Source of the DNA: Pristiophorus japonicus
Lineage: Eukaryota
Length of the DNA stretch: 64,000 bases
Direction: 5' to 3'
Assembly (NCBI RefSeq): GCF_044704955.1
Contig: NC_091999.1
Location: forward strand, 32,116,001 to 32,180,000
The notes under the pieces were generated by a model, which ran no database searches, was not told the DNA's origin, and worked only from the letters and a program-made list of their open reading frames with translations. The stretch's first letter is position 1. Each line of letters opens with the position of its first letter. Of this stretch, positions 1-64,000 are shown piece after piece. Both the position numbers and the translations under genes were made by a program.

Positions 1-264
1 TGTGAATAAAAATGAGTAAAGTTACTTATTTGCACACGAAATATTCAAGGCACGGTGAAATCCCGAGATACAGTTACATTACAGCCACAATTATCGTACA
101 TATTTCAAACTCAAAGACGGAAATCCCAGTTATATATTTCTCAGCTACTGATTCGGATCTAGTAACTTGAGGCATTTTACTCTGAGAATCACCAAGAGGA
201 CATAGTTTATTTTTAGTGACACAGAGATGATAAACAGATGAAGAAAATCCACGGCGGCCGAAAG

Positions 265-280
265 TCAGACCATCACTTGA
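265..280 (-). CDS. IGHM: IgM membrane exon TM2 (abnormal junction)
   Basis: Acceptor ttttatctctctattacAG (AG at 282-281) is followed by TCAAGTGA, i.e. the usual GTC AAG TGA (V-K-stop) minus its first G. In the frame set by the AA|GT donor it reads (N)QVMV-stop, ending at 265. AATAAA lies downstream at 211-206. Confidence 0.75.
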
Positions 281-395
281 CTGTAATAGAGAGATAAAAG
301 AATGAAGCTGAGGTTTAGTGCTCTAGGGCATTTATCTCAGGATTTGTCAAACGGCTTCCGTCAGATGGAAGTATGAGCGGATTGAATCTTCCCAA

Positions 396-523
396 CTTCA
401 CCAGAGTGATGGCAGTGCTGTAGGAAATGCTCAGGAAGAACAGGATGATGAATGTGGAAGCGGTTGTCGAGATTTTGTCGCTCTCGTCCTCGTACTCTTC
501 ACTCCAGATGTGGTCTGAGGAAT
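396..523 (-). CDS. IGHM: IgM membrane exon TM1
   Basis: Acceptor cccgtAG (525-524), phase 1, matching the Cmu4 internal donor. Reads (D)SSDHIWSEEYEDESDKISTTASTFIILFFLSISYSTAITLVK: acidic spacer plus the TASTF...LF.LS..YS antigen-receptor TM motif. Confidence 0.92.
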
Positions 524-1229
524 CTACGGGGATGTAGGGGAGGAAATATATTCAGATCGTTTTTAATGCGGGATGTCATACTATTAATTTATTTCCTCTT
601 TTCTTTCCCGTAAGGTATTAGTTTATACTCTAATTTAACTTTGAATGTATACCTTGTGTTAAGTTAATCACTCTCAGCAACCTCTCTCTGTGCCTCACTC
701 CACAGTCGCTCTTCCTTTATGATCCTCTTTTCGTCCGTTTTGGAAAATATGATAGTTTTTCTTCAATCTCAGAGGCTAATTGATTTTGGATGACTTCGTT
801 ACGATTGATCATTCCAGAATAATATGATGAAATATCGAGTGAGGATTACAGCTGGATCGCTATTGCGTTTCGGTAGGTTAAGGTAGTTAATTATTTGGAG
901 CCTGCCAAAGGGGCTGTTTAAGAGATCAGTTGTGAGTTTTTACCTTGTTTATTTATTTGTTAAGACAATGCTCTGTCCATAATTAACATATCGGTTTGCA
1001 AGAACTATATTGATCCAGTGTATGTGTAAGGATAGAATAGTGAAATGTGAGATATTATGGTATCAGGTATTATTTATTCTGGCCAAGCATTGGTACTTTG
1101 TCGGGCCAAAAACTGCATTTTAATTGACATTCGTCTATAGCCGGACGTTTTTGTTTGTGCTCTTTACTGTTTATGTGAGTGCATGACTATCTCTTGTTCT
1201 GGATTAGTTCATGTTTCTGTGTCTCTGTG

Positions 1230-2650
1230 AGGGTGTTACTGTGTGTGTTTATGTAATTGTGTGCGTGCTTTTCTCTGTGTGTGTACGTTTATGTGTAAAA
1301 GTTTGTGTGTGTGTGTTTATGTGTAACTGTGTTTGTTGATGTGTAAGTTTGTGCACGTGTGCAGTTGTAAGATTGAGTATGCGTGTGTAAATCTTTGTGT
1401 TATTTTGTGTAAGTGGGCCTGTGTCTATATGGAAGCGTGTGTTTATCTGTAATTATGAGTGTGCGATTTGGTGTAGTTGGGTGCAGGTAAGTTTATGTAT
1501 AAGCACGTCCATGTCTAAGGGTTTGTGTATTGATGTTTGTGTGTGTATGTTTGTGTGCAAGTGTGTTCACGTGTGTGCATTTGTGTAAGTGTATGTGTAT
1601 CCTTGTGTATATGTATGTAAGTTCATGTGTGTGTTTGTCTGTAAGTGTAAGTGTGTGATTATGTCTGAGTGTTCGTTTATGTTTAGGTGTAAGTGTGTGC
1701 GTGTTTACATGTAACAGTGGGTTTGCAGGTAAGTTTGTGTGTGTGTGTTTTATGTTAGTGTGTGTGTGGATTGATGTGTGTGCTTATGTGTGTGTAAGTG
1801 TGTGTAAGTGTGTTTTTGTAAGTGAGTGTTTGGATTGATGTATGTGGAAGTGTGTGTTTGTAAGTGGGTGTTTGGATTGACGTGTGTGAAAATGTGTGTG
1901 TGTAAGTGTGTATAAGTGTGCTTTTTGTAAGTGTGTTTGGATTGATGTTTGTGTTTATGTGTGTTTAAGTGTGTGTACGTGTGTTTTGTGTAAGTGCATG
2001 TGTGGATTCATGTGTGCGTTTATGTGTTTGTAAATGTGTTTTGTGTAAGTGTGTATAAGTGTTTGCACGTGTGTTTTGTGTAAGTGTGTGTGTGGATTGA
2101 CGTGTGTGTTTATGTGTGTGTAAGTGTGTGTGTGTGTGTGTTTTGGGTAAGTGCGTGTGTGGATTGATGTGTATGTTTATGTGTGAGTAAGTGTGTTTTG
2201 TGTAAGTGCGTGTGTGGATTGATGTGTGTGTTAATGTGTGTGAAAGTGTGTGTACCTGTGTTTTGTGTAAGTGTATGTGTGGATTGATGTGTCTGTGTAT
2301 GTGTGTGAAAGTGTGTTTTGTGTAAGTGCGTGTATGGATTGATGTGTCTATTTATGTGTGTGCAAGTGTGCTTTTTGTAAGTGTGTTTGGATTGGTATGT
2401 GTGTGTTTATGTGTGTGTAAGTGTGTTCCGTGTAAGTGTGTGTAAGTGTGCTTTGTGTAATTGTGTGTTTGGATTGATGTGTGTGTGTAAGTGTGTGTAA
2501 GTGTATTTTGTGTAAGTATATGTGTGGATTGATGTGAAGTAATTATGGGTGTGTAAGTGCGTGTCAGTATGTTTTGTGAAATGTGTGTGTGGATTGAAGT
2601 GTGTCTTTATGTGTGTGTAACTGTGTTTTGTGTAGTGTGTGTTTGGATTA
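1230..2650. repeat. TG-rich low-complexity satellite (gtgtgtaagt / ggattgatgt motifs)
   Basis: Directly visible degenerate tandem array in the Cmu4-TM1 intron. Confidence 0.9.
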
Positions 2651-4654
2651 TTGTCTATTATTGCTAATGTTCGAAGTTTCAGAGAGTATCAATAACTGGA
2701 TTTTACAATGATGGTTTTCATTATATTCTAGTTATGTGTAATATTGTGTGTCAGAGTGTTAACGTATGTCTTTATATATAAGTCTATGTGTGTTTATGTG
2801 TAATTGTGCACTTACACAAAAACACAAACACTTACACAAAATCATCAACACACTTCCATGTGAACACACACAACCTCACTTTCATATTTATTCTCCCGAC
2901 TCTGTAAATGTGTTCTGTTTGAGGAATAATGTGACGTCAGCCGAAAGAATGCAACAATTCAACCGATGGGCCTCAGAAACATCAGGGACACTGTGAGAAA
3001 CCCGCAGAGGATTAATTCACCAGTTTAGATATGGCCCGTTAGAATTCAACATGTTCGTTTACAATTAACAGGGACAATTTCACCCCAACACTATTTAAAA
3101 ATATTACGTGGAATAAATAGTTATTTCAGAATAGAATACTCATGTGGCAAGTTTAAAATCTTTACACCATGGGTTAGAATCTCACATTGTACACAGTGTG
3201 TTTATGTGTGTGTAAATGTGATTTTTGTAAGTGTGTATAAGTGTTTGTAAGTGTGTGTAAGTGTTTGCACCTGTGTTTTGTGTAAGTGTGTGTGTGGATT
3301 GACGTGTGTGTTTATGTGTGTGTGCGTGTGTGGATTGATGTGTATGTTTGTGTGTGTAAGTGTGTTTTGTGTAAGTGCGTGTGTGGATTGATATGTGTAT
3401 TTATGTGTGCGTAAGTGTGTTTTGTGTAAGTGTGTCTGTGGATTGATGTGAGTATTTATGTGTGTGTAAGTGTGTTTGGTGTAAGTACGTGTGTGGATTG
3501 ATGTGTGTGTTTATGTGTGTGAAAGTATATTTTTTGTAATTGCGTGTATGGATTGATGTGTGTATTTATGTGTGTGTAAGTATATGCAAGTTTGGTTTTT
3601 GTAAGTGTGTGTTTGGATTGGTGTGTGTGTGTTTATGTGTGTGTAAGTGTGTTTGGTGTAAGTGTGTGTGTGGATTGATGTGTGTGTTTATGTGTGTGAA
3701 AGTATGTTTTATGTAAGTGTGTGTATGGATTGATGTGTGTATTTATGTGTGTGTAAGTATATGCATGTGTGGTTTTTGTAAGTGTGTGTTTGGATTGGTG
3801 TCTGTGTGTTTATGTGTGTGTAAGTGTGTTTGGTGTAAGTGTGTGTGTGGATTGATGTGTGTGTTTATGTGTGTGAAAGTATGTTTTATGTAAGTGCGTG
3901 TATGGATTGATGTGTGTATGTATGTGTGTGTAAGTGTGTGCAAGTGTGCATTTTGTAAGTGTGTGTTTGGATTGGTGTGTGTGTTTATGCGTGTGTAAGT
4001 GTGTTTTGTGTAAGTGTGCTTTGTGTAAGTGTGTGTGTGGATTGACGTGTGTTTTTATGTGTGTAAGTGTGTGTAACTGTGTTTTGTGTAGTGTGTGTTT
4101 GGATTGATATCTATTATTGCTACTGTTCGAAGTTTCAGAGAGTATCAATAACTGGGTTTTACAAAGATGGTTTTCATTATATTCTAGTTATGTATAATAT
4201 TATGTGTCAGAGTGTTAATGTATGTCTTTATATGTAAGTCTATGTGTGTTTATGTGTAATTGTGCACTTACACAAAAACACACACACTTACACAAAGTCA
4301 TCAACATACTTCCATGTGAACACACACAAACTCACTTTCACATTTATTCTCCCTGGCTCTGTGTAAATGTGTTCTGTTTGAGGAATAATGTGACGTCAGC
4401 TGAAAGAATGCAACGATTCAACCGATGGGCCTCAGAAACATCAGGGACACAACTGTGAGAAACCCGCAGTGGATTCAATCACCAGTTTAGATATGGCCCA
4501 TTAGAATTCAACATGTTTGTTTACAATTAACAGGGACTGCTGCACCCCCAACCCTATTTAAAAATATTACGTGGAATAAATAGTTATTTCAGAATATAAT
4601 ACTCATGTGGCAAATTTAAAATATTTAGACCATGGTTTAGAATCTCACATTGTA
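2622..4654. repeat. Tandem duplication: ~570-bp unique block at 2622-3192 and 4080-4654, with TG satellite (3195-4080) between
   Basis: Near-identical text in both copies (e.g. gttcgaagtttcagagagtatcaataactgg ... gaatctcacattgtac). The two ORF-track peptides MSLY.SLCVFMCNCALTQKH are paralogous. Confidence 0.9.
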
Positions 4655-4734
4655 CTGATGCCAACTTAGTCCATATAAAATAGGGTGGTTCACTTCCCAT
4701 GTCCCTGCAGGGGGCGCAGTGGTGATTACATGAA

Positions 4735-5100
4735 TTACACATTGCCCTTTCCCCTCTCGCTGGTGGATGTGATAGGTCCAGTAAGCTAATAATTACCCTT
4801 TACTCTCTCTCAGCTGGGGGAGTGGGGAGCGACAGTAGATTACCAATTACCCATCACAATCTCTGCTGGGGGAGTGCCTGATACAGTGGGTTAACTATTG
4901 CCCATTTCCCTATCTCTGGTGGAGGAGGGAGTGTACAGTGGGTTAACAATTGCTGTCCCTCTCACTCGCTGTTGGGGGAATGGTATTAAAGTGGCCCAAC
5001 TATTACCGTCCCCCCCCCCCTCTCTCTAGTTAGGGAAGTGGTTCTAAAGTTGGTTAACAATTACCCTTTCCCCTCTCTCTGGTGGGGAGTGGAGGTACAG
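4735..5100. repeat. Degenerate ~58-bp tandem repeat
   Basis: Recurrent aattaccctttccctctctc...tggggagtgg...acagtgggttaac units. Confidence 0.6.
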
Positions 5101-5458
5101 TTCGTGTTCGTGTGTGGCACTCACTTCAGTTCCCCGTGGCTGCAATATGAAACTGACTTCAATTCTGAATTTGCGGTAGACAACCCGAGAAATAGGGACA
5201 CCGAGATATAAATGTGCTGCCTTTATTTATCGGAAATAGGAAAGGTAGGAAGTTTGTGAAGTTACTTTCATGAATCCTGTAAAGATAGAGCTTCACGCTG
5301 TCTCTAGCCCATGGTGTTTCTGCACTGGGAGCTCTGGCTGTACAAGCCTTGGACCAGAGAACAGCAAACCCCCTACTTCGCCCTCACATTGGCCAAAATA
5401 GGAAACACAATTAATTTTGCGGCAGTGTGTTTAGCTCACTGTTGGAAGGAGAACACTT

Positions 5459-5464
5459 TTTATT
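5459..5464 (-). terminator. Polyadenylation signal for secretory mu mRNA
   Basis: AATAAA about 40 nt after the secretory stop codon. A second AATAAA is at 5227-5222. Confidence 0.7.
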
Positions 5465-5502
5465 GGTTTCTATTTAAGAACTGAAAGGCAGTCGAGAGAT
5501 TG

Positions 5503-5894
5503 TCATTGACAAGAATTGACGGTGTCCATCAGAACAAGGGAAATATTCACAAAACCGGGTTTACCGCTGGATTTATTGACGATTCTGTTGGTGATCTTCA
5601 AGGGGATCGCTTCATGTCCCACCACACAGGAGTAAGAAGCGCCGCTGGCCCACTCCTCGGCTGCAATGGATAGCAGGCTGTACATGAAGAAGGAGCTGCT
5701 GCCGTTCTCCGCCATCACCTCGGTGTTCTTGTAGTTGCCGGAATCCACCGGCTTGTCATTGACGGTCCATTTGACGAAGATCTCTCGGGGGGAGAAACCT
5801 CTCACTAAGCAGGTGAGGCTGACCAACCTCGGAGCGGAGACTTCTTCTACCGAGGGCAGGAGGACAGTCACGGCCGGTTCCCGCCGATCTTTCG
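5503..5894 (-). CDS. IGHM: IgM Cmu4 exon plus secretory tailpiece
   Basis: Acceptor ctgcAG (5896-5895). Reads (A)[17 protein letters not shown]...[17 protein letters not shown]...[13 protein letters not shown]...[23 protein letters not shown]. Tailpiece has the NIS sequon and penultimate Cys. Internal donor AGCG|GTAAAC (GT 5564-5563) serves TM splicing. Confidence 0.97.
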
Positions 5895-6807
5895 CTGCAG
5901 AACAGTTAGAATAAAGGTCAATGAACTGGACAGCTCCAGAGACAATGGGGGTGAACTTTAACCTAATGGAGCGGGCGGATTGTGGTCGTGGAGGTGGCTA
6001 AATTGGTAAAAATCGATATCCCGACCTCAACGCGCCCACTCCCGGTTGTAATATTATAGTTGAGTAAAATATTTAAATGAGAATGGAATCTTCAATTTTA
6101 ACCACCATTTGGTGTTTAACAGTCGCTGGTCCAGTTTGACACACTGTGTAAATCCCTGCAGTTACGGCGAGGCGGGGACTGCTGCACCCAGGTGGTAATT
6201 GCCCTTACACCTACCGCTGGATCCAGGGTCCCTGCCTAACCCACCCCCCGCGATCCGAGACCTCCTCACTCGGCTTCCAATCCTCCCGTTCTCCCGGGTG
6301 GCCTGTGAGACCACCGCCCACAACTCGCCTTCCTTATTTAAATTTAGCCAATTTCAGGTGGTTAGATGTGAGAGAAATGGACACTGCGTTGAATTTTAAC
6401 GCTTTTCCTTTTCCCCTCTGGGGCCTTTCTGGTTTTTCATCCCGCAGCAGAGGGAACACAATTTTTCTCTCTGAAATCTTGAAGGATTGGTCTGGAAAAT
6501 TACATAGAATTTACTGCACAGAATGAGGAGATTTGGCCAACTGGTCTATGCCGGTGTGTATGTTCCACACAAGCCACCTCCTAGCTCACTTAATTTAATC
6601 CTAATAACATACCCTTCTATTCCTTTCTCACTCATGGACTTATCCACTTTCCCCTAAAATACATAATGTCAGGTCACAGAGTGCAGAGTTCGTGGAATTA
6701 CCAAACTGAATGATCAAAGTAGCCCATTAAACATTTTATATAATGATTGGCTCTTGCACATGCCTTAGTCACAGTATCTCACTTATTGCAACAATCGCCC
6801 CGCTCAC

Positions 6808-7116
6808 CCTTTTCCTTGTGGATGGAATCTCTGATCGGAGTCGGCATATCCTGATGGCTCACCACGCAGTAGAACTTATCCCCACTCAGCCAGTCTTGTA
6901 TCGAGATGTTTAAGTTGCTGATCACGCTGTTGGGATCCTCTCCCGGTTGGACGGCAATCTCTGATTTCAAAGCCTCCTTTTCTCGGGTCCAGGACACGGT
7001 GAGCCCATAAGGAGCGTCAGACACGACGCAGGTTAAGGTCACCGTCGCCTCCAGTAAGACCTGTTCCAGTGACGGTGGGCGATGAGTGATTTTTGAATCA
7101 CTGCATGGGACATCCA
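6808..7116 (-). CDS. IGHM: IgM Cmu3 exon
   Basis: Acceptor tttcgcAG, donor G|GTGAGC, 309 nt, phase 1-1. Reads (V)[32 protein letters not shown]...[19 protein letters not shown]: C1-set Ig domain typical of shark mu. Confidence 0.96.
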
Positions 7117-7829
7117 CTGCGAAACAGGAATGAAAGTCAGGAAAAGCTGCAGCTTCAGAATCAGGACACCAATATTTAGCCTTAACTCTTTCAAGGGGAA
7201 TATATCACATTTGAGGTATCAACCTCCCGCTGTTGCTTTAACACCGTTATTGGAAGGACAATTAATTGGCAACGATTCCAGGAGATCTGTAACATTTCCT
7301 GTGCATTTGCAGCCAGAGACACCTGTAACGGGCTGTGAAGCAAATACCCGGAGTAAAATGGGAATTCTTTGGGGCGCAATTATGTTAGGCATTGAATAGC
7401 GCTCTTCCTGAAATCCCTTGCTCCTTTACACCCGTCTATAGATACTTGCACCCAAATTCATCTCTGCTGGTTATAATAGCTGAAGCCCGAATAGCCCGAG
7501 GTTCAAGAGGTCGACACCAGCATTATACTGGTTCAAAACCAGTGTCAAATTAATTTCAAGATTTATGGGACAACAGGAAACAATGTTAAGTTTCTGGTAT
7601 CTTGCTGCGTTTTTTGTTGCGGTGAAAATGTGCAGTAACCAGTCACAGCCCACGTCTGAGGAGAAGTGCAAGGTCGGGAGAATGGAGTTCCAAGGAATCT
7701 TTATGGTGGGGCATCATTTGTAATGGTGTGAAGTAGTTTTTTAAATTTCTGTAAGTACTGAATATTTATCATGTCTGGTGAGAGAAAGTCAGAGTGAAAT
7801 ATGATCTCAGGGCATTAATAGCAGCATAG

Positions 7830-8320
7830 GAACAGTAGGTGGCCATTCAGCCTATCCATCCTATCCCGCCATCCAGTTAGATCATGGCTGATCAACACTC
7901 AACACCATCTTCCCGCCTTGATAACCTTGCCTGACAAAAATCTATCAATCTCAATTTTCAACTTTTCAATTGAAAGCAAGCATCAGCAGCTTTTGCGGAG
8001 GGAAATCCCGACTTGCACTATTCTTCCTGTGAGAAAAGTCTTTGTGACATCACCTCTGCAAGGCCTAACTCTAATGTTAAGGTTCTGCTACTTGTTCTGG
8101 ACTCTCCCATCAAACTAAATAAATGTTTCTATATCTACTCGATCAATTCCATTGATCAACTTAAACACCTCAATTGGATCATCTCTTAACGTTCTATACT
8201 CGTCTCCAGATCATTTTACATTATAGGCCCGGTTTAATTCGGGTAAACGTGCAGTTTAGCGCATCCACGTATATCCTTCCTGAGGTGCGGAGCGCAGAAC
8301 TGGGCTCAGTGCTCTGAATA
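7830..8320 (-). mobile_element. Degenerate CR1-like LINE 3' fragment
   Basis: Antisense similarity to the 3' end of the intact LINE in this window (ggccattcagcc...atcatggctgatc; cagaactgg). Confidence 0.55.
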
Positions 8321-8509
8321 GGGTAGATGCTCATTCTAGCAGGGTTCCTGGACAGTTGGCAGGAAAGGGGTCCAGACTCCTACTGCCACTCCGTATATGA
8401 TCAGCCAACTCAGGATAAACCTGTGACTAAGGACACTTCACTCACTGCCTGACATCAGAGCAAGGGGAAAACTTCTTTGGCGAGGTTAATAAAGCCTGAG
8501 CAATGAGGA

Positions 8510-8938
8510 ATCCTGAACCAGAAGATAGTGGATTGAATTCACACTCCAGATACTTGATCACAAAATGTAAGCTGAGTCTCCCAGTGCAGTACTGGGAGCA
8601 TGGCGCAATGTCGGAGGTGCCGTCAGTTGGATCAGGTGTTAAACCGTGGATCCATCTGGCCTCTCAGGTGGAGGTAAAAGATACCTTGGCATTATTTCAA
8701 TGAAAAGCAGAGGAGTTCTCCCTGGTAGCCTGGGAATATTTATCCCTCAAGAAATATCACTCAACAAAAAAAAATGGTCATTATCACACTGTTGTTTTTG
8801 GGAGCTTGCTGTGCACTAAATGACTGCCGAACTTTGTACATTACAACTATGACAACATTTCACAACTTAATTCATTGGCTGGCAAGCGCTTTGGTTCAGT
8901 CTGTGGTCGCTGAAGGCGCTGTATAAAGGCAAGTTTGT
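8510..8938 (+). mobile_element. Deu-domain SINE (SacSINE1/AmnSINE1-like)
   Basis: Recalled Deu core: cagtgcagtactggg...tgtcggaggtgccgtc...gttaaaccg...ctctcaggtggaggtaaaagat, then gagttctccctgg and gcgctgtataaa. Three antisense copies occur elsewhere in the window. Confidence 0.7.
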
Positions 8939-9068
8939 ATCGCAAGAATACACAGACTGCATGATTGGAAATTTGGAACAGTCCTCTGCTTTTTACTAAT
9001 TCCAATGAAACACCAGACTAGGTCAGCGCTCAGAATGGTCTGGAACCTCCCGGGATTGTGCCTCTTAC

Positions 9069-9386
9069 CCTGAGATCTGCTGAAGTTACGGCTTTGCGTG
9101 ACCCCTTCATGAGTGACTTGGCAGGTGTAGACCGAGCCGGTGAACCATTCCTCGGCGGGGACTGTCAGCCGACTGGCCGTCGAGAAGTTCCCGTTCACCT
9201 CAAAGACGGGAGAGGTGACGAAGCCCGAATCCAGGAGTTGTCCACTCTTCAGCCAATTCACGGTCAGTGACTTTGGCCGGAAATCGATGATTGAACACAC
9301 GGCGCTTGCATATCTGCTGGTGGTGATTTGTTCAGTGGAACTCAGCGTGAGGAGAACAGTTGGAGGACCGATGTCCGGTTCAGGAT
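9069..9386 (-). CDS. IGHM: IgM Cmu2 exon
   Basis: Acceptor tttttttttgaAG, donor G|GTAAGA, 318 nt, phase 1-1. Reads (D)[13 protein letters not shown]...[19 protein letters not shown]...[20 protein letters not shown]. Confidence 0.96.
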
Positions 9387-9504
9387 CTTCAAAAAAAAAC
9401 ATATTACTGACATTGCTTGTAAAATAAATGATTAAGAAATGCAAAGTGTCCTTATATTTTAACAGGTTCTTTGCTATCAGACTAACACTAACCAGGCATT
9501 TACA

Positions 9505-9990
9505 GAGAGCAGAACTGTGCACAGTATTCTCAGTGTAATATGCAGACCAGAACTGTGCATAATATTCTAAGTGCGATATGAGGTCCAGAACCATGCACAG
9601 TATTCTAAGCATGATATGGAGACCACAACTTTATGCCGTATTCTAAGTATGAGATCGAAACCAGAACTTTAAAGAATATTCTAACTGTGATATGGAGACC
9701 GGAACTGTGCATAATATTCTTAGTATGATATGGAGACCAGAACTTTAGACACTAATCTAAGTATGAGATGGAAACCAGAATTGTGACCAATATTCTAAAT
9801 GTGATAAGGAGACTAGAACTGTGCTCAGTATTCTAAGTATTATGTGGAAATCATAACTGTACACAATACTCTAAGTGTGATTTGGAGACGAGAACTGAAC
9901 ACAGTATTCTAAGTATGATAGGGAGAGCAGAACTGTACACAGTACTCTAGGTGTTGTCTTACCAAATTGCTATACAAGTTGAGCATAATT
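9505..9990. repeat. 38-bp minisatellite (~11 units) grading into an antisense CR1 fragment
   Basis: ccagaac/ccacaac recurs at 9547, 9585, 9623, 9661. Consensus gagaccagaactgtgcacagtattctaagtgtgatatg. Confidence 0.85.
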
Positions 9991-10032
9991 TGTCATCTTA
10001 TCATTGTTTGCCCTGTAACCCACATCACTAAC

Positions 10033-10332
10033 CTGGCATTGTGATGGCCCAGACCGACACACCACGTCGAACCTCACAGAAGATTGTGCTGCTCCCCACA
10101 TCTGACTTGGTGATGGTTAACTGGCTGCTCTGGGTGTAGATTCCTTTCTTGTTGAACACTGACGGGTAGGTCTTCAATGCAGTGGTGATGGGATCTTTAT
10201 CTTTCTTCCAGGAAAGGCTGGTGATGTCGGGGGAGTAGTCCATCGCCAAACAGCCGTATGTGATGGAGCCATCGGTGCTGGGTTGTTCACAGGAGGAGAG
10301 CAGGGCGTAGAGATTGGGGGGAAACGGTGTTA
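10033..10332 (-). CDS. IGHM: IgM Cmu1 exon
   Basis: Acceptor tttctcAG, donor G|GTTAGT, 300 nt. Reads (V)[43 protein letters not shown]...FCEVRRG and retains the N-terminal Cys used for light-chain pairing. Confidence 0.96.
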
Positions 10333-11099
10333 CTGAGAAAGAATGGCCCATTGAACAAGTTAGACTCTGTAATCCATGCTTATAAAAGAAAGAAACAACT
10401 CGAAATTTGACTGCAGAATAAACTAATTCCACCATTTTCCCATCAAAGACTACACGGGCATTTGAGCTTCTGTCAGTTCCTTTATAAGCACCTGTCGATG
10501 CCCTGGTCAGGAACACACCTTTCTATCCCCGAGCTCTATCACATTACACAACAAGAAACTTTACACAACTCGCCAATAAAGAATCCTTCATTGGTTCATA
10601 CAATAGAAGAACAGAGGCATGTTCCTGCTATTTCGGCCTGCATTTATTTCTCAATCAGCACCATTTCTGGTCCTTTATTTAATTGCAGTTTGGGGAAGTT
10701 CGCTCTGTGCACATTGCCTGCAGTGTATCCCAACAAAACAATAGTGACTGCACTTCAAAGTAACAGCGGAATTCCTGCTTCGGACGTTAGCAAAAAACCC
10801 TCTAAATTTGCCTACCACATAATTCAACAGATAGCATTTCCATAGTCTAGTTTCTAAGATTCAAGCTGGAGATGAATCGCGATTGAGTCGAATTTCTCCC
10901 TTATTTCCTCAGCATTTGAGGAAGAGCGATGTCACTCAGTGCAATGTGATCTGGACTCTATCCCATCCTAGTGAATGCATGCCTCTTGAGTTTCCTCCTC
11001 CATCCCTTTCAATTAATAATCCGAATAAAATACCATTCCAAAATCCGGTTAATTGGAAGTTTCTCCTTAAATGGCCCATTTCAGTTCCCATTGCTGTTC

Positions 11100-12015
11100 T
11101 TGTTATATAACAACGACCTGGACTTGGATATCGGGAATACAATTTCGAAGTTCGAAGATGAGGCAAAACCTGGCAACGTAGCCTATAGTGAGCATGAAAG
11201 CAGCAGACTCCATGAGGAGACAGATGGACCAGTGAAATGGGCCGGGACATGGCAATTGCAATTTAATGCGAATCATTGAGAAGCGATGCACATTGGGTGG
11301 AAGATGGAGAGGCAGTGTAATCTAAATAGTATTGTTTTGAGGGGATGCACGAACAGAGAGTCGTAGATGTACATATTTACAAATCTTTGAACGGGGCAGG
11401 GCAAACTGGTAAGACAGTTATGAAAGATTATGGGATACTTGACTTTCTAAATGGGGAATTGACTACAAAAACAAGGCGGTTATGCTAAACATACAGATCA
11501 CGTGTTAGGCCTCAGCTGGAGTATTGTGCACAATTCTGGAACAACAATGTAGGAAGGATGTCAAGCCCTTGGGGAGTGTAGAGGGGCGGCTTTTACCAGG
11601 ATTATGCCAGGGATGCGGACTTCAGTTATGTGGAGAGATTGGAAAAGCAGGGATGTTCTCCTTAGAACAGAGGTTAAGAAGAAACGTAAGAGAGATATTC
11701 AACATTATGATAGTTTTTGATAGAGCAAGTAGGGAGAAACTGCTTCCGCTGGAAAGTAGGTGGGTAACCAAAGGTCACAGATTTAAAATAATTGGCAAAA
11801 GATCAAAAGGGAAAATTGGGGCAATTGTTTCACACAGAGGGTTGGTAATTTCAGGAATGCTCCAAGCAGATCCTCCTGTATGTCCGGAGGACACATGTGC
11901 ACGTTTACAAGGAAAACCCTGGGGAGTTGGATTAAATTGGACAGCTCTTTCAGAGCCGGCACAGGCACGATGCTTGAATGGCCTTTTCAGTGCTGTGAGA
12001 TGCTATCATTCTACA
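11100..12015 (+). mobile_element. Degenerate CR1-like LINE 3' fragment
   Basis: Relics of YINDLD...ISKF.D and RPQLEYC.QFW (aggcctcagctggagtattgtgcacaattctgg). Confidence 0.75.
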
Positions 12016-12739
12016 CGAGTCAGTGTGAATAGTGCTTCTAGATTTAATGGAAGGAAACGCTTCATATTTTGGACACCTCTACCAGATCAATTTTTATTGT
12101 TCGTTATAATGAAAGAGGATATTTAAAATAAAGGGATCTTATAAATCTGACGCAAATTAGTCAATCGCATGCTGTTATAAAGGCTTAAAGTTCATTGCGA
12201 ATGATGACTTATTGCAGGTTGACTCTATATCTTTAAATGTTTCACAGAATTGCAGCTCAGTGACTGTGCACCTTGTGTTGTGACCCAGGCCAATAGCTGC
12301 ATCTCTCATAGTTTGTCCCTACCTTTAACCTGCTCAAGATGAATTGAACAACATAATGTTTCTAAACACGAGGTCCTCATGACTGTTATTTGAAGCGGGA
12401 GTCTCGATATCCTCCATTTAAATTGTGAAAATAACTTACAGCCTCCCAACAGATCAGAACAGCCGCTGCTATCTGGAGCGTTATTCACTTCCTGAAACGG
12501 TTTGTTCTGAAAGTGAGCTGAGGATCAGGCCAATCGTGTTCAATAGAAATCTGATGCTCAGAATGTTCAAACAGGAATAACTCATTAAAAATTTGGCATT
12601 TTTTCAGAAAGAATATAAACATCAATGAATGTGCGTTGTTTAATCTGGGCAATCGGACGATTTATTGTTTATATCTGGCACGAGTAGTTTATCTGCTATT
12701 TGTTAGTGGCAGATAACGGTGCCTTGAACATTGCCTGAC

Positions 12740-14020
12740 CAAGCACTCTCAGGTCAGATACAGCACGATACAAGAGCAAAGCTCCCGCTATGCTGTCGTG
12801 TGGGTCAGGCCAGGTATAGCAAGGGTTACACACAGAGTAATATGTTATCTGTACTATCCCGTCAAACATTCCCAGCTCAAGTACTGCAGAGATGTGCTAC
12901 GAAATGTCTCCCCATAAAATGCATTATCAAATTGACCGATTATACTCAGTACAATTATCACACGTACAAAGAAAAGCTTCCCATACACTGCCCCTTTAAA
13001 GCACACCAGCTCACCTATAGCTCTGATTAAATAGAAGATCAATCTATATTGAAGGACCCAATTAAGCTCCACGTCCTTGTAAATAAAAGGTTAAATGTTG
13101 ATTAAAGCTATCTCTGCAATGTCCCATCAAGCAATGCCAGATAAGGTAAAGTATGGGTTAGTTGCAGAGTAAAGCTCCTTCATCACTGTCATATCAAACA
13201 CTCCCAGTGTAGGTACGGCACGAGTTAGATAAACAGTAGATTTCCCTCCACACTGCCAATTAAACACATTCAGGACAGGTCCAGTAAGGCTTGGATAAAA
13301 AATAAAGCTTCCTCTACAATGTCCCATCAAACACTCCCAATACAGGTACAGTGTAAAGCTCCCTCTAGAATGTCCCATTAAACATTCCCAGGGCAGGTAC
13401 AGCATGGGTAGATACAGACTAAATCTCCCTCTACAGTGTCCCATCAAACAGTCCCAGTGCAGGTACAAAATTGCCAAAATAAATTGGAGCATCCATCTGA
13501 TCAGACGAGGCACTGCTTTCCTGAAACTGTTTGTTCTGAAAGTAAACTTAGGATCAGACCAATCTCATTCAATAATTAACTGATGCTCAACTGTATAACC
13601 ATTACTAATTCAATATCGTATTAGTTAGATGCAGATTGAGGTTTCTTCAATTTGTTTTCGAAAATCACTCGAATCAGATACAGGACAGATTCGATAGAGT
13701 AAATCTCCGTCTTCACTGGTCTGTCTGGCGTTGTAAGGTCATGTAAAGCAAAGGATGAATGCATATTAAACTGCACTACCCTGTAATACGGGTCAAACAT
13801 AGCAAGGTTTAGATTCCGAGTAAAATTATTTCTGCACTGTGCCATCAATCCACACAGGGCAGATACAGCATCGGTCAAGATACAGAGTTGAGCTCCCTCT
13901 ACATTGTCCCATCAAACACGCCCAGAACAGGTACAGCATGGGCTAGATACAGAGTAAAGCTCCTTCTGCACTGTCCCATCAAACACTTCCAGCGTAGGTA
14001 CAACCGGGTTAGAAACTGAT
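12740..14020. repeat. Interrupted ~67-bp tandem repeat in the J-Cmu1 intron
   Basis: Units of gagtaaagctccctctacactgtcccatcaaacactcccagggcaggtacagcacgggttagataca. Same family at 30580-30995, 46700-46915 and 56500-56860. Confidence 0.8.
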
Positions 14021-17000
14021 TAAAGCTTCTTCTACTTTCCCCCCGTGGTGTTTCGGAACTGCTCGTTCTGACTGTCAAAAGCTGGGTTACTGATCTCATT
14101 TCAGCGGCGACTCCTCAACCTTAAAGTCAATCTTTTACGTTTCTCACATATACCAGTTTCTTAAATAACTGAGTTAAATGACACTCCCCGCAATACACGA
14201 TCACAATCCAGAAGTTTTGCAACCCGTCAGGAGGACTGATGATTCTCACACAGTGAGCAGGCGCACAGGAACAGAACTGACACAAACGGTGCAACAACGG
14301 TGCTCCAGTGAGAGAGACCAGTTCTAACTGTTAATTTCAATGAAGCTGTTTGATTTCTAATTTATTTCTTGTCAATTTCCAACCACCTCAACTCTGCAGA
14401 TTTTTTGAAATTAAACTGATCTTTATTTGAGAAACTATTCAACATCCAGCCATTCCTCCCTCTCGGTCGACTATCTTGTAAACCGTGTAAAAATTAATTT
14501 CCCTGAAAATAAGTATCTGGAAATAATTCTCATTCCATGGAAAGTGCTGCGCGTTAAACGGGACTAGCTAACAGGGTAAGAATGTCACAATCCAGGAGAC
14601 ATATACATTGAAACCTGATCACCCACTGATTTGACATATTTGCAATAGTAAATATAACCTGTAAAATCATCGAGGCAAAATCAACTGAAATATTAAGCGA
14701 TAGCTTATCGAACTCAGCACAGCCGAGTTATACATGCATTATCTTCTAAATTAATTTAGGAATTAATTAAACATTCTCTCCAACCCTTGTGTTAGTGTAA
14801 TAACTGTAATGTTGACCAGTATGCAATGCAATTGCAAGAGATCATTTATGTTTAATGAATTAGAACGAATATTACATTTTAAGTTTGTGTTCGTGTTAGC
14901 TGATTATTGGAAATACTCTGAGTACCTGTCTGGCACTTCCTCCTCAGAAGCACACGTACCTGGAACTTTTGAAATTAACTTAATGTGCTTGAATTTCAGT
15001 CTTACTGATACAATTAATGAATAATAATTTAAAAAACTTTTCTGCCTGGCAACTTGTGATATATTAAGGTTTACTTAACTTACCATAACAATTCATCAAC
15101 AGTAAAATATTAAGCAGCATATTAATACATAAATACAATCAGAAAAATAAATTATTTTTACTTAACTCAAATCACATTTGACTAATTGACGATAATTACG
15201 CAGTTCTACTTCTGTCCCGTTCTCTACCGATACATTTTTAAATTCTACATATTCTGACATAACAAAAACTGCGTCTATTTTCAGAGTACATTGCACATGA
15301 TGGATTGAGGAGTGGACTATTTTAAATAGTTCACTGTCCGGCCCGGGTCACAAGTCCGATGTGCTGTAAACCACGTGTTTACTAAACTGGACTCTCGAGC
15401 TGAAATATTCTCCACAATCTTAACTTCCCAAAAATGGTTTTCTTAATTAAAACCAGTTTGCAGTCAGTAGCAGAACTTCTGCTATTTAATAACACAGACA
15501 ATCATTTACAGTTCACTCCCATTATTCACACAATGCCCCCAAATTAATTATTAAATACATTCTGCTATTTCTTGAAACTAATTTCCAGAATGGTTAGTGT
15601 AAAACTGTAGGATAACAAATCATTCAGGCCATCTGCGACACTGAACCTGAATGAGCAAATGGAGGAGAGACTTTGTTCATCAATTTAATATTAATAATAA
15701 TTAACATAATTCTCAGATATGACCTGTGCTTTGTCTACCGTTCTATCCCTTATATAGCACCGCTTTGGGGAAAAGGAAGTTGTGTTAAATTCTAAACAAG
15801 ATGAACATTTTTTAAGTAAATTAATCTGCTTGAATTTCAATGGATTATTTGCCTATCTCCAGCCTATGCAGTCTTGAATTTGAATATAATCACATGAATA
15901 ATTATTTGACTGCCGGTGACGCCTGACTCACAGCCTCTGATCTTGCAAACTGTTTAAGATTAGTTTAGTGATAATTCTATCGGTATCAAACAAAACACAA
16001 TAGTGATTCAATAACAAATTTCGGTTGCACAGTAAGAATTTCATATTAAATTGACAAAATGCAATTTACAACACGGCTTTGAGTTATAATTAAAGACACT
16101 GCCAATCATCTCTGTAAACAGGAGGTAAAAAGTAACTGAACTCCCGACTCAAACTGAACACACGGTGGAATCAATATGTTGTCAGTGAACTAATTGCAGG
16201 CATAATTAATAATTGTATCCAGCCTCTAAAAGTTTCTGCTCCTCTTAATGGAGCCCAGTGTACAGCAGGATTTTGGAAGGCAAATAATATTAAGAAAATT
16301 ATATTGATATTATAACATATTTTAATAACATTGGAAGATATTATCGCATTATAATATTATAATCGGTTTGTTAATCGTAATTTATTTCAGCTACAACCTG
16401 AATAATTGCTAATTATATAGCTGGTAATTACAGTTACGTTTCACTCAGTAAATATCAGCATCGTAAACATAAATTTATAGTTGAATATATAATTATCACC
16501 AATAATTGTTATGTTAAAATATATTTCAATGATTTCTGATTCCTAAAACCTTCCTGTTCTCTGCCTACAATCTGCTTTCAAACAGTTTCAAACACATATC
16601 TTGTTTGTATTCGATCAGGAACCTGCTGCTGCCCGCTGTCACCGATATTAAACATTGTAGAAACGCCAAATAGTTTCACAAATTTTTGGTATTCTGAATA
16701 ACACCGGCACAAACTCTCCTCAGCAGATCAATACGAAATCACATCACTGAGGGGCGGACAGAACCTTTCATGAACAGATCCTTCATTCTCTAAACCATTT
16801 CAGCAGAATTAAATGTATCATTGCAAAAAGTCTCTTTACAGAATCACCGAAGCCGCCTAAAACTAAAATAACTAATGATTGAATTCAACTGAAATATAAA
16901 ATAATGACAGCAGAATTGTGATTTGATGGATCATGTAAAATACATTAATGTTAATATTATAGCATATTTTAATAATAATGGGTGATATTACTACATCATT

Positions 17001-17567
17001 ATAATGTTAGTAATATTAATTTAAATCAGGTCCATCTGGAAATGTGTTAATTTTTCAGTCCTTAATTACAGCAACACTTCACGTATTGAATCTGTGCATT
17101 CGGGAACATTCGGTCAGTAGATGACAAATGTAATTTTCACTAAAATCTTTAAATTCCTTAAGAATATATATTGAGCGCTAAGATTTATGTTATGTGTTTA
17201 AAATGTTCTTTCAAAAATATTTAAACACAATGTTTGTATTCGATCAGAAAAATTGCAGCAATCATAGGTCACCGAGATTAAACATTGCAGAAGTGTCAAA
17301 CAGTCTAACAACTTTAAAGGATTTAACGTAACTCAAGCACAGAAACTCGTTAGCAGATAAACACCAAATCACTTCAACAACAACTTATGTGGAGAAACAG
17401 TTGAATTCTATAATCACTTTGTAGCAGAATTACATAAAACATTGAAAAATCTCAATAGAGAACCCACCGAACCCAAGTTTCAGTGAACAAAATAAGTATT
17501 AAAATAAAGAGAAATGTAAAATAAAGGCACAAATACAACAGTTGCAGAATGTATGAATGTTCCTTAC

Positions 17568-17632
17568 CTGCAATCACCGTCACCATGGTCCCTGGTCCCC
17601 AGTAGCCCATGGCGTCCTTATTCCCGTGGTCC
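17568..17632 (-). CDS. IGHJ: Pre-fused DH-JH segment (65 nt)
   Basis: G GAC CAC GGG AAT AAG GAC GCC ATG GGC TAC TGG GGA CCA GGG ACC ATG GTG ACG GTG ATT GCA G|GTAAGG = DHGNKDAMGYWGPGTMVTVIA. Has the WGxG motif and a phase-1 donor matching Cmu1. Confidence 0.92.
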
Positions 17633-17660
17633 CACAGTGATAGGAACCCGTACAAATATT
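17633..17660 (+). other. Recombination signal sequence, 12-bp spacer, 5' of the DJ block
   Basis: On +: CACAGTG (17633-17639), 12-nt spacer ATAGGAACCCGT, nonamer ACAAATATT (17652-17660; 6/9 to ACAAAAACC). Confidence 0.88.
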
Positions 17661-18065
17661 GCATTCAGTCTCTGCTCAGTACTGATTCTCAACATTCATT
17701 CGAAATACACATGCACTTCAAATACAAATTCGCTTCTTATCAAGTTTAGAATTTAGCCAACAGTTTGTAGAACAAATAGAAGGAGAACACAGTTCTCACC
17801 AGCTCCCTGCAGGTATCAGGCACAGTGAATCGAGCATCATGTCCAGCTGGGCAATTGTTGACACTGTTAACATTAAACAGGAGCACAACAGAAACCTCCC
17901 TCTGTACATTGGTTACAGTGTTATATTTTCACCATTGAATTATCAGTGTCTTAGTTTTGTAAGAAGCGGTTTGTGGTCTGGTTTTGAACAATGCCGTTAT
18001 CACTGCATTTGACACAATTACTGACCGTCAGGTTATGATGGACGTTATTGAATTCCCCCTCGATC

Positions 18066-18104
18066 TGTTCTTGTATGGGTCCAGCCCTGGTTCCTCTCGC
18101 TGTG
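18066..18104 (-). other. Recombination signal sequence, 23-bp spacer, 3' of VH
   Basis: CACAGCG (18104-18098), 23-nt spacer AGAGGAACCAGGGCTGGACCCAT, nonamer ACAAGAACA (18074-18066). Confidence 0.93.
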
Positions 18105-18409
18105 GTGCCTTGCACAGTAATAGATGGCGGTGTCTTCGCTCCGCAGTTTCTTCATGTCGAACGCGAAGATGTTGCTTGAAGTATCTTTGGACACAGTAAA
18201 TCGGCCCTCAGTCCCCGGGGTGTAATGCTTGTCCGATGAACTGTAATATCTAATCAGCCACTCCAGCCCCTGTCCGGGAATGTGGCGGACCCAGTACATG
18301 TAGCTGCCACCAAGATCTAAGCCGCTGGTTTTACAGGTCAGTCTCAGGGAGCCCCCGGGAATCCTGGTCTCTGCCTCGGGCTGAGTCAACACCATATCCG
18401 ACTGGACAC
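18105..18409 (-). CDS. IGHV: Unrearranged VH exon (shark IgM-type)
   Basis: Acceptor tttctacAG (18411-18410). Reads (R)[51 protein letters not shown]...[32 protein letters not shown] with canonical Cys, Trp and YYC intact. Confidence 0.98.
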
Positions 18410-18534
18410 CTGTAGAAATAATCAAAAACCCCGAGGATCAATCCTGGTGAAACGATTCCTAATTCTGTAACATTCCAGAGAGACTAACACTGAGACAGGA
18501 ACAATGAAAGACTTGGACAATAAAAACTACTCAC

Positions 18535-18580
18535 GGGAAAAGAAAGCCAGCAACAGACTGAGAGAAATAGCCGACCTCAT
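18535..18580 (-). CDS. IGHV: VH leader (signal peptide) exon
   Basis: ATG at 18580-18578; MRSAISLSLLLAFFS plus one base, then donor GTGAGT. 46 nt, phase 1, in frame with the V exon. Confidence 0.95.
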
Positions 18581-18672
18581 CCTCCTGGCAATGTGTGGTG
18601 AATGGTTTCGGCAAGAACTCACTGGGCAAACGCACTCCCAGACTGTTGTATTGCGGTCCCAGTGACCGGCAG

Positions 18673-18755
18673 TTAAATACCCGGGAGGTGGGGGCGAGGT
18701 TACAGGCGCCGCCCGCTGATTCCCTGATAGAGGCGGATTCTGGGTCCACGTCACT
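18673..18755 (-). promoter_or_regulatory. VH promoter: TATA-like box and CRE-like decamer, no octamer
   Basis: TATTTAA at 18679-18673 and AGTGACGTGG at 18755-18746. No ATGCAAAT/ATTTGCAT seen nearby, consistent with octamer-less shark VH promoters. Confidence 0.65.
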
Positions 18756-19363
18756 CCTTCCACATCACCAACAGAATGGACTCACATCTGGACTGTAAAT
18801 AAAATCAATTTATTTCCTCACTGCTTCACAGGGTCGTGAATCTCTGAGATAGAAATACATTATCAGGTTCTAAAGACACGGCCAGTTTGTGTTTCTCCAT
18901 CTCCTGCTATATATCCATGCATCTGTACCAATAAAGTATCCCCTATAATCTGAATTGTTATCACTCTATGTAACCGAGTGCGGGAGATGGGTATAAAAGA
19001 TGGGTATAAAAGGCTCAGCAGTCCGGGGAGCGTCGGGAGACGCGGGAGTCGAGAGAGGCAGCGGCCTATAAAAGGCTCAGCAGTCCGGGGAGCGTCGAGA
19101 GACGCGGGAGTCGAGAGAGGCAGCGGCCTATAAAAGGCTCAGCAGTCCGGGGAGCGTCGAGAGAGGCGGGAGTCGAGAGAGGCGTACTTGTGCAGCTCCA
19201 GCTGAGAGAAGTCAAAAAAGAAGTAGAAAGAAATCAAAAGGTGACGTCACAGCCAACGTGGTAAGTGATTGGCTGCTGATTGGTGAGTAGTTTTTCTTTT
19301 TCTTTTTAGTCAGTAACTTTTAACATTGTTGTCGGCAATTTAAGTGTATCTAAGGGTTAAGTC

Positions 19364-20311
19364 ATGGCAGGACAGCTCGGTCACGTGATATGCTCATCCT
19401 GTACCATGTGGGAACACGGGGACAACACCAGTGTCCCTGACGACTACATGTGCGGAAAGTGTGTCCACCTCCGGCTACTGACGGTCCGCGTTGCGGAGTT
19501 GGAGCTGAAGGTGGATTCACTCTGGAGCATCCACGATGCTGAGAATGACGTGAGTATCACGTGTAGCGAGTTGGTCTTACCGCAGGAGAAGGGTCCACAG
19601 CCAGCGAGGGAATGGAAGACCAGCAGGAAGAGTAGTGCAAGGAAGGTAGTGCAGGGGTCCCCTGTGGTCATCCCACTGCAAAACAGATACACTGCTTTGA
19701 GTGCTGTTGAGGGGGATGACTCATCAGGAGCGGGCAGCAGCAGCCAAGTTCATGGCACCGTGGCTGGCTCTGTTGCACAGGAGGGCAGGAAAAAGAGTGG
19801 GCGAGCGATAGTGATAGGGGATTCAATTGTAAGGGGAATAGATAGGCGTTTCTGCGGTCGCAACCGAGACTCCAGGATGGTATGTTGCCTCCCTGGTGCA
19901 AGGGTCAAGGATGTCTCGGAGCGGGTGCAGGACATTCTAAAAAGGGAGGGAGAACAGCCAGTTGTCGTGGTGCACGTTGGTACCAAAGACATAGGTAAAA
20001 AAAGGGATGAGTTCCTACGAAATGAACTTAAGAAGCTAGGAGCTAAATTAAAAAGTAGGACCTCAAAAGTAGTAATCTCGGGATTGCTACCAGTGCCACG
20101 TGCTAGTCAGAGTAGGAATCGCAGGATAGCTCAGATGAATACGTGGCTTGAGCAATGGTGCAGCAGGGAGGGATTCAAATTCCTGGGGCATTGGAACCGG
20201 TTCTGGGGGAGGTGGGACCAGTACAAACCGGACGGTCTGCACCTGGGCAGAATCGGAACCAATGTCCTCGGGGGAGTGTTTGCTAGTGCTGTTGGGGAGG
20301 AGTTCAACTAA
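19364..20311 (+). CDS. LINE ORF1p: N-terminal CxxC..CxxC zinc finger / leucine zipper plus SGNH esterase domain
   Basis: CSSC...CGKC, heptad LTVRVAELELKVDSL, and VIGDSIVR, PGAR, HVGTKD (N to K versus the usual GTND) and DGLHL motifs. Esterase-bearing ORF1 is known for CR1 elements. Confidence 0.9.
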   Translation: MAGQLGHVICSSCTMWEHGDNTSVPDDYMCGKCVHLRLLTVRVAELELKVDSLWSIHDAENDVSITCSELVLPQEKGPQPAREWKTSRKSSARKVVQGSPVVIPLQNRYTALSAVEGDDSSGAGSSSQVHGTVAGSVAQEGRKKSGRAIVIGDSIVRGIDRRFCGRNRDSRMVCCLPGARVKDVSERVQDILKREGEQPVVVVHVGTKDIGKKRDEFLRNELKKLGAKLKSRTSKVVISGLLPVPRASQSRNRRIAQMNTWLEQWCSREGFKFLGHWNRFWGRWDQYKPDGLHLGRIGTNVLGGVFASAVGEEFN

Positions 20312-20388
20312 TATGGCAGGGGGATGGGAACCAATGCAGGGAAATAGAGGGAAACAAAAAGGAGGCAAAAACATATGACAGAAAGGAG

Positions 20389-23294
20389 ATGAGGAAAAGT
20401 GGAGGGCAGAGAAACCCAAGGCAAAGAACAAAAAGGGCCATTGTACAGCAAAATTCTAAAAGGACAGAGGGTGTTAAAAAAACAAGCCTAAAGGCTTCGT
20501 GTCCTAATGCAAGGAGTATCCGCAATAAGGTGGATGAATTAACTGTGCAAATAGATGTTAACAAATATGATGTGATTGGGATTACGGAGACGTGGCTCCA
20601 GGATGATCAGGGCTGGGAACTCAACATCCAGGGGTATTCAACATTCAGGAAGGATAGAATAAAAGAAAAAGGAGGTGGGGTAGCATTGCTGGTTAAGGAG
20701 GAGATTAAGGCAATAGGTAGGAAGGACATTAGCTTGGATGATGTGGAATCTATATGTGTAGAGCTGCAGAACACTAAAGGGCAAAAAACGTTAGTGGGAG
20801 TTGTGTACAGACCTCCAAACAGTAGTAGTGATGTTGGGGAGGCATCAAACATGAAATTAGGGGTGCGTGCAATAAAGGTGCAGCAGTTATAATGGGTGAC
20901 TTTAATATGCACATAGATTGGGCTAATCAAACTGGAAGCAATACGGTGGAGAAGGATTTTCTGGAGTGCATAAGGGATGGTTTTTTAGACCAATATGTCG
21001 AAGAGCCAACTAGGGGGGAGGCCATCTTAGACTGGGTGTTATGTAATGAGAGAGGGTTAATTAGCAATCTCGTTGTGCGAGGCCCCTTGGGGAAGAGTGA
21101 CCATAATATGGTGGAATTCTGCATTGGGATGGAGAATAAAACAGTTAATTCAGAGACCATGGTCCAGAACTTAAAGAAGGCTAACTTTGAAGGTATGAGG
21201 CGTGAATTGGCTGGGATGGATTGGCGAATGATACTTAAGGGGTTGACTGTGGATGGGCAATGGCAGACATTTCGAGACCGCATGGATGAACTACAACAAT
21301 TGTACATTCCTGTCTGGCATAAAAATAAAAAAGGGAAGGTGGCTCAACCGTGGCTATCAAGGGAAATCAGGGATAGTATTAAAGCCAAGGAAGTGGCATA
21401 CAAATTGGCCAGAAATAGCAGCGAATCTGGGGACTGGGAGAAATTTAGAACTCAGCAGAGGAGGACAAAGGGTTTGATTAGGGCAGGGAAAATGGAGTAT
21501 GAGAAGAAGCTTGCAGGGAACATTAAGACGGATTGCAAAAGATTCTACAGATATGTAAAGAGAAAAAGGTTCATAAAGACAAACGTAGGTCCCCTACAGT
21601 CAGAATCAGGGGAAGTCATAACGGGGAACAAAGAAATGGCGGACCAATTGAACAAGTACTTTGGTTCGGTATTCACGAAGGAGGACACGAACAACCTTCC
21701 GGTTATAAAAGGGGTCGGGGAGTGTAGTAAGGAGGAGGATCTGAGGGAAATCCTTATTAGCCGTCAAATTGTGTTGGGGAAATTGATGGGATGGAAGGCC
21801 GATAAATCCCCAGGGCCTGATGGACTGCATCCCAGAGTACTTAAGGAGGTGGCCTTGGAAATAGTGGATGCGTTGACAGGCATTTTCCAACATTCCATTG
21901 ACTCTGGATCAGTTCCTATGGAGTGGAGGGTAGCCAATGTAATCCCACTTTTTAAAAAAGGAAGGAAAGAGAAAAAAGGGAATTATAGACCGGTCAGTCT
22001 GACATCGGTAGTGGGTAAAATGATGGAATCAATTATTAAGGATGTCACAGCAGTGCATTTGGAAAGAGGTGACATAATAGGTCCAAGTCAGCATGGATTT
22101 GTGAAAGGGAAATCATGCTTGACAAATCTTCTGGAATTTTTTGAGGATGTTTCCAGTAGAGTGGATAAGGGAGAACCAGTTGATGTGGTATATTTGGACT
22201 TTCAGAAGGCGTTCGACAAGGTCCCACACAAGAGATTGATGCGCAAAGTTAGAGCACATGGGATTGGGGGTAGTGTACTGACATGGATTGAGAACTGGTT
22301 GTCAGACAGGAAACAAAGAGTCGGAGTAAATGGGTACTTTTCAGAATGGCAGGCAGTGACTAGTGGGGGAACGCAAGGTTCTGTGCTGGGGCCCGAGCTG
22401 TTTACACTGTACATTAATGATTTAGATGAGGGGATTAAATGTAGTATCTCCAAATTTGCGGATGACACTGAGTTGGATGGCAGTGTGAGCTGCGAGGAGG
22501 ATGCTGTGAGGCTGGAGAGCGACTTGGATATGTTAGGTGAGTGGGCAAATGCATGGCAGATGAAGTATAATGTTGATAAATGTGAGGTTATCCACTTTGG
22601 TGGTAAAAACAGAGAGACAGACTATTATCTGAAGGGTGACAGATTAGGAAAAGGGGAGGTGCAAAGAGACCTGGGTGTCATGGTACATCAGTCATTGAAG
22701 GTTGGCATGCAGGTGCAGCAGGCGGTTAAGAAAGCAAATGGCATGTTGGCCTTCATAGCAAGGGGATTTGAGTACAGGGGCAGGGAGGTGTTGCTACAGT
22801 TGTACAGGGCATTGGTGAGGCCACACCTGGAGTATTGTGTACAGTTTTGGTCTCCTAACCTGAGAAAGGACATTCTTGCTATTGAGGGAGTGCAGCGACG
22901 GTTCAACAAACTGATTCCCGGGATGGCGGGACTGACCTATCAAGAAAGACTGGATCAACTGGGCTTGTATTCACTGGAGTTCAGAAGAATGAGAGGGGAC
23001 CTCATAGAAACATTTAAAATTCTGACGGGGTTAGACAGGTTAGATGCAGGAAGAATGTTCCCAATGTTGGGGAAGTCCATAACCAGAGGTCACAGTCTAA
23101 GGATAAGGGGTAAGCCATTTAGGACCGAGATGCGGAGGAACTTCTTCACCCAGAGAGTGGTGAACCTGTGGAATTCTCTACCACAGAAAGTTATTGAGGC
23201 CAATTCACTAAATATATTCAAAAAGGAGATCGATAAGGTCCTTACTACTAGGGGGATCAAGGGGTATGGCGAGAAAGCAGGAATGGGGTACTGA
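20389..23294 (+). pseudogene. LINE ORF2p (AP endonuclease plus reverse transcriptase) with one frameshift
   Basis: NARS, ITETW, VYRPP, GDFN and SDH motifs (APE); YRPVSL, QHGF, LDFQKAFD, QGSVLGP and FADD motifs (RT). One-nt deletion near 20840 relative to the paralog at ~62860. PQG is changed to TQG. Confidence 0.92.
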
Positions 23295-24704
23295 AGTTGA
23301 ATGTTCAGCCATGAACTCATTGAATGGCGGTGCAGGCTAGAAGGGCCGAATGGCCGACTCCTGCACCTATTTTCTATGTTTCTATGTGTCTATGTTTCTA
23401 TGTAATGTGATTCTATTTACGGTGCACTTGGCTAAAGCTACACACTTTTGGTCTGGAGATGAGATCATACTTCTCACATTATACAATTTATTCTCATTGC
23501 ATTTCACTAACTGCCCATTAGTCTGCGAACCCCAGACAGTCCTTTATAAAATTAGCTGTAAAATTAATCCGCTTGCCTGATCACTAAGCACAGCTGTTGA
23601 AGGAGACACATAAGAAAGGTGTGCCCGCTTCTGACCAGTGTTTTATGAGAGAAACTTGTGAATCAGAACCGATAATGTGATCAGCAAATCTCGACATCCA
23701 AACCCTTGCAGCTAACTTTAACAGCGACCGAATGTGTAACAGACACGGGTAACAGGAACACGGTGTATCAGGTCATAGCGGTATGTTACAGAATATCACA
23801 GGAACAAATGCTTCATCTCCAGCAGAAACAGATCACAATCTGGGCATTTCACAACCCAATGGTAGCCGGGCTATGAGAGGGGTTATTCAGTGATCCAAAT
23901 CAGCTCAAATTACACCGCACACTGCGCGGCTACTAATCGGGAATAATGGAGACATTAGTGTAGACCAGGCGCAGAATTCTGTGAGAATATTAAAGAAGTG
24001 CAGCTGGCACTTCTCTGTGAGAATATTCAAAGCAATTAAATCTGTTTTAGTTACTTTGCGAATCTCACTCATCTCTCTACAGTGTAGGGTGGGGCCATTA
24101 AACCTCACTCCAGTACTTCATGCTGTACTGATTAACGGGACTGGATGTCTAGAATGGTCTTTATTTGGAAATAGTTTACAGTCGATACCGTGTGGATCAA
24201 TTCATTATTTTCCAATCCTATTTTATAAAATGGTGAGCATGAAATTTACGGACAATCATTCTCGAGATGTTATACCATGTAAAATGTTTCTTGTTTTAAA
24301 AGTGCTAATGAATAATTTAATGTTCAAACAGTTAAATACGATCTTTCTCCCATTCTTGTTCACGCTAATCTGAACCACACAACTTTTGGCAGTAACCCAA
24401 CCGACTGCCGTCAGCGAGCATCGAACACCAGTGTCATTTACATGAAGCATGTGGGGTTCTGTGCAGTCCATCAAAGGTCTGTTTTCTCACTACTGACCGC
24501 ATACCTGGAAGCCAACTTTAAAACCTTTACATTATCAAAATACACATTTTTATACACATCTGCCCAGTAACAGTACTGGAGTTAAGTTTAATTTTTTTCG
24601 ACATGTAAATGTGTGTAACTGTTCCCATATCCCAGGAAAGGAAATATATCCAATGTCTCAGATACAATGTCAGTAGTGGCAGTCAGCTGGAGTATCAGTA
24701 CCGC

Positions 24705-24939
24705 NNNNNNNNNNNNNNNNNNNNNNNNNNNNNNNNNNNNNNNNNNNNNNNNNNNNNNNNNNNNNNNNNNNNNNNNNNNNNNNNNNNNNNNNNNNNNNNN
24801 NNNNNNNNNNNNNNNNNNNNNNNNNNNNNNNNNNNNNNNNNNNNNNNNNNNNNNNNNNNNNNNNNNNNNNNNNNNNNNNNNNNNNNNNNNNNNNNNNNNN
24901 NNNNNNNNNNNNNNNNNNNNNNNNNNNNNNNNNNNNNNN
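24705..24939. other. Assembly gap (235 N)
   Basis: Run of N. Confidence 1.
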
Positions 24940-25550
24940 GATCAGTGCTGGGTCTACGACTGTTCACATTTTATATTAATGATTTAGATTTTGGAGTCGA
25001 AAACACAATTTCTAAATTTTCAAATGCACGAGTGGGGGGCGGGTCGGGGTTTAAATACTGTGGAACACTGCTACGAATTGCAAGAATGCATGAATTGACT
25101 AATTTATTTCAACACAGATAATTATGAGGTATTATGTTTTGGTAAGAAAAATAAGGTCACTTATCACTTATAAAATAAGAATCCTAGTGAGATGGAGGAA
25201 ACAAAGTCTCTGAGAGTGCAAATACACACACCATTAAAAGTAGCAACGCAATTAATAATACCATAAAAAGAAGGAAACATGCACGCGGGTTTATTTCTAG
25301 AGGGTTAGAATTGAAAAGTGCAAAAGTTATGCTAAACTTGGTGATACCACATTTGAAGTACTTTGTACAATTGTGCCAAACCCACGCCCTTTCTCCGAAG
25401 CCCTGCATATGTTTCCATTTAGATATGTGGATAGTGCAGGGAAGTGCAGTTGAGGTAGAAGTTCAGCTATGATCCCGTTGAATGATGGGACATGCTCGAG
25501 GAACCGTATGGCCTACTCCTGCTCCCAATTCTTATGTTCTTATGTTCTGA
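24940..25550 (+). mobile_element. Degenerate CR1 3' fragment
   Basis: SVLG..LFT.YINDLD relic; ends in a cttatgttcttatgttc tail. Confidence 0.7.
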
Positions 25551-25639
25551 TTTTCTAGAAAATATGGTCCTTAGATACACAATCTCTCCTCATAGGACAG
25601 CCGCCGCCCCACCCCCCCGACCCCTGCTCCGCCATCCCA

Positions 25640-26095
25640 GAAATCAGGCTTATGCACCTTTGATGCACTCCCTCTAAGGCAAGTATATCCTTCCTTAGTT
25701 TAGGAGAAATAAACTGCACACAATACACCAGGTGTAGTCTCAGCAGGGCCCTATAGAAGTGCATAAAGGCTTCTTTGCTCTAATACTCCAATCCTTTTGC
25801 AATAAAATGTTGCTTACCATTTGCTTTCCCAATTGGTCACTTTGGCTCTATGTTAGCTTTCTGTGATTCGTGTACAAGGCCATCCAGGTCTTTCTGAGTA
25901 GCAACATTACCCACTTTCACAGCATCCAAAAAATATTCTGCGTTTCTATTTGTCCTATCAAAATGCGTAACTTCACACTTCTCCACATTATACTCAATCT
26001 GTCATGTCCTTGCCCACTCACCTACCTTGTCAATATGCCTTTGCGGCCTCCTTACTTGCTCCTCACTGTTTACTGTCCTACCTAACTTTGTTTTG
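25640..26095 (-). mobile_element. Degenerate CR1 RT fragment
   Basis: Minus-strand YRALLRLHLVYCVQF.SPKLRKDILALEGV. Confidence 0.75.
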
Positions 26096-27324
26096 TAAAG
26101 TACACTAATTTAAGTCATCTTTCTATACACGTGTAGAAGTACAAACAATCTGTTTTTAGGTTTTTGATAGCTTATTTAATTTTATATTTTCTCCCATATT
26201 ATCAGTTGCATGTGCATCTTTTGCAGAATTCTAATATCTTCCCAATTTTCGGGCTTACTACTGGTTTTGTCAACATTCTACGCAAGTTCAATTAATTGAA
26301 TACAATCTTTAATTTCCTTTGTTAGCCACATTTGCACCATTTTTCCTGTCAGGTTTTTATTCATTATGGAAGTTTATCTTATCTGACGTCTCTGTATTAT
26401 GAGCTGAAGGTGAATTTGCAAAATCATTTTGCAAATTCTGCCCTTGATACTTTTTGATCATCTGCACCTCTTGTAGTTCGCTCTAAAAACAAATCATCTG
26501 CGTAAACGTTCAAGTACGTTATAGTGGTTGGAATTGTGAATCATGTTTAAATTAAGCTCTGGGGCCTACAGCTGATATCCTTTATCAGCAGGTGGCGTCA
26601 GTGATCATATTGAAAGATGAGTCATGTGGAGACGGATGTTGCTGAGCATTTCAGTCACCGTCTGCATTGTCAACACAAGTAATAGCATTTTAACAATATA
26701 ATTAATGCTCAGATTACTTCTCAGTTAGTCAAATTTGAAAGGAGCATGTATCCTTCGAAATAATCTGAAGGGCAAAGAAAGATAGCATTATTTCAATGCA
26801 CACTTTAGGAAGAATGTCGGGCTGTTTCCGAGGATGCAGAGGAGATTGCTGCAAGGCATGAGGGAGTTCAATTATTTAGACACGAGAGAGGATGGGATTA
26901 TTCTTATTATAGCAGGGAATGCTTAGGGCGGAATTAACAGAGGTTTTCAAAATTGTGAAGGGGTTTCATAGTGTTGATAGGAAGGTAGGGTTTCCATCGG
27001 CAGGTCTATCGCTAACCAGAGGACAAAGATTAAGATGATTGATAAAATAAATAAAAGATGGGAGATAAGAAGATTTTTTATGCAGCGAGTTGTAATAACC
27101 TGGAATGTATTGTCTGAAAGGGTGATGGCAGCAGATTCAATTATAACTTTCAAATCGGGAAATGATATATATTTGAAAAGGAAAGATGATCTGTGTAATA
27201 AAAAGAGAGACAGTGTCGAGGATAATATAAACAGAGACAGTGCCTGGCGTAATATAAACAGAGACTGGGCCGAGTGTAAAAAAACAGAGACAGCATTCAG
27301 TTTAATGTAAAAAGAGACAGGGTC

Positions 27325-28882
27325 AGTACTTAAGGAGGTGGCCTTGGAAATAGTGGATGCATTGACAGTCATTTTCCAACATTCCATTGAATCTGGTTCA
27401 GTTCCTATGGAGTGGAGGGTAGCCAATGTAACCCCACTTTTTAAAAAAGGAGGGAGAGAGAAAACAGGGAATTACAGACCGGTCAGCCTGACATCGGTAG
27501 TGGGTAAAATGATGGAATCAATTATTAAGGATGTCATAGCAGTGCATTTGGAAAGAGGTAATATGATAGGTCCAAGTCAGCATGGAGTTGCGAAAGGGAA
27601 ATCATGCTTGACAAATCTTCTGGAATTTTTTCAGGATGTTTCCAGTAGAGTGGACAAGGGAGAACCAGTTGATGTGGTATATTTGGACTTACAGAAGGCT
27701 TTCGACAAGGTCCCACACAAGAGATTAATGTGCAAAGTTAAAGCACATGGGATTGGGGGTAGTGTGCTGACATGGATTGAGAACTGGTTGTCAGACAGGA
27801 AGCAAAGAGTAGGAGTAAATGGGGACTTTTCAGAATGGCAGGCAGTGACTAGTGGGGTACCGCAAGGTTCTGTGCTGGGGCCCCAGCTGTTTACACTGTA
27901 CATTAATGATTTAGACGATGGGATTAAATGTAGTAAATTCAAATTTGCGGATGACACTAAGTTGGGTGGCAGTGTGAGCTGCAAGGAGGATTCTATGAGG
28001 CTGCAGAGCGACTTGGATAGGTTAGGTGAGTGGGCACATGCATAGCAGATGAAGAATAATGTGGATAAATGTGAGGTTATCCATTTTGGTGGTAAACACA
28101 GAGAGACAGACTATTATCTGAATGGTGACAGATTAGGAAAAGGGGAGGTGCAAACAGACCTGGGTGTCATGGTACATCAGTCATTGAAGGTTGGCATGCA
28201 GGTACAGCAGGCGGTTAAGAAAGCAAATGGCATGTTGGCCTTCATAGCGAGGGGATCTGAGTACAAGAGCAGGGACGTGTTGCTACAATTGTACAGGGCC
28301 TTGGTGAGGCCACACCTGGAGTATTGTGTACAGTTTTGGTCTCCTAACCTGAGGAAGGACATTCTTACTATTGAGGGAGTGCAGCGAAGGTTCACCAGAC
28401 TGATTCCCGGGATGGCGGGACTGACCTATCAAGAAAGATTGGATCAACTGGCCTTGTATTCACTGGAGTTCAGAAGAATGAGAGGGGACCTCAAAGAAAC
28501 GTTTAAAATTCTGACGGGGTTAGACAGGTTAGATGCAGGAAGAATGTTCCCAATGTTTGGGAAGTCCAGAACCAGGGGACACAGTCTAAGGATAAGGGGG
28601 AAGCCATTTAGGACCGAGATGAGGAGGAATTTCTTCACCCAGAGAGTGGTGAACCTGTGGAATTCTCTACCAGAGAAAGTTGTTGAGGCCAATTCACTAA
28701 ATATATTCAAAAAGGAGTGAGATGAAGTCCTTACTACTAGGGGAATCAAGGGGTATGGTGAGAAAGCAGGAATGGGGTACTGAAGTTGCATGTTCAGCCA
28801 TGAACTCATTGAATGGCGGTGCAGGCTAGAAGGGCCGAATGGCCTTCTCCTGCACCTATTTTCTATGTGTCTATGTTTCTAT
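27325..28882 (+). mobile_element. 5'-truncated young CR1 LINE inserted in the 27-bp minisatellite
   Basis: Very similar to 21836-23400. Premature TAG at 28043-28045. Tail ctatgtttctat. 8-bp target-site duplication ACAGGGTC at 27317-27324 and 28883-28890. Confidence 0.93.
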
Positions 28883-30330
28883 ACAGGGTCTAGTATAATA
28901 TACAGAGGGACAAATTCTACTGTAATTTAAATAGAGACATGGTCTATTGTAATATAAACAGGGATCGTGTCTAGATAATTATAAACAGATACAGTATCTA
29001 GTGTAATTGAAAACAGAGACAGGGTCTAGTGTAATATAAACTGGGGCAGGGTTTAGTACAATATTAACAGAGGCAGCGTCTAGTGTAATATAAGCAGAGA
29101 CAGGGTGTAGCGTAATATAATCAGGGACAGAGTCTTGGGTAATATAAACAGGGACAGGGTCTAGGGTAATATAAACAGGGACAGGGTCTAGTGTAATATA
29201 AACAGAGACAGGATCTTGTGTAATATAAACAGAGACTGGTTATAATGTAATATAAACAGGAACAGGGTCTAGTGCAATATTAGATAGAAGTACAGATAGA
29301 TGGATAGAAGTACGAATCGAATGACGGATGGACAGACGGACGGTCCGACCGACCAAACGACAGATAGACAGACGGATAGACAGTCAGAAAGACATGAAGA
29401 TTTGCAAGGTTGGAATGTTGCTATCAAATTATTCTAGACATTCTGCGTGGTTAAATTACCCTAGACCCTGTTTAATTATTACTGCTGTGGACCATCTCTC
29501 TATTCAGATTGCACAAGGCCCTGTCTCAGTTATTACTGCACTAGTCTCGGGATCTATTTTATTACTGTAGATCCTGTCTCAGTTACACTGCACTAGATCC
29601 TTTCCCTGTTCATATTATGCAAGGCTCTGTATCAGTTATCACAGTACCTGACCGTCCGTTATAATACATTAGATTCTGTCACAGTTACTACTGAACTAGA
29701 CGCTGCCTCTGTTTATATTACCATACACCCTATTTCTGTCAATATTTCACTAGTCCTTGTGCTGTTTATATTACACTGGACTCTGTCTCAGTTTACATTG
29801 CAATAGAAAATGTCAACGTTTATAATACAATAGATCATGTATTAGTTATTATTACAGCAAGATATCCTTTATTATGTTATGTTGAACCCTGACACAGTTT
29901 ATATTATTCTAGCCCCTGTCTCTTTATAATAGATAGGCCCTGCCTCTGTTTATATTATACTAGACCCTGTCTCTGTTTATATTACACTAGCCCCTGTCTC
30001 TATTTTTATTCACTAGACCCTGTCTCAGTTTATATTATACTAGAACCTGTATTTTTTTTATTAAACTCGACACTGCCTCTGTTTATATTAAACTAGACTC
30101 TGTATTTTTCATGTTACACTGGACCCTGTATCTGTTTATATTACACAAGACCCTGTCTCTTTTCATATTTCACGAGACCCTGTATCTGTTTATATTACAC
30201 TAGACGCTGCCTCTGTTCATATTACACTAGACGCTGTGTCTGCTTATTTTACACTAGACCCTGTCACTGTATATATTACACTATATGCTCTCTCTGTCTA
30301 TGTTACAATTGGACCTGTCTCGGTTATTAC
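28883..30330. repeat. 27-bp minisatellite in two opposed arrays around a GATA/GACA-like microsatellite
   Basis: 28883-29280 reads agagacagggtctagtgtaatataaac; 29450-30330 reads its reverse complement (actagaccctgtctctgtttatattac). The spacer at 29281-29390 is tagatag/gacgg/gacag-rich. Confidence 0.9.
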
Positions 30331-30579
30331 GACACTGCAGCTTGGGGTATAGATGTGTCTACATAGTTCAAATTGAACAATCCGAGTGGCTGAGGGTCAT
30401 AGGTCGCACTGATGTAGCTATGGCGACCAATTCACGTTGATGACGCTGCATTGTTGTGAACAATGATGTCACCCTTTGTTTACGTGTTGCTGACGTGAAC
30501 ATGTCAAACAAGCAAAAACGAAATGCAAGTTTCAGGAAGGTGCACTGATAATAACATTTTTCTGGGATAGTGATGTCAC

Positions 30580-30995
30580 ACTGTGCCATCAAACATTCCC
30601 AGGGCACGTACAGCGCGGGTCTATGCAGAGTAAAGCTCCCTCGATGTTGTCCCAGCAAACACTCCCAGCGCAGTTACAGCATGAGTCGAGAAACAGTAAA
30701 GCTCCCTCTACATCGTCCCATCAGACACTCCCAGTACAGGTACAGCACGGTTTAGATAGAGAGTAAAGGTTGTTCTGCACCGACCCATCAAACTCTCCCA
30801 GGGCAGGTACAGCACTGGTCTATGCAGAGTAAAGCTCCCTCCACATTGTCCCATCAAACACTCCCAGGGATGGTACAGCACAAGTTAGCTAAAGAGTAAA
30901 GCTCCCTCTACCCCATCTGATCAAACACACCCAGGGCAGGTACATCAATGGTTAGATGCAGAGTAAAGGTCTCGCTACAGAGTCCCATCAAACAC
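30580..30995. repeat. ~67-bp tandem repeat, ~6 units
   Basis: gtaaag recurs at 30630, 30696, 30763, 30829, 30896 and 30963. Confidence 0.9.
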
Positions 30996-31849
30996 CCCCA
31001 AATCATTGAGTTCACACAATATATTTTATTATAATGCTGCCTCTCCGCACACCCACCAATTTGGTTTGAGGCCTGGAAATAGACCTTAGGGAACATTTGT
31101 GATAGACATTGACTTCGTATTGTGAGATAAAGATAATGACGCATTCTTTAGAGGCAAGGCAGAAGGTGGGGATAGCAGAGAGAAGCAGAGAGGGAGGGGA
31201 AACAGGGAATTGCCACTAATGCATTTGAGCTGTCACTATATACGGTGACTAGAATCTTTCCCCATTCTGACCGTGGATATCATCGTTGATTTGTTCACCA
31301 ATAACTGAAAGAAATCTCCGAAACATCAATTGTTGCTGGAATCCGTTGAGACATTAGCATTTCTCTCTCTGTTTATTTCTATTCTGTATTGATGAGGAAA
31401 CATTTATTGTCTTTCTATCATTCACTATTCTAATCTGGGACTTCTATTTATGTGTTTATTTACATAAACACCTCACTGGTTTCCATGACGTGTTCATGGC
31501 AGCAAGACCAGATCCACAAAGTCATTAACTGATTAGTTTAACACACAGCACGGGTTTATTTTATGAATATTGACAGTTGGTATGACGAAATGGAAATATC
31601 TCCAGCAGTGACATCGGTTTTTGGTTTGTTCACTTAGAAGAGATGTGATTTATATCAAAGAGAAAATATTAAAATTAAAAATTCAATTCTGAATATTCTG
31701 CTCCCAAAGTCAGTGGAACTTCTCTGAACAGATCAGTAATTCACTGGATGTCCATTTAGCATAAGATTCCAGCCATGTAAACTAAACAAGTAAAAACTGA
31801 AACCAGAGGAGTAACCCATTGCAAAGTGTATTTAAATGTTGACATTTAG

Positions 31850-32290
31850 AAATAACTTTCACGACTTTCACGTCCTCGGACTGTCCAAAAGCACTTTACA
31901 ATGAAGTACATTTGAAGTGTAGTCACTTTTGTAATGTAGGAAACGTGGAGGTAAATTGCGCACAGGAAGCTCCCACAAACGTAATGTGATAATAACCACA
32001 GAATCTATATTTTAGTGATGCTGGTTAATGGATAAATATGTGTAATGGACATCGGGTTGAACTCCACTGTTATTTAAAATCGTGCCAATCAATCTCTTAC
32101 ATCCAACTGTGAGGGAAGAGTCAGCAGATGTAACGTCTCATCCGAAAGACTGCACTACCGAGAATATACCCCCTCCCCCACCCCGCCACCCCGGTACTAG
32201 TACCAGGAGTGTCAACCGAGATTATGTGCTCAGTCTTTGGAGAGGGGTTTGAACCCACAGCCTTCTCACTCAGAGGCTACTGTAATCCCA
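31850..32290 (-). mobile_element. Deu-domain SINE
   Basis: Antisense of the 8510-8938 element (taacgtctcatccgaaagac; tttgaacccacagccttctcactcag). Confidence 0.7.
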
Positions 32291-32674
32291 TTGTAGCGGG
32301 GCTTTAGCACACCACAGCTTTATTTGTTAGATGTTGTAATTTAGTTCCGAGTGTCCAAAGTTCAGTGCCTGAGACTAGTCCTGCACAGTCGGTTTATTTC
32401 CCGGGGATAATGCTCTTATCTTGCCTGGGATGATATTCCGGCACTTGTAAAATGTGATTTCCATATCAAATCTTAGCGACTTCGCATCTGGATGTCCGTG
32501 AGGTGCATCAGTCGAGCAGCTGGAAACTGGGACGGTGCTCCTTAGATCCGAGAATGTTAAGGGTGATTTAATAGGGGTGATCAAAATTATGAGGAGCTTT
32601 AATCGAGTAAATAGTTAGAAATATTTTCCACTGGTAGGACGTACATTAACCACAAGCCAGAGATTTAATATGTA

Positions 32675-35600
32675 TTACTGCACTAGATCCTGTCCCTGCT
32701 GAGATTACACTAGATCCTATCCCTGTTTACATTACTCGAGACCCTGTCTCTGTTTATATTAACTTGGACCCCATCTCTCTTTATATTACACTAGATATTG
32801 TCTCTGTTTATAGTACACCAGGCCCTGTTTCTGTTTATATTACACGAGACCCTTTCTCCCTTTATATTTCACGAGACTCTGTCTCAGTTTCTACTCCACT
32901 ACACCATGTCTCTGTTTATATTACACTAGACCCTGTCTCTGTTTATATTACGCTAGAACCTCTCGCTGTTTATGTTACACTAGACCCTGTCTCTGTTTAT
33001 ATTTCACCAGACCCTGTCTCTGTTTATATTACACTAGACCCTGTCTCTGTTTATATTACCCTAGAACCTGTCTCAGTTTATATTACACGACCCTGTCTCT
33101 GTTTGTATTACACTAGACCCTTTCGCTGGTTAAGTTACACTCGCCCATATATCTCTTTATATTACACTAGAACCTGTTTCTTTTTATGTTAGACAAGGGC
33201 CTGTCTCTGTTTATCTTGCACTCGGCCCAGTCTCTATTTAAATCACTCTAGACGCTGGCTCAGTTATAATTCATTGCAACTAATCTATGCTTATATTAGG
33301 CCTTACATCTCAGATGGAATATTATGGGCAATTTTGTGCACCACATTTCCATAACGATGTACAGACACTAAAAAGGGTACTGAAGAGGTTTAACTGGTTG
33401 TTACCAGCGATGAGGGACTTCAATTAGAGAGTTCAAAAGTTAGAGCTGTTCTCCTGTAAAAGAGAAGTTTAACTAGCGACCTAATAGATGTCTTCAACAT
33501 GATAACTAGTTTTCTAATGTAGAGGCAATATGATGGGGCATGTCTTCACCGAGAGGGTGGTGAAAAGCACTATATGAAATATTGGTAGAGGCAGGAATTC
33601 TCACCATATATAAAAGATTCTTGAATGTTCAGTTAATGTGTCATAACCTGCAGGCTACTGAACACGAGCTGGAAAGTGGGATTTGGCAAGATAGCTCTTG
33701 GTCGACTGGCACTATACAATGAGCTGAAATGGCCTCCTTCCATGCTGTCAATTTCTAAGATTCTATGATATATTATATCGGCTCCCACTAAGCAGAGGTC
33801 CTAGATTTAAAAGCATTGGCATAAGATCAGGAGCGGAGAAGAGCAGAATTGGTTTTCACTCAGGGTCAGCAGAGGCACGATGGACCGAATAGCTTCCTTT
33901 AAGCTGTAATTGTCTGTGACACTATGAAATCACAGCAGATTGTTTCTCAGCTTTTACTCCACTACACCATGTCTCTGTTTATATTATACTAGACCCTGTC
34001 TCTGTTTATATTACGCTAGACCCTGTCTCTCTTTATATTACGCTAGACCCTCTCGCTGTTTATGTTACACTAGACCCTGTCTCTGTTTATATTGCACCAG
34101 ACCCTGTCACTGTTTATATTACACCAGACCCTGTCTCTGTTTATATTACACTAGACCCTGTCTCAGTTCATATTACCCTAGAACCTGTCTCAGTTTATAT
34201 TACACGACCCTGTCTCTGTTTATATTACACTAGACCCTTTCGTTGGTTATGTTACACTCGCCCATATATCTATTTATTTCACACTAGAACCTGTCTCTTT
34301 TTATGTTACACTAGAGCCTGTCTCTCTATATCTTGCACTAGGCCCAGTCTCTATTTAAATCACTCTAGACGCTGTCTCAGTTATTAATTCATTGCAACTT
34401 ATCTCTACTTATATTAGGCCTTAGACCTCAGATGGAATATTATGGACAGTTTTGAGCACCACATTTCCATAACGATGTACAGACACTAAAAAGGGTACTG
34501 AAGAGGTTTAACCGGTTGTTACCAGCGATGAGGGACTTCAATTAGAGAGTTCAAAAGTTAGAACTGTTCTCCTTGTAACAGAGAAGTTTAACTAGCGACC
34601 TAATAGATGTCTTCAACATGATAACTAGTTTTCTAATGTAGAGGAGATATGAGGGGACATGTCTTCACCGAGAGGGTGGTGGAGTCTGAAACGCACTATA
34701 TGAAATATTGGTAGAGGCAGGAAATCTCACCATATATAAAAGATTCTTGAATGTTCAGTTAACGTGTCGTAACCTACAGGCTACTGAACACGGCAGGATA
34801 GCTCTTGGTTGGCTGGCGCTATATAATGAGCTGAAATGGCCTCCTTCCATGCTGTCAATTTCTAAGATTCTATGATATATTATATCGGCTCCCACTAAGC
34901 AGAGGTCCTAGATTTTATAGCATTGGCATAAGATCAGGAGCCGAGAAGTGCAGAATTGGTTTTCACTCAGGGTCAGCAGAGGCACGATGGACCGAATAGC
35001 TTCCTTTAAGCTATAATTGTCTGTGACACTATGAAATCACGGCAGATTGTTTCTCAGTTTTTACTCCACTACACCATGTCTCTGTTTATATTACACTAGA
35101 CCCTGTCGCTCTTTATATTACACTGGGCCCTGTCTCTGTTTATATTACCCTAGACCCTCTCGCTGTTTATGTTACACTAGACCCTGTCTCTGTTTATATT
35201 GCACCAGACCCTGTCTCTGTTTATATTACACCAAACCCTGTCTCTGTTTATATTACGCTAGATGCTCTCGCTGAAATAATGACACTAGACCCTGTCTCTG
35301 TTTATATTACACCAGACCCTGTCTCTGTTTATATTACACCAGACCCTGCCTCTGTTTATATTATAATTAGACCCCGTCTCTGTTTATATTACACCAGATC
35401 CTGTCTCTGTTTATATTACACGAGACCCTATCTCTGTTTATATTTCATTAGACCCTGTCTCTGTCTACATTACCCTCGACCCTGTCTCTGTTTACTTTAC
35501 ACTAGACCCTGTCTCTGCTCATGCTACACTGGATCCTGTCTGTGTATATAATATACCAGAGCCTAACTCTGTTTATATACCATGCCTCTGTATACATTAC

Positions 35601-35935
35601 ATGAGACCCTACCTCTGTTTCTTTTACACCAGGCCCTGTCTCTGTTTATATTACCCTAGTCCATGTCTCTTTATATATTACAGTAGAGCCTGTCTCTGTT
35701 TACATTATACTAGACCCTGTATCTGTCATATTAGACTGGACCATGTCTCTTTATATATTACACGAGACCCTGTCTCTGTTTATTTTACACCAGATCCTGT
35801 CTGTGTTTATATTGCACTGGATCCTGTCTCGATTTATATTGCACTGGATCCTGTTTCTTTTTATATTACACTAGACATTGTCACTGTTTAAATTACCCTC
35901 GACCCTATCTCTGTTTATAATACACGAGATCCTGT
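32675..35935. repeat. 27-bp minisatellite arrays containing a ~1.1-kb tandem duplication (array plus CR1 3' fragment)
   Basis: Junction tctcagtt..tactccactacaccatgtc recurs at ~32882, ~33945 and ~35052. CR1 relics at 33290-33770 and 34410-34875 are near-identical. Confidence 0.88.
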
Positions 35936-35939
35936 GCGA

Positions 35940-37345
35940 TTTTAAAAAGGAGACTGCAAAAAGCAGGAAACTATAGGCAAGTTAGCCTAACATCTGTCGT
36001 TGGGAAAATACAGGACTCCATTATTAAGGAAGCAGTAGCGAGATATTTGGAAATGCATAATTCAATTAAGCAAAGTCAGCATGGTTTTATGAAAAGGAAT
36101 TCATGTTTGACATATTTGCTTGTGTTCATTGAGGATGTAACGATTAGGGTAGATAAGGGAGAACCAGTGGATGTGTTATATTTGGATTTCCAGAAAGCAA
36201 TCGATTAGGTGCCACATAAAAGGTTCCTGCACAAGATAAAAGTTCAAGGGGTTGGGGCGAAAGTCTTAGCATAGATAGAGCTTTGGATAACTAACAGAAA
36301 ACAGAGAGTCGGGATAAATGGGTCATTTTCCGGTAGGGAAACATTGACTAGTGTGGTGCCGCAGGGATCGGTGCTGTGTCCTCAAATTTTACAATCTATT
36401 TTAATGTCTTGGATGAAGGGACAGAGTGTAATGTAGCCAAGTTTGCTGATGTTAAAAAGATGGGTGGGAAAACAAATTGTGAGGAGGACACAAAATATCT
36501 GCAAAGGGATATATACAGGCTAAGTGAGTGGGCAAAAGTTTGGCAGATGGAGTATAATGTGGGAAAATGTGAGGTTATCCACTTTTGCTGGAAAAATTAG
36601 AAAAGCAAATTTTAATTTAAATGGAGAAAAATTGCTAAGTGCTGCAGGACAGAGAGACCTGTGTGTCCTTGTGCTTGAAACACAAAACGTTAGTATGCAG
36701 GTACTGCAAGTAATCAGGAAGGCAAATGGAATTCTGGCCTTTATTGCAAGGGGCATAAAGTATGTAAGCAAAGGAGGCCTGCTGCAACTGTACAGGGTAT
36801 AGGTGAGGCCACACCTGATGCACAGCGTACAGTTTTCGTCTCTGTATTGAAGGAAGGATATACGTGCATTGGAGGCTGTTCAGAGAAGATTCACTAAGTT
36901 GATTCCGGATATGATGCGGATGACTTATGAAGATAGGTTGAGTAGGTTGGGCATATACACATTGGATTTAAGTACAATGGGAAGGGATCTTATCGAAACG
37001 CATAAGGTAATGTGGGCCTCGACAGGGTGGATGCAGAGAGGATATTTGCACTCATCGGGGAAAATAAAATTTGGGACATAGTTTTAGAATAAGGGACTGC
37101 CGATTTAAAGCTGATATGAGGAGGAATTTCTTCTCTCAGAGGATTGCAAATCTGTGTAATTCGCTGTCCCAGAGATCTGTGGAGGCAGGATCATTGATTA
37201 TATTTAAGGCGGAGATCAGCAGATTTTTGAGCGATAAGGGAATGAACGGTTATGGGGAGCGTGCAGGGAAGTGCAGCTCTGTCCATGATCAGGTCAGCCT
37301 ACACCTGCTCCTATTTCTTATGTTCTTATGTTCTTACGATTCTAT
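35940..37345 (+). mobile_element. Older CR1 LINE 3' portion (RT), degenerate
   Basis: [14 protein letters not shown]...KFAD...RRNFFSQR relics with stops; (ttcttatg)n tail. Confidence 0.85.
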
Positions 37346-37389
37346 GACAATGTTTACACTTGCAGGAGGGCTATTATCCGGAGGACACA

Positions 37390-38840
37390 GCTATTACTGC
37401 CCATGACCATGCCTCAGGTTATATTGTACTAGGCACTGTCTTTGTTTTGATTTTATTAAGACCTGTCTCATTTATTACTGCACAGGGCCCTGACTCCGTT
37501 GATATTATATTAGACCCTGTCACAGTTATTTCTGCACTAGACTCTGTCTTTGTTTATATTAGATCAGAGCCTGTTTCTCTTTTTATTATATTAAACCCTG
37601 TCTCAGTTATTACTGCACTAGTCCAGTCTCTGTTTACATTACACAGAACCTTTCTCTGATTTCAGGGCTGTAGGCACGGACGCAGTTACCGTTCTGCTAA
37701 ACAATGTTTCTCTATATATTACATTCAACAGTGTCTCTGTTTATATTACATTGGGCCCTCTCTTCGTATTGACTGTACTAGGCCCGTTTTTTAATATATT
37801 ACACAAGATCTTTCTGTTTCTATTGTACTAGAACCGATCTCTGTTAAATTACACTAGATCCTGTCTCTGTTTATATTACACTAGACCCTGTCTCGTTTAT
37901 ATTAAACTAGATCCTGTCTCTGTTTATACTATGCTCGACCATGTCACTGTTTATATTACTCTACATCCTGCCTCTGTTTATATTACACTAGACCCTGTCT
38001 CTGTTTATACTACGCTAGATCATGTGACTGTTTATATTGCACTATATCATGTCTCTGTTTATATTACACTAGATCACGTCTCTGTTTATATTACAAGAGA
38101 TGCTGTCTCAGTTTCCATTATACTACAACCTGTCTCTGTATATATTACACTCGACCCTGTCTCAGTTTTTATTACACTAGACCATGTCTCTGTTTATAAT
38201 ACACTCGACCCTGTTTCTGGTTATATTACACTAGACTTTCTGTCTCTGTTTATATTACACTAGACCACGTCTCTGTTTATAATGCACTAGATACTGTCCG
38301 TATTTATATTACACGAGAACATATCTCTGTTTATATTACACTAGATCCTCTCTCAGTTTATGTCACATTAGACCCTGCCTCTGTTTGTATTAAACTCGAA
38401 CCTGCCTCCGTTTATTTTACACTAGACGCTGCCTCTGCTTATATTACATTACACCCTGTCTCTGTTTATGTTACATTAGGCCCTGTCCCTGTTTACAGTA
38501 CACTAGACCATGTCCCTGTTTATATTACACTCAAATCTGTCTCTGTTTATGTTAAATTAGAACCTGTCTCTTTTTAAAGGCCTCTAGGCCCTGTCTAAGT
38601 TACCATTCTGCTAAACCATGTTTCTTTTTACATTACATTCAACGGTATTTCTGTTTATATAAAGTAGGGCCCTGTCTTAGTTATTACTGCACTAGACCCT
38701 GTCTTTTGCTATATATTACACGAGCCCATTTCCCTGTTTATATTACACTAGACCCTGCCTATGTTTATATTACACAACGCCTGTCTCTGTTTATATTACA
38801 CTAGAAGTTGTCACTGTTTATTTCATGCTAGATCCTGTCG
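37390..38840. repeat. 27-bp minisatellite array
   Basis: (LDPVSVYIT)n-type repeat. Further arrays at 39650-40230, 42335-42890, 46440-46690, 51410-51560 and 56240-56490. Confidence 0.88.
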
Positions 38841-38844
38841 CCAT

Positions 38845-39645
38845 CTAAAAAAGGACGTAGACAAAAGCAGTAAACGATAGACCAGTTTGCCTAACATCTG
38901 TCGTTGGGAAAATGCTGTAGTCCATTATTAAGGAAGCAGGAACGGGCATTTGGAAAAGTATAATTCAATCAAGCAGAGTCAACATGGTTTTATGAAAGGG
39001 AAATAATGTTTGACAAATTTGTTGGATGTCTTTAAGGTTGTAACGAGCAGGCTGGATAAAGTAGAACAAGTGAATGTAGTGTATTTGCATTTCCAGAAGG
39101 CAATCGATTAGCTGCTACATAAAAGGTTCCTGCACAAGATAACTTTTCACAGGGTTTGGGGGTGATATATTAGCATAGATAGAGTATTGGTTAAATAACA
39201 GAAAACAGAGAACTGACTTAAATGGGTCATTTTCCGGTTGGCAAATAGTGTTGTGTGGTGCCGCAGGGATCGTGCTGTGGCCTCAACTATTTACATTCTA
39301 TATTAATGACATGGATGAAGGGACTGATTGTAATATAGCCAAATTTGCTGATGATAGAAAGATGGATGGGAAAGCAAACTATGAGGAGAATACAAAAGAT
39401 CTGCAAAGCGATATAGCCAGGCTAAGTGAGTGGTCAAAATTTGGCAGATGGAATATAATGTGGGCAAATGTGATGTTATCCATTTTGGCAGAAAAAATAG
39501 AAAAGCAAATTCTAATATAAATGAAGAAAAATTGCAAAGTGCTGCAATACAGAGGGACCTGGGTGTCCTTGTGCATGAAACACAAAAAGTTAGCATGCAG
39601 TTACAGCAGATAATCAGGAAGACAAATGGTATGTTGAGCTTTATT
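38845..39645 (+). mobile_element. Degenerate CR1 RT fragment
   Basis: PQLFTFYINDMDEG..CNIAKFADD; WQMEYNVGKC. Confidence 0.8.
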
Positions 39646-41309
39646 GGTACTGTACTAGACTCTGCTTATGTTAATATTGCACAGTGCCCTGCCTCATTTA
39701 TTATTGCTCTTGACCCGGTGTCTAGTTATATTGCATTATGCCCTGCATCTGTTCATATTACACTGGGCCATGCCTCAGTTATTACTGCACTAAGCCATGT
39801 CTCTGTTTATATTACACAATGTTCTCTCTGTTATACTGCATGAGAACACGTCTCTCTTCATAATACATTAGGCCCTGTCTCAGTTATTACAGCACTGCGC
39901 TGTGCCCCTTTTCATATAGTCTTATATTAAATACTGTCTCATTTGTTGCTGCCCTCTGGTATGTATCTCTCATATTACATGAAACCTTGCCTCAGTTATA
40001 ATGCACTAAGCAATGTCTATGTTTATACTACACTGGGTATTCTCCGTTATTACAATCGATACCATCTCTCTAGTTATATGACATTCGGCACTGTCACAGT
40101 TAATACTACACGAAACGACGTCTCCTCTTTATATTGCTCTAGGTTTTGTCTCTGTTAATAATGCATTAGACCATTCTTCTCTTTAAATTACACGATACAC
40201 TTTCTCAATTAGTACTGAACTATGCCATGCCTCTATTCAATTAGATGACGGATGATCGACATCTTAACTCCATCGACCAGCTTTGGTTCCGTCACCCATA
40301 ATCTCCTAACCGAACCAAAATCTACCAATCAATCTCTGGCAGCAATTAGAAAATAATGCCTCTGCCTGTTATAGCCTTCCCTTTATGAAGGGATTTGATA
40401 CGGTTAAAAGTGAGACAGTGTTTACACTGACAGGAGTGTCGGTAACCAGAGGATACATATTTAAGATCATTTGCAACAAAAAAACAGAAGGGAGATGTGG
40501 AGATGTTTTAATGTAGCAAGTGGTTCTGATCTGGAATGCAGAAGATATACACTATCGTTCGTTTTTATGAATAGAGATATAGGGTGCAAATGCAAGGAAC
40601 ATACAGCTAAGCATCTGTAAAATATTGGTTATAGTCCAGCTGGAGTATTGTGTTTAATTCTGAGAGCCACATTTAGGAAAGATTGAACGGCCTTGGAAAG
40701 GGTGCTTGGGGAATTTACTAGAATAGTACCTTGGATAAAATACTTCAATTCAGTGAAGACACTCGGGGCATTGAGATTGTTGTCATTAGAGCGGAGAAGG
40801 TTAAAAAGAGCTTTTACAAACATGTTCAAGACCATGAATGATTCTGACACTTGAAATAAGAAGACAATTTTGCAGTGGCTGACAGGTCTGTAACCAGATG
40901 AAACACATTTAAGGAATTGGCAAAAGAGCCCGAGGCGAAATGAGGAAAAAGAAATACACAATGTGCTGTTATGATCTAGAATACTCTATCTGATAGGGTG
41001 CTGCTTTCGGTAATAAATTTCAAAAGTGAATTGGATAAATAATTGAACTGGAAATAATGCAGGGTTATTGGGAAATAGCAGGGGTAGTGGGACCAATTGG
41101 TTAGCTGTTTCAACTCAGTCAGGGATAGGCACCAGAGAGCTGAATGTGCACGGTGTGTGCGGTATCATTCTTCCATTCTGCGATTCTATATCTACATCAT
41201 CTCTCGGTTCATAAAACACTAAGACCCCTCTCGGTTTATAAAACACTTGTTCCTGCCGCAGTTATTATTGCACTAGTCAAGGCATTTTTTTATATCACGC
41301 TAAGACTTT

Positions 41310-42235
41310 AGAACACAAGAACATAAGAATATAAGAAATAGGAGCAGGAGTAGGCCATTTGTCCCCTCAAGCCTGCTCTGCCATTTAATAAGTTCATGGC
41401 TGGTCTGATCATGGACACAGCTCCAATGCCCTGCCCGCTCCTCCTAACCCTTTAATCACTTATTGCTCAAAAATCTGTCCATCTCTGCCTCACATACATT
41501 CAATGACCCAGCCTTCACACCTCTCTGTTGCAGAAAATTACACAGATTTACAAGTCTCTGAGAGAAGAAATTCCTCCTCTTCTCAGTTTTAAATGGCAGC
41601 ACCTTATTCTGAGATTAAGCCTCCTTATTTTAGTTTCCCCTGTGAGTGGAAATGTCCTCTCTGCATCCACCTTCCCGAGCCCCTTCATTATGTTATAAGT
41701 TTCGATAAGATCATCTCACATTCTTCTGAACTCCAACATGTATAGGCCCAACCTACTCAACTTTTCTTCATACATCAATCCGCTCTTCTCCGGCATCAAC
41801 ATAATGAACCTCCTCTGAAAAGTCTCCAATGCATGTATAACCTTCCTTACATTCGGAGAACAAAACTTTACGCAGTACTCCAGCTGTGGCCTCACCAATA
41901 ACCTGTCGAGTTGTAGCAGGACGTCTCTGCTTTTGTACTCAATTCCCTTTGCAATAAAGGCCAACATTCCATTTGTCTTCCTGATTACTTGCTTTACCTG
42001 CATAGTAATATTTTGTGTTTCATGCACAAGTACACCCAGGTCCCTCTGTACCGCAGCACTTTGCAATTTATCTCCATTTAAATTATAATTTGCTTTCTCA
42101 TTTTTTTCTGCCAAAGTAGATAATCTGAGATTTTCACCGTTATAATCCATCTGCCAATTTTTTGTCCACTCACTTAGCCTGTCTATATCACCTTGCAGAT
42201 TTTTTTAGTGTCTTCATCACAATTTGCTATTGCAC
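41310..42235 (-). mobile_element. CR1 LINE 3' fragment
   Basis: Minus ORF QRDLGVLVHE...RPQLEYCVKF...LEFRRM; antisense tail agaacataagaatataagaa. Confidence 0.85.
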
Positions 42236-43473
42236 CCAAAATGTATTTTTACCCAACCACTTGAATGGCCCCATTAACTCCGTGTTGTGGTCAGTTTACT
42301 CATCCTCCCAGCAGTCCCTCTCTTGGTTATCGATACCCTGGACCCTGTCACAGTTATTACTGCACTAGACCCAGTCTCTGTTTATATTACACTGGACCCT
42401 GTCTCTGTTTAATTAACACACGTCCCTATCTCTATTTATATTATACTAGACCTTGTCTCTATTTATATTACATTAGACCCTGCCCCTGTTTATATTACAC
42501 CAGAACCTGTCTCTGTTTATATTACACTAGCCCCAGTCTCTGTTTATATTACACTAGACCCAGTCATGGTTTATATTACACAAGCCCCTGTCTCTGTTTA
42601 TGTTACACTAGGCCCTGTCTCTATTTATATTACACTCGTCCCTATCTCAGTGTATATTACACTAGACTCGTTCCTTATTTATATTATACTGGACCATGGC
42701 TCTGTTTATATTATACTAGGCACTGTCTCAGTTATTCCTGCCATAGACCATGGCTGAAATATATTATAATAAATTCCTGTCTCTCTTCATGTTACTTTGG
42801 ATCATGTCTAAACTATTAGTGCGCTGGATCCTGTCTCTATTTCTTATACCATAGAACCTGCCTCAGTTATTACTGCACTTGCACATGCGTCTGTTACATA
42901 AGCAGACGATAAAAAGAGAGATCGATAGATATTAATATAAATAAAGATGTGTAATGTGTAGGTGTGAGGATGCAATACTTTTTTGTTTGGAAGTATATGT
43001 TTAGATTTGTTAACAGCTATCAACACGTGTATGCAATCTCTAATTGATCTGGTATTATGACGGTAATATTTGCGTTGCGAGGATGGGGTGAATCTTGTAA
43101 CAATCTCCCAGAGATGGACTGGAATTGAGGGACAGGACGGAAGGTGTGCACTTTGAACTACTGGCAATATCCGTGTGTTGGAGGTTACTAAATCACAATG
43201 TGTTTTCCTGTGTCTATTTCTCCAAGTTCTTTAACATTAACGATTGTTTTTCATCCAGTATTTTCTATTTAGCTGTGACGTGACCCACTGAGTATGTCAG
43301 ACAGAGCCTGGAACCGTGACCTCAGAGCACCGCCGGATGGGCGGCCGCAGGGTCCTAATATCCACCGGAAAGAAATTCTCACCTAGTGAAATGAACAACT
43401 GAAAAGAGAACACAAAAAGTGTTTGGTATATGTGTATGCGTGTTTGTGTATATGTACGTTTGTGTGTTTATGA

Positions 43474-43474
<1 letters not shown>

Positions 43475-43521
<47 letters not shown>

Positions 43522-43530
43522 GTGTGTGTG
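43475..43530. repeat. (TG)n microsatellite
   Basis: Visible. The paralogous position in unit C is the N gap. Confidence 0.95.
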
Positions 43531-43884
43531 ATGTATGTGAGTGTGTACAAAACAATTGCAGACATTCATAATGTGTGCAAGTGCATTCCACAAAGATAAA
43601 TGATTAGCTTCAGCCAATATTTTCCACCATTTGACTTTATTCAAAATGCAATCACAGGTCGGTTAATAGCTTTAAAATGTATTGATAACCCATTCTCTTG
43701 CTTGATCTTGTTTAGAAAATAATGTCACTCTGACCATTCTGTTACCAGGTGACCATTTCTGTCAGCAGTATTCAGTGTGAAACGGGATTAAATCACACCT
43801 AGGATAATGAGCATCCAGACGCCAGTCTCTGCGCTTTATCGTCTTGCAATCACCTCATCATCACCCAGAAAACACTGATGTACT

Positions 43885-44399
43885 CCTTGAGGGAGCGCAG
43901 CCAAAGTTCACAAAACTGATTCGCGGGATGGCAGGATTGACCTATGAAAAAAGATTGGATTGCCTAGCCTTATATTCGCTGGAATTTAGAAGAATGAGAA
44001 GGGATCTCATAGAATCATATACAATTCTGACGGGATTGGACAGGTTAGAAGTAGGAAGAATGTTCCCGATGTTGGGGAAGTCTAGAACTAGGAGTCACAG
44101 TCTAAGGATAAGGGGTAAGCCATTTAGGACAGAGATGAGGAGAATCTTCTTCACCCAGAGAAATGTGAACCGATGGAATTCTCTGCCACAGAAAGTTTTT
44201 GAGTCCAGTTAGTTGGATATATTCAAAAGGGAGTTAGATGTGGCCCTTACGGCTAAAGGGATCAGGGGGTATGGAGAGAAGACAGGAGTGGGGTACTGAA
44301 GATATATGATCAGCCATGATCATATTGAATGGTGCTGCAGGCTCGAAGGGCCGAATGGCCTGCTCTTACAAATATTTTCTATGTTTCTATACTTCTATG
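43885..44399 (+). mobile_element. 5'-truncated CR1 3' end present in unit B only
   Basis: LEG.Q.KFTKLI.GMAGLTYE...RIRGKPFRTEMRR; tail ctatgtttctatacttctatg. Absent at the paralogous site ~54290. Confidence 0.85.
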
Positions 44400-44529
44400 A
44401 TTAGTGCACCTGTACCTGGCAGGAGGTTAATAAATCCGTAATTACCTGGCATTATTTCTCTCATTACACCAGATCCCGACCCCGTCGCAGGTTTTACTGC
44501 ACTAGACCCAGTCTCAGTTTATACGGTTT

Positions 44530-46420
44530 ATGTGGTGGACTTCTAAAAGTTGTTTGATAAAGTGCCATAAAAATTTAAACCCATAGAATAAAGTGGACAG
44601 TGACAGCATGATATATGACAGAGTAGTGGTTACCAGTTATTTTTTGCTGGACTGGGGGAAGGTATACTGTGATATTCTGCAGCGTTTGGTACAAGGAACA
44701 CTGCGTTTCTTCATTTATATTCATGACTTAGACTTAGGAGTACAGGTTAAAATTTCGAAATTTGCAGATGATACAAAACTTGCAAATACAGTGAACAGTG
44801 AGGAGGATAGTGATGACTTCAAGAGGACATAGACATGCTGATGAAAGGGGTGCACTCGTGGCAAATGAAACGGAGAAAAGTATGCAATTAATCACTTTTA
44901 TAAGACGAATGAGGAGAGGAAAAATAAACCAAAGCGTACAATTCTAAAGGAGTTGCATGAACACAGTGACCTGATGGTATATGTGCACAAATCATTGAAG
45001 GTGGCAGGGCCGGTTGAGAAAATGGTCAAAAAAGCTTACATGATCCTGGGCATCAAAAATACACACATAAAGTACAAAAGAAAGGAAGTTATGATGAACG
45101 TTTATAAAACACTGGTTAAGCCTCACCTGGAGTATTGTGTCCAATTCTTTAGGAAGGATATAAGGCCTTAGAGAGGATTCAGAAAATATTTACAATTGTG
45201 GTTCCAGTGACACGGTACTTCGTTTAAGTGGATAGTCTGGAGAAGATGGAATTGTTCTCCTTGGAGCAGGAAGGTTGAGATGAGATTTCATAGAGGTGTT
45301 CAGAACATAATGGGACGAGACAGAGTAGATATCGAGAAACTGTTCCCATTGGTGGAAAGATCGAGAACAAAGGGCACAGATTTACGGTGATTAGCAGATT
45401 GGAAAACTGCAAATATAATGCCCCTATTTACAGGCTAAAAGCTGGAAACTATAAACCAGTTAGTCTAACAGCTGTGCTTGGGAAAATGTTGGAATCCATT
45501 ATTAAAGAAGCAGTGGCAGAATATTTGGAAAATAAAAATTCGGTCAGGCAGAGTTGGCATGGATTTATGAAGGGGAAGTCATGTTTGACACATTTTCTGG
45601 AAATCTTTGAGGATGTAACACACAGGGTGGATAAAGAGGAACCAGTGGATGTGATGTGTTTCGGCTTTTAGAAGGCATTTGACAAGGTGCCACATAAAAG
45701 GTTACTGCACAAGATAAACATTGACGGGGTTGGGACTGAAATTATAGCAAGGATAGAGGATTAGCTAACTGACAGAAAACAGAGAGTCAGGATCAATGGT
45801 TCATTCTAGGGTTGGCAATCAGTAAATATTGGTGTGCTGCAGGGATCAGTGCTGGGAACCCATCTGTATACAATCTACCAACTTTGAAGAAGGGATCGAG
45901 AGTAACATAGCCAAGTTTTATGATGATACAAAGATGGGAGAAAAAGCAATGTGTGACGAGGACACAAAAATACTCCACTACATCTCAGTAGACCATTCTC
46001 AAGTTTATTTTACCCTATCCATCACGTTAAATATTCCCTCCCTCCTCCAACGGTGCAGCATGCCTGCAATGATTAAAATCGCCAAGATGCTTTGCAGCAA
46101 CTCCCCAAGACATCCTCGACAACCCTTTCCAGACCTGCGACCTCTTCCACCTGGAAGGGCAAGGGCAGCGTGGTCATGGGAACACCATCATCTCCATGTA
46201 TCCCTCCAAATCACACATCAACCTGACTTGGAAACTTATTACCGTTCCTTCATAGTCGCTGGGTCAAATTCGTGGAACCCCCTCCCGAACAATGTGGGGG
46301 GTTCCATCACCACATGGACTGCAGCGGTTCAAGGTGGCAGCTCGGCCAATTCGGGATATACCATCAATGTTTGCCTTGTCAGCGACACCCACACCCATAT
46401 GCAAGGAGCGAATAAAGAAA
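44530..46420 (+). mobile_element. Nested degenerate LINE fragments (two CR1 RT pieces, then the 3' end of a different LINE family)
   Basis: [10 protein letters not shown] (44750) and NYKPVSLT...GKSCLT (45450). 46020-46420 gives YYRSFIVAGSNSWNPLP...LQRFK, also seen at 55660-56030. Confidence 0.7.
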
Positions 46421-47584
46421 TGTCCCTGTATCAGTAATCCTGCACGGGGCCCTATCTCAGTTATTACTGCACTAGAACTATTAATATTGTACTCGGCCCG
46501 GGAGCAGATATTACTGGAATATATCATGTCTTTGTTCCTATTACACAAGACCCTGTCTCTGTTTATATTAAACTAGACCAGGACATGGATTCTATTACAC
46601 TAGCCCCATCCTTTTACATTATTAAACAAGACCATATCTCTGTTTATATTCCACTGGACCCTGTCTCAGTTATTACTGCACTAAACTTTGTAACTTCCAG
46701 GCCAGGTTCAGCATGTGTTAGCTACATAATAAAGCGCCCTCTACACTGCACCATCAAACATTCCCAGGCCAGGGACAGCATGTGTCAGGTACAGAGTAAA
46801 GTGCCCTCTATTCTGCCCCATCACATACTCCCATGGCAGGTATAGCACGTGTTAGATACAGAGTAACGCTCACTGTACTATGTCCCATTACACACTCCCA
46901 GGGCAGGTATACCTTTAAGCATAAACCTCCAGTATCACATTAGTGATGTTGCTGTACATGCTGACGAGAAGGAGTATTTCCCCATTCTTTCCGTTATATC
47001 ATCTTTCCTTTATTCTAATAAAATTTAGTGAAATGTACCAAAAAACAATTGTTGCGAGTCTGTTGAGAGATTTGCATTTCTATCTATCTTTATTTCTATG
47101 GTGTGTTGGTGGGGAAACATTATTGTGTCTCTGTCGCTCAATACTCTAATCTGGGACATCTATTTCTGTGATTATTTACATAAAGGCCTGAATGGTTCCT
47201 ATGAATTTTTCATGGCAGCAAAATCATGACAACAGAGTCACTTATTGATTAGTCTCAACTCACAACAAGGGCATATTTTAAGAATATTGACTGTGGGTAC
47301 ACAGAAGTAGCAATATGTCGAACAGTGACGTTGGCTTCAGTTTTGTTTAATTAGAACAGATGTGATTTATATCAAAGGAAATAAATATTAAAATGAATAA
47401 TTCAGTTCTGAAAGTTCTGCTGCTGAAATCAGTGGAACATCTCTGAACACGCTGCTATTCCACTGGATCTCCATTTTGTGGAAGATTAAACGCATTGAAA
47501 CTAAGCAATTTCAACCGGTGACCATCAGTAATATCTGAGCGTTTCACGTATCGCAACTTCTATTTAAGAATGTTGACATTTAGA

Positions 47585-48025
47585 AAAGCTAGCATTTATA
47601 TAGCGCCCTTCGTGACCTCATGATGTCCCAAATGCTTTACAGCCAATGAATTACTTTGGAAGTGTTGTATTGTTGGAAATGTGGCAACCATTCTGTGCAC
47701 AGCAAGATCCCATACACAGCAATGAATAATGATCAGATGATCTGTTTTTCAGATGTTCTTTGAGGGACAAATGTTTTCCGTGGAAACCCTGGAGAACTCC
47801 TCAGCTGTTTAAGATAGTGAAATGAATCCTTTAAATCCACCTGAATGGGAAGATGGGGCATCAGCTTAATGTTTGCCCCAAAAGACGGCAGCTCTGACCG
47901 TGCAGCACACCCTCAGTACTGGCATCGGTCATACGGCACATATTATGGCCTCAGGTCTCTGGAGTGGGGTTTAGTATCTGTGAACTTCTGAGTCAGAGGC
48001 GAGAGTGATCCCACTGAGCCGAGGC
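47585..48025 (-). mobile_element. Deu-domain SINE
   Basis: Antisense Deu core (aaagacggca...ccctcagtactgg...ttctgagtcagagg). Paralog at 57680-58130. Confidence 0.7.
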
Positions 48026-49709
48026 TTGAACATATCACAGCTTGTATTTTAAAATGTTGCCATTCAGTTCATCCTGCCTGAAGTTCAGGACCTGAGCACA
48101 GTCTTACTCCGATCAGTTTATTATCATGCGTGAGGTCTCTTATCTTGTCCGGGATGTCATTTCCACACTGAGGTTTCCACTGGGTCTATATAAAAGTGCC
48201 AGCGATTCCACAAGGAACATCTGGAAGTGCCCGAGGCAGAAGGACTCACGGAACTTGAGTTTTACACTGTGTGAGCTGCAACATCAGAGCAGCTGAAAGC
48301 TAGGATTGTTCTCCTTAGAGCCGCGTAGGTTATGGGCCACTTATTCGAGGTGCTCAAGAATATGAAGAGTTTTGATCGGGTAAAATGGGAGATACTCCAT
48401 CACTCCCTCCCACTATCCTTCCCTCACACCACCCGTCTCTCCTTCCCTCCCACCCATCATCCCTCTCTCCCTCCATCCCTCCCACCCTCCACCCATCTCT
48501 CCTTTCCTCCCTCCCTTCATCAATCCGTCCCACCATCCCTGCCACCCTCCTTCCATTTCCAGTCCACCATACCTCCATTGTTCCCCACATCAATCTCTCC
48601 CTCCCCGCACCCATCGCTCCCACCGTCCAACCATCCCTCCACCCCTCCATCACACCACCCCGCCCATGCTCCACTCCTCCCTACCTCCATCCCTCCCTCA
48701 GCTCAGCCGATTCTTATTTTCCCTTTGCAGTGTTTCTGCTTCCAACGATGAGGATTCCTGAGCTGGAATGTTCTGCACCCAATTCCTCCACCGGGCTTTC
48801 ATATATATTAATAAATAAGAGAGAGAGCGACAGCAAATGGATATATTTAACTGATGAGAAATAAAATGGTGACCTTTCCAGAGAGGGAGTTGGCTGGAGA
48901 AATGGCACCAGGTAGAAATTCGAGTTGGGGCAGTCGGGATAATTTTCCTTTATATAAATAAAAGAAAATATGGGTAACATCTTTAAAAATTGTTTTAAGT
49001 CATCGTCGAATTTCACTTCTCGTTTTCCCTCCCCATTCTCGCTGTTGAGGATGGGTCAGTGCCCGCCTGGAGCTTGTTGCCATTGTGTGTATGGTATGGT
49101 AACTCGCAAGCTCTCGCTACACGGACAGACTTGGAGAAGCAGGGGCTGTTCTCCATACAGCAGAGAAGGGTGAGGGGAGATTCAGTAGATTGGTACCTGC
49201 ATGAGGGACTTCAGTTAAAGTGGAGACTGGAGAAGATGGGATTGCTCTCCTTGGAGGGGGCAAGATTGAGGGCATATGTAATAGAATGGTACCAGGGATG
49301 AGGGACTTCAGTTAATGTGGTGAGAGAGGAGAAGATGGGATTCCCCATTTAAAGGATGAAAGTCTAAGAGAAGATTTGATGGACGGTTTTGAAATCATCA
49401 ATGGATTAGGCAGAGTATATAAACAGAAACTGTTTCAGAGGGATGGCGATTGACAAAGGAACAAGAAGTTATATGTCGACGAAATTCTCTACCCAACCAC
49501 GAATTAGGATTTAGAATGTACTGCATGATAGGGTGGTAGATACAGATTCAATAGTAGCCTTCAAAAGGAAATTGTGTAAATATTTGAAGGAGAAAATATG
49601 CAGTGATATAGGGAAGGAGCTTGGGATTGACATTAACTGGATTATTCTTTGAAAGAGCTGCCACAGACTATATCGGCTGAATGGCCACCGTCTGTGCTGT
49701 ACTAATCTA

Positions 49710-52700
49710 TGAGTGACCATAACATGGTTGAATTTCACATTCAATTAGTGGAGGGTGGGGTGGGGGGAGCTGGTGGGTGAGAGTTGGTTCACAAACCAGC
49801 GTCCTAAGTTTAAATGAAGGATACTATGAGGGCAGAGTGGACTGGGAAAATAGATAAAGGGATGGGACAGATGATGAGCAGAGGCAGATATTTAAGGAGA
49901 TATTTCATAACTCGAAACAAAAATATATCCCAATGAGAAGGCAACACTGCATGAGATAGGGATAACCATCCGTGGCTAACTAAGGAAATAAGGGAAGGTA
50001 TCAAATTTAAGACTAGTGGGAGGTCAGAGGATTGGGAAACTTTTAAAAGCTAGCAAAGAAATAATAAATGATAAAGAGAGGGAAGATATATTATGAAAGT
50101 AAACTAGCATGAAATATACAAACAGATAGTAAGGGTTTCTACAGGTGCATAAAAAGGAAAAGTTTGGCTAAAGTAAATATTGGTCACCGAGACAATGAGA
50201 CTGGGCAATTAATTACGGAGACCAAGGAAATGGCAAAGTCGTTGAAGAAATATGTTGTATTTGTCTTCACGGTATAATACATTAAAAACATTCCAATAGT
50301 GGAACATCAATGGCTATAGGGAGGGAGGAAGTTATTACAATCATGATCACTAATGAAGTAGTACTTGGTAAAATAATGGAACTCAAGACGGACAAGTCCC
50401 CTGGAGCTGACGGATTACATCTTCGGGTCCTAAAAGTAGTGACTGCAGAGATAGTGGATGCTTTGGCTGTAATCTACCAAAATGTCCTGGATTCTGGGGC
50501 GGGCCCAGCAGATTGGAAAATTGCAAATATAACGTCACAATTTAAAAATGAAGGCAGACAAAAAGCAAGAAACTATATGAGACGAACGTCAGCCATTGGG
50601 AAAAAAGTTGGAGTCCATTCAGGAAGCAGTAGCGGGACATTTGGAAAAGCATCATTCAATCAAGCAGAGTCAGCATGGTTTAATGAAAGGGAAATCATGT
50701 TTGACAAATTTGCTGGAGTTCTTTGAAGATGTAACGAGCAGAGTGGATAAGGGGGGACCAGTGGATGTGGTGTATTTGTATTTCCAGAATGCATTCGATA
50801 AGATGCCATATAAAAGGTTATTGCACAAGATAAAAGTTCACGGAGTTGTGGTTAATATACTCGCATGGATAGCGTATTGGCTAACTAGCTGATCGGTTAA
50901 TCGGGATATTTGGGTCATTTTCTGGTTGGCAAACAGTGACTAGTGGGGTGCCGCAGGGATCGGTACTTGGTCCTCAACTATTAACAATCTATAGTAATGA
51001 CTAGGATGAAGCCACTGAGTGTAATGTTGCCAAGTTTGCTGATGATACAAAGATGGGTGAGAAAGCAAATTGTGACGTCGACACAAAAATCTGCAAAGGG
51101 ATTTAGACAGGCTAAGTGAGTGGGCAGAACTGTAGAGGATATTGTACGAGAGTACTGCGTAAGGTTTTGGTCTCCATATTTAAGGAACGATATAATTACA
51201 TTGGAGGCTGTCCAGAGAAGGTTTACTATGATGAGTCCGGAGATGAGGAGGCTGACTTATGAAGATAGGTTGAGTAGGTTGAGCCGGTACACATTGGAGT
51301 TCAGAAGAATGAGAAGTGATTTTACTGAAACATAGGATAACGAGGGGACTCAACAAGGTGAATCCAGAGAGGATATTTCTTATTTTTTATGTACTTATAT
51401 TTTTATATTTATATTGCACTGGGCACAGTAGCTGTTTATATTACACTAGACCTTGTCTTTATAATACACTAGACCCTGACTCTGTGTGTATTACACTGGG
51501 CCCTGCCTCTGTTTATATTACACTAGACCCAGTCTCCCTTCATGTTGCACTAGGTCGTGTATCATTGCACTTCACAAGAAGTCCCAGCAGATTGGAAAAC
51601 TGCAAATGTAAAGCGCCTATTTAAAAAAGGAGGAAGCCGGAAAGCAGGAAACTATAGACCAGGTAGCCTAAAATCTGTGTTTGGCAAATTGTTAAATAAG
51701 CTTTAGCAGGATATTTGGAAAAGCATAATTCGGTCAGGCAGAGTCAGCATAAATTTATGAAGAGGAAGTCATGTTTGCAAAAATTGCTGGAAATCTTTGA
51801 GGATGTAACGAACAGGGTGGATAAAGGGGAACCAGTGAATGTGGTGTATTTCGACTTCCAGAAGGCATTTGACATGGTGCCACATAAAAGGTTACTTCAC
51901 AAGATAAACCTTCACGGGGTTGGGTTTATATATTAGTATTGATAGAGGATTGTCTAATTAAAAGAAAACAGAGATTCGGGCTAAATTGTTCATTCTCGGT
52001 TTGGCAATCAGTAAATGGTGGCGTGCCGCAGGGATCAGTGCTGGGGTCCCAGCTATTTACAATCTATACTAACGAATTGAATGAAGGGGGGGGGGCGTTG
52101 ACAGATGTGAGGAAAAGCAATATGTAAGGAGGACACAAAATATCTGCAAAAGGACATAGACAGGCCATGTGAGTGGGAAAAACTTTGACAGATGGAGTAT
52201 AATGTAAGAAAGTGTGAGATCATGCACTTTGGCATTACAAATCAAAGAGCAACGTTTTAATTAAATGAAGAAATATTGCCAAGTGCTGCAGTACAGCGGG
52301 ACCTGGGGGTACTTGTGCATGAAACACAAAAGGTTAATATGCAGGTAAAGGAAGTGATCAGGAAGGTAAATGGAATTTTGGCCTTTATTACAAAGGGGAT
52401 GGAGTATAACAGCAGGTTGGTCTTGCTACAGTTGTACAAAGTATTGGTGAGGCCACACCTGGAAAAATGCGTACAGCTTTGTTTTCCACATTTACGAAAG
52501 ATTATACTTGCTTTGTAGGCAGTCCAGAGAATGTTCACTAGGTTGAATGCGGAGATGAGGGGCTTAATTGACGAGGAATGGTTGAGGAGGTTCGGCATCT
52601 ACTCATTGGAATTCAGAAGAATGAGTAGTGATCTTATCGAAAAGGTGGCGACAGAGAGGATCTTTCCACTGATAGGGTAGACTGGAACTCGGGGCATAAT

Positions 52701-52995
52701 CTTAGAATAAGGGGCCGACCAGTTAACACTGAGATGAGGAGGAACTTCTTTTCTCAGAGGGTTGTAAATCTGTGGAATTCATTGCCTCAGAGAGCTGTGG
52801 ATTCCGAGAAATTGAATAATTTTAAGACAGAGATAGACAGTTTTTATGCGATAAGAGATTAATGGGTTACGGCGAGCACACAAGGAATTGGATCTGAATC
52901 CATGATCGGATCAGCCATGATCATATTGAATGGCGGAGCAGGCTCGAGGGGCCGTATGGCCGACTCCTGCTTCTATTTCTTATATGCTTATGGTT
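49710..52995 (+). mobile_element. Two degenerate CR1 ORF2 fragments (49710-51370 and 51580-52995)
   Basis: [50 protein letters not shown] and RPHLE.CVQ relics with stops and frameshifts. Confidence 0.85.
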
Positions 52996-53119
52996 TTCTA
53001 ATGTTACAATGTCTGTTTGTGTTGGCCTAGGCTCAGTGTGTCTCAATTTGCTCCGGTCTCAGATAGTTTTGGGATAAACTCGCACGCCAAGGAATGTATC
53101 TCTATTTATTGTAGAACAG

Positions 53120-56100
53120 ACCCTGTCTTCGTTATTTGTGCACTTGACCATGCGTCTGTTAGATAGACAGAAGATATATAGACGGTGGATAGATATTAAT
53201 AAAAATAAAGATATTTATGTGTGTGGGTGGGAGGATGCAATACTTTTTTGGTTAGAACATAGGTTTCGTTTCACTAATAGGTAACAAGAGTTGTGGGCAA
53301 TGTCAAATTGATCTGGTATTGTGTCTGTAATATTTGTGTGAGCGGATGGGGTGAACATTGTAACAATCTCCCAGAGATGGACTGGGATTGAGGGACAGGA
53401 CTGAAGGGGAGCAATTCACTGCACTTTGCACTACTTAGTGGCACTCGGTGTGTTAAAGATTACTAATTCATACTTGTGTTGTCCTGTGCCAATTGCTCCC
53501 AGTTCTTTAATGTTAAGGATTGTTTTTCCTGCAGTATTTTCTATTGAGCTTTCACGTGACCCATTGATTGTGTCAGACCGAGCCTGGAACCGTGATCTCA
53601 GAGTACCGCCGGATGTGCGGCCGCAGGGTCCAAACATCCACCGGAATATAAATCATCTGCTTAAGACGAACAACTGAAAAGAGCACACACACAGTGNNNN
53701 NNNNNNNNNNNNNNNNNNNNNNNNNNNNNNNNNNNNNNNNNNNNNNNNNNNNNNNNNNNNNNNNNNNNNNNNNNNNNNNNNNNNNNNNNNNNNNNNNNNN
53801 NNNNNNNNNNNNNNNNNNNNNNNNNNNNNNNNNNNNNNNNNNNNNNNNNNNNNNNNNNNNNNNNNNNNNNNNNNNNNNNNNNNNNNNNNNNNNNNNNNNN
53901 NNNNNNNNNNNNNNNNNNNNNNNNNNNNNNNNNNNNNNNNNNNNNNNNNNNNNNNNNNNNNNNNNNNNNNCATAAGGTGTGCAAGTGCATTCCACAAAGG
54001 TAAACTATTAGCTCCAACCATTATTTTTCAGCATTTTATTTTATTCAACAGCTAACTGCAGGTCGTTTAATACCTTTAACATTTATTGATAACACATTGT
54101 CTTGCTTGCTCTTCTTTAGAAAGCGATGTCACACTGACCATTCTGTTATCAAGTTGACCATGTATGTCCGCAGTATTCAGTGGGAAAGTGGATTAAATCA
54201 CACCGAGAATAATGAGCATCCAGCCACCAGTCTCAGCGCTTTATTGTCCAGTGATCACCTCACCATCACACAGAATCCGCTGATATACACGTCAAGTGTA
54301 TGATTATTGGTGCAAGTGATGGTAAGCATGAAACTTCACCTGTACCTGGCATGAGGTTAATAAATCTGTAACTATCGGACTTATTGTCTCTCTCATTACG
54401 CCAGACCCCTTCGCAGTTTTTACTGCAGTAGACTCAGACTCAGTTTTTTTGGTTGATGTGATGGACTTCCAAAAGGCATTTGATAAAGTGCTTTGATAAT
54501 ATCCTTGCCAGCAAAGTTGAAACCCATAGAATATAAGGGACAGTGGCATCATGGATATGAAATTGGCTGAGTGACAGGAGTCAGAGAGCTGTGGGTTTTT
54601 TTTGGACTGGAGGGAGGTATACAGTGGTGTTTCGCAGCGGCTGGTTCTAGGAACATTGCTTTTCTTGATTTATATTCATGACCTGGATTCGGGTGTACTG
54701 GGCACAAGTTCAACATTTTCAAACGATTCAAAGCTTGGAAGTTTAGTGAACAGTGAGGAGAGGAGGATAGTGATGACTTCAAGAGGACAGCGACATGCTG
54801 GTGGAATAGACGGACACGTGGCAAATGAAACGCAGAAAAGTGTGAAGTTATACATTTTGGTAGGAAGAACGAAGAGAGGAACATTAACTGAAGGGTACAA
54901 TACTAAAAGCTGTGATGAACGTAGGGACCTGGGGCTATATATGCAAAAATCTTTGAAGGTGGCAGGGCAGGTTGAGAAAGTGTTTTAAAAAACATATGGG
55001 ATCCTGGGCTTCATAAATAGAGGAATAGAATATATAAGCAAAGAATTTATGATGAACCTGTGTAAAACACGGTTTCGACCTCAACCTATTACTGTGTCCA
55101 ATTCTGGGCACCGTACTTTAGGAAGGATGTGAACGCCTTAGAGCGGGTGCAGAAAATATTTACTTGTGGTTCCAGGGATAAGGTACTGCAGTTATGTGGA
55201 TAGACTGGAGAAGCTGGGGTTGTTTTTCTTAGAGCACAGAATTTTGAGATGAGACAAAATAGAGGTGTTCTGAATCATAAGGGGTCGAGACAGAGTAGCT
55301 GGAGACAAACCGTTCCCATTGGCGGAAGGGTCGAGAACAGGATACAGATTTATCACAATTGCAGAACAACCTAAATTTACATGTGGAAAAATTAGGATCT
55401 GGAATGCACTGCCTGAAAGAGTGGTGGAGACAGATTCAATCATGGCATGGAATTGGATAAGTTCCTGAAGGAAGAACAATCACAGGGTTACCGGAAAGGG
55501 CAGGGGAGTGCACTAGCTGAAATACTCTTGCAGAGGGCGGCATGCTCTATACGGGCCGAATGACTCTCTTCTGTGCCATAATTCTATAATTCTATACACC
55601 AGGGACTGTCTCAGGTATTACTATGCGAGACCCTCTTCAAGTTTATATAACCCCAGCCACAACGTTAAAAATTCACTCGCTCCACCACCGGCGCACCATG
55701 TCTGCAGTGATTACTATCCACAAGGTGCATTGCAGCAACTCGCCAAGACATCTTCGACAGCACTTTCCAAACCTACGACCTCTTTCACCTAGAAGAACAA
55801 AGGCCGCAGGCTCCTGGGAACACAATCACCTCCAAGTTCGCCTCCAAATCACACACCATCTTGACTTGGAAATTTATTACCATTGCTTAATAATCGCTGG
55901 GTCAAATTCGTGGAACCCGCTCTCTAACACTGTGGGAGTGCCTTCACCACACGGTCTACAGCGGGTCAAAGGGGCAGCTCACAACCTGCTTCTCAAGACC
56001 TATTATGGATAGGCAATTAATGTTGGCCTTGATTGCACTGTCTGAATGATTGCTGAGACAGATTCAATCATGGCATGGAATTGGATATGTTCCTGAAGAA

Positions 56101-59100
56101 AGAACAATCGCAGGGCTACGTGAAAGGGCAGTCGAGTGGACCAGCTGAAATACTCTTGCGGAGAGCGGCATGCTCTATATGGGCCGAATGACTCTCACCC
56201 CCGCATGACAGGAATGAACAAATCAATGTCCCTGTATCAGCAATTACTGCACTAGGCCCTACCTCAGTTATTACAGTAATAGAACTATTAATATTGTATT
56301 AGGCCCTGTCTCATATATTACTGGAATAGGCAATGCCTTTGATTCTATTACACAAGTCCCCGTCTCTGTTAATATTAAACTAGACACGGACGCTGTATAT
56401 ATTACTCTAGACCCAACATTTCACTTTACTAAAATAGACAATGTCTCTGCTTCTGTTAAATTTGACCCTGTCATCGTTATTAATGCACTAAGCACTGTAA
56501 CTCACAGGTCAGGTACAGCATGTGCCAGATACAGAGTAAACCGACCTCTACACTGTCACATCGAACATTCCCAGGACAGGTACAGTACGGGTTAGATACA
56601 GAAAAATGGACTCTATACACAGTCCCATTAAATACTTACAAGGTAGGTACCGTACAGGTTACATACAGTGTAAAGCTCCCGCGACTCTGTCCCATCAAAC
56701 ACTCCCAGGGCAGGTGCAGCACGAGTCAGATCCAGAGTAAAGCGAGCTCTACACTGTCCCATCAAACACTGGGGCAGGAAGAGCACAGTTTAAATACTCC
56801 CAGGTAGTTTCATGCACAGGTCACATCTTGGTTTAAAGCTCCCTCTACGCATTCCAATCAAGTTGATTCGAGGCGTAACATTAGGGTTCAAGGAAAACTT
56901 TTGTTAGATTTTAATATCTAGTTGTGGGAGATGGCCAATTATCCATTCTTGAGAGACAATAGGAAAAGTAGGAATAGGAGAGGGAGAGGATACAGGGAAT
57001 CTCCACTTACACATTTGTGATGTTACTATAGGCGGTGAATAGGATCTTTCCCCATTCTGTCCATGGGTATCATCTTTACTTTATTCTCCTATAATTTAGA
57101 GAAATGCCCCCCCAAAAAATTTCTACTGGAATCCGTTAAGAAATTTGCATTTATTTCTCTGTTTATTTCTATGCTGTGTTGGTGGGGAAACATTTAAATT
57201 GTTTCTGTCACTCAATACTCTAATCTGGGACTTCTATTGCTGTGTTTATTTACATAACCGACTCACTGGGTCCCATGAAATGTTCATGGCTGTAAAATCA
57301 GATTAACAGAGTTATTTATTGATTCGTCTCCTCTCACAACAAATGTTTATTTTAAAAATATTGAAAGTTGGTACAACATTAATAGAAAATTCTCCCAACA
57401 GTGAGGTTTGCTTCAGTTTTGTTCAATTAGAACAGATGTCATTCATACCAAAGGAATATATAGTAAAATGAATAATTCAGTTCTGACAGCTCTACTGCCA
57501 AAATTAATGGAACATCTCTGAAAAGGCTGCTATTCCACTGGATCTCCATTTAGTGGAAGATTTAAACCATTGAAAATAAACAAGTAAAATGGGTGACCAG
57601 AGGAGTGTCCTACAATCACATTAATATCTGGGCTTTTCACATATCGCAACTTGCATTTACAAATGTTGACATTTAGAAACACCTTGCATTTATATAGTGA
57701 CTTTCTTGACCTCATGATGTCCCAAATTGTTTTACAGCCAATGAATTACTTTGGAAGTGTGCTCACTGTTGTAATGTAGGAAACGCGGCAGCCAATGTGT
57801 GTGCAGCAAGCTCCAACAAAGAGCATGAAATATTGATCAGATAATTTGTTTTTCAGATGTTGGTTGAAGTGTAAATATTTGCACTGGAAACCCTGGAGAA
57901 CTCATGTGCTCTTCAGTATAGTGCCATGAATCCTTTAAATCCAACTGAGCAGAAAGTTGAATCCTCAACTTATTGTCTGCCCCGAAAGACGTTATCTCTG
58001 ACAGTGCAGCACTCCCTCAGTACTGGCGCCGGGCGTGTCGGCATAGATTATTGGCTCAGGTTTCTGGAGTGTGGATTAATATCTGTGACCTTCTGATTCG
58101 CAGGCCAGAGTGAACCCACTGAGCCGAGCCTTGGACATCTAACAGCGTGTACTTTAAAATGTTCACATTCAGCTCATCGTGTCTGAAGTTCAGGGCCTGA
58201 GTCCAGTCTTATAGCGATCTATTTAGTTTCAGGGGCGAATTCTCTTATTTTGCCTGGGATGTCATTCTCACACTGGGATTTCCACTGGGTCGATATAAAA
58301 GTGACACCGACTCCGCAAGGAACATCTGGATGTGCCTTAGGTAGAAGGACTCACGGAACTTGAGCTGCACCATCAAAGCAACTGGAAGCTAGGATTGTTC
58401 TCCTTAGAGACGAGCACGTTATGGGCCACTTAATAGAGGTGTTCCAAATCATGAAGAGTTTTGATGGGGTAAATTGGGAGATACTCCATCACTTCCCCCA
58501 TCATCCCTCTCGCCATCCACCCGTCTCTCCTTCCTTCCCTCCCTTCATTCTTACCTCCGTACATACCTCCATCCCTACCTCTATCAAGCGCTCCCTTCCT
58601 GCAACCATCCCTCCCTCCCTCCGCCCATCCCTCCACCGTTCCATCACTTCATCCCTCCCTTGCTCCACTCCACCCTCCACTCTTTCCTCCCTCAGTCCAA
58701 ACGATTATTATTGTTCCCTTTGCAGAGTTTCTGCTTCCATCGATGACGATTCCCCAGCTGGAATTTTCTGCACACAATTCCTTCAGCGGGTTTTCATATG
58801 TATTAACAAATAAGAGACAGAGCGATGGCAAATATATATATTGAAGCCCCCACCCGAAAAAAACAGACAAGAAAAAAAATGCTTACCTTTCAGGAGAGGT
58901 AGTTGGCTGGGGAACTGTCACTGGGTCGAAGTTCTGGCTGCGGCAGTCACGATATATTTCCTTTTTTAAATAAAAAAAATAAGTTAACAATTTTTTAAAA
59001 ATTACAAGACATCGTCGGCTTTCAGCTGCTCTTTTTTCCTCCGCCATTTCGCTGTTGAGGACTGGGCAGCGCCAGCCTGGAGCTCGCTGCATTGTGTGTA

Positions 59101-59200
59101 CGGGATGGTAGGACGCAAGCTCTCACTACGTGGCCAGACTTGGAGAAGCTGGGGTTGTTCTCCTTACAGCAGAGAAGGTTGAGGGGAGATTTACCAGATT
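53120..59200. repeat. Segmental duplication unit C
   Basis: Collinear with 42850-49140. Confidence 0.88.
53697..53970. other. Assembly gap (274 N)
   Basis: Run of N at the position of a (TG)n tract in the paralog. Confidence 1.
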
Positions 59201-59439
59201 GGTACCAGGGATGAATGACTGGAAACCCTAGTTCAGCCCCAGCTAGAGTATTGTGTCTAAATTTGGGCACCATACTTTTGGTAGGACGTGAAGAATTCCG
59301 AGAGGATCTAGAAGAGATTTACTGGAAATGTATCAGGGATGGAGGATTGAAATTATATGGAGAGACTAGAGAAACTGGAGCTGTTGTCCTTAGACCAGAA
59401 AAGGTTAAGAGGAGAGGAGATTTAGTAAATGATAAGCAC

Positions 59440-60652
59440 ATAAGAACATAATAAAAAGGAGCTGGAGTCGGCCATACAGCCCCTCGAGCCTTTTGCGCCA
59501 CTCAATACAATCATGGCTGATCTGACCATGGACTGATCTCCACTTCCCCGTCCGCTCCCCATAAACCCTTATCCCCTTATCGTTTAAGAAAAGATCAAAT
59601 ATGTCTTAAATTTATTTAATATCCCACTTCCACAGCTCTCTGCGGCAGCGAATTCCACAAACTTACAACTCTCTGAGAGAAGAAATTTCTCCTCATATCT
59701 GTTTTAAATGGGTGCCCCCATTCTAAGATCGTGCCCTCTAGTTCTAGTCTGCCCCATCAGTGGAAACATCCTCTCTGCATCCACTTTGTCAAGCCTCTTC
59801 ATAATCGTATACGTTTCGATAAGATCACCTCTCATTCTTCTCAATTCCAATGAGTAGAGACCCAACCTACTCAACCTTTCCTCATAAGTCAAACCCCTTA
59901 TCCCCAGAATCAACCTCGTGAAACTTCTCTGAACTGCCTGCAAAGCAAGTAAATCCTTCTGTAAATACGGAAACAAAAACTGCACGCAGTATTCCAAATG
60001 TGGCCTCAGCAATATCTTATATAGGTGTAGCATGACTTCCCTGCTTTTATACTCCATCTCCTTTGCAATGAAGACCAAAATTCCATTGGCCTTCCTGATC
60101 ACTTGCTATACCTGCATACTATCCTTTTGTGTTTCATGCACAAGTAACCCCAGGTCCCGCTGTACTGCAGCACATTGCAATCTATCTCCATTTAAATAAT
60201 AATGCTGTTTATTTTCTTTCGGCCAAAGTGCATGACCTCTCATTTTACAACATCAGACTCCATCTGGCAATTGTTTTCTCACTTACTTAGCCTGTCTATG
60301 TCTTTTTGCAGATTTCTTGTATCCTCCTCACACACTACTTTTCCTTCCATCTTTTTATCGCCAGCAAGCTTGGCTACGTTACACTCAGTCCCTTATTCCA
60401 AGTAGTAAATGTAGATTGTAATTAGTTGAGGTCGCAGCACTGATCCCTGCGGCATGCCACTAGTTACTGGTTGCCAACTAGAGAATGGACCATTTGTCCC
60501 GACTCTCTGTTCTTTGTTCCAATCCTCTATCCATGGTAATATATTACCCCTAGCCCCGTGATCTTTTATCATGTGCAGTAACCTTTTATGTGGCACTTTG
60601 TCAAATGCTTTCTGGAAGTCCAAAGAACCCTATCCAATGGTTCCCCTTTATC
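59440..60652 (-). mobile_element. CR1 LINE 3' fragment
   Basis: Minus ORFs [14 protein letters not shown]...PQGSVL and RKANGIL...RPHLEYCVQF...RRMRGDLIE; antisense tail cataagaacata. Confidence 0.88.
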
Positions 60653-63600
60653 CGAGAGGCAGCGGGAGTTCGTGGTCGCTGAGGCGTGAGTCCGGGGATC
60701 GGCAGAGGCCTATAAAAGGCCGCGAGAGGCAGCGGAAGTTCGTGGTCGCTGAGGCGTGAGTCTTGGGATCAGCAGCGGCTTATAAAATGCCGCGAGAGGC
60801 AGCGGGAGTTCGTGGTCGCTGAGGCGTGAGTCCGAGGATCAGCAGAGGCCTAGAAAGGCCGCGAGAGGCAGCGGGAGGTCGTGGTCGCTGAGGCGTGAGT
60901 CCGGGGATCAGCAGAGGCCTATAAACGCCGCGAGAGTTCGTGGTCGCTGAGGCGTGAGTCTGGGGATCAGCAGAGGCCTATAAAGACCGCGAGAGGCAGC
61001 GGGAGTCCGGGGATCAGCAGAGGCCTATAAAGGCCGCGAGAGGCAGCGCGAGTCCGCGGATCAGCACAGGCCTATAAATGCAGCGGGAGTTCGTGGTCGC
61101 TGAGGCTTGAGTCCGGGGATCAGCAGAGGCCTATAAAGGCCGCGAGAGGTAGCGGGAGTTCGTGGTCGCTGAGGCGTGAGTCCGGGGATCAGCAGAGGCC
61201 TATACAGGCGTACTTGTGCAGCTACAGGGAGAAGGAAAAAAAAGGAACATAAAGTTGACGTCACAGCCTAGGAGGTAAGTGATTGACTGGTGATTGGTGA
61301 GTAGCTTTGCTTTTTCTTTTTTTTATCAGTCAGTAACTTTTAACATTGTTGTTGCCAATTTAAGTGTATCTAAGTGTTAATTCATGGCAGGAGAACTCGC
61401 TTGGGTGTAATGCTCCTGCTGTATCATGTGGGAACTCAGGGACACTTCCGGTGTCCCTGACGACTATGTGTGTGGGAAGTGTATCCGCCTCCAGCTCCTG
61501 ACGGACCGCGTTGCGGAATTGGAGCTGAGTGTGCATTAACTCTGGAGCATCCGCGATGCTGAGAATGACGTGAGTAGCACGTGTTGCGAGTTGGTCTTAC
61601 CGCAGGAGAAGGTTCCACAGCCAGATAGGGAATGGAAGACCAGCAGGAAGAGTAGTGCAAGGAAGGTAGTGCAGGGGTCCCCTGTGGTCATCCCCCTGCA
61701 AAACAGATATACTGCTTTGAATGCTGTTGGGGGGGATGACTCATCAGGCGAGGGCAGCAGCAGCCAAGTTCATGACACCGTGGCTGGCTCTGTTGCACAG
61801 GAGAGCACGAAAAAGAGTGGGAGAGCGATAGTGATAGCGGATTCAATTGTGAGGGGAATAGATAGGCGTTTCTGCGGCCGCAACCGAGACTCCAGGATGT
61901 TATGTTGCCTACCTGGTGCAAGGGTCAAAGATGTCTTGGAGTGGGTGCAGGACATTCTAAAAAGGGAGGGAGAACAGCCAGTTGTCGTGGTGCACATTGG
62001 TACCAACGACATTGGTTAAAAAAAGGGATGAGGTCCTACGAAACGAATTTAAGGAGCTAGGAGCTAAATTAAAAAGTAGGACCTCAAAAGTAGTAATCTC
62101 GGGATGCTACCAATGCCACGTGCTAGTCAGAGTAGGAATCGCAGGATAGCGCAGATGAATACGTGGCTTGAGCAGAGTGCAGCAGGGATGGATTCAAATT
62201 CCTGGGGCATTGGAACTGGTTCTGAGGAAGTTGGGGCCAGGACAAACCGGACGGTCTGCACGTGGGCAGCACCAGAACCAATGTCCTCGGGGGAGTGTTT
62301 GCTAGTGCTGTTGGGGAGGAGTTAAACTAAAAATGCAGGGGGATGGGAACCAATGCAGGGAGACAGAGGGAAACAAAAAGGAGGCAAAAGCAAAAGACAG
62401 AAAGGAGATGAGGAAAAGTGGAGGGCAGAGAAACCCAAGGCAAAAAACAAAAAGGGCTACTGTACAGCAAAATTCTAAAAGGACAAAGGGTGTTAAAAAA
62501 ACAAGCCTGAAGGCTTTGTGTCTTAATGCAAGGAGTATCCGCAATAAGGTGGATGAAGTAACTGCGCAAAAAGATGTTAACAAATATGGTGCGATTGGGA
62601 TTACGGAGACGTGGCTCCAGGATGATCAGGGCTGGGAACTCAACATCCAGGGGTATTCAACATTCAGGAAGGATAGAATAAAAGGAAAAGGAGGTGGGGT
62701 AGCATTGCTGGTTAAAGAGGAGATTAATGCAATTGTTCGGAAAGACATTAGCTTGGATGATGTGGAATCTATAAGGGTAGAGCTGCAGAACACCAAAGGG
62801 CAAAAAACGTTAGTGGGAGTTGTGTACAGACCTCCAAACAGTAGTAGTGATGTCGGGGAGGGCATCAAACAGGAAATTAGGGGTGCATGCAATAAAGGTG
62901 CAGCAGTTATAATGGGTGACTTTAATATGCACATAGATTGGGCTAGCCAAACTAGAAGCAATACGGTGGAGGAGGATTTCCTGGAGTGCAGAAGGAATGG
63001 TTTTCTAGACCAATATGTCGAGGAACCAACTAGGGGGGAGGCTATCTTCGACTGGGTGTTGTGTAATGAGAGAGGATTAATTAGCAATCTCATTGTGCGA
63101 GGCCCCTTGGGGAAGAGTGACCATAATATGGTGGAATTCTGCATTAGGATTGAGAATGAAACAGTTAATTCAGAGACCATGCACCAGCACTTAAAGTAGG
63201 GTAACTTTGAAGGGATGAGGTGTGAATTGGCTAGGATAGATTGCCGAATGATACTTAAGGGGTTGACTGTGGATGGGCAATGGCAGACATTTAGAGACCG
63301 CATGGATGAACTACAACAATTGTACATTCCTGTCTGGCGTAAAAATAAAAAAGGGAAGGTGGCTCAACCGTGGCTATCAAGGGAAATCAGGGATAGTATT
63401 AAAGCCAAGGAAGTGGCATACAAATTGGCCAGAAATAGCAGCGAACCCGTGGACTAGGAGAAATTTAGAACTCAGCAGAGGAGGAGAAAGGACTTGATTA
63501 GGGCAGGGCAAATGGAGTACGAGAAGAAGCTTGCAGGGAACATTAAGGCAGATTGCAAAAGTTTCTACAGATATGTAAAGAGAAAAAGGTTAGTAAAGAC

Positions 63601-64000
63601 AAACGTAGGTCCTCTGCAGTCGGAATCGGGGGAAGTCATAACCGGGATCAAAGAAATGGCAGACTAATTTAACAGGTACTTTGGTTCGGTATTCACTAAG
63701 GAGGACACAAACAACTTTCCGGATATAAAAGGGGTCAGAGGGTCTAGTAAGGAGGAGGAACTGAGAGAAATCTTTATTAGTTGGGAAATTATGTTGGGGA
63801 AATTGATGGGATTGAAGGCCGATAAATCCCCAGGGCCTGATGGACTCGATCCCAGAGTACTTAAGGAGGTGGCCTTGGAAATAGCGGATGCATTGACAAT
63901 CATTTTCCAACATTCCATTGACTCTGGATCAGTTCCTATCGAGTGGAGGGTAAACAATGTAACCCCACTTTTTAAAAAAGGCGGAAGAGAGAAAACAGGG
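60653..64000 (+). mobile_element. Second 5'-complete CR1 LINE, degenerate, running off the window end
   Basis: ~70-bp 5' monomer array (60653-61205), broken ORF1 from 61384, APE domain 62333-63199. Highly similar to 19180-21980 but with stops and frameshifts. Confidence 0.93.

Follow-up and report, generated by a model that had tools for sequence, protein, structure and literature searches.

The 64-kb window, by which we mean the whole stretch of DNA that was analysed, carries one whole IgM minilocus, which spans ~18.2 kb and lies on the minus strand. Read in the direction of the gene, the leader and the VH exon with its 23-RSS are followed by a 405-bp gap, a 12-RSS and a D..J block and then, across an intron of 7235 nt, by the exons Cmu1 to Cmu4, the secretory tail and TM1 (Table 1). 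Coordinates are given as plus-strand numbers of the window; the positions in an earlier note on this DNA led to the correct site, but its numbers were those of the plus strand and the gene is encoded on the minus strand. That note had called the locus an IgM cluster, and the V-set exon, the four C1-set exons, the secretory tail and TM1 bear this out.

Table 1. Segments of the IgM minilocus in the direction of the gene, with plus-strand coordinates of the window.
Feature	Coordinates	Strand	Description
Leader exon	18535..18580	-	ATG at 18580; encodes MRSAISLSLLLAFFS plus 1 nt; GT donor at 18534
VH exon	18105..18409	-	Open; C-terminal end ...AIYYCARH; ends ...TATTACTGTGCAAGGCAC
V 23-RSS	18066..18104	-	Directly after VH; heptamer CACAGCG, spacer of exactly 23 nt, nonamer ACAAGAACA
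Intersegment gap	17661..18065	-	405 bp; without D segment or RSS pair
12-RSS	17633..17660	-	Nonamer AATATTTGT, 12-nt spacer, perfect heptamer CACTGTG; type found 5' of a D
Putative D-derived part	17614..17632	-	GGACCACGGGAATAAG, possibly extended by GAC; boundary uncertain by ~3 nt
JH proper	17568..17613	-	AMGYWGPGTMVTVIA; GT donor at 17567
Cmu1 exon	10033..10332	-	300 nt, phase 1, 7235 nt downstream of J; C1-set
Cmu2 exon	9069..9386	-	C1-set, E 3e-17
Cmu3 exon	6808..7116	-	C1-set
Cmu4 exon with secretory tail and stop codon	5503..5894	-	C1-set
TM1 exon	402..523 (approximate boundaries)	-	Exon reading (...TTASTFIILFFLSISYSTAITL)

Homology searches were run exon by exon, and the named relatives of the V and C exons are heavy chains of Heterodontus, Chiloscyllium, Scyliorhinus, Rhincodon, Callorhinchus and Carcharhinus. 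The VH exon is recognised as a Pfam V-set domain (E 2e-14), and its best identity, 66-70%, is to V regions of shark Ig heavy chains. Pfam C1-set domains were found in all four C exons (4/4); Cmu1 has 62% identity to Cmu1 of Mustelus asterias, and the best identity for Cmu4, 84-87%, is to Cmu4 fragments of Carcharhinus plumbeus and to a Logan ORF. The leader is almost the same as that of Heterodontus HV01, and its intron of 125 nt is spliced out in an RNA contig of a paralogue (joint 18406>18532). All the exons are open and in phase 1, with their AG/GT borders intact, and tblastn across the 64-kb window found no second V, J or C. A protein of 66 aa labelled as Salmonella enterica (MCY5962400.1) falls, at 90% or more, into the same cluster (that of P0030) as a Cmu4 ORF of shark type, and is most likely fish DNA contamination of that bacterial assembly.

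The dimensions of the minilocus are those of published shark IgM clusters. One source gives them a span of 18-20 kb (PMC2191167), and another reports a J-C distance of 6.3-6.8 kb and a spacing of ~400 bp between segments (PMC2435157); the span of ~18.2 kb, the distance of ~400 bp from V to the next segment and the J-C intron of ~7 kb seen here all match. The introns and surroundings contain several repeats, among them a GT-rich minisatellite with periods of 55-232 bp between Cmu4 and TM1 (1800-4110) and a 38-bp tandem repeat of 11.7 copies in the Cmu1-Cmu2 intron (9505-9949). Runs of N are present in the window at 24705-24939 and 53697-53970.

The peculiarity of the cluster lies between V and J. 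The earlier note had read a 23-RSS at the end of VH and, ~410 bp beyond V, a 12-RSS with a perfect heptamer that runs into 65 in-frame nucleotides; both signals were recovered, and the gap between them measures 405 bp. In a read-through translation, the heptamer, spacer and nonamer of the V 23-RSS are conserved with respect to the Chiloscyllium punctatum sequence P0001 (HSERSQVWTHSKT in P0001), and from this conservation across species it appears that the V is still built to recombine. When the whole 64-kb window was compared with 200 block shuffles, a signal combining a perfect heptamer with a spacer of exactly 12 or 23 nt and a nonamer matching at 6/9 positions or more occurred once, as the 12-RSS of the DJ block, against a shuffle mean of 0.16. 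The heptamer of this 12-RSS abuts the 65-nt coding block (17632-17568), such that the signal is placed exactly at the coding boundary.

When both orientations were scanned with relaxed settings, no other heptamer and nonamer pair turned up between V and the 12-RSS, in agreement with the previous claim that the locus has no separate D with paired RSSs and that J is devoid of a 23-RSS of its own. The two free, RSS-flanked Ds that lie between V and J in the canonical unjoined form are thus absent from this cluster, whose coding segments abut with no signals between them while the outer signals are retained and no 23-RSS is present at J, as in the germline-joined class. An isolated CACTGTG heptamer does exist in the gap (17827-17821, minus strand), with no nonamer at 12 or 23 nt from it; by chance, 405 bp should contain ~0.05 heptamers of this kind when both strands are counted, and it could be either the remnant of an RSS or a coincidence. 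A degenerate D1 around this heptamer was considered and rejected, as it would have neither a nonamer nor a 3' signal. As far as the sequence tells, the 23-RSS and the 12-RSS face each other in deletional orientation with both heptamers starting in CAC, and the locus still obeys the 12/23 rule, as had been proposed, the V 23-RSS and the DJ 12-RSS being in the same orientation. In RNA run X6, contigs with a loose end at 18104 correspond to paralogous V transcripts that run past CACAGCG into ACCCGACCCGTTTTTGGTTTGTT, a spacer unlike the one found here, which contains a GGTTTTTGT-like motif.

We then asked where J begins within the 65-nt block, which reads DHGNKDAMGYWGPGTMVTVIA when translated in the frame that the GT donor at 17567 imposes. 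A paralogous rearranged transcript from run X6 matches the J only from position 17613 onwards (GCCATGGGCTACTGG...), with unrelated sequence upstream (joint 17613>18104). At the other end, an RNA contig with a loose end at 17569 continues into paralogous Cmu1 sequence, which indicates that the J splice site is used in the gene family. In the nurse shark, the TGG codon of JH is preceded by 14 nt, and D1 and D2 are 14 nt each (Fig. S1, PMC2435157), as compared with the 31 nt found before TGG here. From the divergence of the paralogous transcript above 17613 and the length of the nurse shark J, the J proper is expected to comprise ~46-49 nt and to start at 17616 or 17613. We thus take the first 16-19 nt of the block (GGACCACGGGAATAAG, perhaps plus GAC) as sequence that is not J, and the earlier observation that J is preceded by extra coding nucleotides and by a D-type 12-RSS holds. 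As the D part still abuts the heptamer, its 5' end would be the untouched 5' end of a D.

J segments can be long (~63 nt in human JH6), and the block could in principle be one of these, with no D-J joining at all. An ordinary long J would then have exchanged its 23 signal for a 12 signal, for example through a germline hybrid joint or RSS swap, and its cluster would have lost the Ds; hybrid joints of this kind have been proposed to swap RSSs in shark clusters (PMC2193153), and the residues before J are conserved with respect to Mustelus. We regard this explanation as improbable, since in the same species the transcript of a paralogue matches the J no further up than 17613, with unrelated sequence upstream of it, and the documented shark J has only ~14 nt before TGG (PMC2435157).

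We next consider the composition of the D part. The 31 pre-TGG nucleotides aligned to the D1, D2 and J flank of the nurse shark no better than shuffled sequences did, and a protein search with the 70-aa ORF that runs across the 12-RSS, the DJ block and the intron gave no candidate. By its length, the stretch of 31 nt would fit one D (~14-16 nt) plus the 5' end of J (~14 nt) better than two Ds plus N additions. From its 'GN' on, the peptide aligns without gaps to the Mustelus asterias model XP_078062221 (GNKDAMGYWGPG vs GNCDSMGYWGQG) with 15/19 identities, and the motif GN.D.MGYW is common to both at identical spacing. That the spacing is the same in both species speaks against private N additions and suggests an inherited germline block; on this comparison, the DJ block is probably old and shared rather than private to this copy.

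These results bear on how the fusion may have come about. The earlier note had proposed that the nucleotides before J are trimmed D1, D2 and N nucleotides; the outline of the joining mechanism stands, but this bookkeeping is partly doubtful, as 16-19 nt amount to one D and GN.D.MGYW is shared. A private two-step event in the germline of this cluster, in which D1-D2 and D2-J were joined and the 12-RSS of D1 was kept, such that the ~19 nt correspond to trimmed D1 plus D2 plus N, would agree with the distance of 405 bp from V to the 12-RSS, which is the normal V-D1 spacing (PMC2435157), and with the depth of the gap, which is even up to the 12-RSS and has no visible breakpoint. Moreover, shark lymphocytes do produce V-DDJ by RAG activity (PMC2435157). 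We consider such an event unlikely, because 16-19 nt would have to house two Ds (14 + 14 nt in the nurse shark) in addition to N, and because the GN.D.MGYW motif is found at the same spacing in another species.

Short-read contigs were used to assess whether the junction is a germline or a somatic one. In run X1, a contig covering 17490-17767 with 1 mismatch has a depth of 38.3, and in run X3 a contig covering 17479-17767 with 3 mismatches has a depth of 36.4; these junction contigs cross the intron, J, the D part, the 12-RSS and 107 bp of the gap. The contigs of the adjacent single-copy J-C intron have depths of 38.4, 41.9 and 36.6. Both X1 and X3 are DNA runs of one sample, possibly the assembly's own. 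If the joint were somatic and polyclonal, it should be much scarcer than an intron that every cell keeps, and the equality of the depths therefore favours a germline origin; the V-DJ feature is probably germline, in line with the preference of the earlier note for a germline over a somatic junction, which here is based on the single-copy depth of short-read contigs in two runs of one sample.

No contig spans the distance from the V RSS to the 12-RSS, and the linkage of V to DJ is the one provided solely by the assembly. At positions 17890, 18003, 18143 and 18282, in the V and the gap, all the aligned contigs differ from the window. The summed contig depth of the gap is 4-6 times that of a single copy, which indicates that paralogues share the gap sequence at 85% or more. 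The structure might be a somatic V-DDJ or V-D-DJ intermediate, or a collapse of similar paralogous clusters in the assembly. Some clusters of the nurse shark commonly pass through a somatic V-DDJ stage (PMC2435157), the paralogues are at least 85% alike over V, gap and J, and the best run contains only 45% of the sampled words of 17300-18700. However, in two runs the junction contigs are as deep as the single-copy intron beside them, and we consider either origin very improbable.

Other members of the family are joined further. In run X3, the DNA joints 17593>18105 and 17592>18109 belong to paralogous contigs in which V, CDR3 and J are contiguous and the leader intron is kept, which indicates that they are VDJ-joined in the DNA. 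One of these contigs, which reads GACTATTGAGGGCAAGGG, has a stop codon where the J tryptophan would be. They are probably germline-joined paralogues, of which at least one is a pseudogene.

Taken together, we find it fairly likely that the locus is a heritable IgM heavy-chain minilocus of the V - DJ form, in which a D was fused to JH, leaving no signal between them, by a RAG-type joint in germ cells, probably an ancestral one. In this proposal, a D-type 12-RSS would stand before 16-19 coding nucleotides of D origin that are joined to JH with no signal of any kind, and the VH, ~470 nt upstream, would keep its 23-RSS with no free D between it and the DJ block. The fusion would be a RAG-type coding joint, and it probably arose in the ancestor of a family of clusters and not in this copy. 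As to the number of Ds, the block may be a D2J whose cluster lost D1, or a D1 joined to an older D2J; the latter would take one more 22/12 event that retained the 12-RSS of D1. Since the remaining signals are a 23 and a 12 in the same orientation, a single deletional V-to-DJ join would be expected, and one such join in a lymphocyte would complete the gene. This would leave the C-terminal half of CDR3 (..DHGNKDAMGY) invariant, and one joint would be the source of all the junctional diversity. Both the one-step rearrangement and the expression of the gene are inferred from its sequence.

Whether the cluster is used is a matter for which the indications diverge. Run X6 can be taken as RNA, as it shows splicing of the leader intron and of J to Cmu1; in the RNA-like runs X5 and X6, which are very small, no contig of this V or of its D part was present, only contigs of paralogous V and J. 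In the 420 bp upstream of the leader ATG (18581-19000, minus strand) there is no Ig octamer (ATGCAAAT or ATTTGCAT, with up to 1 mismatch), and the search for a canonical TATA box upstream of the leader was negative, with only a TATTTAA at ~18686. The promoter may be impaired.

A CR1-like LINE lies on the plus strand at 19005-23294, facing away from the IgM cluster and starting ~425 bp upstream of the V leader ATG. A 62-bp tandem repeat (2.9 copies, 98% matches) is present at its 5' end, its ORF1 encodes 315 aa that include a GDSL-esterase domain, and the endonuclease/RT ORFs measure 167 and 800 aa (RVT_1, E 8e-30); the ORFs of the element are intact. The summed contig depth of the 5' repeat, ~370,000, indicates that the family is very abundant. 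Fragments of the same family are found at 27338-28720 and 62333-63199, both on the plus strand, with broken or partial RT/endonuclease ORFs.

The structure could thus be real and the cluster a silent relic that is neither transcribed nor rearranged, its V-DJ state having no immunological role. The missing canonical octamer, the LINE with intact ORFs that abuts the promoter region and the want of RNA support in very small RNA runs all point in this direction, as does the horned shark, whose germline-joined heavy-chain genes are not detectably expressed (PMC2193156). On the other hand, all the exons are open with intact splice sites, and both RSSs keep the critical CAC and the exact spacers, features which count against a relic; we hold this possibility to be tentative. 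With a similar reserve we mention the opposite one, namely, that the cluster is functional and forms part of a lineage-wide shift to a JH with a fused D2 and its 12-RSS, in which V/D/DJ, VD/DJ, V/DJ and VDJ forms would be placed on one chromosome, and in which rearrangement in a single, light-chain-like step would yield a semi-hard-wired CDR3.

The main evidence from nature for RAG activity in germ cells, and for its reshaping of antigen-receptor loci, comes from the germline-joined antibody genes of cartilaginous fish. If the proposed fusion is true, an inherited V-DJ would be the missing intermediate in the series of VD-J, VD-DJ and VDJ forms, germline joining would follow no fixed order, like somatic joining in sharks, and there would be a natural heavy-chain locus with a single diversifying junction. 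In sharks, rearrangement has no fixed order (PMC2435157), and a specialist would therefore expect a V-DJ form to exist. The mechanism and the class of germline joining were already known; it is the V-DJ configuration that appears to be new, and the gain is a modest, incremental one.

Germline DJ joints are indeed an established class, with VD1-D2J in the horned shark and the little skate (PMC2193153), and a germline VD-DJ form has also been described (PMC5192425). The reviews list germline VD-J/VDD-J, VD1-D2J/VD-DJ and VDJ forms, with V-DDJ described only as a somatic intermediate; in the literature searched, in which the older shark work is thinly covered, we found no description of a germline V-DJ or V-DDJ IgM cluster. 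The VDD-J, VD1-D2J and VDJ clusters of the horned shark and the little skate share with the present one the type of minilocus and the germline coding joint that leaves no signal, and in their D2J form the J is preceded by D nucleotides and a 12-RSS, as here (PMC2193153; PMC5192425). In those forms, however, the V is always joined to at least D1, whereas here it is free and ends in its own 23-RSS, with no free or V-joined D1 in the cluster, and the signal pair that is left is 23/12 instead of 22/12.

The somatic V-DDJ and V-D-DJ configurations of the nurse shark have an identical topology, with the V in germline state and a DJ or DDJ preceded by a 12-RSS (PMC2435157), but those intermediates are cell-specific and carry N regions, whereas the junction described here occurs at single-copy genomic depth and its pre-J sequence is partly shared with another species. 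The DJ intermediate of mammalian pro-B cells likewise has a 5' 12-RSS and awaits a V with a 23-RSS (PMC2435157); it is somatic and transient and belongs to a translocon with many V, in contrast to an inherited block with a single V at a distance of 470 nt. The V-J clusters of shark light chains, with which the earlier note had compared the locus, resemble the present one in having one V, one recombination step and one junction, although many of them are fully joined, and here the isotype is that of a heavy chain with a putatively hard-wired stretch derived from D. Finally, the nurse shark IgM1gj is also a product of germline joining in an IgM-type cluster, but it is a fully joined VDJ that needs no rearrangement and lacks Cmu2, whereas the cluster in the window would need one RAG step and has four Cmu exons.
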